Positions 1 to 64,000 of a stretch of DNA of 64,000 bases are shown here, in pieces. The notes under the pieces are model-generated. The model was not told where the DNA came from and did not search any database. It worked only from the letters and a program-made list of their open reading frames with translations. The DNA is from Piromyces finnis finn (lineage: Eukaryota > Fungi > Neocallimastigomycota). The translations under genes were made by a program, and so were the position numbers. Within the stretch, counting starts at the first letter, position 1, and each line of letters starts with the position of its first letter. Location of the stretch: positions 1,426,001 through 1,490,000 of the forward strand of contig MCFH01000002.1 in the NCBI GenBank assembly GCA_002104945.1, written 5' to 3'.

Positions 1-3000
1 CATTTTTTTTGAAAAATTAATAAAAAAATTATTAATATTTTTTCAAATATGAAAAATATAAAGGATTAGATTATAATAATTTTATTTCATATTATACTCC
101 GATATTTTTTATAAAAATATATATATATAATTATATTCATAATATATGCAAAATATATAGAATAATAAATTTTTCAGGGTATAGGTTTGAAAATGAATTA
201 AAAAAAAATAGGAATATAAATTATTAAAAAAAAAGGCCTAATTATATTTTTATGGCATTACAATGTTGCATAATTAATATTTATTTCCATTTTTCCATAA
301 TAAATATATAAAAATAAAGTTTTAAGGATCGTATATATATAAAAGACATTAATATTCATACATTATTAGAGAATTTAGTATTTTTTAAAATATAATAATC
401 CTATCCTATAATTGTATTATTAATATTCTAAAATTTTACCTTTCCTTTACTATAATATTAAGTATCCATAGCTACGTTTAATGTTATATTTTATTAAATA
501 GAATATTACTTACTATATATTATTTATGTTTTTAATCTAATATTTATTACATTTTATTACATACTCGATAATAACTATAATAATTATTTTTAAATTATAT
601 AGAGCTTTGGTTAGAAATTATTTCGAAAAAAATTTTTTTTAAATGGTCGAAAGTGTTAAATTAAAAACTGATATAAAACATCATTCATATTTCTCTTACA
701 CAAACATCATTAGTATATTAAATATCACATTTTTTATACATAAAATAACAAAGTCTTAATGGTTTTTTCATTTTTTACTATTTTTCTCTTAATGGTTAAA
801 CTCTGTTAAACTCTCCTTTTTTTTTTTCATAAATATTTTTATAGGAAAATTTAAACAATTTAATGAAAATTTATTCCATAAATTTGATATATATTATATT
901 ATATATTAGAATTGTATTTAATTCTATTGATTATCCCTGTGTGATGAATATTATGATATAAGCTTTTTATTTATATTAAGTACTTAAATTAAAAATAATA
1001 TAATAATTTAATATAATTTGTGTAATGGTAAGTACCACAAATCTATATAGTCATTTGTATTAATTGTTTGGTGTAATACAAATTAAAGTATAATTTAATA
1101 ATTTAATAGACATGAAACGTTAATTACAACAATATATTATTTTGGAGAGCTTTATTATTATATAAAAATTATATAATTACTAATATATATAATAAATAAT
1201 ACATTACTATTATAGTATATAAAAATAAAAGTTTATATTATAATATATTTCAAAGATATAGTTATAATTAATTCTTTTTTTAATGTTAAATTTACATTAG
1301 ACTAATTTTTAAATTATTCATTTTAAATAATTAAGAAATATGAAGAAACTTCAATAAATATTAAAACAAAAGCATTACATCAATTACTTTACATCTTTCA
1401 TATTTAGCATTAATGCTAGAATCCTTTTTAACTTTAAGTCATTTGTTTTCCTATCTTTATAAAATTTACACTTGATACCATAAATATTAATAAACTACTA
1501 ATTATTTTTAAAAAAATAAAATATTTATTATAATGCTATTTTAAAGTGATTATTATGACTATTAATTAAATTTTTGTTTTAAATTATGACATAACTTTAA
1601 TTTATTAATATTGGATTTAACATTTACAAAGCCTTTGAGATGTATATATATATTTTTTAAATTCTATATCAAGTAATTGTATGAGCATATTTAATCTAAA
1701 ACAGTAAAAAAAAACTTTATTATTATTGTTTTTGATAAAGTAATACTATATACAATATTCTCATTTTAAACCTTTCTATAGTTATTATAGTGGGTAATGT
1801 TTTATAATTGTTTTATTTTATTTGTTTTTATTTTAATAGGGATTATATGAGGTGAATTTTTACTAAATTTTCATATTATTTACTATAGAAATTTCGGTTT
1901 TATAATTAAAACTATTTTTTATATTTATAAAATTTTTAAACTTTAATTTATGATAAAACTTTTTATGAGAATATTTAAAACCTATATATTAGTATAATAT
2001 ATTAATATTATTATTTAAAAAAGGTTTCATTGTGACAGGAATAAGCTTTAATTTTTTTATTTTTATCCGTTTTATTGAATTATCATATATATATATTTTA
2101 TATTTTTATATATGTAATAATGTATGAAACATATATAAAGTATTAGGTTAAGTATACAATTTAAAACATATTTTTATCATAATTAATTTTTATTAAATAA
2201 ATTATAATTAATAAAATTAATTAAATATAAAATTAAAGTTTCTTAAATATTAAAGATATGCAAAATGAAAATTAAAATCATTATTTAATAAAGTTAATTT
2301 AATAATTTTTTAATTTGAATTAATTTTTAATATATTATACCTATAATAGAGTGTTGAATTTTTGATTAGTAGGTGTTGTAACCGTTTATATGATCAACTT
2401 TGATTTACTATCCAAAAATAAATATTAAAATGAAATTAAAAATAAATATATGATTTTTTAGACCAAAAACATAAAAAAAAATTTTTTTTCAAAAATATTT
2501 CTTATTATTAATGATATAGTATAAAAAATAGCTTAGGAAAAATAAAATAAAATAAATATACCAGGTTATAATGTAATAATAGTAAGAAATGGTCAATAAC
2601 TAATTAAAAATTTATAGTATTAATTTTCAACATTTAACATTATATTAAAAATTGAAATATTTTTTTTATGATATATATTATCATTTTTTAAATTTAAGTA
2701 ATAGATGATATTTATTTTATATAATACTTTCTATTATTATATTTATTTACAATATTAATAGACGAATTATTTAAAATTTTATTTAGATATATTACTAATA
2801 GTATCAAACAAAAAAGTAGACCATTTTAGAAATTACAGAAATGAATGAATTTAATGTTGAAAAAGAATAATATTAATATTTATTAATATTTTCCTTTAGA
2901 AAAAAAAGGATGTAATTAATTAATTATAATTACAGAAATAAACCGTTTGAAAAGAAAGAATAATGTTAATAATTAATAAAAAGAAAGGCTGTTAATTATA

Positions 3001-5221
3001 ATTATATATTGAATTATGACTTCCGGAAAATGAAATACTTAATAAAAAGTATATGTCATATATAATAAAATTTAGTTTTAATTATTGGTTATATTTTCTA
3101 CTCTAAAGAGAGTGGTACAAGTATAATATTCCTAAAAATTTAACAAAGTAAATCTACTCCTGGTATTTAAAGAAATTTAATTTGATGTCGGGGATTTAAA
3201 TCATAATACCATACGGATGAAAAAAAAGAAATAAAATTTTACTGCACTTTATTAATTATTATAATTCTTTTTATTTTTCACTAGTTTTTTAATTATTATT
3301 AAAAAACTAATAATATTTCTCATAATTATTAAATTATGAAAATATTTTTATAGTGATAATCACTTATTTTAATTAAATAATAAATTATTAGCCGTTTTTT
3401 TTTTAAAGTTATGACTGCAATTTAAATTTCATTTTTAAGTAAAAGTGATACTTTCTTTAAATAAATAAAAAAAAAACAATTAATAACTAAAGCACAATTT
3501 TTTTTATTACTTTGTTTTTTTGTTTCATATTTGTAATAAGCAGTTTCATAGTTAATTTACTTTATTTTTTTATAAAAATTGAATTTGTGTCATTTAAAAA
3601 AAATGATTTTTTTAAAAATTATGTTGAAATATTTTTCAAATAAATATAATATATTATAGTCAATAATAAATATATTAACAATTTATTACTAATTATAGTT
3701 AATATTATTTTACATTAAATATGATATAAAGTTTAATTAATGATTTATAATAAAATAAGTTTGAAATACAAAATTTAATTTATTTATAATTTTAATATGT
3801 TTTAAGTAACTATAAATTATATAATAAAAGAACGAATGAAATTAAAAATATATTAATAATCACAATATTAAACTTTTTAAAATAATTAATATATGTTTTT
3901 AACATAGTCTTATATTTCGGAGATAATAAAAAATATTATTTTGTTATTATCAAAAATAAAGCAATTTATTATTATTATTATTATTACTAGCTCATAAGAT
4001 TTTCTATTAATTAATCACAATACTATGTTATTCATTTTTTAGTTAATAACACATATACTCTATTTTAAATACAATAAATTGATATTTTTTTTGTATTGAA
4101 ATATGTATTGTTAATGTTTATACAATGTAATTATTCTTTTTTTTTTTTTTTATTATTATATTAATAATATGTAACTTATTTTTTTGCAGTATAGCTATAT
4201 AATCTATTAATATATAATTTTAAAAGTACCATTTCTTATAATTACTATTAAATATATTAGTTTAGTAAATTAATATTATATGGTTATTTTATGAGAGAAA
4301 TATTTAATATATAATATAATAATAATTAAATATATATGTTTTAAGTTTTCCAATATATTTATTAGTATTAACCAATTCAAAAAATATTAAAAAATTAATT
4401 TCATTTTAACCTAGCCAATGATACTTCTTCTCCTATCCATTTTTGTGTAATATATGAATAATATTAGCATACATTCATATATAAATTAATATAAATAATA
4501 TATATAATAAAATTGAAAAAAGAGATACATATATATAATATTCAATAAACTTGTGATTAATATATAATATTTATATTCTATTAATTTAAAAGAAATAAAA
4601 AAGGTTGGTGAACTCTTTTTCTAATATATGTATATTAATTTTAATTAAATAATATAATATTATAATGATATAATTGATATTTTATTAATTATTAAAATTA
4701 GTATTAATATATTAGGCTTTTTTAATAAAATAGTTTTATATTAGAATATATTAAAATAAATAGTAAAATATATTGATCCCAATATACATATGATATATTT
4801 AATCATATATTTTTATGTTACATAAGTAAACACATTATATTTTATACTATTTTTAAAAAATTATTTAAAGGACAAAAATTTCTCTTTTAATTTAAAATTC
4901 AATAAAAATTGTATTAACAAACAATTAAAAATAACATATTTTAAAAAAAATTTAAAAAAAAAAATGTTTTAAAAATTTATAATTTTCTTTATAAAAAATT
5001 GAAAGTTTTATTGAATAAAACAATTAAAAATGTTTTAAAAAATGCTTAACAAAATTTTCGTTAATAGAAAATAGTTTTAAAATAATTCGATATTATATAA
5101 AATGTTTTCTAATATTTATTAAAAAATAATATATTGTATATATTATTTAAATTTTTATTTAAATACTTTTTTTAACGAACTCAAAATTATGAGTATAAAT
5201 AATAAATAAAAATTAATATTC

Positions 5222-5338
5222 TTGATAGATTTCGCTTCGGCATCTTAAAAATATAATGTTTTTACGAATTTTCTAAATGAAAAGGATAGTGGGTGACCGA
5301 CACTGAGGTACTGCGTATCTTCGTGCAGAATATCTACG
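5222..5338 (+). ncRNA. Candidate structured RNA/DNA element, copy 1 (type I)
   Basis: GC-richer island TTGATAGATTTCGCTTCGGCA...TGACCGACACTGAGGTACTGCGTATCTTCGTGCAGAATATCTACG, repeated with base-pair covariation at 5517, 5692 and 6280. Strand assignment is tentative: several G-U pairs fit the + strand. Confidence 0.55.
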
Positions 5339-5384
5339 GAATATAAATATCGCAAGACATCATAACAAATAAGAAATAAATTGT

Positions 5385-5486
5385 ATGATATAATTCTTCT
5401 CGGAAATGCTTCTAATAATGCAAGTCATTTATTTTGAAACATCTGATACCAAAGGAAACTAGCTTTTCAATAAAAAGAATATCTAC
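5385..5486 (+). repeat. Decayed copy of the same element (type II-like)
   Basis: TTCTTCTCGGAAATGCTTCTAATAATGCAAGTCATTTAT...CCAAAGGAAAC...AGAATATCTAC aligns collinearly with copy 3 (TTCGTTTCGGCAATATTTCTAATATGCTAGTTCATGTAT...CCAGAGGAAAC...AGATTATCTAC) but has lost the core pairings. Confidence 0.55.
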
Positions 5487-5516
5487 TATTTATTAAATTC
5501 AAAAATATAGTAAATT

Positions 5517-5664
5517 TGATGAATTTCGTTTCGGCATCTTAAAAATATAATGTTTTTACGAATTTTCTAAAAAAGAAATTTATTTTGAAAATAAAATTCC
5601 AAATTGAAAAGGATAGTGGGTGACCGACACTGAAGTACTGTGTACTCCCGTGCAGAATATTTGC
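5517..5664 (+). ncRNA. Candidate structured element, copy 2 (type I with extended internal hairpin)
   Basis: Same core (TTGAT..TTCGTTTCGGCA...TGACCGACACTGAAGTACTGTGTACTCCCGTGCAGAATAT), plus a self-complementary insert of about 30 nt lengthening an internal stem. Confidence 0.55.
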
Positions 5665-5691
5665 AATTTACTATTAAACTGAAAATTAAAT

Positions 5692-5796
5692 TTGATGGAT
5701 TTCGTTTCGGCAATATTTCTAATATGCTAGTTCATGTATGGAAAAAATGACCGACGCCAGAGGAAACAGGTATTTCCTTCGCGCAGATTATCTACG
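5692..5796 (+). ncRNA. Candidate structured element, copy 3 (type II)
   Basis: TTGATGGATTTCGTTTCGGCA...TGACCGACGCCAGAGGAAACAGGTATTTCCTTCGCGCAGATTATCTACG; different variable region, same core pairings. Confidence 0.55.
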
Positions 5797-6279
5797 ATTT
5801 AATTTTTAGACTATTAATGCAAAACGAATTTAAATTAATGAATTTTAAAAATTGTATATGCAAGCTCATATATGAAAATTAAGAATAAAAAAGAAGTTAG
5901 CTGGCTCTACTTCTTGAAAATTCTATAATTATTTATTTATTACATAATTACGTTTAGAAAAATTCAATAAGACAATAAAGTGCTTTAGACATTTTAATTG
6001 TATAGTTTTAGAATTTTTTTATTTTCATCATACAGTATAAGTCATTAGAGTTTATTTTCATATATTTATTTTTTGATAAAATATTATAATTAAAAATCAA
6101 ACATAAATTATTTATTTTTTGATAAAATAACAAGCAAAAAATGATATCCCGAAGAAAACCAAACCAAAAATCACTAAAAATCATCTCATAACATAATTAT
6201 TTTTTTTCCTTGTAAATCAAGAAAAAAAGAGTTTGCTTTTCTTTTTGACAAAGAAATTATTAAAATTAACAAGAAATTA

Positions 6280-6420
6280 TTGATAGTTTACGCTTCGGCA
6301 TTTTAAAAACGTAATGTTTTTACGAATTTTCTTTAAATCTAATTTTGAAAATAAAATTTAAAGAAAAGGATAGTGAGTGACCGACGCTGAGGTACAGGTG
6401 CCTTCGCGCAGTAATCTACG
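6280..6420 (+). ncRNA. Candidate structured element, copy 4 (type I)
   Basis: TTGATAGTTTACGCTTCGGCA...TGACCGACGCTGAGGTACAGGTGCCTTCGCGCAGTAATCTACG, with insert hairpin CTTTAAAT..ATTTAAAG. Confidence 0.55.
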
Positions 6421-7570
6421 TAATTTATAATGTCATTTATATCAGCTTAAATAGCTAAAAAGTATAAATATAAATACAAATGTAAAAAAAAAAAAAAAAG
6501 GTTGTTGTTTTTTTATGCTAAAAAAAAATAACAAATTATAATATATATAATAAATAAAAAATAAAATTTGTATTATATCTTTAGATAAAAAAAAAAAAAA
6601 AAGCAAGTGTAAAATTTTTGTATATTTAAATTTTTTTATTTTATTTAAAGATGAATAGAGTGTTTATGAAATTAAATGAGAATTGATTAATGTTGATAGT
6701 CTATTAGTTTATTTTCCAAAAAGAAGTCTTTTAAATTTTTGGAGAATAAAATTAAATGCTCTTTATTTTTATTCTTGAAGTAATAAAAAGTATGAAAAAA
6801 TAATTGCCAATTTTTAAAAACTATTCTAATTGAAGTAAAAATTATATACTAAAAATTATAAAATTAAGCATATCATGATAAATTATTAATGCCTAATAAT
6901 AATATTTTACATCATTGTTACAATTGTTAGTAATACTAATAATAATCAATAAACTTATGTTTGACTATTCACTTCATCAATAATAATTTAATAATAGTAA
7001 TAATAAAAAAAAAAAACTCATAGTAAATTTAAGAGACAAGAAGTAACAATAAATAAAATTTTACATTATTTATTAGAACATTTTGTATTAGGCATTTTTA
7101 TTATTTTTATTGACAGTAGTAACATTTAATAAATAGTTCTTTTATTAATTAAAAGGATAAAAAATTAATAATAATGCTACATAAATATTTAGTTTTTGTT
7201 AATCCCAAGAAAAAAACATATTTACTTACAGAATAAAATGTTTGTAATCTTTTAATAATAATATTTTTTTTTTTATTAGAATTATAAATTAAATTTTAAA
7301 GAGGAATATTTGGACTGGACAATTGAAATGTTTAATGTTTAATAATAATATCATTAAAATTTGGAAATAACCATTATTTATAAAAAACAGAAAATAAAAA
7401 GGAAGTTTTATCATTTTTTACTACTTTGATCATTTTTGAACTTTTATATTGAAATTAATATTAATAATATTATTGCTTGAATATAAAAATAATTTTTAAA
7501 CTTTCAATATATCTAAAGTCAAAATCAAAAAACACCTTAATATAATATATTTAAAATTAAATTCTACCAC

Positions 7571-7713
7571 AATATATAGTATAAAAAAAAATATCAAAAC
7601 GAAAAAATATATATTATATTAAATACAATGTATAATATAATTATTATTTAATTTCTTTTATTTCTGTGTATTTTAATAATTATATTTAATTATTTATTGA
7701 TATATATTAATAT

Positions 7714-7747
<34 letters not shown>

Positions 7748-10596
7748 CTATTATCTTATTATTAAAATAATTAAATTTTTATTTTTTAATTTTATTAATT
7801 TTTATTACTAACAAACCATTATTGGTTATTTTTGATGTAATATTCATAAGATCAGCATCATCTGGAATCTTTATCTTTGTGGTTTCTTTAATATTTTCTT
7901 GTATATGTTTTTTCAAGTGAGCTTTGCTTTTAGTCTCTCTTTCCTTATTATTTTTTTTCTTTTTATCTTTTTCATTAGGATCCTTTCCAATAATAGATAA
8001 AATATGCTTTTTATTATATTTAATTTTAATTTGATCTTTTTCTAATCCAGATAAATAAACATAAATGTAATAGTTATTTTCATTTTGCTTAATGACCGGT
8101 AAGGATCTACTCATCTTTTTCATTGAATGATTTTTCATTGAATGATTTTTCATTGAATGATTTTTCATTGAATGATGCCAATCAAATGGAACAAATGAAT
8201 TTAAGAAATGACAGTGTTTATTACGATATAATGAACGGCCACGATGACAATGATGATGATAAAGATGATGATGACAACGATGTTTAAATAAATTTATAGA
8301 ATACCAACCTTTGTGACATTTATTCTTCCATTTATTTTTACATTTATTTTTACATTTATTTTTATATTTATTTATAATATGTCCTTCAAATGGATTTTTA
8401 AATGGTCCTAATGAATGACAACGACGATGTCCATGATGTCCATAATTACCAATATGTCCTTCGAATGGATTTTTAAATGGACCTAATGAATGGCAATGAC
8501 GATGTCCATGATGTCCATGATGTTCATGATGACTTTCAAATGGACCTAATGAATGGCAACGACGATGTCCATGATGTCCATGGTGTCCATGATGACTTTC
8601 AAATGGACCTAATGAATGGCAACGACGATGTCCGTGATGTCCATAATTACCAATATGTCCTTCAAATGGATTTTTAAATGATCCTAAAGAGTGATAACAA
8701 TGACCATAGTGATGATATGCATGTCCAATATGATCTTGATAAATATTATTTTTATGAATATTATTTTTATGAATATTATTTTTATGAATGTTATTATGAT
8801 TGATACATTCAAAATTGTTCATTGATTGTAAAAATTGACGAAGACAATGACAATTAAAACGTGAATTTTCAAGTAGATATTTTTCACCAAAAGAACAATG
8901 ACTAGGATGGATCAAATGATGGATCGAACGACAGAAAGGTGGTGATGATTTTGAGTAAAGAGAAAAATTATGGTGACAGTGTTGATGATGCTTTTGTTGA
9001 TCAGTAGAATCAAAAGAATGATGAACTGAAATAGGTTTAAAAGCACAAAAACGAATATTATGACGACGACGATAACTGTAAAAATGACGATCATGAAAAT
9101 GTTTATGAAGATGTCCATGAAGATGTCCATGAAGATGTCCATGAAGATGTCCATGAAGATGTCCATGAAAATGACCATGAAGATGTCCATGAAAATGACC
9201 ATGAAAATGTCCATGAAAATGTCCATGAAGATGACCGTGAGAATGGAAATGATGATTCATTTTCATGAAATAATACCATTGACCATCACCCAATCCCAAT
9301 AAGTATTTTTTCATTAAAGAATGACAATGATGATAATTTCTAAATGAATTAAATGGTCTAAATGGTTTCATAAAATGGTGTGGATGTCTTATTGGTACCA
9401 TGTGCTTCATTGGTGGACATGAATGACCATGACCAAAAGGTCTCGTTGGTTTTAGTTCATGCCCGAAGCTAGAATTGAAGTGTTGATGTTTTTTTGGACG
9501 AAAAGAATCATTAAATTTATGAGGACTACAAATATCATGAAAATGACCTTTAAATTCATGATGACCATGAAATCCATGAGAATGATTTTTAAATAAATGA
9601 CCAAATTCATGATGACCATGGCGACCATAACGACCATGATGGTTATAATAAGCATGAGGACCATAATAAGCATGAGGACTATTAAATCCATGAGGATCAT
9701 GAGAATCATTAGGATCATGAGGACTATTAAATCCATGAGGACCATGAGGACCATGAGGATCATGAGAACTATTAAATCCATTTGGACCATGAGGATCATG
9801 AGAATCATGAGAACTATTAAATCCATTTGGACCATGAGGATCATGAGAATCATGAGAACTATTAAATCCATTTGGACCATGAAAATCTGGCATTAAAGCA
9901 TAGCCAAAATTATTACCACAGTGTTCATTTTTATGATAAAAGTAGCCATAATGATGACCATAATGACTATGATAACCATGATGATCATGACAACCACGAA
10001 GATTATTATCATGATTAAATGAGACAGTTCTTTGATTAGGATGACCAAAGTCATGATTTAAAGCACCATTAAAACAATTGCCTCCAAAAAATGAAGGTAA
10101 TGGTTTACCATAGTTAAAAAGCATTCTTTTTTATTTTTTATTTTTTTTAATTATTAATAATACTAATACTAATAATAATACTAAAAATTTTATTTTATTT
10201 TTTTTAATTGTAAATTGCTATATTATATATATAATAAACTATATATTTTAATTAAATATTATATTTTAATAATTAATATTTAATTGATGAAAAAAAAAAA
10301 AAAAAAAAAGAAAAAGAAAAACTTTGACTTTTTATATTTTCAAGTAAACTTTACATTTATATTATATGTTCCATTCTGATATAAGGTATTGAATTACAAA
10401 TCCAAGGAATAAAGTAAATTTTATTTTAATTTATTGTTAATATAATAAAAACAAATGATTTTTTAACGAATTAGTAATAAAATATATATTAAAATATATA
10501 TAATTGAATTTATTACTAATTCAAAAAATTGTTTAATATATTTATTAAAGTTTTTGATCTTTTTTTTCTTTTTTTTTTTCAGAGTTTCTATAGAAT
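7571..10596 (-). repeat. Left arm of large inverted repeat (gene palindrome)
   Basis: Reverse complement of 11302-15850, including ~470 bp upstream and ~200 bp downstream non-coding sequence. Identity breaks at ...GAGTTTCTATAGAAT (10596) and at ~7571 (AATATATAGTATAAAA). Confidence 0.95.
7779..10124 (-). CDS. His/Gly/Cys-rich repeat protein with C-terminal Hsp20/alpha-crystallin-like domain (781 aa, short paralog)
   Basis: Intronless ORF. The C-terminus (YYIYVYLSGLEKDQIKIKYNKKHILSIIGK...KIKIPDDADLMNITSKITNNGLLVIKINK) matches the alpha-crystallin-domain pattern (LPG..KEDIKI..LTISG...LPddvD...I.ak..NGvL.I.iPK). The N-terminal ~670 aa consist of several His-rich repeat blocks. Confidence 0.8.
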   Translation of the reverse strand: MLFNYGKPLPSFFGGNCFNGALNHDFGHPNQRTVSFNHDNNLRGCHDHHGYHSHYGHHYGYFYHKNEHCGNNFGYALMPDFHGPNGFNSSHDSHDPHGPNGFNSSHDSHDPHGPNGFNSSHDPHGPHGPHGFNSPHDPNDSHDPHGFNSPHAYYGPHAYYNHHGRYGRHGHHEFGHLFKNHSHGFHGHHEFKGHFHDICSPHKFNDSFRPKKHQHFNSSFGHELKPTRPFGHGHSCPPMKHMVPIRHPHHFMKPFRPFNSFRNYHHCHSLMKKYLLGLGDGQWYYFMKMNHHFHSHGHLHGHFHGHFHGHFHGHLHGHFHGHLHGHLHGHLHGHLHGHLHKHFHDRHFYSYRRRHNIRFCAFKPISVHHSFDSTDQQKHHQHCHHNFSLYSKSSPPFCRSIHHLIHPSHCSFGEKYLLENSRFNCHCLRQFLQSMNNFECINHNNIHKNNIHKNNIHKNNIYQDHIGHAYHHYGHCYHSLGSFKNPFEGHIGNYGHHGHRRCHSLGPFESHHGHHGHHGHRRCHSLGPFESHHEHHGHHGHRHCHSLGPFKNPFEGHIGNYGHHGHRRCHSLGPFKNPFEGHIINKYKNKCKNKCKNKWKNKCHKGWYSINLFKHRCHHHLYHHHCHRGRSLYRNKHCHFLNSFVPFDWHHSMKNHSMKNHSMKNHSMKKMSRSLPVIKQNENNYYIYVYLSGLEKDQIKIKYNKKHILSIIGKDPNEKDKKKKNNKERETKSKAHLKKHIQENIKETTKIKIPDDADLMNITSKITNNGLLVIKINKIKK

Positions 10597-11770
10597 GAAT
10601 ATAAATATAATTGATATAAATATATTTTATGGAATAATTATTTACTATATGTATTTCTCCTCACAAAACTGATATTAACTTATATATAAAATATTCATTT
10701 TTATTGTATTATTATATTATTAAATACTAACAAAGAATTAATTAATTACAAGACTAATTCTGATATTAGTATTTTAATATCATGTAATTTTTATCTTAAA
10801 AAATTTCAGCAGGAATAGTTTTAATCATTAAAGATATTGAATTAGCAAAATGTATAAAATTTCTAAAACATCAATTCATACCATAGTTTTATTAGAATGA
10901 AAATCTAATATCTATTTAGTTAATATTATTTGTTAATTATTAATAATATAATAAATATAATAATATTAAAAATATAATTGAAAAAAATAAATATTAAAAT
11001 TATTAATTACAATAAATTTATAAAAAATTATTATTTATAATATTATAATAGTTTATAATTAGTATATTAATAGTGCAACTCTTAAAAGTTTAATATTCCT
11101 ATCTAAACAATAAGAATTAATTACTAATGAAATAATTATCTGTAATGTGGCAAGAATATTAGCAATATTAAAAATTAAACAAATAATATAATAGTTTAAA
11201 ATATTGATAATTATAACATTTATTTTAAGTTTATATTATTAATATTCTTTATTTTTTAATTATTTCAATTTATATTAGAAGCTAATCCATATATACTTGA
11301 TATTCTATAGAAACTCCGTAAAAAAAAAAAAAAAAGATCAAAAACTTTAATAAATATATTAAACAATTTTTTGAATTAGTAATAAATTCAATTATATATA
11401 TTTTAATATATATTTTATTACTAATTCGTTAAAAAATCATTTGTTTTTATTATATTAACAATAAATTAAAATAAAATTTACTTTATTCCTTGGATTTGTA
11501 ATTCAATACCTTATATCAGAATGGAACATATAATATAAATGTAAAGTTTACTTGAAAATATAAAAAGTCAAAGTTTTTCTTTTTCTTTTTTTTTTTTTTT
11601 TTTTTCATCAATTAAATATTAATTATTAAAATATAATATTTAATTAAAATATATAGTTTATTATATATATAATATAGCAATTTACAATTAAAAAAAATAA
11701 AATAAAATTTTTAGTATTATTATTAGTATTAGTATTATTAATAATTAAAAAAAATAAAAAATAAAAAAGA

Positions 11771-14700
11771 ATGCTTTTTAACTATGGTAAACCATTACCT
11801 TCATTTTTTGGAGGCAATTGTTTTAATGGTGCTTTAAATCATGACTTTGGTCATCCTAATCAAAGAACTGTCTCATTTAATCATGATAATAATCTTCGTG
11901 GTTGTCATGATCATCATGGTTATCATAGTCATTATGGTCATCATTATGGCTACTTTTATCATAAAAATGAACACTGTGGTAATAATTTTGGCTATGCTTT
12001 AATGCCAGATTTTCATGGTCCAAATGGATTTAATAGTTCTCATGATTCTCATGATCCTCATGGTCCAAATGGATTTAATAGTTCTCATGATCCTCATGGT
12101 CCTCATGGTCCTCATGGATTTAATAGTCCTCATGATCCTAATGATTCTCATGATCCTCATGGATTTAATAGTCCTCATGCTTATTATGGTCCTCATGCTT
12201 ATTATAACCATCATGGTCGTTATGGTCGCCATGGTCATCATGAATTTGGTCATTTATTTAAAAATCATTCTCATGGATTTCATGGTCATCATGAATTTAA
12301 AGGTCATTTTCATGATATTTGTAGTCCTCATAAATTTAATGATTCTTTTCGTCCAAAAAAACATCAACACTTCAATTCTAGCTTCGGGCATGAACTAAAA
12401 CCAACGAGACCTTTTGGTCATGGTCATTCATGTCCACCAATGAAGCACATGGTACCAATAAGACATCCACACCATTTTATGAAACCATTTAGACCATTTA
12501 ATTCATTTAGAAATTATCATCATTGTCATTCTTTAATGAAAAAATACTTATTGGGATTGGGTGATGGTCAATGGTATTATTTCATGAAAATGAATCATCA
12601 TTTCCATTCTCACGGTCATCTTCATGGACATTTTCATGGACATTTTCATGGTCATTTTCATGGACATTTTCATGGACATTTTCATGGTCATTTTCATGGA
12701 CATCTTCATGGACATCTTCATGGACATCTTCATGGACATCTTCATGGACATCTTCATAAACATTTTCATGATCGTCATTTTTACAGTTATCGTCGTCGTC
12801 ATAATATTCGTTTTTGTGCTTTTAAACCTATTTCAGTTCATCATTCTTTTGATTCTACTGATCAACAAAAGCATCATCAACACTGTCACCATAATTTTTC
12901 TCTTTACTCAAAATCATCACCACCTTTCTGTCGTTCGATCCATCATTTGATCCATCCTAGTCATTGTCGTTCTTTTGGTGAAAAATATCTACTTGAAAAT
13001 TCACGTTTTAATTGTCTTCGTCAATTTTTACAATCAATGAACAATTTTGAATGTATCAATCATAATAACATTCATAAAAATAATATTCATAAAACTAATA
13101 TTCATAAAACTAATATTCATAAAAATAATATTCATAAAAATAATATTCATAAAAATAATATTCATAAAAATAATATTCATAAAAATAATATTCATAAAAA
13201 TAATATTTATCAAGATCATATTGGACATGCATATCATCACTATGGTCATTGTTATCACTCTTTAGGATCATTTAAAAATCCATTTGAAGGACATATTGGT
13301 AATTATGGACATCACGGACATCGTCGTTGCCATTCATTAGGTCCATTTGAAAGTCATCATGGACATCATGGACATCACGGACATCGTCGTTGCCATTCAT
13401 TAGGTCCATTTGAAAGTCATCATGGACATCATGGACATCATGGACATCGTCGTTGCCATTCATTAGGTCCATTTGAAAGTCATCATGGACATCATGGACA
13501 TCATGGACATCGTTGTTGCCATTCATTAGGTCCATTTAAAAATCCATTTGAAGGACATATTGGTAATTATGGACATTACGGACATCGTCGTTGTCATTCA
13601 TTAGGTCCATTTAAAAATCCATTTGAAGGACATATTGGTAATTATGGACATTACGGACATCGTCGTTGCCATTCATTAGGTCCATTTGAAAGTCATCATG
13701 GACATCATGGACATCATGGACATCGTCGTTGCCATTCATTAGGTCCATTTAAAAATCCATTTGAAGGACATATTGGTAATTATGGACATTACGGACATCG
13801 TCGTTGCCATTCATTAGGTCCATTTGAAAGTCATCATGAACATCATGGACATCACGGACATCGTCATTGCCATTCATTAGGTCCATTTAAAAATCCATTC
13901 GAAGGACATATTGGTAATTATGGACATCATGGACATCGTCGTTGCCATTCATTAGGTCCATTTAAAAATCCATTTGAAGGACATATTGGTAATTATGGAC
14001 ATTACGGACATCGTCGTTGTCATTCATTAGGTCCATTTAAAAATCCATTTGAAGGACATATTGGTAATTATGGACATTACGGACATCGTCGTTGCCATTC
14101 ATTAGGTCCATTTGAAAGTCATCATGGACATCATGGACATCATGGACATCGTCGTTGCCATTCATTAGGTCCATTTAAAAATCCATTTGAAGGACATATT
14201 GGTAATTATGGACATTACGGACATCGTCGTTGTCATTCATTAGGTCCATTTAAAAATCCATTTGAAGGACATATTGGTAATTATGGACATTACGGACATC
14301 GTCGTTGCCATTCATTAGGTCCATTTGAAAGTCATCATGGACATCATGGACATCATGGACATCGTCGTTGCCATTCATTAGGTCCATTTAAAAATCCATT
14401 TGAAGGACATATTGGTAATTATGGACATTACGGACATCGTCGTTGTCATTCATTAGGTCCATTTAAAAATCCATTTGAAGGACATATTGGTAATTATGGA
14501 CATTACGGACATCGTCGTTGTCATTCATTAGGTCCATTTAAAAATCCATTTGAAGGACATATTGGTAATTATGGACATTACGGACATCGTCGTTGCCATT
14601 CATTAGGTCCATTTAAAAATCCATTTGAAGGACATATTGGTAATTATGGACATTACGGACATCGTCGTTGCCATTCATTAGGTCCATTTAAAAATCCATT

Positions 14701-15646
14701 TGAAGGACATATTGGTAATTATGGACATTACGGACATCGTCGTTGCCATTCATTAGGTCCATTTGAAAGTCATCATGGACATCATGGACATCATGGACAT
14801 CGTCGTTGCCATTCATTAGGTCCATTTAAAAATCCATTTGAAGGACATATTGGTAATTATGGACATTACGGACATCGTCGTTGCCATTCATTAGGTCCAT
14901 TTGAAAGTCATCATGAACATCATGGACATCATGGACATCGTCATTGCCATTCATTAGGTCCATTTAAAAATCCATTCGAAGGACATATTGGTAATTATGG
15001 ACATCATGGACATCGTCGTTGTCATTCATTAGGACCATTTAAAAATCCATTTGAAGGACATATTATAAATAAATATAAAAATAAATGTAAAAATAAATGT
15101 AAAAATAAATGGAAGAATAAATGTCACAAAGGTTGGTATTCTATAAATTTATTTAAACATCGTTGTCATCATCATCTTTATCATCATCATTGTCATCGTG
15201 GCCGTTCATTATATCGTAATAAACACTGTCATTTCTTAAATTCATTTGTTCCATTTGATTGGCATCATTCAATGAAAAATCATTCAATGAAAAATCATTC
15301 AATGAAAAAGATGAGTAGATCCTTACCGGTCATTAAGCAAAATGAAAATAACTATTACATTTATGTTTATTTATCTGGATTAGAAAAAGATCAAATTAAA
15401 ATTAAATATAATAAAAAGCATATTTTATCTATTATTGGAAAGGATCCTAATGAAAAAGATAAAAAGAAAAAAAATAATAAGGAAAGAGAGACTAAAAGCA
15501 AAGCTCACTTGAAAAAACATATACAAGAAAATATTAAAGAAACCACAAAGATAAAGATTCCAGATGATGCTGATCTTATGAATATTACATCAAAAATGAC
15601 CAATAATGGTTTGTTAGTAATAAAAATTAATAAAATTAAAAAATAA
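11771..15646 (+). CDS. His/Gly/Cys-rich repeat protein with C-terminal Hsp20/alpha-crystallin-like domain (1291 aa, long paralog)
   Basis: Intronless ORF, near-identical to 7779-10124 outside repeat-number differences; same ACD-like C-terminus. Confidence 0.8.
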   Translation: MLFNYGKPLPSFFGGNCFNGALNHDFGHPNQRTVSFNHDNNLRGCHDHHGYHSHYGHHYGYFYHKNEHCGNNFGYALMPDFHGPNGFNSSHDSHDPHGPNGFNSSHDPHGPHGPHGFNSPHDPNDSHDPHGFNSPHAYYGPHAYYNHHGRYGRHGHHEFGHLFKNHSHGFHGHHEFKGHFHDICSPHKFNDSFRPKKHQHFNSSFGHELKPTRPFGHGHSCPPMKHMVPIRHPHHFMKPFRPFNSFRNYHHCHSLMKKYLLGLGDGQWYYFMKMNHHFHSHGHLHGHFHGHFHGHFHGHFHGHFHGHFHGHLHGHLHGHLHGHLHGHLHKHFHDRHFYSYRRRHNIRFCAFKPISVHHSFDSTDQQKHHQHCHHNFSLYSKSSPPFCRSIHHLIHPSHCRSFGEKYLLENSRFNCLRQFLQSMNNFECINHNNIHKNNIHKTNIHKTNIHKNNIHKNNIHKNNIHKNNIHKNNIHKNNIYQDHIGHAYHHYGHCYHSLGSFKNPFEGHIGNYGHHGHRRCHSLGPFESHHGHHGHHGHRRCHSLGPFESHHGHHGHHGHRRCHSLGPFESHHGHHGHHGHRCCHSLGPFKNPFEGHIGNYGHYGHRRCHSLGPFKNPFEGHIGNYGHYGHRRCHSLGPFESHHGHHGHHGHRRCHSLGPFKNPFEGHIGNYGHYGHRRCHSLGPFESHHEHHGHHGHRHCHSLGPFKNPFEGHIGNYGHHGHRRCHSLGPFKNPFEGHIGNYGHYGHRRCHSLGPFKNPFEGHIGNYGHYGHRRCHSLGPFESHHGHHGHHGHRRCHSLGPFKNPFEGHIGNYGHYGHRRCHSLGPFKNPFEGHIGNYGHYGHRRCHSLGPFESHHGHHGHHGHRRCHSLGPFKNPFEGHIGNYGHYGHRRCHSLGPFKNPFEGHIGNYGHYGHRRCHSLGPFKNPFEGHIGNYGHYGHRRCHSLGPFKNPFEGHIGNYGHYGHRRCHSLGPFKNPFEGHIGNYGHYGHRRCHSLGPFESHHGHHGHHGHRRCHSLGPFKNPFEGHIGNYGHYGHRRCHSLGPFESHHEHHGHHGHRHCHSLGPFKNPFEGHIGNYGHHGHRRCHSLGPFKNPFEGHIINKYKNKCKNKCKNKWKNKCHKGWYSINLFKHRCHHHLYHHHCHRGRSLYRNKHCHFLNSFVPFDWHHSMKNHSMKNHSMKKMSRSLPVIKQNENNYYIYVYLSGLEKDQIKIKYNKKHILSIIGKDPNEKDKKKKNNKERETKSKAHLKKHIQENIKETTKIKIPDDADLMNITSKMTNNGLLVIKINKIKK
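13255..15065 (+). repeat. Coding tandem array of 75-nt (HSLGPFKNPFEGHIGNYGHYGHRRC) and 63-nt (HSLGPFESHHGHHGHHGHRRC) units
   Basis: 25 complete units (16 A-type, 9 B-type) plus a partial unit, counted from the translation. The left paralog has 4 complete units plus a partial unit. Confidence 0.95.
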
Positions 15647-15889
15647 AAATTTAATTATTTTAATAATAAGATAATAGTTTTTTTTTTTAAAAAAAAAAAA
15701 AAAAAATTCATATTAATATATATCAATAAATAATTAAATATAATTATTAAAATACACAGAAATAAAAGAAATTAAATAATAATTATATTATACATTGTAT
15801 TTAATATAATATATATTTTTTCGTTTTGATAATTTTTTATACTATATATTTTTTATTGATATTTTATAATTTTTTTTTTATGGGATTAA

Positions 15890-17170
15890 GATAATTTACA
15901 ATATTTTTATCTTAAATTCGGAGTTCATAAAGCTGTATCGTTTATATCTTTATACTTTATCTCAAAAGATTTGAATATTCCTCCATTGTCAGCCAAATGT
16001 GCGTTAGCTCAGGTTAGATGTTTTAACAAATGGAAAAACTCAAATTGTATTATCTCATACCTTGTCAATTACATTCCTAAATTTAGAAAATATACGTGGT
16101 GCAAATCAAGTAGGACACTTGATAAAAAACTAAAGAAGCATGGAGATGTTAAAGCAGTTAAAAACTTTTATTGGAAAGATCTCAAAGGGAATTCAATCAA
16201 AGCGCAATATTATGATGATAATAAATTTATTGAAACTAAAGATTTTATTAAATTATGTTATGAGTACCCAGAGTTTGCCTATGGCTTCTACTGGCTATTG
16301 AAAGCAAGAAGCGGATACAAGTTGGATGCTAGAGTTGCCAAAGCTGCTAAAATTGTTGATCCAGTTTGTCCTAACTACTGTCCATGTTGCAAGTGTGGTT
16401 TTCAAAGTATTAAACATTGGTTATTAGATTGTCCAACATTTAGAGATATCCGTATTAAACATTATGATTCCATAGTCCAGCTATTAAATTTTTTCAGTTA
16501 ACGTAATTCCAACAGTCCTATCAATAATAATGAAAATATTAATATCAGTAGAGATAGCAATAACATTAATAGTAATAGTAACAATAGTAATAATAACAAT
16601 AACAATAGTAATAGTAACAATAGTAATAGTAACAATAGTAATAATAACAATAGTAGTAATAGAAATAATAATATTAGTAATGATAGCAATAGTGATGATA
16701 ATAATTCTAATTTAGATAGTAATTTAGTTAATGATAGTAATAGTTCTAATAATCCGGTGAATATTAATGTGTATGATTATTCTAGTGTGTGCAGTAAAAT
16801 ATTTAAATTCCTTCTTGGGGGAAGAAGTTTTAACAATATCAATTACAATTCAAGGGAATGGAAAGTACTTTACAAGTGTCAGATTCAATCGGGCACTTAC
16901 GAAGGAACACCATTCTTGACGGTAACCGCGGAACTTCTAACCAAAATCATGCCTTTTGCTATTGGCCAGCAATGGTTAATGTTCAAAAGGTTTGAAGCAA
17001 CATCCAAGAGCGTCAATGCTGAAGAAACAGTATGACAGGCCAGGAGGGCCAGCGCAACCAATGGAGATCATAATTTTGTCCCATGATAAAATTTTGATTT
17101 TTGGCTCGGTGTCCCATTGGAAGTCAAATACAATTATTATACTTTAGTATGATAGTGGCTTTCTTACTTT
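15890..17170 (+). mobile_element. 5'-truncated non-LTR retrotransposon (LINE-like) remnant: C-terminal ORF2 region with CCHC zinc knuckle plus 3' UTR
   Basis: CPCCKCGFQSIKHWLLDCPTFRDIR resembles the C-x2-C...H-x4-C motif at the end of LINE ORF2. ORFs 15971-16501 and 16757-17035 are in the same frame, separated by a single TAA (16499-16501) and an Asn/Ser-rich stretch. The GC-richer 3' segment 17036-17125 contains inverted repeats. No RT core is present. Confidence 0.6.
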
Positions 17171-17615
17171 AATTAAAATTACTAGAATACATTATACCCA
17201 ATTTTTATTCATTTGTGTTTATTTAAACATATATTTTTTTTATTTTTATTTTTATTTTTAATTTTTTTATTACATGTATTATAATGTTAATTAAATTAAC
17301 AATAAAGTTTAAAATATTTGATGCCGTTAAAAAAAAAAAAAAAAAAAAAAATTAAGATAAACTAAATATTTATATAGCTTTATTATTAAGTTTAAGAGTT
17401 AAATGTTAGATAACACAACTTATATTGAAAATAACATATATATATCCTTATAATTAATAATAAAAAAAAAAACTTATTTATTAAATACAATTAATAAAAA
17501 CAACTAATACAAAAATGTTCTAACAAATAGTGTTAATAATAATTTTTTTTTTTTTTTCCTTTATGTTATACTATATTTTTTATATTATTATTATATTTTA
17601 TATTTTATTTAATTG

Positions 17616-17650
<35 letters not shown>

Positions 17651-18104
17651 AATAAAAATAAAAAGAAAGAAATAATAATAATCAAACACTTGAAAAATTA
17701 AAATTTTACTGTTTAAAAAAAAAAAAAAGGCATTATATATTAGTCGGTATATTTAAAAAATTTAAAAATTATTTATTTCATTAATACATTATTATTAATA
17801 ACAAATGATTATATTATTGATATATATATATAAAGGTATATTAGGTTTAAATTAAAAAAAAAAAAAAAAAAAAAAGGTAATTAATTAATTATAAAACATA
17901 AAGTTTTCTACTTCTTTTAAATATTTATACATATTTGCTTTTACTTTATTTATTATTTATTTATTAAAACAATATTGACTTTTTGTTTTATAGAATTTCT
18001 TCTTCTTCTTTATTAAAGTTATATTATTTTTTATTACTTTTTTTTTTTTTGCTTTTCTATTTTAATGATAATATAAATAAATAAATAAAAAAAAATCAAA
18101 TATT

Positions 18105-21100
18105 TTAATTTTTCTTATTAAAACTTGAACTATATCTTTCAGCAAGACGATCTATACTTAAACCAAGAACACAAACATCTTTGTATAATGAATTAAAAGT
18201 TTTAGAATGACGTTTAAACGAATTTGTTGATTGAATTGGAAGTGTTGAAGTTGTAATTTGTTGTATAGGTACTGAGTATGATGAAGTTGTTGTGGAAATT
18301 GAGATGGACAAGTTAGATGCTTTTGATTTCAATGAATAATATTCATCATTCATTTCTGATGGTTTTAATTCTGGGGTAATTGGATTTGAGAAAATGGACT
18401 CATTATAACCATCATTGACTAAAACTTTATTATTAATACATTTTTCATATTCTTTCACCTTTTTTTTTGATATTTGTGGGTCATTATCATATTGTAAATA
18501 AGAATCTTTTTCTAAAACATTATTTGTAGTATAAGTAATATTTTTATGCAAATTTTGTTGCATCTTGTTTTTGGTCTCATAATTCGATTTTACTATGCTG
18601 ATAATCTGATCTTTCACAAATTGCTCTTGCGGTTTCAATTTATATAATAAACTTACTGTACGTTTACTTCTGGGTAAGATATGTTTATTTGATGCTGTTT
18701 TATCAAATTTTTTTATAAATACACTTGAATTTTTCCTATTAATATCATTTGCAATAGGTAAAATTTCACTATTGGATCTTTTAGTTTCAATAACAGGATG
18801 AAGACTAGACAATGAACAATCTGGTAATTGTAATGAATACTGCATTGATTTATTTGGAGATATAAAAGAAGAAGATAAGTTAGGTGACTTAAGTTTTCTT
18901 GATCCTCTTATATTACTAGTTATTTTTCTACTGAAATCATTTGAATGATGATGATGATGTCTATCCTGGTCTTTAGGAGAAGCTAATTGATCACCAAAAT
19001 AAATTGGTACAGTAAGTGTGGCTGATGAAGTGTACACCATAGATCGTTCATTTCCTTTCTTACTATGAGTTAAAGTAAGCATCCATTTTTTGATTTGATC
19101 GCTGAACTTAGTAGTAAGATTCTTATTTTTCCATTTATTCTCATTACTACAAGCAATACAGGGTATCAATGGAGAAAGAACAGAATCTTTACAAGTATGA
19201 ATTTGAAAATTAGTAATATTAGTACTATCATCAGGTTCTAATAACTCTATAGGTAAATAATTATAAGTTGATGTCTTTTCAGAACACTTTGTATCAATTA
19301 TTTGAATATTACTTTTTTGTGGTTGAGGTATAATTTGATTTTGTGGTATATTGTTGATTGAATTCATGGTATCATTGGCTGCAGTAGAACCGGCAGTTGA
19401 ATGATTAGTTTTTGGCGTTAACATGGAAACATCAAAATATCTCTCATCAATACTGATATCATAATCTTTCATTGCATAAGCTTTAATCATACTACTATTT
19501 TCTGGAACATCAATCAACTTTGGTTGGGTTTGATGAAAGGTAGGAAGGGATGACATTTTACCATTTAAATTAAGTAAAGATTTATAGGTTTTGGTTTTAT
19601 TTGATTGATTCATTGATGTAATATCATTTTCTACATTACTAATAACTGTATCCTTGAATTCGAGTGAGGTAAAAGTTGTATCAATCATAATACTTTCTTC
19701 GCTTTTTTCTACTATTTTTGTTTGCTTATTATTTATTGAATAACTGACATTTTTATTTTTATTATCTTTAATTTTCTTGACTTTAGAAGACTGTTGTTCC
19801 ATGGACTTTTCATTGTTGGAATATGATAGCCCGAGATAATAATTATCATAAAATGAATCATTTTGCTCGCAATTTAGATTTTCACTATTACCTTTATTTG
19901 TTTTATCGAAAGATGTGTTAGAATTATCACAATTTGAAAATGTATCGTTATGTGGATTACCATCGTTTTTTGTAATATTACCGGAACTTTCAATGTTTTC
20001 AAATTTCTTTTGCCACTGTTTTCGCCTTTGAATATTTTTACGTTTACGAGCTTTATCCAATAAAGGTTTAATATCTTCACTACAACTTTTCTTTTTTTCT
20101 GAATTACTATTTCTCGAAAGATTATTTTGTGTATTCAATTGACCATTTAATTTATCTTTTATGCTAGTTATTGATTCATTCTTTATATCAATTATTGATT
20201 CTTCTTTTTTATTAATCGTTGGTTCATCTTGTATATCAGCCTTTGATAATTTCCTTATACAATGTAAAGAAGAATTTCTAACGAAAGGAAGACGATAACT
20301 ACTAATTTCTTTTTGTTCATTATTGTGATCTGTGGTAATATTATATCTTGCTTTCATTGTTACATCACTACTCCAATGTGAGTCTGTTGTTATTTTAGAT
20401 TGTTCATCTTCCAAGTAAGATGGTTTATTTAAATGATATTTAATAAAAGTAAAAGAATTAGAAATTAATGACTCATTTGGAGCTTCATCCTTAATATTAG
20501 ATTGATTTTCAGAAGATAAATTACTTTTCGAATCAAGAATATTTCTATTAGTGGTATCTAGGAATAGTGAATTAGAATCATTTAGATTATTAAAATCAAT
20601 TGTCGTCATTATATTACTACTAATTTGATTAGGTATATCATTATGTGAATTAATATTAGTTGTAATATTCGTTGCAGGTGTAATATTGGAATTAGCGTTA
20701 ATACTTTCAGAATTTATTGATGTTGAAATAATTTGAGATTGTAATGAGGGAAATTTTATTTCATGGACTGTCATTTTTGATAATTTTTTTTCATCTTTTT
20801 GATTTAATTTTTTAGAATCTTGCTTAAAGACGGCTTTTAAGGATTTATTTTTTATATTTTGTAAGAATAATTTTGGATTTGATTTTTTCTTGGTAAGAGA
20901 ATCAAGATCATAGAAACAATTGATTTCTTTTGATTCTCCATCCTTATAATTATTTGAACAATTACCATTATTACTATCTTGAACAGATTTTGAGCTTTGA
21001 TCATCAAGAGAATTTGATGACCGTTTTTTCTGTACACTATTTACTTCTTCGATTAAGGAATCTGACACAATTTGATGTCTAGCAATCAATTTTTGATTTA

Positions 21101-22385
21101 TGAGAGTAGTGTTTTTTAAGGAGGGTAAAGAAGGAGAATGAATAATCATATGGTTAGTTTGTGTTATTTTTGTACTGCCAAAAGTTTGGTGAATAATTTC
21201 AGGCGAAGTTGCAATACCTGCAGTCATAGTTGTTGTTTCTACGATTTTCCATGGCCCCTTTACACCTTGAACGATGGAGGTATCCTGAATAATAGGATGA
21301 CAACTCCTCGTTATTATACCCATGCGTTTTTTATTAATTTTAACTAAATTGAGATCCTTACTACCTCTTTTTTTATTTTTTTTTATTTTTTTTTCTTTTA
21401 TATATGTTTCAGATGATTCTTGGAAAGAATTTTGACTATTTTGACTATCACTTCTTTTTCTCTTTTCACGAGAACTTTCAGTAATAATTGTAGTATTACT
21501 CTTTTCAATATTCTCTGATTTTACTTCATCTACCAATGAAGAATTATTTAGTTCAATCATATCTGATGAAAAGGTATTTGATAAACTTGTATCTTTTCCT
21601 AATGTTGCTTGAGTCGAACTTGGCGTATGAATAACATTTAATGGTTTAATTTCATCTTCATTAATGATTTCAACACTATTTTGTCCTTCAATATTTAATA
21701 AATTAGAACTTTCTTTAGAAAAAGATGTATTGATAGAAATGATTTCTTTTTCATTTTCTTCGCTAATACTATCTGTTGTTTCAAAACCTTCATTTTCAAG
21801 GATTTCACCTATTTGACTTATTGTCGATATATGTTTAGGTTTATATGTAATTAAACTACTATCTACTTCTATATTAGAGATTTGCGTTGGTGTTTGAAGT
21901 TGATCTGGTACTTGAGATATACAAGCTGTTTTTTCTTCTGATGCTTCGGTTTTAGGTACTTCAATATTGGAATTTGAATGAATTTTTTTCAAATTTTGTG
22001 GTTCAAGAGAATTTGGGCGACTAAATACTTGAATCTTTCTCTTTCTACTATTAATTTGTTCTTCAAATGGGTTTATTGATGATTGAATGAATTCAATGGT
22101 TTTTGCATCATAATGCGGATTTTGTACCATATTATCTTGATTATTTAAATTTGAAGGTGCACGGCTAATTGCCATTTGTTTTTGATATGAAACAAAGTAA
22201 TATCCTTGTTCATGTATTGGCTTATCATCTTCGTTTTTTTTATTTTTTTTATTTTGTTTTTTCTTATTTGATATTTTAAAAATAAAAGGAAAATGAAAAC
22301 CATTTTTTGATTTTCCTTCTATTATCGTTGATTCCTTTGATTTATTTTTTGCTTTATATCTCCTTTTAATATTAAATATACCCAT
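18105..22385 (-). CDS. Hypothetical low-complexity Ser/Asn/Lys-rich protein (1426 aa), single exon
   Basis: 4.3-kb uninterrupted ORF in AT-rich DNA; no domain recognised. Confidence 0.75.
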   Translation of the reverse strand: MGIFNIKRRYKAKNKSKESTIIEGKSKNGFHFPFIFKISNKKKQNKKNKKNEDDKPIHEQGYYFVSYQKQMAISRAPSNLNNQDNMVQNPHYDAKTIEFIQSSINPFEEQINSRKRKIQVFSRPNSLEPQNLKKIHSNSNIEVPKTEASEEKTACISQVPDQLQTPTQISNIEVDSSLITYKPKHISTISQIGEILENEGFETTDSISEENEKEIISINTSFSKESSNLLNIEGQNSVEIINEDEIKPLNVIHTPSSTQATLGKDTSLSNTFSSDMIELNNSSLVDEVKSENIEKSNTTIITESSREKRKRSDSQNSQNSFQESSETYIKEKKIKKNKKRGSKDLNLVKINKKRMGIITRSCHPIIQDTSIVQGVKGPWKIVETTTMTAGIATSPEIIHQTFGSTKITQTNHMIIHSPSLPSLKNTTLINQKLIARHQIVSDSLIEEVNSVQKKRSSNSLDDQSSKSVQDSNNGNCSNNYKDGESKEINCFYDLDSLTKKKSNPKLFLQNIKNKSLKAVFKQDSKKLNQKDEKKLSKMTVHEIKFPSLQSQIISTSINSESINANSNITPATNITTNINSHNDIPNQISSNIMTTIDFNNLNDSNSLFLDTTNRNILDSKSNLSSENQSNIKDEAPNESLISNSFTFIKYHLNKPSYLEDEQSKITTDSHWSSDVTMKARYNITTDHNNEQKEISSYRLPFVRNSSLHCIRKLSKADIQDEPTINKKEESIIDIKNESITSIKDKLNGQLNTQNNLSRNSNSEKKKSCSEDIKPLLDKARKRKNIQRRKQWQKKFENIESSGNITKNDGNPHNDTFSNCDNSNTSFDKTNKGNSENLNCEQNDSFYDNYYLGLSYSNNEKSMEQQSSKVKKIKDNKNKNVSYSINNKQTKIVEKSEESIMIDTTFTSLEFKDTVISNVENDITSMNQSNKTKTYKSLLNLNGKMSSLPTFHQTQPKLIDVPENSSMIKAYAMKDYDISIDERYFDVSMLTPKTNHSTAGSTAANDTMNSINNIPQNQIIPQPQKSNIQIIDTKCSEKTSTYNYLPIELLEPDDSTNITNFQIHTCKDSVLSPLIPCIACSNENKWKNKNLTTKFSDQIKKWMLTLTHSKKGNERSMVYTSSATLTVPIYFGDQLASPKDQDRHHHHHSNDFSRKITSNIRGSRKLKSPNLSSSFISPNKSMQYSLQLPDCSLSSLHPVIETKRSNSEILPIANDINRKNSSVFIKKFDKTASNKHILPRSKRTVSLLYKLKPQEQFVKDQIISIVKSNYETKNKMQQNLHKNITYTTNNVLEKDSYLQYDNDPQISKKKVKEYEKCINNKVLVNDGYNESIFSNPITPELKPSEMNDEYYSLKSKASNLSISISTTTSSYSVPIQQITTSTLPIQSTNSFKRHSKTFNSLYKDVCVLGLSIDRLAERYSSSFNKKN

Positions 22386-25300
22386 TCTGAATTATTTTTT
22401 TTTAAATATTAAACTTCTAAAAAAGTATATATGTTTATTAAATAACAATAAGTGTTTATTGTTACTTTTTTTTTTTTTAAAATTGTTGTTGTTGTTATAT
22501 ATGTATATATATTGATTTGTTTTGTTATTATTAGTTCAGAAAAACTTTAAAAATTTTTTTTTGAATTTTAAATTATAAATTTATAAAGAGATAATATATT
22601 TTATTTAATTATTATACTCTTATTTTTTCTTTAACTTTCAAAATATTTTAAATTTATTTTAATTAATATATATTAAAATTAAATATATATTTAATAATAA
22701 TTGGGTATATTTTATTTTTTTTTATTTTTTGGTAGATTTACTAATTTAATTAGTATTTGTTTTTTTTTTTTTTTTTTTAGGAGTATATTTGTAATTTTAT
22801 TTTATTAAAGCCGTTTAAAGCCTTTTATTAATTTCTTACTAAAATTGGTTATATTATAAAATAAAAAAAGATAGTTATTTATATTCGAAAAAAGGTTTAA
22901 ATTGCTGTTTTAAATAATTAGTTGAATTTTGGGTTTTTTTTATAATATAATTTTATAATTAAATTTTTTTTAGAAAAAATAATTAATAAATAATTGAAAA
23001 TAAATATTCTATTTTTATTATGTATCACTATTAACAAGAAATTTGTAAAATAATCTTATTAAATTTTATTTTTCTATTCTTTCTAAATTTTTATGCTTAA
23101 TTTATTAACAATAATAAAAATTTAATACTAAACGTTCTTTCTATAATATATTTAAAAAAATGTTAATAATATATATAATAATAATAAATATTTCTCGTAT
23201 TATCTAAAAAAAAAAAAGTATAATAAAAAAACTAAATACTAAGGATTTTTAAGTTAAAAATAAAAAAGGTATATTCTTATTTAAAAACCATTTAATAAGT
23301 TATATTATTTCTATATACGATTGTATTTTCTTTACACTAATTAGTGTATTATTATTATACGTAAAGGTTTTATTATTTTCAATACTACTATTATATTTTA
23401 CTTTTTGAAATTCTTCATTTTTCAGAAATGAAATATAAAGAATGTTAAGTTAAAATATAACTAAGAAAAAAAAAACAATAATAATAATTTTATAATTGAA
23501 AAATTATATTATTTTAAATTATAACTATGAAATTTTAATTGCATATAAAAATTTTAGTATCTTATTATAGATAAAAAATTAATTTTTATTTATAAAATTT
23601 CATAAGCTATAATTTCATAATTCTATATATATTGCTTTTTTAAACTTTTTTCTATCTCTCTTAAATAATAATTTTCTATTATTATTACTTTTATATTTAA
23701 ATTTTTCAATGCTCTTTTTTAATAAAAAAAATATTATCACATTATTTATTAATTAATTTTTCTTCAATGTCATTTACATTCATCTCATTATTATAAAGTA
23801 AAGAAAAACCCTTTATATAATTAATCCCTCATTATCTTTTCTTTATATGAATAATTTTTCTAATAAAAAAATTATTGCTTATGATCCAACAAACAATTTA
23901 CATTGATTGTAGGATTTCCTTTTTTCTTTCACTATTTTTAAATTTTAAATTAAAATAAAAAAATTTTTTTTAAAAAATGTAGTATTATTATTTTGTTAGT
24001 TTCCTTGCATTTTATTTGTTAATAAATTATATTAAAAAAATCCAAATAAAGAAATACATTTACATTATAATTACATATACAATTAAATACTATATATGGA
24101 TAATTTCTACATTTTTAAAAAAAAGTCGAATCATATTTATTAATGTTAATATTTTATCATATAATAAATAGGAATAAATTGTATGATCTATTCATATAAT
24201 TTATATAATTTATTATAATAGAATTTAAAATATGACACATAACATTTTATTAAATTATTTAATATTTATTCTTTTTTTTTTTTTAAATAAAAAGCCTTTA
24301 ATTTTTTTTGGATAAGCAAATTTATTATTTGTAATACCTTAATTCTATATATTACAATGTAATGTTTAATATATGAATTTAATTTATATTAAAATTAATG
24401 TATAAAAAATGGTATGGAAACATTTTTATTATGTGTTATTTAATATATAAAAAATATATTAATTATTGTAAGATATATAATACAATATACTTTATATATA
24501 TTGTATTATATATTAAAATTAGTTGTATCACTTTATATTAACTAATTTAAAATTGTTTTTAAATCTAATTAATGTTTTACTAAATTAAAATAATAAGAAT
24601 ATTTAATTCTTCCTATATTCCTCTCCTATATTATTTTCTTGGTTAATTATCAATATAAAGTAATATAAATTAAAATGACTTTTTTTTTATATATATAAAG
24701 ACGCAGCAATGTTTCTGTGATAGTAAATAAAAATTATTCTATAGATTATTTAAAGAATGCATTTAGGATTATATTTTATACTTTTGAATGAAATTATAAT
24801 ATTGTGATAGTTCTATACAAAATGTTATATGTTAATTGACATCTTTTAATTCCTCTGATTAATTATTCTCTTTATTAATACCCATACCAATTTATTTAAC
24901 ATGAAATTAATTCAAATAAATATTATCATTATCTCAAAAAATATATATTTTATATGATAAGTTTTTTTTTTTTTTTTTTTAATTTATTGGCATCCTATCA
25001 TTATGTTTTTTAATTTAAGACATGTTTTAGGTAGAGTAATACAATAAAAATTGATAAATTATCAATGTTGTTTTTTTTTTGTTTGTATGCTTGTTTGTTT
25101 GTTATTTATTAAAACATTTGAGTAATAAATCGTATGATTACATTTAATATAAATAATACGGTAAGGAATATAATAATTTTTTATTCAAAAAATTCATGTC
25201 ATGCTACTTCGAATAGAATTAACAAACAATAAAAATAATTTATAATAATATTAAACATCAATAGTATTAGAAAAACATTTTCATCGTATTATTATTATTA

Positions 25301-27935
25301 TTTTTTAGTAATATTTTATTTTCTATGTAAAAGCATATAGTTTTCTTATTATTAATATAATATCAATTTAAAAAATATATGTATGAAATTTCAGAATTAA
25401 TACTATTAAAATATATAATAGTATTTTTTATTTATTAATAAATAATTCTTTTTAAATTAATAAATAATAATAAAAAAAAAAAAAACCTTCTGCAACAGCC
25501 ATTTTTTTCTTTAAAGTAATATTTAATATAAAAAAACATAAATTTCAATACAATCAACTAGTATGAAGAAGTTTTCTAATATTTTCTAATATTGTGTTAG
25601 TAATATAATACATTACTTAAAAAAAATCTAAATAATCAGCATCATTAAAATTAAGAAAAATCATTTTATAATTCTACTTTTGTTTTCAAGTTGTTTTTAT
25701 TACTATATATATATATATAAAAAAGCTAATTGATAATTGCCATAAATAGAAACTTTGTATTTAATCAAAAAAGGATAAATTTACCAATTTTTACAAGTTG
25801 TCTAAAATAAAATGTATCTCGCAGAAATTAATAATAAGGATACAAAATATATATATTCAAAAAAAAAAAAAAAAAATAGAATAAAAAATAAAATAGAAAT
25901 TAAACTAAATTATGTATAATAAATATCAATTGTTTTATTTTTCGAAATGTGTATTTATAAAAAGTAAATAAAATTATTTATACTTTAAACACCTATATTC
26001 TATATATTTGTTTTATTAATTCCAAATCATTTATAAACTAAATAAAAATTAATAAAAAGAGTAATTATTATTTTTATTATATTTTTCAATAAGTCAGTAC
26101 TATAATAAAAATTACAATAAATAGGAAACTTTGTGCTATTTTAACATTTTTTTAAATGTCACAAAGCTTATTTATTAAAAAAAAACAAGTATGTTACACA
26201 AAATCAATTAGCATAATTATTTAATAATATAATATATATGATAACTATTTTTACTTTTTTTTTTTAAATTTATTACATTAAAATTACTAATTCTATATAA
26301 TGTATCAAATACGTATAAAAAATAATACATTATTACATTATTACAGTATTCAATATTTATCTATGTAATATCCATAATATAAATAAAGTTTTTCAGAATT
26401 ATAATAATAAATAAAAAAAAAGAAAGAAAAAAAAAAAACTTTTAAACCTTATTATGTATGTTAAATATATTAAGCATTTAATATATAAAATATTAAAATA
26501 ATTAATATACATATGTTATTGAATATTATTATAATTTCGAATTAATGAAATTTATAATTTATATTAAAATTCAAAAATGTATATTCCAAAGATTTTTTGC
26601 ATTTTTATCAATTTTGTATAATAATAAACACTTACAAAATAAAAGGTATGTTAAAATAAAATTAGGTATTAATACTTAATGTTGATTATTCATTATTGCT
26701 TTAATACGAAAAGATCATATATATTCCACATCATATATTTTTCAAGAAATTAATTTTTTTAAAATATAAAATGACATTTTTTAAAATAATGAGAAAATAT
26801 TAAAACTCTGAAGTTTTAAAGTAGTTATCCAAAAATTAACTCTAGGTTTTATTAATATAGAATGGAACTAACTATGTTTTTTTTTCCTTTTTTAAAAAAT
26901 ATTTATTTGTTATTAGTATAAACAAATAATAATTGTTATCATTATTATTTATTATTATTTCAACTTTTAATTTATGACTTCTTATATAAATTAATAAATT
27001 ATTTTTTTTAAAAAAAAAAAAAACTCTTATTTTTTACCAATAAGATTTTGATTTGACCATAAAATTTTTTATAGAGAAAAAACTCCTTTAAAATATTCTT
27101 TTTTAGTTAGCTAAAAATAGAAAAAGAAAAAAAAAGGAAAAGAAAGAAAAAGGATTTAAGCCGATATAACGTCAAAAAAAAAAGGTAAATGCTATTTTAA
27201 AGGTTTAAAAAAAATAATATTTTATTATTTAAATTTTAATATAATTGTAATTTATTCAATGAAATTAAAAGGTTTCACTAAATTTATACAATATTTCATT
27301 AATAATTAAGTAAAATAAGTAAAATGAAATAATAAAATTTTACTTATTATTAATGAAATAAGCTTCTATTAAAAAAATCTTATTATCCAAATAAATCATT
27401 TTTTACTAAAATGTAATAATGATATAATGTGAAAAATTCTTTTTTTTTTTTTTTTAATATTATTATATTTATATAATAAAAAAAGTCTTTTGTATATATA
27501 TTTTCTAAATTTAAACATCTAACTTTTATTTGTTTTTATTAATATATTTAATATTTTATATTGTATATATATATATTACTTGAAAATGATATTCAAAAAA
27601 TAATAAAATCTATTAATACTATATTAATATTATATATCAATTACATTAATTATTGAATATTCAAATTTATTAAAAAAAAAAAAACATTAAAATGGATCCA
27701 TAAAACACAATATTCTTTATTATTTATACTAAATAAATCTGTAATTTTATCGTGAATTAAAAAAATGACTTGGATAAAATCCTATTTTTAATAATTAAAA
27801 TTAAAATTAAAATGAATTTCATTTAAAAATGAATGAATCCAACTCATAAATGTAAAAGTGTTGAAGACTACGACGTACTCTTAGATATATTTATTATTTA
27901 TACAGGTTAATATATATTAAATATTAGAAAAAAAA

Positions 27936-29078
27936 ATGGGTGAAGAATTTGTTAAAGAAAAATCCAACCATCTTGGTGTTGAATTAAAATTTGATGGAGA
28001 ACAACCAGGTGCTGTTGATTATTTTCAAATGGCTTTAAAGGAAAGCGAAGAATTAAAAAAAATAGATGAAGTTGAAGAAGGTGAAGAAGATGATAATAAT
28101 GATATTGATAAATTAGCTTTAGTTCAACAACTTTTTGAAAAGGCTATAGCTGCTTTTGAAAATGAATGGAAAGAAGTACAAAAAAAAGATATCAAGGAAC
28201 AAAGAGAATTTCTTGCTCAATATATGAATTGTCTTAAAGAATTTAGTTTCTGGACTAAATATACTGGTTCAATTGATGATGCAGAAGGTATTGCTGTAAA
28301 ATGGTTAAAAGATCATGAAAATGAAGGATATATTTGGATTATTTTAGCTAATATTCGTTTAGAAAAGGTAAATTTTTCGTATAATACATACTACTTTTCA
28401 AAAATATATTTATAAGCAAAAGAAAAAATAGGATTAATTAAAGTTATGGAATATGTGATCCTTTTTTTTTTTCCTTGCTATAACTAATAACTATTATGAA
28501 ATATAAAAATCAATGTTATCTTTGTAAACTAAACCTATAAATATGATATTCAATAAATTCAGATGACTATTCTTTATGAAAATGAAAATGATGCCGAAGA
28601 TGAAGAAGAGGAAGAAGAAGAGGAGGAAGAAGAAGAAGAAGGTAATGAAAAGAAATTTGTTGATAATGAATTACCAGAAAAAGATAAAAAATCATTGGAA
28701 AATATTAAAAATGACATAGAAAAGGTAATAATACTATTAATAATACTTATTTATGAAATCAATAAATTAAATCATATAGTTTTCATTATTTTTCATAAAT
28801 AATAAAAATAAAAACTAATAAATTATATATATTCAACATTTTAGGGTTTTTCCCTCTTAGAAAAAGAAAATGATAAAAAAATAATTTCAGAGTTATATGC
28901 AATGATCGCCAAATCATACTACGATTTTAGTGTTTGTCAACGTCAATCTTCTTCTAAGAGACAATGTAAGAAAAGAATAAATAATAATAATAATAATTTT
29001 TTAATATCATTAATATAATTAAAATAAAAATTAAAAACAAATGAAAACTAATGAATTTCTTTTTATTATTATTATTAC

Positions 29079-29111
<33 letters not shown>

Positions 29112-29844
29112 GAATACTACGATTATTTTTCTTTCATTAACCTAACAAAAAATATTAGGTATTTCCTGTATTGAAAATTGCCTTAATCACGCTATTAATT
29201 ATTGTGGTAAGGCGGTCGAAATAAGTCCAGAAGAATATGAAAAGGATGATTGGATTCAAGCTTTACCAGGTTTTGCTAATTATTATTTAGCTGATCTTTA
29301 TAATGAAAAATATAAGAATACGGATAAAGCTATGGTATTATATATATATTAATAAAATAAAATGATACTTATTTTTATAATATTATCATTTTAAATATAG
29401 TATTAATTGATTTTATTATTGTACAATTAATATATATATTATATATATAGGATTATGTTATGGATGCTATTGATACTGTCATGTCAGCTGAAGTACTTGC
29501 CAAGAAAGAAAATAAAATATCAGAAAGAGCAAAATATTTAGAAATGGTACATAATCTTTTATTAAAAATTAAATTAAATAAAAGGATAAAATTACTAACC
29601 TTTATAATAAAAAGATTGGACAATCCTATTTATTATTAAGTACTTTAACTGATGCGGATGAAGATGCTCTTGGTGCCTATGAAAATGCTGTTGATGCTAT
29701 GAAAGCTTCAATTCAACTTTGTCCAAGTATTTATACCCCCCCTTTTTTTTTTATTTTTTATTTATTATAAATGATAATAATAGTCTATTTTAGTCTCTAT
29801 AATTTCATTAATACGATATAACTAATCGATAAAAATTATGCACT

Positions 29845-29877
<33 letters not shown>

Positions 29878-30215
29878 TACTAGATGAAAATTTAATTAAC
29901 TTAATGATGGATATGGGTGAAATTAGTGTAAATGAAGATGGTAATTACGTCTTTATGAATAATCATGGTTGTCATGGAGATTGTGGAAGTTGTTCAGGTG
30001 GCTGCTGTGGTGGTGGTTGCTGTGATGCTAAGCTTATGGAACAAGAATCAGATGGCTGTTGTGGTGGCGGTTGTTGCAATAGTGGAGGTTGTGCCGAAAA
30101 AGAAGAATGTTGTATGAAAAGAAAATCAGAAGAAGAAGAAGAAGAAAAATCAAATAAATTTATAAAGAAAAATGATGGTAAAAAATGTTGTGGTGGTTGT
30201 TGTTGTCAAGAATAA
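27936..30215 (+). CDS. Acidic helical-repeat (TPR-like, possibly Nro1/Ett1-like) protein with Cys-rich C-terminal tail; 7 exons
   Basis: Exons 27936-28367, 28563-28724, 28845-28965, 29159-29334, 29451-29546, 29615-29726, 29884-30215, joined in frame by GT-AG introns. TPR-like helices (HAINYCGKAVEISPEE; ALGAYENAVDAMKASIQLCP). Tail GCHGDCGSCSGGCCGGGCC...KKCCGGCCCQE. The Nro1/Ett1 resemblance (IWIILANIRLEK) is weak, and the start codon is uncertain. Confidence 0.75.
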
Positions 30216-30900
30216 AGAAAAAGGACAAAAAAAAAAATACAAGAGTTTTTCTTTTTTCTTTTTCAATGAAAGCATAAGTTTTAAAATAAATAAATTAATA
30301 AAAAAAAAAAAAATTCAATTTAAATATAAATACTCCTTTTATTTAAAAATATAGTAATTTTAAAATATTTCAAAACTATCCGTTTATTTTTAAAAACAAC
30401 TTTTTTCTAATAATTTCGAAATAAAAACTATTATTTATCTCTTATATAATAAAATAATATTTATTTTAAATTATATAAAAACTTTAACTATTATTTAATA
30501 AAAAGTATGATTTTATTGCAAAAGCCTTTTTTATTATTATTTTTTTTTATTATTATATTAATGTGGATGATGTTTTTTTTATTTATTTTATTTTTATTTT
30601 AAAATTTTTAATTTTAAAAAAAAATTAGTTTCTTTAAAATTTATTTTTTTATTAATATGTTTTTATTTATTTTAACTTTCCTTTAAAAAAAATAAAAAAA
30701 AGTATATTATAATATATATTTTTTATCAACTAAATAATTATATATCTTTTTTTATATCATTGTTTTTTGTTTTATTTTCTTTTTTTTTTTTTTTTGGTTT
30801 TTTTCCTTTGTTTTTGTAAAAAAAAAAAAAATCGTTAATTCTTTTAGAATCTTGTCAGTTCAATTTTCATTAAAAACATTTCTTTATTAAGTAAACTTGC

Positions 30901-31797
30901 TTATAATAGTATGCAGGAAGACTTCTTCTTTCTGTTGGTTCGTACAGTTAAAGCAGCTCTGGTGGCACATTCAAAAACTTCATTGACACCATCTCTTTCT
31001 CTAGCGGAACATTCCATGTATTTGTAAGCACCAATTTGATCGGCAACAGCCTTACCCTAATTTTTTATTATATTTTATATTTTTATATTAATATAAAGTG
31101 TATTTAATTTACCTTTAAATATTATTAAACTTACTTCTTCGTAAGTAACTGGCTTTTGGTGAACCTTCTTTAATTCTTCAATAACTGCAGCATTGTTTCT
31201 TAAATCTTTCTTACAACCAACAAGAATGATTGGTAATCCAGAACAGAAGTGATAAACTTCTGAAACCCACTTAGAGGTTACATTATCTAAACTATCTGGG
31301 GAATCAACAGAGAAACATATTAAAATAACATGGGAATCTGGATATGAAAGTGGACGTAAACGATCATAATCTTCTTGTCCTATATGCCGTTTAAAAATTA
31401 ATATTTATTATTTACTTTAATTGATATTCTTCTTCTATTCAATAGTGTTTTGTTTATTTTTTATTACTATTAATTATTTTTATAAATTTTAATAATAAAT
31501 CAATTTACCAGCAGTATCCCATAAGGCTAATTCGACATGCTTTCCATCAACTTCGACATCAGCAACGTAATTTTCAAAAACAGTTGGGACGTAAACCTTA
31601 TGAGTTATTTTAAAATATACAATTAATTAAATATTCTTTAAAAGTTTTATTTTGTCCTTTTATAAAAAAGACTTAAATATTTTGCATATTTATTAACTTA
31701 CTTCTGGGAAAGTACCCTTGGAGAAAACAATTAAAAGACAAGTTTTACCACAAGCACCATCACCAACAATAACTAATTTTCGACGAATCTCTGACAT
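30901..31797 (-). CDS. RHO1: Rho1/RhoA small GTPase; 4 exons
   Basis: Exons 31797-31702, 31596-31509, 31379-31135, 31056-30901 give [42 protein letters not shown]...[21 protein letters not shown]...ECSA...CILL (CAAX). Confidence 0.97.
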
Positions 31798-34444
31798 TCT
31801 GTATCTATTTATTTATTTATATATGTTAATCACTTAATTATTCTTTTTATAATTTTTCTAATTTTTTTATTTATAAAGATCTGCATTATTTTGTCTATTT
31901 TCTTTCCAAACTTTATTGATTCTTTATAAAATAAATATAAAGTATTTTATTTTTATCATATTTTTATCACTTTTTTATTTATTTTTTTTTTGTTTATATT
32001 GTTTATTTTTTTATTATTTATTTTTGTATAAATAAATCATTAATAAACAGTTATATGATTATTTGATGTCTATTAAATGTTTTTGATTTATTAACATCTA
32101 TTTATTTATTTATCTACTTTATATAAAGTTCTATTTATTAATCTAATTTTTATTATTTTTATTTTGTCTGTTGAATCTACTTTTGTTTATTTGTTTATTT
32201 TTATTATATTTTATTTTTTGATTATTTTTTATTTATTTATTTATTTATTTTTTTATTTATTTATCTACTCTTGATTTGTTTATTTTCTTTTTATATATTT
32301 TGTTTTGGCGTAATAATATACTTTTTTAAACTTTTATTTCTTTTGTTTATTGACTCTTATTTTTATACTCAATCTAAACAAAGTAGATCGTGCTTTATTT
32401 ATTTTGATGGAAGAATTATTAGATTGATTATATCTCTGTTATTCTTAGTATAGTTGATTTTAAAAGAACTCTGAATATTCTATTATTTATTTAATTATTC
32501 ATATATTATAGATATAAATGGTTTCTTTAAGCTTCTTTGTATATTATATTATGATTTTTACCTATAATTTCTTTAAATAAAATTTATTTATTTTGTTTTT
32601 TTTTTTTTTTTAATTTTTTTTTAACAATAAAAAAAAATTATATTCTATAAAAAAAAATTTTATAAAAAAAATAAATATTTTTAATATAGGAATTAATGAA
32701 ATTTTAATAATATATATATAATAGTATATAATTATTATAAACGAGTATATATAATATTAATTATACTATTAGATAATAATAATAATACTATTTTGGATTG
32801 ATGATAAAGATTATTATTACGAATAAAAAAAATTTCTTTTTTTTTCATTTTAATATTATTTAATCAATAATTCATTATGTATATACATAAAAATACGTAC
32901 CAAACAACATTTCTTTTCCTACAAATATTAAGGATAAACTACATTATTCTACATTTTTATGATATATATTATATTATATATTAAATAGATGTTATAAACT
33001 TAATATATTAAATTATATATAATATTAATTTGTTGATATAAATATTAGCATTTTGTATATTAAAAAAATTATATTATATATATTAATAATATGCTTTATA
33101 CAATATTTTAATATTTATGTATTATAAATACTTTAATTTTATAAAATTTAATACAGTAATTTATATATTATAATATTTTCAATATATTAAAATAGTACAT
33201 CAATATTAATTTAAATTTCATCTAATATATAATATAATAATTCAAAGTATATTTCATATATTTTTAATCTATGATTAATTGTTTTCTTTAAACACAATTA
33301 ATAATATATTTGAATTGCAATACAATTTATTATTTATTATGGATATATTATGGATATATACTTCAATATATAATTAATATATCATTCTATATTTATCTCA
33401 ATAAGGTCTTAAATGGAAATTAATAACAATTAATTTCTATATATAATAAAAATATATTTAATTATGAAAATAATTTATAACCAAATTAGGGAAGAATTTT
33501 TAAATCCTATTTATTTTATATATATGATTTATATATTTTACTGCCATTTAAGAATGTACATTAATGTATAGTTCACATATATTAATTTATTATAAAATAA
33601 AAAAGATTAATTAAAAAATGGTTTTAATAACACTAATATATGAAATAATAAATGGTAAAATAACTAAAATTTAAATACTAAAAAATAAGAGAAATTTTCA
33701 AATCACAATATATTTTTATTCTTATTGAATATTATAATTGAATAGAATTTATATATCAATTTATTTATAACAATATATTTATAATATATCTAGAAATAAT
33801 AGAAATAGTATGTTATTTAAATATAAATATATAATAAAATGAATAATAATTTTAAAACATAAAGGTTTGTTCATCCTCTTTTTAATAATATAAATAGGAA
33901 ATAAATTAATAATATATAAATAATAATGTTATTATTATTATTATTATTATTTTTACTATATTGCTATTATCACGTATTACTTGTTATTCCTATAAATAAG
34001 CATAATTAACTCTCTTTCTATTAGCCTTGGTAAATTAATTATAATAATATATTATATTAACTGGTAAAAAGGAAAACACACAAAAGAAACTCTATCATAT
34101 GTAGTAAACACTAGTTAACATTACATTAATAAATATATATCGCTAATTATTTTAATGAAAATCTTTTTGATAACAAAATTTCGTCTTATATACTGAATTT
34201 TGTTACTAAATTCTTTTGTCCATTCAATAATTCTAGACTTTTGTTACCCATAAAAAATTAAGTTGTATTATCCATTCACATTTTTTGAAATAATTTAATT
34301 GTTTTATTAGTAACTATGAAAAATAAAAAAATTATATATATTGTATTGGAACTACCACTACTTGGATAATGCCAAAAAAAATATTGATTGTTTCTTCTAT
34401 AAAAAAGATAAAACAGCAATATAAAGGATAAAGGATTAATGGAT

Positions 34445-34810
<366 letters not shown>

Positions 34811-36704
34811 GTAATCATAAAAATACATCATAATAAATTAGGTTAAAAAATATTTAGAAAACTACATTATTCCTCATAAAATATAAATGCATAAGCATAT
34901 TAAATATTGATAGAATAATATCTATATTAATAATAATCTTTGTAACACCATAATATAGAAACTAATCCTATTTAACTTTACTCTCAATTATTAATTGATA
35001 AAGAAATAATAGCAACAAATTATTGTCAAAACAAACATAGTTTAAAATAATATAAAATTATAAAAGTTTAAATTGTTTAAAAAATAACATATGAAAATCA
35101 AGTGATATTTAGATGTTAAATGAAATAATTTATGACAATCTCGTTTAAAAAAATGTAAAAACAAAATTATTCCAAATGCTATTAATGGAAAATTAAATTT
35201 AAAATGACAAAAAAAAAGGATATAAACCACATGTTCATTATGAATTAAAAAGCAGTGATATTAATGAAAGGAAATGTCTATATCACATGCATAATATTTA
35301 ATTGGTTATTAATATGTAAAAATGTATTTAATCAGGAGGCTAAAATAATGTAATCCATCCAAAAATAATTTAACTTTTTAATTAAAAATGTAAAAGTTAT
35401 TTCTATAATTCCATAAACCTAACACAATACAAAGTCAAAAATAGGTAGAATAACATAAATACATAAAATACTATTTTATATGAAAGTATTAAAATTATTT
35501 TAATTATATACTGCTTTGAACTTTTTTTTTTAAATAATAGTACAATTAAAATGTATAATATGTATATATTTGAAAGAACAATTATTGTAGTATTATTTTT
35601 GAATAAACGTTTTATATAAATTATAATATAAAAACCTATTTTCAATATTGATTAAATAGTTTTTAATGGCCATTAAAAAAAATTAAATATTAATAAAAAT
35701 ATACTTAGCTGATATATTTTTATTATATATTTTTTATTTACAAAACAAAAAAAAAATTAAAAGTATTATAATTTATTATTATTGCTATTTCAATTAAAGA
35801 AATATTAATAAAAATACTAAAAAGTTATATCGAACTTTCATAATAATTTAAATAGTTAAAAATAATTTTTTTATATTTATTTAATGTTTCAATTTCATAT
35901 TAAATTTATCCTTCAAAACTATTTAAAGTTTATTATTTTTTTTTATTATTATAATTTTTAAACTACTTTATCCTAAAAAAGAACAAAATAAAAAATAATA
36001 TTTTTTGGTAATATGAATAATATCAAAAGCAGAAAAAAAAAAAAAAATAGAGGAGATATTTAAATGTTGATAGTATTTTTAAAAAACATTTATTCCTTTT
36101 TTTATGTATTTCGCACAAACTATTCCTTTTTCAATATATATTTACATTTTATTTAAAATAAGAAATAGTCTAACCTTAACTTTTTTTTGTAAAAATAAAA
36201 AATAAAAATTATAAATCTTAAATAATAATAAGATATTTAATGGACATCCAATTATTTATAAATATTCAAGATATTTCTTATATTCTAATATTAAATAATT
36301 TATCCAACATTATTGAAAAATAATGATAAAATCAAAGTAGTCATAATACTTATTTTTCTCTTTTAAAATTATAGGAAGACAAAAATCTTAATCTTAATTT
36401 ATAGTAAAAAAATGCTTGTAAGACAAAAATTTTTTACTATGTATATATTTAAAATATGTAAAAAAAAAATTGGAAAAAATAAAAATAGATTATTCTTTTA
36501 TATTTATATATATATATATATGTATGTATGTATAATATATAAGTTATCTTATATAATATTAATAAAGAATATATTCTTTGTATATTTGTTTTACAAATCT
36601 ATCCTTTTTTTTTTATACTTACTTTATACTTAGAATTTAAATTTAAATAATCATTAATAATATTAGAGAAGAATTGTACATAGATCTTCCGTATAACTAT
36701 AAAC

Positions 36705-44987
<8,283 letters not shown>

Positions 44988-45619
44988 TGATTAAAATTAA
45001 ATTTTAAATTAAAAAATATTAATATGTTTTAAGCAACTTAACTTGTAAAAAATAAAACTTTTATTTTCAATTTCTAAATATATGTAAATATTTACTATAC
45101 TACAAAAACTATAAAAAATAGAAAATAATAATAAATAAATATAAAACATTAAAATTTATTTCTGTTATTATTTTATGTCACTAAATATTATAAATTTAAA
45201 AAAAATTATAAATCCTATAAATTCTTTTAAAATTTATATATTATCAACTTTTTACATACTTTATATAAATTTTATTATAATTATCTTTTTAAATAAATTA
45301 TATTGTATGTTATGTTTAATAATATTAAAAAATTTTTTTGCATAAAAGAAAAAGAAAATATATTTATTAATTATCAATAACTATGATAAAAAAAAAAAAT
45401 TAGATAAGTTTGTGTGAATAGTATTGTATTGAAACAATTTACATGATTAAATATTAAATAAATTTGAAGGAAAAAAAAATAAATAGATAATGATTGTTTT
45501 ATGTTATTAAAATATATATATATATAATATATATATAGGTTACTGAAATTAACCTTTTTTGTTTTTTGTTTTTTGTTATTTTTTTTTTTTTTAACATAAA
45601 TAATATTTAATTTTTTGTT

Positions 45620-47638
<2,019 letters not shown>

Positions 47639-48351
47639 TTTGATTTATGTCTTTTCTATAATTATAATGAAATTGAAATTGAAATATTAAACATTATACT
47701 TTATGAATTATAAAAGTTCAATATGTAAGAGTGTAGAAATAAGACCTCTTTAACTTTTATATTTCTAAATTATATTGAAATTATTATCTATTTTTATTGG
47801 TATTTTATTATATTATTTATTAATGAAATCTTTAATATGAAACTTTAAAAAAATAATTTCATAAAATGATAATCAAATATATTAAAATATTATTCTATCT
47901 AAAAAATTAAAATATTGGGACAAAGTATAATAATTACTTTGAGAAATAACTATTGTACTTTTTTTTTTCCAAAAATCTATGATTAATTATAATATTATAA
48001 TTCTGAATATTTAAAATTCCTCAATATTAAGTAATTGATAAATATATTTTTCGTCTGAGTTACATAAAATAATATTGAAAATAGTAAGTATATATAAATA
48101 AAACACTTTTTTATTCTATATTTAATGAATTTCTTATCTAAGTCAAATATGATTAAGAAATCTTTCTATTAGAACTATTTTCAATAATTAACTTTCAGTA
48201 TATTTTTATAAATATTATATAAATATATCCTCGAAGCCTTTATGTTTGTTTATTAATATAAAATTTATGTACAATTTGTTACTATATATTTTTTCTCTGT
48301 TTTATATTGTTATTGAAAGTATAAATTATGATTAAAATATATATATATATA

Positions 48352-48408
<57 letters not shown>

Positions 48409-48631
48409 TTTATTATTTTTATTACTTTTTATAATTTTTTTTTCTTAATTCAAAAGTTGTCTTCCTTTTTTTGTGTGCGTATGTGTATATATGTGTGCTT
48501 TCAATAATTTTATATTTCAATATTTCAATTTCACTTCACTTTTTTCTTTTAATTGAATAAAAAAAAAAAGTATTAAAAAAAAGGAATAAGATAAAAAGCT
48601 TTTATTTATATTTAAATTATTGAAAATTACC

Positions 48632-48634
48632 CTT

Positions 48635-48729
<95 letters not shown>

Positions 48730-48735
48730 TTTTTT
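48632..48735. repeat. (TTTA)n microsatellite
   Basis: Directly visible; similar shorter tract at ~50550-50605. Confidence 0.9.
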
Positions 48736-50549
48736 ATAAAAAAATTACATAAATTATTACAAATTTTAATTTATTATTTAATCATCCTTTATAAATATTT
48801 ATAATATTGTTAAATAATTATACTAAAAATTGAAATATTTACTATTAAAAATTAAGGCTACAATATATTTATATTGATTAATGCATATATTAATTATATT
48901 TTAGATATATTCTTTATTCTCCTTATTTTATATGAATTAAATTTTGAATATTAATATATTAGTATTTTCCAAATTTATATGTATATTTTTTAATGTGTTA
49001 CAATACTACAATACTATTTATTTTTAATTAAAATTAAATTAATATGTAAAAAAAATAAACATAATTTATAATTTATGTAATAATGTAATGTAGTGTTAAA
49101 ACTGTACCTAATAAAAAGTAAATAATAGCTTAGATATTTAAATACTTATAATATAACATAAAAAATGTTTATTTGTATAAATAATAAATATTATATGTTA
49201 CATTACTTTAAAATAGTATATATAATTTATTAAGTCATTGTTATTATTGAGACTAAGATTTTTATATCATTAAATTAATATTAATTGGATATTGAAAACT
49301 TTAATAAATTAATTTAGTAACATTAGAATTTTATAAATTATTATATATTATAATATAAAAATATAAAAAATATATACATATATTGTTTTACTCGTACTGA
49401 TAGAATAGATAATTTGTTTTATTTTTATCTAGTTTGCTACTGCTTATTAAAAATAAAAACCATGAATAAAAAAATATATTCATGTTATTCAAAATTTGTA
49501 TAATAAAAAATATCTCTTCATTTATCTATGATATGAAAGAAATATATTAAGTAATAAAAATAAAAATAAATTTATTAATAATTTAATTCATAAACTCTAA
49601 TATTTTATATTTATAAAAAAAAGTATTTTTTATTAATCTTTAGTTTTTTTTTAAAAAAAAAAATTGGTAATACTCTACAGTTACTGTTACTACAGTTTAA
49701 ATAATATTTTTTTTTGTTGATACATAATACCAATTAATGGTATAATATTAATATTTATTAATATATGGGTGATATGTATCATCCATATTTTACTTAAAAA
49801 AATTATTAATAAATTAAATTATTTAACATTATTTGAATATTCACTTAAAATAAATGTATATTATATTTATGTGTGCTTATTAAATATTATTACTTATTAA
49901 GAAAACTTTACTTGAAAAATAAATAATTGTCGTTTTCCTAAATATATAATCAATATATATTATGATAACATTTTAAAGATGTAATAATTTTTAATATTTA
50001 AATAATAGTTATTATAAAGTATTTGTAGCAATTAATTCTCAATTATCACTACAAATAATTTTGATACATACAATTTTACAATAATGTATACACTATTAAT
50101 AATTTGATTTTTTATAATTAACTCTATTATTTTATAATTGAACTTTAAGAATATTAATTATTTTATCTTTTAATTTTATTTATATTAATATTATTTATTA
50201 TATAGGGAAAGAACATAACTATATAAATAATAATATTAATTAGAACTAATAAAATCATTTACATTCTAACTCAAAAGCTAATAAATATAATAAATAACAA
50301 TAATAGGATAAAACAAAATTGTTAACATAAAGGAAACTAATAAAAATTAAATCCTTTATAAGTAATTACTATTTTATATTTTATATTTTCTTTTTCAATT
50401 TTTGAATCCACAAATTAATAAATAAACAAATAAATAGAAATTAAAAATATAATAATATCATGTTAAATTAAATATCAAAATAAACATTAAAGCTAAAAAT
50501 ACAGTAAACATACGATCTTATTTCGATAAAAATATATTTATTTGTCTTT

Positions 50550-50604
<55 letters not shown>

Positions 50605-51024
50605 TTAAAAAAAAAAAAAAAAAGTTTAATAGTAATAATTAAAAAATAACAATTTATTTGTATTCGTATTATTACTCAAATAATTTCGAAGACAATCCAA
50701 ATTATTTTCGAAATTACCATATATAATACATTGTTTATCTAAAAGTTTCTTTTTTTTTTTTTCTTATTAGTAAAAAGTATAAATTTTCAGGCTATTATAT
50801 ATTAAGAAAAAACACTATTTGAAAAATAAATTGAAGAATTATATATTTATTATAAATATTACTATTATTATCATTATCATTATTAATACTAATATTATTG
50901 ACATATTATATATTAAAATAACTTTACTACTTTAAATAATACTAACAATTAAATTTTTTACTTTAATACTTTTTAAAAATTATATTACTTTTTATATAAT
51001 CATAATACTTAATAATAGAATAAA

Positions 51025-51230
51025 ATGGAAGAGACCATTATACCTGCTTGTGATGTTTTTCGTCCAGAAATTACTATAAAAACCTCACCGGTAGAACTTT
51101 GCTGGTAATTACTTTTTTGTTCAAAAATTGTTTAAATAATTATAATTATAATAGTTATATTAATGAAAAAATATATATATATTAAATTTAATAAATGAAC
51201 AATACAAATAAAATATTCTATTTTATTATT

Positions 51231-51262
<32 letters not shown>

Positions 51263-52635
51263 CTCATAAAAACTTTTCAACAGGAATTTTACTACATTTA
51301 AAAAAAATATTAAATTCGGTGTATATCGTAATACAGGAAACTTAGAGAACTTAAATAAAAATGTTACTATTTCATATAATGCTTTAAACGAAAAGCAACG
51401 TAATGAAAAAAAAGAATCAAATTCTCAACTTAATTTATATGAAAAAGATAGTAATCTTAATGTAATTGGAAATGAAAGTATGTTAAGTGTTTCTCAACTT
51501 GATATTAACGCTGGTAGCACTAATCCATCATCTTCGTACACTAGAAGAAAATCAAATTTTAATGACTATAATTTAGAAGTTGTTAAAAAGTTAGAATACT
51601 ATGATTCTTCAAAATCTATTATTAAAGGATCATGTATTTTAGACAGTAAATATCTTATTTTTAATATTTAATCATATTATTATTAAAAATATATTATTAT
51701 TATTGATGTTGTTATTTGATAAAATACTAATATATTTTATCTTTGATACTTAAATTATTAAAATTAATACAGAAACTGGAACATATGTTTTAGTTTTTGA
51801 TAATTCTATTAACAGGTTAGTAATAAAAATATATGATTTTTATTTGATTGTTACATAAAATATTAAATAAATAAATAGTAGTAGTAATCAATATGTATAT
51901 ATATGCTTTTAATTTATATATATTACTATAAAAATTATAATAGTGTAATAATGATAATAATAATAAATTAGCTAAAAAAAAATGTTTAATAAAACTTAAT
52001 TATACATATAATAATAATTCAATTAACATTTTAAAAAAATAATAAATTATATATTTTTTGATATATATATATATATATAGAAATACTTCCAACCGTTTAA
52101 CATTCCTTTATTTCACTAGACAATTTAATTTATTACCTGAAATTTCCATATCAGAAGATATTAATAAAGATGACAATAAATCAGAAATTATATTTGAAGG
52201 CTATATTTCTAAAAAAAAAAGAAATAATAAAATTAATAGTAATATTGGAATTCTTCATAAATACTAAAATGATATATATTAATACAATGTTGTTAATAAA
52301 ATATTATTATAATAATATGCTTAAACATAAAATTTTAATAATTAGGTTGGGTTAAACGTTATGTTACATTAGATAAAGCTGGAAACTTGTCATACTATAA
52401 AAATAAAGATAGTACATCTAAAGGTTTAATTCAAATTAATTCTTCAAAAGTTAACATCATATCAAAGCGTCGTATTTATATTGGTAAATATCTTTGTTAC
52501 TATCTGTTTATTAATTTATTTTATCTGATATATGAAACTTTAAATTCAACTTCTAATCTATAAAATAAAAATGTAAATAGATACTGGTGCCTTCATCTAT
52601 CGTTTCTATATTAGAGAAGATAATGTTTATAAAAA

Positions 52636-52680
<45 letters not shown>

Positions 52681-55600
52681 TGGTAATTTAATTAAAAAAC
52701 ACCAATTAATGAATGTTTTTTTTTAAAAAAAAAAAATAATAATAATAATAACAATAATAATAATAAAATAGTTCCTTGATTCTTTAGAACTTATTGAAAA
52801 AAACAATAATAACAATAAAGGAGAGGTTATGTCAACTATTCGTAATATTGTATATAACGACAGTACTAATAATAATATTTACACAGATATTAATGCATTA
52901 GAAGAAATTCAAAAAGATTTTGAACAACCTCTTAATAGAATTCATAAAGAATTAAATAATTTGGGTCTTATTGTTGATGAATATAAAAGTAAGAAAATCG
53001 TATATATATTTATTTACTATTAAAAAAGTAAATATAATTTAAATTCTTAAATCCAATCATTTTAATATTATATAATATTATTACTATATTTTTTATACTT
53101 GCATTTATATATAATATTTATTTTTTGTTTGTTTGTTTGTTGCTGTTATTTTATCATATAAATAGAGAATCATAATGTTGAAACACTTGAAACTTGCTAT
53201 GAAAACTTAATGAAATCAATTTCATCTGTTGATTTTGAATTGAATAGAGTTTGGAAAAAGATAAATGAAGAAGAAATTTGCGTTAATAAATTAGAAAAAA
53301 CTTTCAGAAATTGTTTAGCTGATAATAACAGGTTAAGAGCTATTGTTAATGAACCACAAGCTGATATTTCATTCTTTACTAATTATAAGCCAGATGAAAT
53401 AATTAATGATCAAACTCAAAATCGTCGTGAATCTATTAATAGTCCAGAAAAAGCTATGACAATCAGTACTAGAGATGATGAATCCTTTTACGATGCAGAA
53501 GATGGTTTTTCATTCTCTGGTGATGATAACTCTGGATCTGATGTAATTGAAAATGAAGATGATTCTTCTGATGATAGTGAGGAAGCTATTAATGTTGTCT
53601 CTGAAATTAATTCCAAAATGAATGAATATGATGTTGTTATTAAGAGAAATATGACAACAGTATTTGATGAACCAGTTAAAGTGGAACGTCGTGTCACACT
53701 TCCAGCTAAAACCATTCCAAATTCCGGTGGTTTCATCAGTATCATTCGTAAGAACATTGGTAAAGATTTATCAAGAGTTTCAATGCCTGTTACTATGAAC
53801 GAACCAATAAATTTACTTCAAAGACTTTGTGAAGAATTAGAATACTGCGAATTATTAAAAAATGCTTGTGACGAAAATTTAGCACCAACTGAATATGAGC
53901 GTTTAATGTATGTTGGTGCATTTGCTATGTCAGGTAAAAAAAAAAAAATGATTATATTATTCAGTAATTATGTAGTAAAAAAATAATAGTAACAATATAA
54001 TTATAATATCAATATTTTATTATTTATTTAATTTTTAAATAGCTTATGCTTGTACTATCCACAGAGCTGTAAAAAAGCCATTCAATCCACTTCTTGGTGA
54101 AACTTATGAAAATATTCGTGAAGATAAAGGTTTCAAATTTATTGCTGAAAAAGTCTCTCACCATCCACCAATTATGGCATGTTATGCTGAATCCGATGAC
54201 TTTATTTTCTATCAAGATAATAATATAAAGACTAAATACTGGGTATAAAATATTAATTAAATAAAATTATTAAGACATGAAAAAATATATATATATTAAT
54301 AATATATAATAATACATGAAAAACAATAGGGTAATTCTATGGAATGTATTTCCAATGGTGTAGTTCATTTAATATTAAAGAAATATAATGAACACTATAC
54401 TTGGGAGAAGGTTAATTCTGTCATATGTAAAGCTATGTATTCTAATAGATATCTTGAATATCGCGGTGAATTAAAGGTTACTGAAGCTACTTCAGGTTAG
54501 AAATATATTTCCAAATAATATACAATTATTCTTTATATTGACAATAGTTTTAATAAAATAATTAATAAAATATTATTATTTTCAATATAAAAATGATTAG
54601 GTAATTACTTCAACTTAAAGTTCCAATCTTCAAAGAATGCTGTCTCTGGTGGCGTTTACACATCTAAAAAGAAGGAAATGATTCAATTAGTGTAACTATC
54701 AATATTTATTTTATTTTATTTACAGTATTATATAAATTATATATTAAAATGTTGTAAAATACTATAGTGGTAATTGGGACAAGATTTTATTCAAGGTTGA
54801 GCCAGAAAATAAATTAGAAGTAAGCTATTATATTATATAATATAAACTACAAAGCAAAATATAATTTAATGTATTATTAATAAAAAAAAAAAAAAAAAAA
54901 AAATTAACCAAAAACTTTTAAATCTTATTAATAGTCTATATGGTCAGCTTCACCATTCCCACCAAACTATGAAGACCAATACGGTTTTGGACAATTTACT
55001 GTTGAATTGAATGGTAAGTCATTGGTTAATTTGTACTATTAATTAAAATAATATTAATCTATAAGAATATTCATTAATTAAACAATTAATAAATTCTTAA
55101 AATCATTCTATTATTATTATTATTGTTGTTGTTGTTGTTGTTGTTGTTGTTACAATAAAAATTAAGAAATCACACCAGATATTAAGGATAAATTACCACC
55201 AACTGATACTAGATTAAGACCAGATCAAAGATTATACGAAGATGTAAATGATATATTTTATATAATATATATTATTTAATAAAAATAAATAGCATAAAAA
55301 TATTTTACATATATTATAAAGTACTAATCTTCTTAAAAAAAATATTATATCAAATTTTAAAAAATTATAGGGTAAAGCTGATGAAGCTGGTAATGAAAAG
55401 GAACGTCTTGAACAACGTCAACGTGAATACCTTAAAGACCGTGAGCTAAAGGGTCTCCCATGGGAACCAAGATGGTTTGAATTAAAGAATGATCCAATTG
55501 TTAAAGGTGTTAAAACTTATCAATACAAAGTTAGTATTAAAAGCTTTATGTATTAAATTGTAAAAATGAATAACCATTCAGCATATTTTTTAAAAAATAT

Positions 55601-55740
55601 ATATATTCTTTGAATTAACTATATTAATCAATATTCCTTTTTAATATGTGTTTATCGTTATTGTTGTAATTTTTATAATTATATAGGGTGGTTACTTTGA
55701 ACAACGTGGTAACATTACAGTTGAACGTGAATTATGGTAG
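51025..55740 (+). CDS. OSH3: Oxysterol-binding protein-related protein, Osh3-like (GOLD-PH-FFAT-ORD); 16 exons
   Basis: GOLD-like [15 protein letters not shown] and [10 protein letters not shown]; PH-like [16 protein letters not shown]; FFAT-like ESFYDAED; ORD motifs [20 protein letters not shown] and [13 protein letters not shown]. Exons run from 51025-51104 to 55687-55740 and join in frame. Confidence 0.9.
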
Positions 55741-55960
55741 ATAAAATATTTAACAATTTAAAATAAAATAAAAAAAAAAAAAAGTACTTAAAAAAGTAAA
55801 ATAAAATAAGAAAATATATAATAAAAATGAATAATAAATTTTTAAAATTTCTCAACAAATATAATAAATAGATAAAAATATAAATATATACAAAGAAAAA
55901 ATAAAAAATCATTTAAATTGCAACACTAAAAAATAATTAAAACTATACAAATAATAATTC

Positions 55961-56001
<41 letters not shown>

Positions 56002-56463
56002 CAATCTAAATAATAATAATAAAGTTAATAATTCATTTGTACATTTTATTTGTAAAAAAATAATAATAATAATAAAAATAAAAATCTTGATTTTTCTAAC
56101 TTTTATAAACTACTACACTTGTTGTTACTAAAAAAATTACTATGTATTTTTCATATATCTAATCATTAATAACACTAACTCTTTCCTTTAAAAAAAAAAA
56201 AAAAAAAAAAAATTATGTTTTATGCTATTTATATATATGTGTATGTAAATTATTATTAATAATAATAATGACTCTGAATGATAAATTACAATATTTATAA
56301 TTAATTATTAAATAATATATATAATTATAGAAAACATACATAATAATAATATTGTTATTGTTTCTATTATTAATAGTAGAAGGTACTATAATTAAAATAT
56401 ATAATCTACTTTAAATATATTGTCCCTAAAAAAAAAAAAAGGGAAAAAAAAAATATTTTCCTT

Positions 56464-57761
56464 TTAATATTGAACTTCATCCATAGCATCATCTATTTTT
56501 AAATCTTGATCATCATCTTCTCCATCTTGATTTGACATTTTGGAATCTTCATTAGAAATTTTATCTACAAATTCTTCATTATCATCTTCTTCTATTTTAT
56601 CTTTTCTTTCTTCATTATCATCAGAATCTGATTTCTTTAATTTGGTATCCTCTTTTGTATTCTCAGTAGATGGCATGGATATGTCATTATCAGTATCCTT
56701 TTTTTTATCTAGTATATTAGAACTTTTTGATTTAGAATCCTCAGTTCTAGCTGATATTGGAGTTGGAATTAATGGAGATGTTACTTCAAATAATTCTGTA
56801 TTTAATGATGTTTTTGAAGCTTCTATTTTTTGCTCTTCTAAAAGTTTTTTGGTTTCATCATTCAATACTGCTGGTAAATAATATATATGTGGAGTAGACT
56901 TAGTTTTAATGAAATTAATTTTAAAGGTATTTTGTTTATTCAAGTATGTTTTCTGTTGAGAAATGGGATAATAATAACAATAACAATAATTATGATGATG
57001 ATGATAATAATAGAGAAAAAGTTTTGAATTTTAAATAGCATTAATAAATTAATAGTATATGATTGAACATATATAATAGAAATAATAACAATATTTTTAA
57101 TAAATCTATATTGTATATACCAAATTCTTCAAACGTTCTTTTTCTTCTTCAATTCTCTTTTTTCTTCTTATTTCATCATCTTGTTTTATTTCTTCTTCTA
57201 AATCTTTTTTCTCCTTTTTTAAACGTTCTTGAAGTTTATTTTCTATTTCTTCTCTTCTTTTTTCCTTAATTTATTTAAATAAAATTTATTCAATCAATAA
57301 TTTAAATTATAATAAAAATTTATAGATTATAGTACTTATTATAAATAGTATATATAATATATTTAAAAAAGAAAAAGAAAAAAAAGAAAAAGAAAATAAC
57401 AGTAAATACAAATGAATAAATAAACTTACTGCTTCTGATTTGTCATTAGTATCCTTTTTAAATTGATTTAAAGTATTGAATATCATGCCAAGCATTCTTT
57501 TTCCTCTATCCTTAAATTCTTTATTCTGAAGGTCCAAACGTGGACGCTTTAATGTTGCTGACTTTATATTAAAACATAAAATAAGTTATATCAAATATAT
57601 TTTTAAAATATAAATATTATATAAATTGATAGGGATAAAAAGAAATATATAACAATAATAATAATGATAATGAATAAATAAATAGTACCTTTGGACTATG
57701 ATCATCATTATTAATAGATCTTTTTCTTTCACTTTGTGTTGTATTGGTATCAATTTCAGAA
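56464..57761 (-). CDS. Pinin/SDK/memA-domain protein (5' end not resolved)
   Basis: Exons 57761-57689, 57561-57430, 57264-57121, 56952-56464. RGKRMLGMIFNTLNQFKK and NFIKTKSTPHIYYLP match pinin conserved motifs. The first exon/ATG was not identified. Confidence 0.75.
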
Positions 57762-60757
57762 CTAGTATGTAATTTTAAGTGAAAGTAAAATAAGATAAAT
57801 AATAAATAATTAATATTACTATTATTTTAAAATTATATAGATTTATTTCTTTTATAAGAAATTATCAAATTTACGAATATTAAAACATAAATGTATATAT
57901 TTATTAAATTAAACACTATTTTATATTTATATAATTGCAATTTAATAAATTAATTTGAAATGTATTGAATGACATTAAATTTTATTTTTAGAATTTTTTA
58001 TAGTAATAATTTGTATTTTCTTGAACCATTATAAAATTTTATATTGAAGACTATTTTTATTATATTGTTATTAAAATTTAAAAATAATAATAATAATAAT
58101 AAATAAAACAAAAAAAAAAAAAAAAAAAAAAGTGAAATTAAAGATTAACATTTACTAATAGAAATATTATTAGATTATTTATGAATTATATCAAAAAAAA
58201 AAAAAAAAGTTGAAATATAATGGTATATATAATTTATATTTTAATTTTAATTTTATAATAGTTAAATAAATAATTCAAATACTAAATTCAATTGAAATGT
58301 GTTAATAATGAAATTACTTTATAAATTATCCATCAATTTAACATCTATTTATAATATCCTTAATAATTTAATACAAAACATGAATTTTTGGGTAAATATA
58401 ATAATAATAAAGAGTACATAAAATTTATAATTATAAATTTAATTATTTACGGTTTGGAATCTCTTTCTCTACTCATATTTATATATATCTTAGTTTAAAG
58501 ATGAACAAAAAAATATACCTATTTTATTTTATTTCTATTAATTTTTTTAATTAAAAATTGTATGTATAATAAACTTTATTACATAAATATTAAAGATTTA
58601 TATATTACAATAAATTATTTTTCATTTATTTAATTCACTTAATTTATCAATTAATTATAAATATGAGATGAGCAGTAAATTCTTTATATATTCAAAATAA
58701 AAAAAAAAAAATAATTACTTTTATAAATTAGTGCATATATATACAAAAGTAAGTTCAGTAAAACATATTTTAAGTGATATTAATTAATTTTAGAAATAAA
58801 AATTAAGAAATAATAATTTACATAATTTCATTAATAGAGTATTAATACAAGAACAATTATAAAATAAAAATTATATTTTATAAAAACATTTTTTGCATAG
58901 CTTATATATACCGACAATTTTAAAATTATTTAAAAAAATATATCTTATATATCTTATGTAATAAAATTTAACTTATTATTATATGTATTATTATTGTCTT
59001 TTATTATTTTAGTTGTGTTAATTAATAGCATTTTTATTTTTCTTTATCATTATTTTCCGTTAATATTTTTTTAACTTTAGCGTGTTAAGAATTACAATCT
59101 TTTAATACTTTTTTGAAATAAAAAAATTATATTTTCATGGCCTTTATTAATCTTACTTCTTCTTATTATAATTATTATAATAATTGTATTTTACGTATAT
59201 TTTTAATAACATATTTCAGAAAATTTTCTAAAGTTATATCTTATTTATTATAAATAATGAAAAGATATTATAAATTTTAGTTATAACATATAACCTAACC
59301 TATATATCGATTATAAAGTAGAAATCTAATCTTTTTTGTTGATGAATAAATGAATAAATGATAAAATATATTTATCAATAAATTTTTTAGAAATTATCAA
59401 TCCTTTTTTTTTATTACTTATAATATTAATAATAATTCATATAAATCTCAAGTTTTTATAAAAGTTAATATTTTTTCTAGTATTTTTTTTATTTTTTTTT
59501 ATTTTGGTAAAACTCTTACTTTTCTTGATATGAATATTTAAAGATTTTAATATTATTTTTTAAAGTATTTCATTATATATAATAATAATAATAATAATAA
59601 TATATAATATATAATATATTATAATGCTATATTAAGAACAAAAAATTAAAAATTTGAAAAAATACTGAATATTAAAACATAATAGATGTGGCTTGTATAC
59701 AAATGTTTATAGTATTTACAATTTTCTATATAATATAAAAAGAAATGCATTTTATTATAATGGCTTTCATTTATAATATTATTTATTAAATGATTTATCA
59801 TTATATTGATGATTAATATCAAAATTTATTTATTTTTAATTATTTGTTCATTTACTAATTTCCGAATGATATTTATTTATTGGCTATTGATTAATTAATT
59901 TACTATTAATCAATTTATTTATATTATATTATTTCAATTATTTATTAATATATACCTTAGTAATTTAATTCTAACTTTTTTTTTGTTTTTCAATTTTTTT
60001 TTTAAACTAACAATTAGTTTATTTCTATATTTAATAATTAATTATTTTAATTATTATTTTAAATACAATAGAAATAATTAAATAATAATATATAATAAAG
60101 AATAAAACTTTTGAAGGTTAAAATAACAGTCTTTAATAGTAAGTGTTTATTCTATATGTATTAAATGTGAATTATTTATATTTATATTTAGTTTAGGTTA
60201 AAATAAAATAATTGGATATTCTATTTAAGAGGAAAAAATAAGTTGGAGGAACTATTTTATATTTAAAAAGAATTTTTAAGGTTTGATACAATATAGTCTT
60301 TTTGTATATGATTGTATATTCATATATAATATAATAAAATGAACCAAAAAAAAAAAAAAAAATATGGTGAATTAATAGTTTTATAATTATATATAACAAT
60401 AATGGAATAATAACATTGTGTTTTTATAAAAAAAAAGTTTTTTTTTTTTTTTATTTTATTTTATTTATAAAAAATAAAAGAAAGAGCATGAATATTATTA
60501 CTTTTGTTACCAAAGAAATAAAGCATACTTTTAGTATATATCCAAAAAAAAAAAAAAAAAAAAAAATAGCAGAATATTATTATTTGGTCTTTCAAAATTT
60601 GTTAAAAGGACCATATTTAATCAAATTTTAATATTTTATATATTATATATCTATTATCTATTATCTATTATATTTTCTTGACTGCTTTTTATTAAATATG
60701 CTAATATTATGCTTATTTTATTTTATAACTCATATTGGTATATAAAGAACGTGAAAA

Positions 60758-61690
60758 ATGAGTGAAGGTAAAATTTATCACAGTATTACTGAACTTATTG
60801 GAAATACCCCTCTTCTTCAACTTCATAATATTGATACTGGTAAGGCTAGAGTTTTAGTTAAAATAGAATCATTTAATCCTCTTTCTAGTATCAAAGACCG
60901 TGCTGGTTTAGCTATGATTGAAGATGCAGAAAAACGTGGTATTTTAAAAAAGGACTCTGTTATAATAGAACCAACTTCAGGTAATACTGGTATTGCCTTA
61001 TCTTACATTGGTCATGTTAGAGGTTACAGAGTAATTATTGTTATGCCAGAAACAATGTCTGATGAAAGAAAGAAGCTTATGAAGGCTCTTGGAGCTGAAT
61101 TAGTTTTAACTCCAGGTAATTTAGGTATGAAGGGTTCTATTGAAAAAGCTGTTGAATTATCTAAAGAAATTCCAAGTTCATTCATTCCACAACAATTTGA
61201 AAATCCATCAAATTCTGAATACCACTATAAAACTACTGGTCCAGAAATTTGGAAGGATACTGCTGGTGAAGTTGATTATGTTGTTGCTGGTGTTGGTACT
61301 GGTGGTACTATAATAGGTATTAGTAAGGCTCTCAAGGAAAAGAAGTCTTCTGTTAAAGCAATCGCTGTTGAACCATATGAATCTGCTATCATTTCTGGTG
61401 AAAAACCAGGTCCACATCTTATTCAAGGTATTGGTGCCAACTTTATTCCAAAATTATATGATCCATCTCTTATTGATGAAGTTTTGAAGGTGAAAGGTAC
61501 TGATGCTTATGAAGCTGCTCGCTTATTAGTTGCTAAGGAAGGTGTCTTCGCTGGTATTTCTTCTGGTGCTAGTTTAGCAGCTGCTTTAGAACTTGCTAAG
61601 AGACCAGAATGTGAAGGAAAAACCATTGTTGCTATTTTACCAGATACTGGTGATAGATATTTATCTACTTCCTTATATGGTGGTAATTAA
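60758..61690 (+). CDS. cysK: Cysteine synthase A (O-acetylserine sulfhydrylase), intronless, bacterial-type
   Basis: ESFNPLSSIKDR (PLP lysine), EPTSGNTG, GVGTGGT, IQGIGA, GISSGA, ILPDTGDRYLS; 310 aa with no targeting extension. Confidence 0.97.
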   Translation: MSEGKIYHSITELIGNTPLLQLHNIDTGKARVLVKIESFNPLSSIKDRAGLAMIEDAEKRGILKKDSVIIEPTSGNTGIALSYIGHVRGYRVIIVMPETMSDERKKLMKALGAELVLTPGNLGMKGSIEKAVELSKEIPSSFIPQQFENPSNSEYHYKTTGPEIWKDTAGEVDYVVAGVGTGGTIIGISKALKEKKSSVKAIAVEPYESAIISGEKPGPHLIQGIGANFIPKLYDPSLIDEVLKVKGTDAYEAARLLVAKEGVFAGISSGASLAAALELAKRPECEGKTIVAILPDTGDRYLSTSLYGGN

Positions 61691-62648
61691 ATAATTAAGC
61701 AATTATAATAGACATTCAAAATTAAATTATTATTATTATTTTTTTTTTTCTTTAAAAAAAAAATATATAAACTTGCAATTCAATAATTCATTTTAATCTA
61801 ATCGTCTTTTGATGATCATACCACTTATTTATATAATAAATATAAAATAGTATTTATAATACAAAAATAATAATGGTTTATTTATTTAAAATATTGTATT
61901 TATTATATTACTAAAATCTAATCACTTTACTTTTTAAGATTATATAAAAATAAAATAACATAATAATGTAAAAATTAATCATGAGTAAACTAATCATTAT
62001 CATGATTGTAATATTAAAATTACATTAGAGCGAAGTAAACCAAGCATACAAAACTAAAAAAAGAATAATAAAATAAAATGATGATGCTAATAATAATACT
62101 AATATAATTAAAGTAAATTTGCATTAAAATAATATAAACATATTTAATTTTTTTTTTTTTTTTTTTTTTTATTGTTGTTAAGCATCTTTAGTAACAAGTG
62201 ATTATTCATTTACTTCATTTATAATTTTTTTTATTACTATGATGATTATTATAAGATTTTTAAAAATTTAATTAAAAATTATTTTTAAAAATAATAACAG
62301 TAAAAAATTTATTATTGATATATATTTTTTATTTTCTTTATTAAAAAATATTATTTCTATGGTATTTTAATACACTTATTTTTTATTAACATTATATCAT
62401 TACTAATCTATTTATTTTTATAATATATTTTTATTTTATTTTATAAACATTTTTTTTTTTTTTTTTTTGTAATAAGGCAAAAGCAATAGTAAGAGCTATT
62501 AATTTAAAATAAAAAAAAGTTTTTTTTTTTTTTTTTTTTTTAGGATTTAAACTATAATAATTACAATTAGATTTAGATTTATATATAATAATTCTTTATT
62601 ATTTTAAACTAAAGGTATTATATATCTAATAAAGTTTTCTTTTTTCTT

Positions 62649-64000
62649 TTAAAAGTATTTTTCTTCATAGTTTGGTTCATTTAATTTATATAAATCACCA
62701 ACATCCATTTCATGTAAACCTTCACTACCATTGACAATTGGGTATACAATTTCACTTTGGTCAACATCAACAATTAATACAATAGATTTAGTTGGATGAT
62801 CCCAGTTAAGGAATTTCTTTAAATCTTTGGTGAGTGTAGCTTTATTAGAAGTATGAATAGTTTCAGCATCCATAGCTTCACAAAGTTCCTTAAAGTTAGG
62901 GTTGGTCATAAGAGTTTGATTATAGCGTTCATTATAATATTTTTCTTGCATTTGTCTTACCATACCTTGAGAAGCATTATTCATGATGATGACCTTGATT
63001 GGAATTCCATATTGTTTGGCAGTAATCATTTCTTGACCTGTCATAGAGAAGGAAGAATCTCCATCAATATCAATAACCATCTTTTCTGGATTACCTAATT
63101 TGACACCAAGAGCAGCAGGAACACCAAATCCCATAGTACCAAGGGCACCACTACTAACAATGGATTTTGGATATTTCCAACGGTAGAATTGAGCTGTCCA
63201 CATTTGATGTTGACCAACACCAGTAGTGATAATAATGTCCTTTTTTATTCTTTCAGTTAATCTATTTAATTCTTCAATAACATGTTGTGGCTTGATAGTT
63301 TTATCATCTGGACTAGAACGATTATAGGTAAATGCGTACTTTTTCTTCCATTCTTGAATTTGATTATTCCATTGCTTGTGTGGATGACTTTGAATTAAAG
63401 GTAATAATTTTTTAATATTTTCAGTAACATCACCTTCTACAGCTTCGGTAACTTGAACCTTTTTATTAATATTTTTTGGTTGAATTTCAAATTGAATAAT
63501 ACCACCATATCCTCTTTTTTCAGCTTTTCTAGCACCTAAACAGTAGAGGTCGGTATTAGCTGTTGCTCTTTCATCCATACGAGAACCTAATACAATAACA
63601 ACATCAGCAGCTTGAATAGCTAAATTACCGTATACACTACCATGCATACCAATCATATGAAGTGCCATTGGATCATTTTCATTAAAACAACCAAGACCTT
63701 GGAAGGATGTAGCTACTGGAATATTAGCCTTTCTAGATAATAATTTTAAATATTTTGGACCTTCTGGGTGATTTAAAATACCAGCACCAGCAATAATAAC
63801 TGGACGTTCAGCATTATTAATCATGGTAGCAGCATTTTCAATACATTTTTTTAATTCAGCTTCTGGATTAGAACTGAAGAGGTATGGTTCAACTGGTGGG
63901 AAATTTAAGCCATAATAATCTGTAATTTCTTTTTTTAAAATACCACTACTAATATCTTTTGGAATATCTAAAAGAACTGGACCTGGACGGCCAGTGGTTG
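62649..64000 (-). CDS. ILV2: Acetolactate synthase catalytic subunit (partial, 5' end outside window)
   Basis: The frame is open to the window edge (TTGRPGPVLLDIPKD). Motifs RPVIIAGAG, MIGMHGS, TGVGQHQMWTAQF, SGALGTMGFGVPAALG and the ThDP motif GDSSF..N. Confidence 0.95.
   Translation of the reverse strand, partial: TTGRPGPVLLDIPKDISSGILKKEITDYYGLNFPPVEPYLFSSNPEAELKKCIENAATMINNAERPVIIAGAGILNHPEGPKYLKLLSRKANIPVATSFQGLGCFNENDPMALHMIGMHGSVYGNLAIQAADVVIVLGSRMDERATANTDLYCLGARKAEKRGYGGIIQFEIQPKNINKKVQVTEAVEGDVTENIKKLLPLIQSHPHKQWNNQIQEWKKKYAFTYNRSSPDDKTIKPQHVIEELNRLTERIKKDIIITTGVGQHQMWTAQFYRWKYPKSIVSSGALGTMGFGVPAALGVKLGNPEKMVIDIDGDSSFSMTGQEMITAKQYGIPIKVIIMNNASQGMVRQMQEKYYNERYNQTLMTNPNFKELCEAMDAETIHTSNKATLTKDLKKFLNWDHPTKSIVLIVDVDQSEIVYPIVNGSEGLHEMDVGDLYKLNEPNYEEKYF

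What the first reader, a model, noticed from the sequence alone, without database searches (positions are those of the whole stretch)
5222..6420. Tandem array of an unrecognised structured element with compensatory base changes (candidate novel ribozyme/ncRNA)
Seen: four GC-richer copies (5222-5338, 5517-5664, 5692-5796, 6280-6420) in DNA that is otherwise almost all A/T. They share the core TTGA-TRG(A/T)T-T(T/A)CG(C/T)T-TCGGCA-[variable]-TGACCGA-CRC-..-[hairpin]-..-GYG-CAG..-ATCTAC. Pairing is conserved while sequence changes. (a) CAC/GTG in copies 1 and 2 (5301-03/5323-25; 5628-30/5650-52) becomes CGC/GCG in copies 3 and 4 (5755-57/5781-83; 6385-87/6406-08). (b) The terminal hairpin is AGGTAC/GTATCT, AGTAC/GTACT, AGGAAA/TTTCCT and AGGTA/TGCCT in the four copies. 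(c) TCGGCA pairs with TG(A)CCGA to close a variable region whose inserts are themselves hairpins extending a TTTTC/GAAAA stem. (d) An outer TAGAT/ATCTA-type stem closes the whole element. This gives a three-way junction with conserved unpaired strands (UUCGYU and CAGA). Inference: structure conservation with sequence divergence in clustered copies is how small self-cleaving ribozymes appear in eukaryotic repeats. By eye the core does not fit hammerhead, HDV-like, twister, twister-sister, pistol, hatchet or hairpin consensus.
Basis: partly seen in the sequence, partly recalled or inferred. Interest (0 to 1): 0.85.

Follow-up and report, generated by a model that had tools for sequence, protein, structure and literature searches.

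The report
New folded RNA gene cluster, gut fungus
A gene-free stretch of the anaerobic gut fungus Piromyces finnis holds four copies of an RNA of about 130-170 bases whose fold is kept while its letters change; it matches no catalogued RNA, related fungi keep the same cluster, and nothing shows that it cuts itself.

Summary
Four same-strand copies lie at the stated places, and they are the only ones in the 64 kb window. Rfam 15 gives no match, even at E<=10, and ARAGORN finds no tRNA.

A metagenome scan found three AT-rich contigs with matching arrays, giving 17 copies in all.

- **Fold:** on these copies the fold is strongly supported. About 94% of pair cells are paired, against 45-60% when partners are slid. 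17-20 pairs changed on both sides, and 0 of 500 shuffles reach this.
- **Strand:** G.U outnumbers A.C by 93 to 14, so the + strand is the RNA.
- **Closing helix:** each unit is also closed by a 6-13 bp A/U helix made from its own flanks.
- **Conservation:** units are 78-90% identical between most corresponding positions (window copy 3, which lost its arm, 51-67%). Flanks are mostly 45-70% identical.

This is a real, undescribed structured RNA family of anaerobic gut fungi. It is probably co-transcribed and either released or insulated by its closing helices, and probably works as a protein-binding RNA. The ribozyme idea is neither supported nor excluded, and no expression data could be reached.

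The parts
5216..5344 (+). Unit W1 (subtype c1), short form lacking the P2c hairpin. P0 5216-5221/5339-5344; P1 5223-5233/5328-5338; P2 5237-5245/5291-5300; P2a 5247-5263; P2b 5269-5273/5279-5283; P3 5301-5325.
   Evidence: CM R1 135.9 bits, E 4e-32; helix coordinates; P0 run of 6 bp.
5449..5499 (+). Decayed relic of the 3' half of a c3-type unit (P3 hairpin remnant plus AGAATATCTAC) in the spacer between W1 and W2.
   Evidence: Aligns with W3/B3 3' halves and with relics at the same place in L028 and L120.
5507..5674 (+). Unit W2 (subtype c2), full form. P0 5507-5515/5666-5674; P1 5517-5527/5655-5665; P2 5531-5539/5618-5627; P2a 5541-5557; P2b 5563-5567/5606-5610 enclosing P2c; P3 5628-5652.
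   Evidence: CM R1 149.5 bits, E 1e-35; P0 run of 9 bp.
5679..5809 (+). Unit W3 (subtype c3), deletion variant. It keeps P0 (13 bp), P1, the P2 core and a longer P3 (5755-5783) but has lost P2a/P2b. It starts 4 nt after the end of W2.
   Evidence: CM R1 59.1 bits, E 1e-12. Its counterparts A2, B3 and C3 in the other loci have the full arm. P0 run of 13 bp.
6274..6426 (+). Unit W4 (subtype c4), full form. P0 6274-6279/6421-6426; P1 6281-6291/6411-6420; P2 6295-6303/6375-6384 (carries the compensatory C-G to U-A change); P2a 6305-6321; P2b 6327-6331/6363-6367 enclosing P2c; P3 6385-6408.
   Evidence: CM R1 145.7 bits, E 1e-34; P0 run of 6 bp.

Best explanation
This is a conserved cluster of four paralogous units of an undescribed structured non-coding RNA of anaerobic gut fungi. 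The window comes from Piromyces finnis.

The + strand RNA of each unit folds as follows:
- A long closing helix: P0, 6-13 A/U pairs made by the unit's own flanks, followed by P1 of about 10 bp with single-base bulges.
- A three-way junction that carries a fast-evolving hairpin, P3.
- An arm, P2, that ends in a second three-way junction (P2a, P2b/P2c) with invariant single strands ACGAA and GGAUAGU.

Inferred, not shown:
- The units are transcribed together by RNA polymerase II. This is at least true of the c2-c3 pair, which lie 4-27 nt apart.
- Each closing helix works as a processing or insulating stem. Either a double-strand-specific nuclease releases the unit, as for rRNA processing stems and polycistronic small-RNA clusters, or the helix lets each module fold independently within a long RNA.
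- The invariant junction strands are binding sites for a protein partner, so the RNA acts as a ribonucleoprotein scaffold rather than as an enzyme.
For: - **Fold (shown).** On 17 copies, 93.5-93.9% of pair cells are standard pairs, against 45-60% when partners are slid by 1-3 columns. 17-20 of 46 pairs changed on both sides, against 6-12 when slid. The covariation score is 0.23-0.245 against 0.13 in shuffles, and 0 of 500 shuffles reach it.
- **Strand (shown).** G.U 93 against A.C 14; 94.6% paired on + against 83.8% on -.
- **Closing helix P0 (shown).** Flush runs of 6-13 bp occur in 16 of 17 copies (mean 9.4). The mean is 3.9 for mismatched flank pairs and 2.5 in random AT-rich window DNA, where 6 bp or more occurs in 5% of cases. 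At least 8 different P0 sequences stay complementary. Pair counts are WC 149, G.U 11, A.C 1. The strongest mutual-information column pair is a P0 pair.
- **Constraint (shown).** Units are 78-90% identical between corresponding positions of four loci for most pairs. Pairs that include the two shortened window units fall to 51-79%. Flanks are mostly 45-70% identical. Positional subtypes c1-c4 and even a relic are kept across loci.
- **Not a known family (shown).** No Rfam match at gathering or at E<=10; no tRNA.
- **Co-transcription and Pol II (inferred).** The c2-c3 spacer is only 4-27 nt. An invariant internal T5 tract and T4 tracts argue against Pol III.
- **Not coding (shown).** Length differences in the P2c region are not multiples of three, and there is no ORF of 80 aa or more in 1-7778.
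Against: - No expression data could be reached, so transcription, transcript ends, processing and abundance are all unverified.
- Single-sequence folding energies are not better than shuffles.
- The P2 core (UCGG/CCGA) never varies, so it is supported only by energy and by its covarying extension.
- All 17 copies come from close relatives (four loci), so many 'cells' share descent. The number of independent events is smaller than the counts suggest.
- No protein partner, promoter or terminator was identified.
- The many invariant unpaired bases would fit a catalytic core as well as a protein site.
Confidence: 0.5

Rival explanations
1. The four units are never excised. They are repeated folded modules of one long non-coding RNA that serves as a multi-site docking platform, and P0/P1 only insulate each module's folding.
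For: Units lie as little as 4-27 nt apart and all on one strand. Conserved non-coding islands in the c3-c4 spacer and about 90 nt downstream of c4 are shared by three loci. Earlier notes of this scan report other multi-hairpin long RNAs in the same genome (unchecked).
Against: Spacers range from 4 to about 465 nt, are poorly conserved and hold decayed relics. L011 carries a partial inverted copy. No transcript data.
Confidence: 0.2
2. Each unit is a self-cleaving ribozyme of a new class that cuts a multi-unit transcript into monomers.
For: A junction-based fold has about 30 invariant unpaired bases, while the helices covary. Units are closely spaced on one strand with no room for separate promoters. 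There is no match to any catalogued RNA.
Against: No core of hammerhead, HDV-like, twister, twister-sister, pistol, hatchet, hairpin or hovlinc was detected (alignment). The P1/P2/P3 junction has only 5 unpaired bases. No tertiary covariation was found. New ribozyme classes are rare. The array is a conserved gene cluster, not a satellite.
Confidence: 0.08
3. The long closing helix (P0+P1, 16-23 bp) is a Dicer/RNase III substrate, and the units are precursors of small RNAs taken from the conserved 5' and 3' arms.
For: The closing helix has about the length of a small-RNA duplex. The most conserved blocks, about 21 nt at each end, lie in or next to it.
Against: The internal domain is as conserved as the arms, unlike microRNA precursors. 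The P0 sequence is not conserved, only its pairing.
Confidence: 0.07
4. It is a very divergent member of a known RNA class (spliceosomal, nucleolar, SRP/Y/vault-like) that Rfam models miss.
For: It shares the decamer CGCUUCGGCA with the U6 5' stem-loop (recalled from memory, not tested). There is a noise-level snR73 alignment at E 9.8 and 18.8 bits. The terminal-stem-plus-central-domain shape recalls Y, vault and VA RNAs.
Against: There are no ACAGAGA/AGC elements, no Sm site, no C/D or H/ACA boxes in the required positions and no tRNA fold. The internal T5 tract is unlike Pol III RNAs. Having four diverged paralogues is unusual for such genes.
Confidence: 0.07
5. It is a mobile element or a DNA-level feature: a MITE or SINE, Helitron ends, or insertion into palindromic AT sites.
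For: Each unit has inverted repeats at its ends and the copies are clustered.
Against: End repeats differ between copies but stay complementary, with G.U far outnumbering A.C. That points to selection on + strand RNA, not on a transposase site. The window has one cluster only. Arrays correspond position by position across loci. There is no transposase ORF in the roughly 10 kb gene-free region.
Confidence: 0.03

Closest known systems
Polycistronic small-RNA clusters of fungi and plants (snoRNA clusters, tRNA-snoRNA dicistrons)
   Same: Several small structured RNAs lie on one strand, separated by short spacers without room for separate promoters, and are presumably released from a common precursor.
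   Different: There are no box C/D or H/ACA elements, and the units are paralogues of one fold rather than different guides. Co-transcription is inferred, not shown.
rRNA processing stems (flanking inverted repeats cut by RNase III in bacteria and archaea)
   Same: The sequences just outside the conserved RNA pair with each other into a long helix that encloses the whole unit, and only the pairing is conserved, not the sequence.
   Different: This is a eukaryotic nuclear locus and a small RNA. No nuclease or cleavage site is known.
Self-cleaving ribozymes in tandem repeats (hammerhead in satellite DNA, HDV-like, twister)
   Same: Covarying helices surround a junction with invariant unpaired bases, and there are several copies on one strand.
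   Different: No known catalytic core is present. Junction strand lengths are 3/0/2 nt, against 7/3/1 in hammerhead. There is no Rfam match. It is a conserved cluster of diverged paralogues, not a satellite.
Terminal-stem small RNAs (Y RNA, vault RNA, adenovirus VA RNA)
   Same: Size is about 100-190 nt, the 5' and 3' ends form a long bulged helix, and there is a branched central domain.
   Different: An internal T5 tract argues against Pol III. There is no Ro-binding helix motif and no A/B boxes. No sequence or model match.
U6 snRNA 5' stem-loop
   Same: Shares the decamer CGCUUCGGCA (from memory).
   Different: Here the decamer is part of the J1/2 strand and the P2 helix, not a capping hairpin. 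ACAGAGA, the AGC triad and the U-tail are absent, and the Rfam U6 model gives no match.

Membership tests
Structured non-coding RNA (generic) | Base pairs kept through compensatory changes, above controls | tested here: met
   93.5-93.9% paired against 45-60% when slid. 17-20 pairs with double changes. 0 of 500 shuffles reach the covariation score.
Structured non-coding RNA (generic) | Strand asymmetry of wobble pairs (G.U on the RNA strand) | tested here: met
   G.U 93 against A.C 14 in P1-P3; G.U 11 against A.C 1 in P0.
Structured non-coding RNA (generic) | Transcribed as a stable RNA | not testable with these tools
   No RNA-seq access. Look-ups through spurious ORFs failed.
Hammerhead ribozyme | CUGANGA, GAAA and UH strands around a three-way junction | tested here: not met
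   CUGA after P2 is present in only some copies (CCGA or CCAGA in others). Junction strands are GYU / none / CA. No Rfam match at E<=10.
HDV-like, twister, twister-sister, pistol, hatchet, hairpin, hovlinc ribozymes | Match to the family covariance model | tested here: not met
   cmscan of Rfam 15 found nothing on window 5100-6500 at E<=10. On L011, L028 and L120 it gave only four unrelated noise hits.
Any self-cleaving ribozyme | Site-specific self-scission | not testable with these tools
   Needs in vitro transcription and a cleavage assay.
Box C/D snoRNA | Box C (RUGAUGA) and box D (CUGA) next to the terminal stem, forming a K-turn | tested here: not met
   The 5' UGAURG is box-C-like, but the 3' strand next to the closing helix is CG, not CUGA. 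snR73 scores 18.8 bits against a gathering score of 37, E 9.8.
tRNA or tRNA-derived SINE | Cloverleaf with A/B boxes | tested here: not met
   ARAGORN finds none in the window. There is no T-arm. The units form a single cluster.
Sm-class snRNA / U6 | Single-stranded Sm site RAU4-6GR; for U6, ACAGAGA and the AGC triad | tested here: not met
   No such conserved elements in the 17-copy alignment. No Rfam snRNA match.
RNA polymerase III small RNAs (Y, vault, 7SL-type) | No internal T-run terminator, and a T-run at the 3' end | tested here: not met
   An invariant internal TTTTT, plus TTTT tracts, occurs in 16 of 17 copies. There is no consistent T-run of 5 or more after the unit. That T5 stops Pol III in this fungus is assumed from other eukaryotes.
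MITE / DNA transposon subterminal repeats | Terminal inverted repeats of conserved sequence, target-site duplications, dispersed copies | tested here: not met
   End repeats differ between copies and covary. There is one cluster in 64 kb. Arrays correspond across loci.
Satellite / tandem repeat | Head-to-tail units of constant period | tested here: not met
   Spacers between full units are 162, 4 and 464 nt. Units are 51-78% identical within the window.

The most novel reading that the evidence does not exclude
The units are a new class of self-processing RNA. Each module cuts itself out of a polycistronic transcript, with the invariant junction strands forming the active site and the P0/P1 helix presenting the cleavage site.
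Probability: 0.07. Interest if true: 0.9.

Novelty: new variant of a known kind. Interest (0 to 1): 0.6.

Why it matters
Anaerobic gut fungi are key plant-fibre degraders, and their non-coding RNAs are almost uncharted. This finding is a well-defined new RNA fold: five to six helices, two three-way junctions and about 30 invariant unpaired bases. Comparative support is strong, the gene cluster is conserved, and the unit-enclosing helix built from unconserved flanks is unusual.

It gives a concrete target for RNA-seq, pull-down and cleavage assays. If the closing helices are processing stems, it would be a eukaryotic small-RNA counterpart of rRNA-style precursor processing. If the units cleave themselves, it would be a new ribozyme class. 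It also shows that GC-richer islands in these very AT-rich genomes are a productive way to find RNA genes.

Tried and rejected
- **Rfam.** Searches at gathering and at E<=10 on the window and on the homologous loci gave nothing meaningful.
- **ARAGORN.** No tRNA or tmRNA.
- **Metagenome pattern scan.** Only L011, L028 and L120 are real. The rest are chance hits in GC-rich bacterial contigs, for example one coding stretch recovered as L003, L037 and L088.
- **GTDB genomes and IMG/VR.** Three conserved patterns gave only chance hits, none confirmed by the covariance model.
- **Synteny route.** The neighbouring 781-aa protein has no detectable homologues.
- **Spurious-ORF routes.** Attempts to reach transcript contigs or further assemblies through ORFs overlapping the units all came back empty.
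- **Alternative pairings.** A pseudoknot between UUCG (5') and CGAA (J2a/2b) was rejected, because column 13 covaries with column 164 of P1 instead. A mutual-information scan found no tertiary pairs.
- **Readings rejected by inspection of the 17-copy alignment.**
  - Spliced-leader RNA: the candidate GU donors are not conserved.
  - Permuted or split tRNA.
  - SRP Alu domain: the order of motifs is wrong.
  - K-turn at the P0/P1 boundary: the 3' strand is CG, not GA.
  - Small peptide coding: the indels are not multiples of three.
- **Literature.** Full-text searches found no description of such an RNA in Neocallimastigomycota.

Full report
**Observation**

The region was read directly. Four GC-richer elements lie on the + strand at about 5222-5338, 5517-5666, 5692-5797 and 6280-6421. 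The surrounding DNA is 12-15% G+C.

The 3' half pattern matches exactly these four places, with 0.00 expected in shuffles. The 5' decamer CGYTTCGGCA also matches these four only, with 0.22 expected. A covariance model built later finds no other copy in the 64 kb window with filters off.

**Known families**

- Rfam 15 gives no match on the whole window at gathering thresholds.
- It gives none on 5100-6500 even at E<=10.
- On the homologous loci there are only four noise hits. The best is snR73 at 18.8 bits against a gathering score of 37, E 9.8.
- ARAGORN finds no tRNA or tmRNA.
- Full-text searches found no description of such an RNA in anaerobic fungi.

**Organism**

The neighbouring ORF maps the window to NCBI assembly GCA_002104945.1, contig MCFH01000002.1. 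That assembly is listed as Piromyces finnis, Neocallimastigales, in PMC6690862.

No gene is called, and no ORF of 80 aa or more exists, from before the window start to 7778. The array therefore sits in a gene-free stretch of about 10 kb.

**Relatives**

Nearly all are chance hits in GC-rich bacterial contigs.

Three AT-rich contigs hold arrays of the same element:
- L011 has 6 units plus a partial inverted one.
- L028 has 4 units plus a partial duplication.
- L120 has 3 units.

Scans of GTDB genomes and IMG/VR gave only chance hits, none confirmed by the model.

The arrays correspond position by position:
- The same four subtypes recur in the same order. They are c1, c2, c3 (with the long GGAAAC...UUUCC hairpin) and c4 (with UAUUGAUAG...GCAGUR).
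- The c1-c2 spacer holds the same decayed relic of a c3-type 3' half in three loci.
- Short non-coding islands in the c3-c4 spacer and downstream of c4 are shared.

For most pairs, units at corresponding positions are 78-90% identical. Pairs that include the shortened window units W1 or W3 are lower, at 51-79%. The 120-nt flanks are mostly 45-70% identical, which is close to what AT-rich DNA gives by chance.

**Structure**

The 17 copies were aligned (A3). I wrote a structure by hand and counted it. I then built a covariance model (R1), realigned the copies to it (A6) and counted again.

The + strand RNA folds into these helices:
- **P1:** formed by the 5' and 3' ends, about 10 bp, with a bulged A and a bulged U.
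- **P2:** UCGGCAUCU pairs with AGUGGGUG-A-CCGA.
- **P2a:** AAAAAY pairs with GUUUUU, with loop RUAAU.
- **P2b:** UUUUC pairs with GAAAA and encloses P2c.
- **P2c:** a variable stem with loop UUGAU.
- **P3:** CRC pairs with GYG, then a Y.C mismatch, then a 6-7 bp hairpin.

This makes two three-way junctions, P1/P2/P3 and P2/P2a/P2b. The invariant single strands are GYU, CA, ACGAA and GGAUAGU.

Counts against the two controls:

| Measure | Observed | 3' partners slid 1-3 columns | 500 shuffles |
|---|---|---|---|
| Pair cells that are standard pairs | 93.5-93.9% | 45-60% | not reached (0 of 500) |
| Pairs changed on both sides (of 46) | 17-20 | 6-12 | not reached (0 of 500) |
| Covariation score | 0.23-0.245 | 0.06-0.12 | 0.13 +/- 0.009, not reached (0 of 500) |

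Covariation is found in:
- P1, for example G-C/A-U/G.U at column 9-169 and U-A/A-U at 13-164.
- The P2 extension, C-G to U-A in 3-4 copies.
- P2b and P2c.
- Seven of the eight pairs of P3's main stem.

The P2 core never varies, so comparison neither supports nor contradicts it.

G.U pairs outnumber A.C by 93 to 14. The + strand gives 94.6% pairing and the - strand would give 83.8%. This points to an RNA of the + strand, not a DNA-level palindrome. Single-sequence folding energies are not unusual, with z between -0.3 and -1.0.

1. The 'variable' region is a conserved arm. Fifteen of 17 copies carry GGCAUCUUAAAAAURUAAUGUUUUUACGAAUUUUC ... GAAAAGGAUAGUGGG almost unchanged. Window copy 3 has lost it (59 bits against 130-160 for the others), and window copy 1 lacks only P2c.

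2. Each unit is closed by a further helix, P0, made of its own A/U-rich flanks. P0 sits flush against P1 with one bulged U.
   - Runs of 6-13 bp occur in 16 of 17 copies, with a mean of 9.4.
   - The mean is 3.9 when the 5' flank of one copy is paired with the 3' flank of another.
   - The mean is 2.5 in random AT-rich window DNA. There, 6 bp or more occurs in 5% of cases, 9 bp or more in 0.5%, and 12 bp or more in 0.08%.
   - At least eight different P0 sequences keep complementarity.
   - Over the first 12 positions there are 149 Watson-Crick pairs, 11 G.U and 1 A.C.
   - The strongest mutual-information column pair in the alignment is a P0 pair, U-A 7 and A-U 9.

The full units are therefore 5216-5344, 5507-5674, 5679-5809 and 6274-6426. 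W3 starts 4 nt after W2 ends.

**How it probably works**

What is shown is a conserved, strand-specific, multi-helix RNA fold under purifying selection. It is kept as four diverged paralogues in a cluster across related fungi.

The following steps are inferred:
- The c2 and c3 units are only 4-27 nt apart in three loci. That leaves no room for a separate upstream promoter, so at least these two are co-transcribed.
- The invariant internal TTTTT and several TTTT tracts argue against RNA polymerase III, by analogy with other eukaryotes. Polymerase II transcription of a multi-unit precursor is therefore the likeliest.
- The closing helix, P0+P1, is 16-23 bp. Its outer part keeps pairing but not sequence. 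That is what one expects of a processing or insulating stem. Either a double-strand-specific nuclease releases each unit, as in rRNA processing stems and polycistronic small-RNA clusters, or the helix lets each module fold on its own within a long RNA.
- About 30 invariant unpaired bases are concentrated at the two junctions. They most simply fit a protein-binding surface.

I put about 0.9 on 'real new structured RNA family' and about 0.5 on the co-transcribed, stem-delimited, protein-binding reading.

**Ribozyme reading**

- No known self-cleaver core is present.
- The hammerhead-like CUGA after P2 is not conserved.
- The first junction has only five unpaired bases.
- No Rfam ribozyme model scores.
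- No tertiary covariation was seen.

The arrangement is a conserved gene cluster rather than a satellite. Still, close spacing on one strand and many invariant unpaired bases are compatible with self-processing. Nothing here can test cleavage, so I leave it at about 0.07-0.08.

**Other rivals**

- **Mobile element or DNA palindrome.** This is disfavoured by covarying rather than conserved termini, by the G.U excess, by the single cluster and by the position-by-position correspondence across loci.
- **Divergent known RNA.** This is disfavoured by the absence of every defining box or site that I could check.
- **Dicer precursor.** This remains possible but fits poorly with an internal domain that is as conserved as the arms.

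**Limits**

- All homologues are close relatives, in four loci of unknown taxonomic spread.
- The metagenome scan was truncated.
- No expression data or other Neocallimastigomycota genomes could be searched by nucleotide.
- Routes through spurious ORFs or the neighbouring protein failed.

Earlier notes of this scan list other undescribed multi-hairpin RNAs in the same genome but not this one.

Noticed in passing
window 5977-6012 (also L011 about 1405-1440, L028 minus strand): A roughly 35-nt island (AAAGTGCTTTAGACATTTTAATTGTAYAGTTTTA) in the c3-c4 spacer is almost identical between the window and L011 and recognisable in L028, although the surrounding spacer has diverged. No convincing fold was found. 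It could be a promoter element or another small RNA.
   Followed up: partly
window 6071-6086, 6114-6129 and 6141-6163: A twice-repeated TTTTTTGATAAAAT motif and an ATGATATCCCGAAGAAAA island in the same spacer are conserved in L028. The first resembles the P2c loop of the units and may be debris of old copies.
   Followed up: partly
window 6236-6257: A palindrome, TTTTCTTTTTGACAAAGAAA, lies 50-70 nt upstream of the c4 unit in all three loci that reach it (window, L028, L011). It may be a regulatory hairpin or a promoter element of c4.
   Followed up: no
window 6507-6529: A T-run, then ATGCT, then an A-run (an A/U hairpin) lies about 90-180 nt downstream of the last unit in the window, L028 and L011. 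It may mark the end of the array's transcript.
   Followed up: no
L011 1-123 (minus strand): A partial inverted duplicate of unit A2 (its P2c to P3 part) sits at the contig start. It is either a real inverted duplication or an assembly fold-back.
   Followed up: partly
L028 799-840 (minus strand): A 42-nt tandem duplication of the 3' end of unit B2 (P3 3' part, P1 3' strand and flank) lies between B2 and B3. It shows how relic fragments arise in the spacers.
   Followed up: partly
window 5383-5450: A GC-richer stretch between W1 and the relic has box-C-like ATGATA and a CTGA followed by a short complementary end. By eye it looks like a box C/D snoRNA, but no Rfam match was found.
   Followed up: no
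window 7779-10124 (minus strand): The neighbouring 781-aa ORF returned no homologue at E<=1e-10 among the 8000 word-sharing candidates in the 5.8-billion-protein collection. This is consistent with a repeat-rich, lineage-specific protein.
   Followed up: no

Follow-up and report, generated by a model that had tools for sequence, protein, structure and literature searches.

Two paralogous giant proteins of Piromyces finnis finn combine His-rich tandem repeats with a C-terminal alpha-crystallin domain

[quoted passage not shown] Canonical members have a mass of 12–43 kDa with a short N-terminal arm, and their C-terminal I-x-I/V motif bridges dimers into oligomers. Further traits of the family are assembly into dimers or oligomers, ATP-independent holdase activity and induction by heat via heat-shock elements. 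In mammalian HSPB1, RxxS phosphorylation in the N-terminal region tunes assembly. The extension of Hsp42 is a few hundred residues long and prion-like (Q/N/Y-type), and is accompanied by a C-terminal extension. The repeats of ODF1 are C-terminal and of the Cys-Gly-Pro type. CHORD is a folded 60-residue domain with two zinc ions, paired with a beta-sandwich of the CS/p23 type. Short tandem repeats that are very rich in His occur in Hpn, HspA, Plasmodium HRP2 and the squid beak HBPs; Hpn and the GroES protein HspA with its His/Cys tail, both from Helicobacter pylori, store metal, and the squid beak proteins form pH-triggered coacervates.

The disordered N-terminal region of HSPB5 (alphaB-crystallin) binds zinc, and its oligomers are cross-bridged by zinc (PMC12803927). 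Sequestrase activity of sHSPs needs aromatic-rich N-terminal extensions (PMC9458469). ODF1/HSPB10 is a structural component of the outer dense fibres of mammalian sperm, which are rich in zinc (PMC8471410). CHORD-CS proteins (RAR1-like, Chp1, melusin) combine Cys/His-rich zinc modules with an HSP20-like beta-sandwich (PMC6197667). In anaerobic fungi, the HSP20 repertoire is expanded and diversified (PMC10512342).

The window analysed here is a 64,000-nt stretch of Piromyces finnis finn DNA. It carries two intact, intronless and near-identical paralogues of a lineage-restricted protein family, arranged as a head-to-head palindrome (7556–15867, with arms at about 7556–10575 and 11320–15867). Gene 1 (7779–10124, minus strand) encodes a His-rich repeat protein of 781 aa and 92.2 kDa with a C-terminal alpha-crystallin domain (ACD). 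Its paralogue, gene 2 (11771–15646, plus strand), encodes 1291 aa with a mass of 150.9 kDa. A first-pass annotation had listed both ORFs, and their lengths and coordinates proved exact; it had also placed the proteins beyond the sHSP size range, and both masses indeed lie outside 12–43 kDa. Only 2 of 759 aligned residues differ between the two proteins, which are otherwise distinguished by repeat copy number and small indels. The genes diverge from a common upstream region (10125–11770) with a GC content of 12%. The two sides of this region mirror each other over their inner 476 nt (99.2% identical), around a unique centre at about 10576–11319.

We consider the genes to be real because of the length of their ORFs relative to shuffled sequence, the GC difference between coding and non-coding DNA, and a start Met that follows stop codons and is common to an orthologue. 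When gene 2 was shuffled 200 times, the longest stop-free run never exceeded 180 codons. GC content is 31–33% in the coding regions and 12% in the spacer. Three codons 5' of the gene 2 ATG the reading frame has a TAA stop, and the Met of this ATG corresponds to the start Met of an orthologue.

The homolog search returned collinear orthologues on four metagenome contigs, with flanks of 12–13% GC. All keep the same order: a MLFNYG.PLP start, a YLLEN.R.N.LRQFL island, [RH]-R-[CS]-H-S-L-G-P-[FY]-E repeats and the ACD. A comparison of two orthologues gave an omega of 0.19 for the ACD and of 0.50 for the part of the N-terminal region that could be aligned. In a tree, the ACDs of the family form one clade (support 93/96). 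Public gene calls on the metagenome contigs contain a piece with the ACD only, plus spurious antisense ORFs. Since the callers miss the sense ORF, the family does not appear in protein databases. The first-pass annotation did not recognise the architecture as a described family, and no description was found in the literature searched: nothing there pairs 'Neocallimastigomycota' with 'histidine-rich', and giant His-rich ACD proteins are missing from a catalogue of stress genes in anaerobic fungi. The layout of a giant His-rich repeat region with an ACD is conserved in related organisms and appears in no paper that we searched.

It is extremely improbable that the genes have no function, either as a runaway coding microsatellite on a decaying sHSP gene or as an assembly artefact of the palindrome. 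The unequal repeat number in gene 1 and gene 2, the variation in repeat number between two contigs of one metagenome sample and the uncalled sense ORF would fit such an origin. However, both frames (781 and 1291 codons) are intact where non-coding DNA has only 12% GC, and start, islands, repeat core and ACD are all preserved in the orthologues, at omega values below 1. In addition, a DNA sequencing run contains 0.88 of the words of 7500–11800, a stretch that spans gene 1 and the spacer. Word content also indirectly points to expression: four runs from three studies, whose identity as RNA is a guess, contain 0.45–0.53 of the words of this stretch, of which the gene makes up 0.545.

Both proteins are predicted to be soluble and very basic (pI 9.6–9.7), without a signal peptide or membrane segment. 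The highest Kyte-Doolittle mean over 19 residues is 0.58; the N-terminus is not hydrophobic and there is no transmembrane stretch, in line with the earlier claim that a signal peptide is absent. His accounts for 19.6% of residues in gene 1 and 20.9% in gene 2, Cys for 3.1% and 3.5%.

The C-terminus had been described as ACD-like, and both its Pfam HSP20 score and its beta-sandwich fold identify it as a true ACD. It comprises residues 678–780 of gene 1 (7785–8093, minus strand) and 1188–1290 of gene 2 (15332–15640, plus strand). Against PF00011, with its curated cut-off of 20.8 bits, the whole proteins score 37.6 bits and the last 133 aa 44.5 bits; a six-frame HSP20 scan of the organism's own genome gave 40.5 and 41.7 bits. 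Sequence matches to sHSPs in the PDB were found for the gene 1 domain. An AlphaFold2 model of residues 668–772, which leaves out the last 9 residues and with them most of beta9, shows an alpha-crystallin-type beta-sandwich with strands at pLDDT 79–86. The best 50 PDB matches of this model in Foldseek are all sHSP ACDs (query-normalised TM 0.57–0.60, best E-value 7e-4).

Two hallmarks of the sHSP domain are missing. The canonical beta7 Arg (F-x-R-x-F-x-L/I-P; R120 of alphaB-crystallin) is replaced in the alignment by Thr with an adjacent Lys, and by Lys in the orthologues. The C-terminal I-x-I/V tail is also absent: the chain stops five residues past beta9 (...LLVIKINKIKK), and the orthologues end in ...KINKIK(A/T)EN. 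To judge from these sequence differences, sHSP-type assembly of the domain is therefore not assured.

The ACD is rich in Lys, with a net charge of about +17, its beta5–beta7 loop is predicted to be disordered, and its Lys-rich loops resemble nuclear localisation signals. Together with the high pI and the abundance of Arg, His and Cys in the orthologues, these properties could indicate a protein that serves the flagellated zoospore in structure or packaging, either as an insoluble ODF1/HSPB10-like part of accessory fibres or the kinetosome, or as a protamine-like polycation for the compaction of nucleic acid or of ribosome aggregates. The zinc-rich fibres of ODF1/HSPB10 offer a precedent for an ACD with Cys-containing repeats (PMC8471410). 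We nevertheless regard this explanation as quite unlikely. The presumed-RNA runs that contain the gene come from bulk cultures, disulfide hardening would hardly be expected in a strict anaerobe, and the repeats are N-terminal and His-rich, unlike the C-terminal Cys-Gly-Pro units of ODF1.

The N-terminal region consists of tandem repeats over about 670 residues in gene 1 and 1180 in gene 2. Every repeat block named in the first-pass annotation occurs in both proteins. The GFNS(S/P)HD(P/S)H block lies at 9653–9882 in gene 1 (minus strand, 45-nt period) and at 12013–12197 in gene 2 (plus strand; GFNS[SP]H occurs 5 and 4 times in gene 1 and gene 2, respectively). It is followed by the HGH(F/L) block (9092–9233, minus strand, 11 units with a 12-nt period; 12605–12770, plus strand, 12 units; HGH[FL] counts 11 and 12) and by the HKNNI block (8727–8795, minus strand, 15-nt period; 13064–13222, plus strand, about 10 units; H[KN][NT]NI counts 3 and 9). 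The RRCHSLGPF-type array comes next. In gene 1 (8376–8670, minus strand) there are four CHSLG[PS]F units and one CYHSLGSF variant in units of 21 or 25 aa that end in RRCHSLGPF; in gene 2 (13262–15064, plus strand) there are 25 and one variant, with periods of 75 and 63 nt. Further towards the C-terminus lie the KNKC block (8316–8373, minus strand, followed by a Cys/His cluster, HRCHHHLYHHHCH; 15067–15124, plus strand; KNK[CW] 4 and 4) and the HSMKN block (8116–8176, minus strand, directly N-terminal of the ACD; 15264–15309, plus strand; HSMK[NK] 4 and 3).

The RRCHSLGPF-type unit is the only repeat type in common with the orthologues. Among 28 distinct contexts of its core from three organisms, H-S-L is invariant, Arg occupies position -3 of the Ser in 23, and the Cys at -2 is exchanged for Ser or Arg in 7. 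As the Cys is replaceable while H-S-L is not, it may not be a Cys-His ligand pair that is conserved here. Read as a motif, R-R-x-H-S-L-G-P would resemble an acceptor site for a basophilic kinase, which has Arg at -3 and -4 and a hydrophobic residue at +1. It would also come near a 14-3-3 mode-1 site, and the 5–26 copies could make the protein a scaffold whose assembly is tuned by phosphorylation at many sites. The invariant Ser with its preceding His and following Leu, the frequent Arg at -3 and the replacement of Cys by Ser at -2 would suit this idea. However, the idea comes purely from reading the motif, and the core has its Pro at +3, whereas the 14-3-3 consensus has it at +2. We judge it very unlikely.

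In composition, the N-terminal region has 22% His, 10–14% Gly, 13% aromatic residues and 3.6–3.8% Cys. The count per chain is 153–270 His and 24–45 Cys. Most of the Cys residues adjoin a His (21 of 24 in gene 1, 41 of 45 in gene 2). No Pfam domain was found in this region, and no structure was predicted for it by a single-sequence model, which did badly even on the ACD. Composition and this model give a weak hint that the region is disordered. Its computed charge rises from +40 to +165 in gene 1 and from +84 to +307 in gene 2 when the pH falls from 7.5 to 5.5.

We favour, with a probability of roughly 0.45, a reading by analogy in which the proteins are cytosolic, disordered and multivalent scaffolds on an sHSP module that respond to metal and pH; they would store metal conditionally and serve as a scaffold or 'sequestrase' that stress can switch. 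The N-terminal region, intrinsically disordered, would offer many ligands to divalent transition metals (Zn, Ni, Co, Cu) and to protons, and the conserved R-R-[CS]-H-S-L-G-P-[FY]-E core would be its functional repeat unit. With dozens to hundreds of imidazoles and Cys-His dyads, each chain could bind metal and buffer it. The aromatic/Gly-rich chains would then self-associate, driven by metal bridges or by the loss of protons from His above about pH 6.5, and the ACD may present a surface for sHSP-type contacts with a partner ACD or with non-native clients. Counting against this reading are the replaceable Cys of the repeat core, the missing I-x-I tail and beta7 Arg, and the lack of a strict heat-shock element in the divergent promoter.

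A switch that works by pH without metal is an unlikely alternative to this scaffold. According to it, acidification by fermentation acids would protonate the roughly 150–270 His per chain, aromatic/Gly assemblies would dissolve or re-form, and the ACD would hold non-native proteins, as in an Hsp42-like condensate-forming chaperone or sequestrase. The large computed charge swing around pH 6–7 and the aromatic (13%) and Gly (10–14%) content fit such a switch, as do the need of sHSP sequestrases for aromatic N-terminal extensions (PMC9458469) and the expanded, diversified HSP20 repertoire of anaerobic fungi (PMC10512342). On the other hand, C. elegans sHSPs that lack the I-x-I tail are sequestrase-negative (PMC9458469), and the giant family lacks this tail. 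The conserved Cys-His dyads and the HRCHHHLYHHHCH cluster would be superfluous for a pure pH switch. Nor was a strict three-unit heat-shock element (nGAAnnTTCnnGAAn) found in 10125–11770; among canonical sHSP loci, 2 of 20 have a strict element in the flanks examined.

If the metal- and pH-responsive scaffold is extended to the family as a whole, the proteins might represent a new class of giant ACD proteins in anaerobic gut fungi, in which an sHSP module anchors more than 1000 residues of His/Cys tandem array. The array would be a metal store of high capacity, gated by pH, and a scaffold for condensates, and the class would have been hidden so far by antisense gene calls. It might reflect adaptation to the rumen, which is rich in sulfide, poor in metal and acidifying, or it might be a material specific to the zoospore. 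We find this broader proposal doubtful. An sHSP arm that has grown to 670–1180 His/Cys-rich residues and is conserved would provide an extreme test case for the control of function by the N-terminus. The family would also be a possible player in the metal homeostasis of strict anaerobes in sulfide-rich guts, a little-known field, and a natural multivalent His array might be of use in metal capture or pH-responsive materials. As the public gene calls on the metagenome contigs consist of the ACD piece and spurious antisense ORFs, such protein families are systematically missed.

With canonical sHSPs (PF00011), the giant proteins have the C-terminal beta-sandwich in common, including motifs like NNYY(I/V) in beta3, NG(L/V)L in beta9 and, ahead of beta8, (I/L)P(D/E)(D/N)A. 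The Piromyces finnis finn genome encodes roughly 20 ordinary sHSPs; the closest paralogue, a 186-aa sHSP with 36% identity, lies 320 kb away on the same contig. Compared with canonical sHSPs, the N-terminal region is 15–30 times longer and contains 22% His. In most of the local canonical sHSPs the chain finishes with IQIQ, IEIQ or IPIQ, whereas the giant proteins have no I-x-I.

The arm is His-rich, unlike the prion-like extension of Hsp42. It may still be compared with yeast Hsp42 and other fungal or animal sequestrases, where a long, disordered, aromatic-rich N-terminal extension drives the deposition of misfolded proteins (PMC9458469). The combination of an ACD with a Cys-containing repeat region resembles ODF1/HSPB10 (PMC8471410) in layout, not in homology. 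Membership in that group was rejected: the repeats are N-terminal and His-rich without CGP units, similarity does not extend beyond the ACD, and an exhaustive HMMER search found no ODF1-like relative. CHORD-CS membership was rejected as well, since Pfam reported neither CHORD (PF04968) nor CS (PF04969) at E-values up to 10 and matched HSP20 instead. Hpn, HspA, HRP2 and the HBPs have no sequence kinship to the giant ACD proteins, all of them lack an ACD, and for the most part they are much smaller or secreted; HspA may nevertheless serve as an analogue, being a chaperone module with a His/Cys extension. The mechanism proposed here, reversible zinc binding by a His-containing disordered arm, is that of the zinc reservoir HSPB5 (PMC12803927). 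Among the 175 residues of HSPB5 there are 9 His (5%) and no Cys, in contrast to the 153–270 His and 24–45 Cys of the giant proteins, which by this analogy would be an extreme form of the zinc role of its His-containing N-terminal region.

The two His-rich genes lie where the first-pass annotation had placed them, at 7779-10124 on the reverse strand (gene 1, 781 aa) and at 11771-15646 on the forward strand (gene 2, 1291 aa), and every repeat block it had listed could be found in the two ORFs. When gene 2 was shuffled 200 times, no stop-free run exceeded 180 codons, and an in-frame TAA is located 3 codons upstream of the gene 2 ATG. The window is extremely AT-rich, with a GC content of 29–34% over both genes and 12–18% in its non-coding parts. 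These are the only two copies of the His-rich gene in the assembly (56.46 Mb, 232 contigs). Aside from 2 substitutions in 759 aligned residues and a few small indels, their proteins differ exclusively in the copy number of five repeat blocks. The biggest gap concerns the 21/25-aa units ending in RRCHSLGPF (4 in gene 1, 25 in gene 2), and each gene also has a single CYHSLGSF variant unit.

Genes 1 and 2 are arranged head to head as a palindrome whose arms span approximately 7556-10575 and 11320-15867. Between the copies, the coding DNA is 99.3–100% identical, the 476 nt preceding each ATG 99.2% and the 3' flanks 89%; the segment 7766-7807 has an identical mirror copy at about 15618-15659. This pattern suggests either a duplication in the recent past or gene conversion that is still going on. 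A scan of the promoter region (10125-11770) for heat-shock elements found none, with a weak accompanying control. Within the 99%-identical promoter arms, two homopolymer tracts of about 32 nt mirror each other at 10290-10321 and 11574-11605; they are T-runs on the sense strand of each gene and lie 165–200 nt upstream of the respective ATG. Just past gene 2, an ORF of 176 aa that starts with TTG (15971-16501, forward strand) displays the Cys/His pattern CPNYCPCCKCG...HWLLDCP and gave no Pfam hits; it could be a remnant of the zinc-binding region of a mobile element. Directly downstream of the palindrome, an ORF of 1426 aa (18105-22385, reverse strand) is rich in Ser, Asn and Lys, carries an HHHHH run near its C-terminal third and has no Pfam match. 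It probably encodes a disordered protein.

The proposal that both proteins end in an alpha-crystallin domain (ACD) was borne out. The Pfam HSP20 profile (PF00011) matches residues 678–780 of gene 1 and 1188–1290 of gene 2 with 37.6 bits, and the last 133 aa scanned alone score 44.5 bits (curated cut-off 20.8 bits). A sequence search of the PDB returned bacterial and plant small heat shock protein (sHSP) core domains, the best match being 3gla (E = 1.6e-3). In an AlphaFold2 model of residues 668–772, built on a 12-sequence alignment, the strands reach a pLDDT of 79–86 and a Lys-rich loop (model residues 52–76) stays below 50. All 50 of the 50 best Foldseek matches of this model in the PDB are sHSP alpha-crystallin domains; the objection that the C-terminus would not adopt the ACD fold therefore does not hold. 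Part of the searches and folds used the gene 1 protein without its last 9 residues (7809-10124, reverse strand).

This ACD is atypical in charge, in its beta7 Arg and in its tail. Lys makes up 23.6% of it and its net charge is near +17. In the F-x-R-x-F-x-(L/I)-P motif, Thr takes the place of Arg here, and Lys does so in the orthologues. The C-terminal I-x-I motif, which most ordinary sHSPs of this genome possess (...IQIQ, ...IEIQ, ...IPIQ), is missing because only five residues follow beta9. The proteins thus resemble the HSP20 family in profile and fold and depart from it in size, I-x-I tail and beta7 Arg; because of these departures, we class them as ACD proteins that descend from sHSPs rather than as canonical sHSPs. 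A CHORD-CS identity was ruled out by the Pfam scan.

Ordinary sHSP genes number about 20 in this genome and stand in tandem arrays, in agreement with the HSP20 expansion published for anaerobic fungi (PMC10512342). Near-identical genes are arranged in tandem and inverted arrays at G000:C163:509000-561000 and G000:C189:1155000-1189000 (loci L001-L008 and L011-L019). These arrays comprise a 214-aa type in at least 8 copies and a 226–238-aa type, also in at least 8 copies, the latter with extra Thr/Asn-rich sequence inserted in its beta5-beta7 loop. A third oversized ACD protein of 843 aa is encoded at G000:C183:270091-272622 (L021:5091-7622). Its ACD is located near the N-terminus (about residues 75–155) and is followed by a Ser/Asn/Lys-rich tail of about 690 aa with tandem KSVDNKSRNQKDINSNNENKSS units. 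The domain layout is reversed compared with the His-rich pair, and we rejected this ORF as a paralogue on account of its N-terminal ACD and its Ser/Asn/Lys-rich tail.

Relatives were scarce in protein databases. A word-indexed search with the full 781-aa query yielded 0 of 8000 candidates at E ≤ 1e-3, and nothing usable came from the ESM Atlas feature search. When 1.84 billion representatives were searched exhaustively with HMMER, one true relative emerged, a 106-aa ACD piece (P0001) that is 56% identical to the query; hits P0002-P0010 were rejected, since their GN(V/L)xG-type or other periodic repeats match the HGH(F/L) block only. P0001 could be located on two JGI metagenome contigs (L022 and L023), and a second ACD piece, P0045, on an ENA contig (L024). 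A peptide-pattern scan of the JGI metagenomes found none, and a DNA scan of the same data with the CHSLGPFE motif hit four stretches; one of them (L028) belongs to the family and the other three do not. On L022, L023 and L024 the sense frame is open from the first base and encodes, in this order, His/Arg-rich repeats, RRCHSLGPFE-type units, the island GEQYLLENARYNYLRQFL, (H/P)xGFG repeats and the ACD. In L028, stops and a leader of 13% GC precede the N-terminus MLFNYGYPLPPFYRGNCFNGSL, which compares with MLFNYGKPLPSFFGGNCFNGAL at the start of the window protein; an A18 run lies some 70 nt ahead of the L028 start codon. Since the non-coding flanks of the orthologue contigs have 12–13% GC, we take related anaerobic fungi to be their probable source. 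The public annotation of these contigs consists of spurious antisense Asp/His(/Asn)-rich ORFs (L022:2-859, L024:32-604 and L024:611-853, all reverse strand) and a 106–111-aa ACD piece, not of the long sense His-rich ORF. This may explain the blank protein searches and the effective absence of the family from protein databases. The antisense ORF annotated on L024, used as a query in the word-indexed search, found nothing.

The orthologues have four parts of the N-terminal region in common with the window proteins: the initial ~22 residues, the islands C.PMK.M.PI.HP and PPFC...YLLEN.R.N.LRQFL, and the HSL repeat. The GFNSSHD, HKNNI, KNKC and HSMKN blocks are confined to P. finnis. A comparison of L022 with L024 gave an omega of 0.19 in the ACD and of 0.50 in the part of the N-terminal region that could be aligned. 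In a tree of ACDs the family forms one clade (support 93/96) with no firm placement among ordinary sHSPs. L022 and L023, from one metagenome sample, represent the same orthologue and differ by 63 aa (three repeat units), a gap that parallels the one between gene 1 and gene 2; paired or variable copies may be a property of the family. The giant His-rich ACD family is real and conserved. With repeat-number differences on one side and shared islands and omega values on the other, we regard a functionless repeat expansion or an assembly artefact as highly improbable. The open-access literature yielded no description of such a layout in anaerobic fungi.

Read data were examined by counting sampled words of 7500-11800, a stretch of which the gene makes up 0.545. 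One DNA run contained 0.88 of these words, and in four presumed RNA runs, which come from three studies of this organism, the fraction was 0.45–0.53. As indirect evidence, this agrees with transcripts that contain the gene and not the spacer.

The proteins have masses of 92.2 kDa (gene 1) and 150.9 kDa (gene 2), a pI of 9.6–9.7, no CxxC and no hydrophobic segment. Their N-terminal region contains 22% His, 10–14% Gly, 13% aromatic residues and 3.6–3.8% Cys, and most Cys residues adjoin a His (21 of 24 in gene 1, 41 of 45 in gene 2). A Pfam scan found no domain there; a match to Extensin_1 (E = 0.0093), whose 16 bits fall below the cut-off of 105, is an artefact of low-complexity sequence. A single-sequence AlphaFold model of 772 aa showed the N-terminal region entirely as coil (pLDDT 30–40), in a run that also modeled the ACD poorly and therefore counts as weak evidence. 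The HSL repeat follows the consensus [RH]-R-[CS]-H-S-L-G-P-[FY]-E in 28 distinct contexts from three organisms; H-S-L is invariant, Arg occupies position -3 in 23 of the 28, and the residue before HSL is Cys (20), Ser (5), Arg (2) or Tyr (1). A scaffold phosphorylated at multiple sites on this RRxHSL core would be a further reading, to which we attach little credence.

From this chemistry and from precedent, we tentatively favor, with a probability of roughly 0.45, a cytosolic, disordered, multivalent scaffold that would respond to metal and pH and be built on an sHSP module. The His/Cys-rich protein would serve both as a conditional metal store and as a stress-switchable assembly. The computed N-terminal charge rises between pH 7.5 and 5.5 from +40 to +165 in gene 1 and from +84 to +307 in gene 2, and sequestrase sHSPs, a further precedent, rely on aromatic N-terminal extensions (PMC9458469). 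A metal-independent, pH-switched sequestrase seems unlikely to us. A structural or packaging role in the zoospore, by analogy with ODF1/HSPB10 (PMC8471410) or protamines, is distinctly unlikely. In sequence the proteins are not ODF1-like, judging by the exhaustive HMMER search. For the metal-responsive scaffold, the nearest tested precedent is HSPB5, whose disordered N-terminal region binds zinc and whose oligomers are cross-bridged by zinc (PMC12803927).
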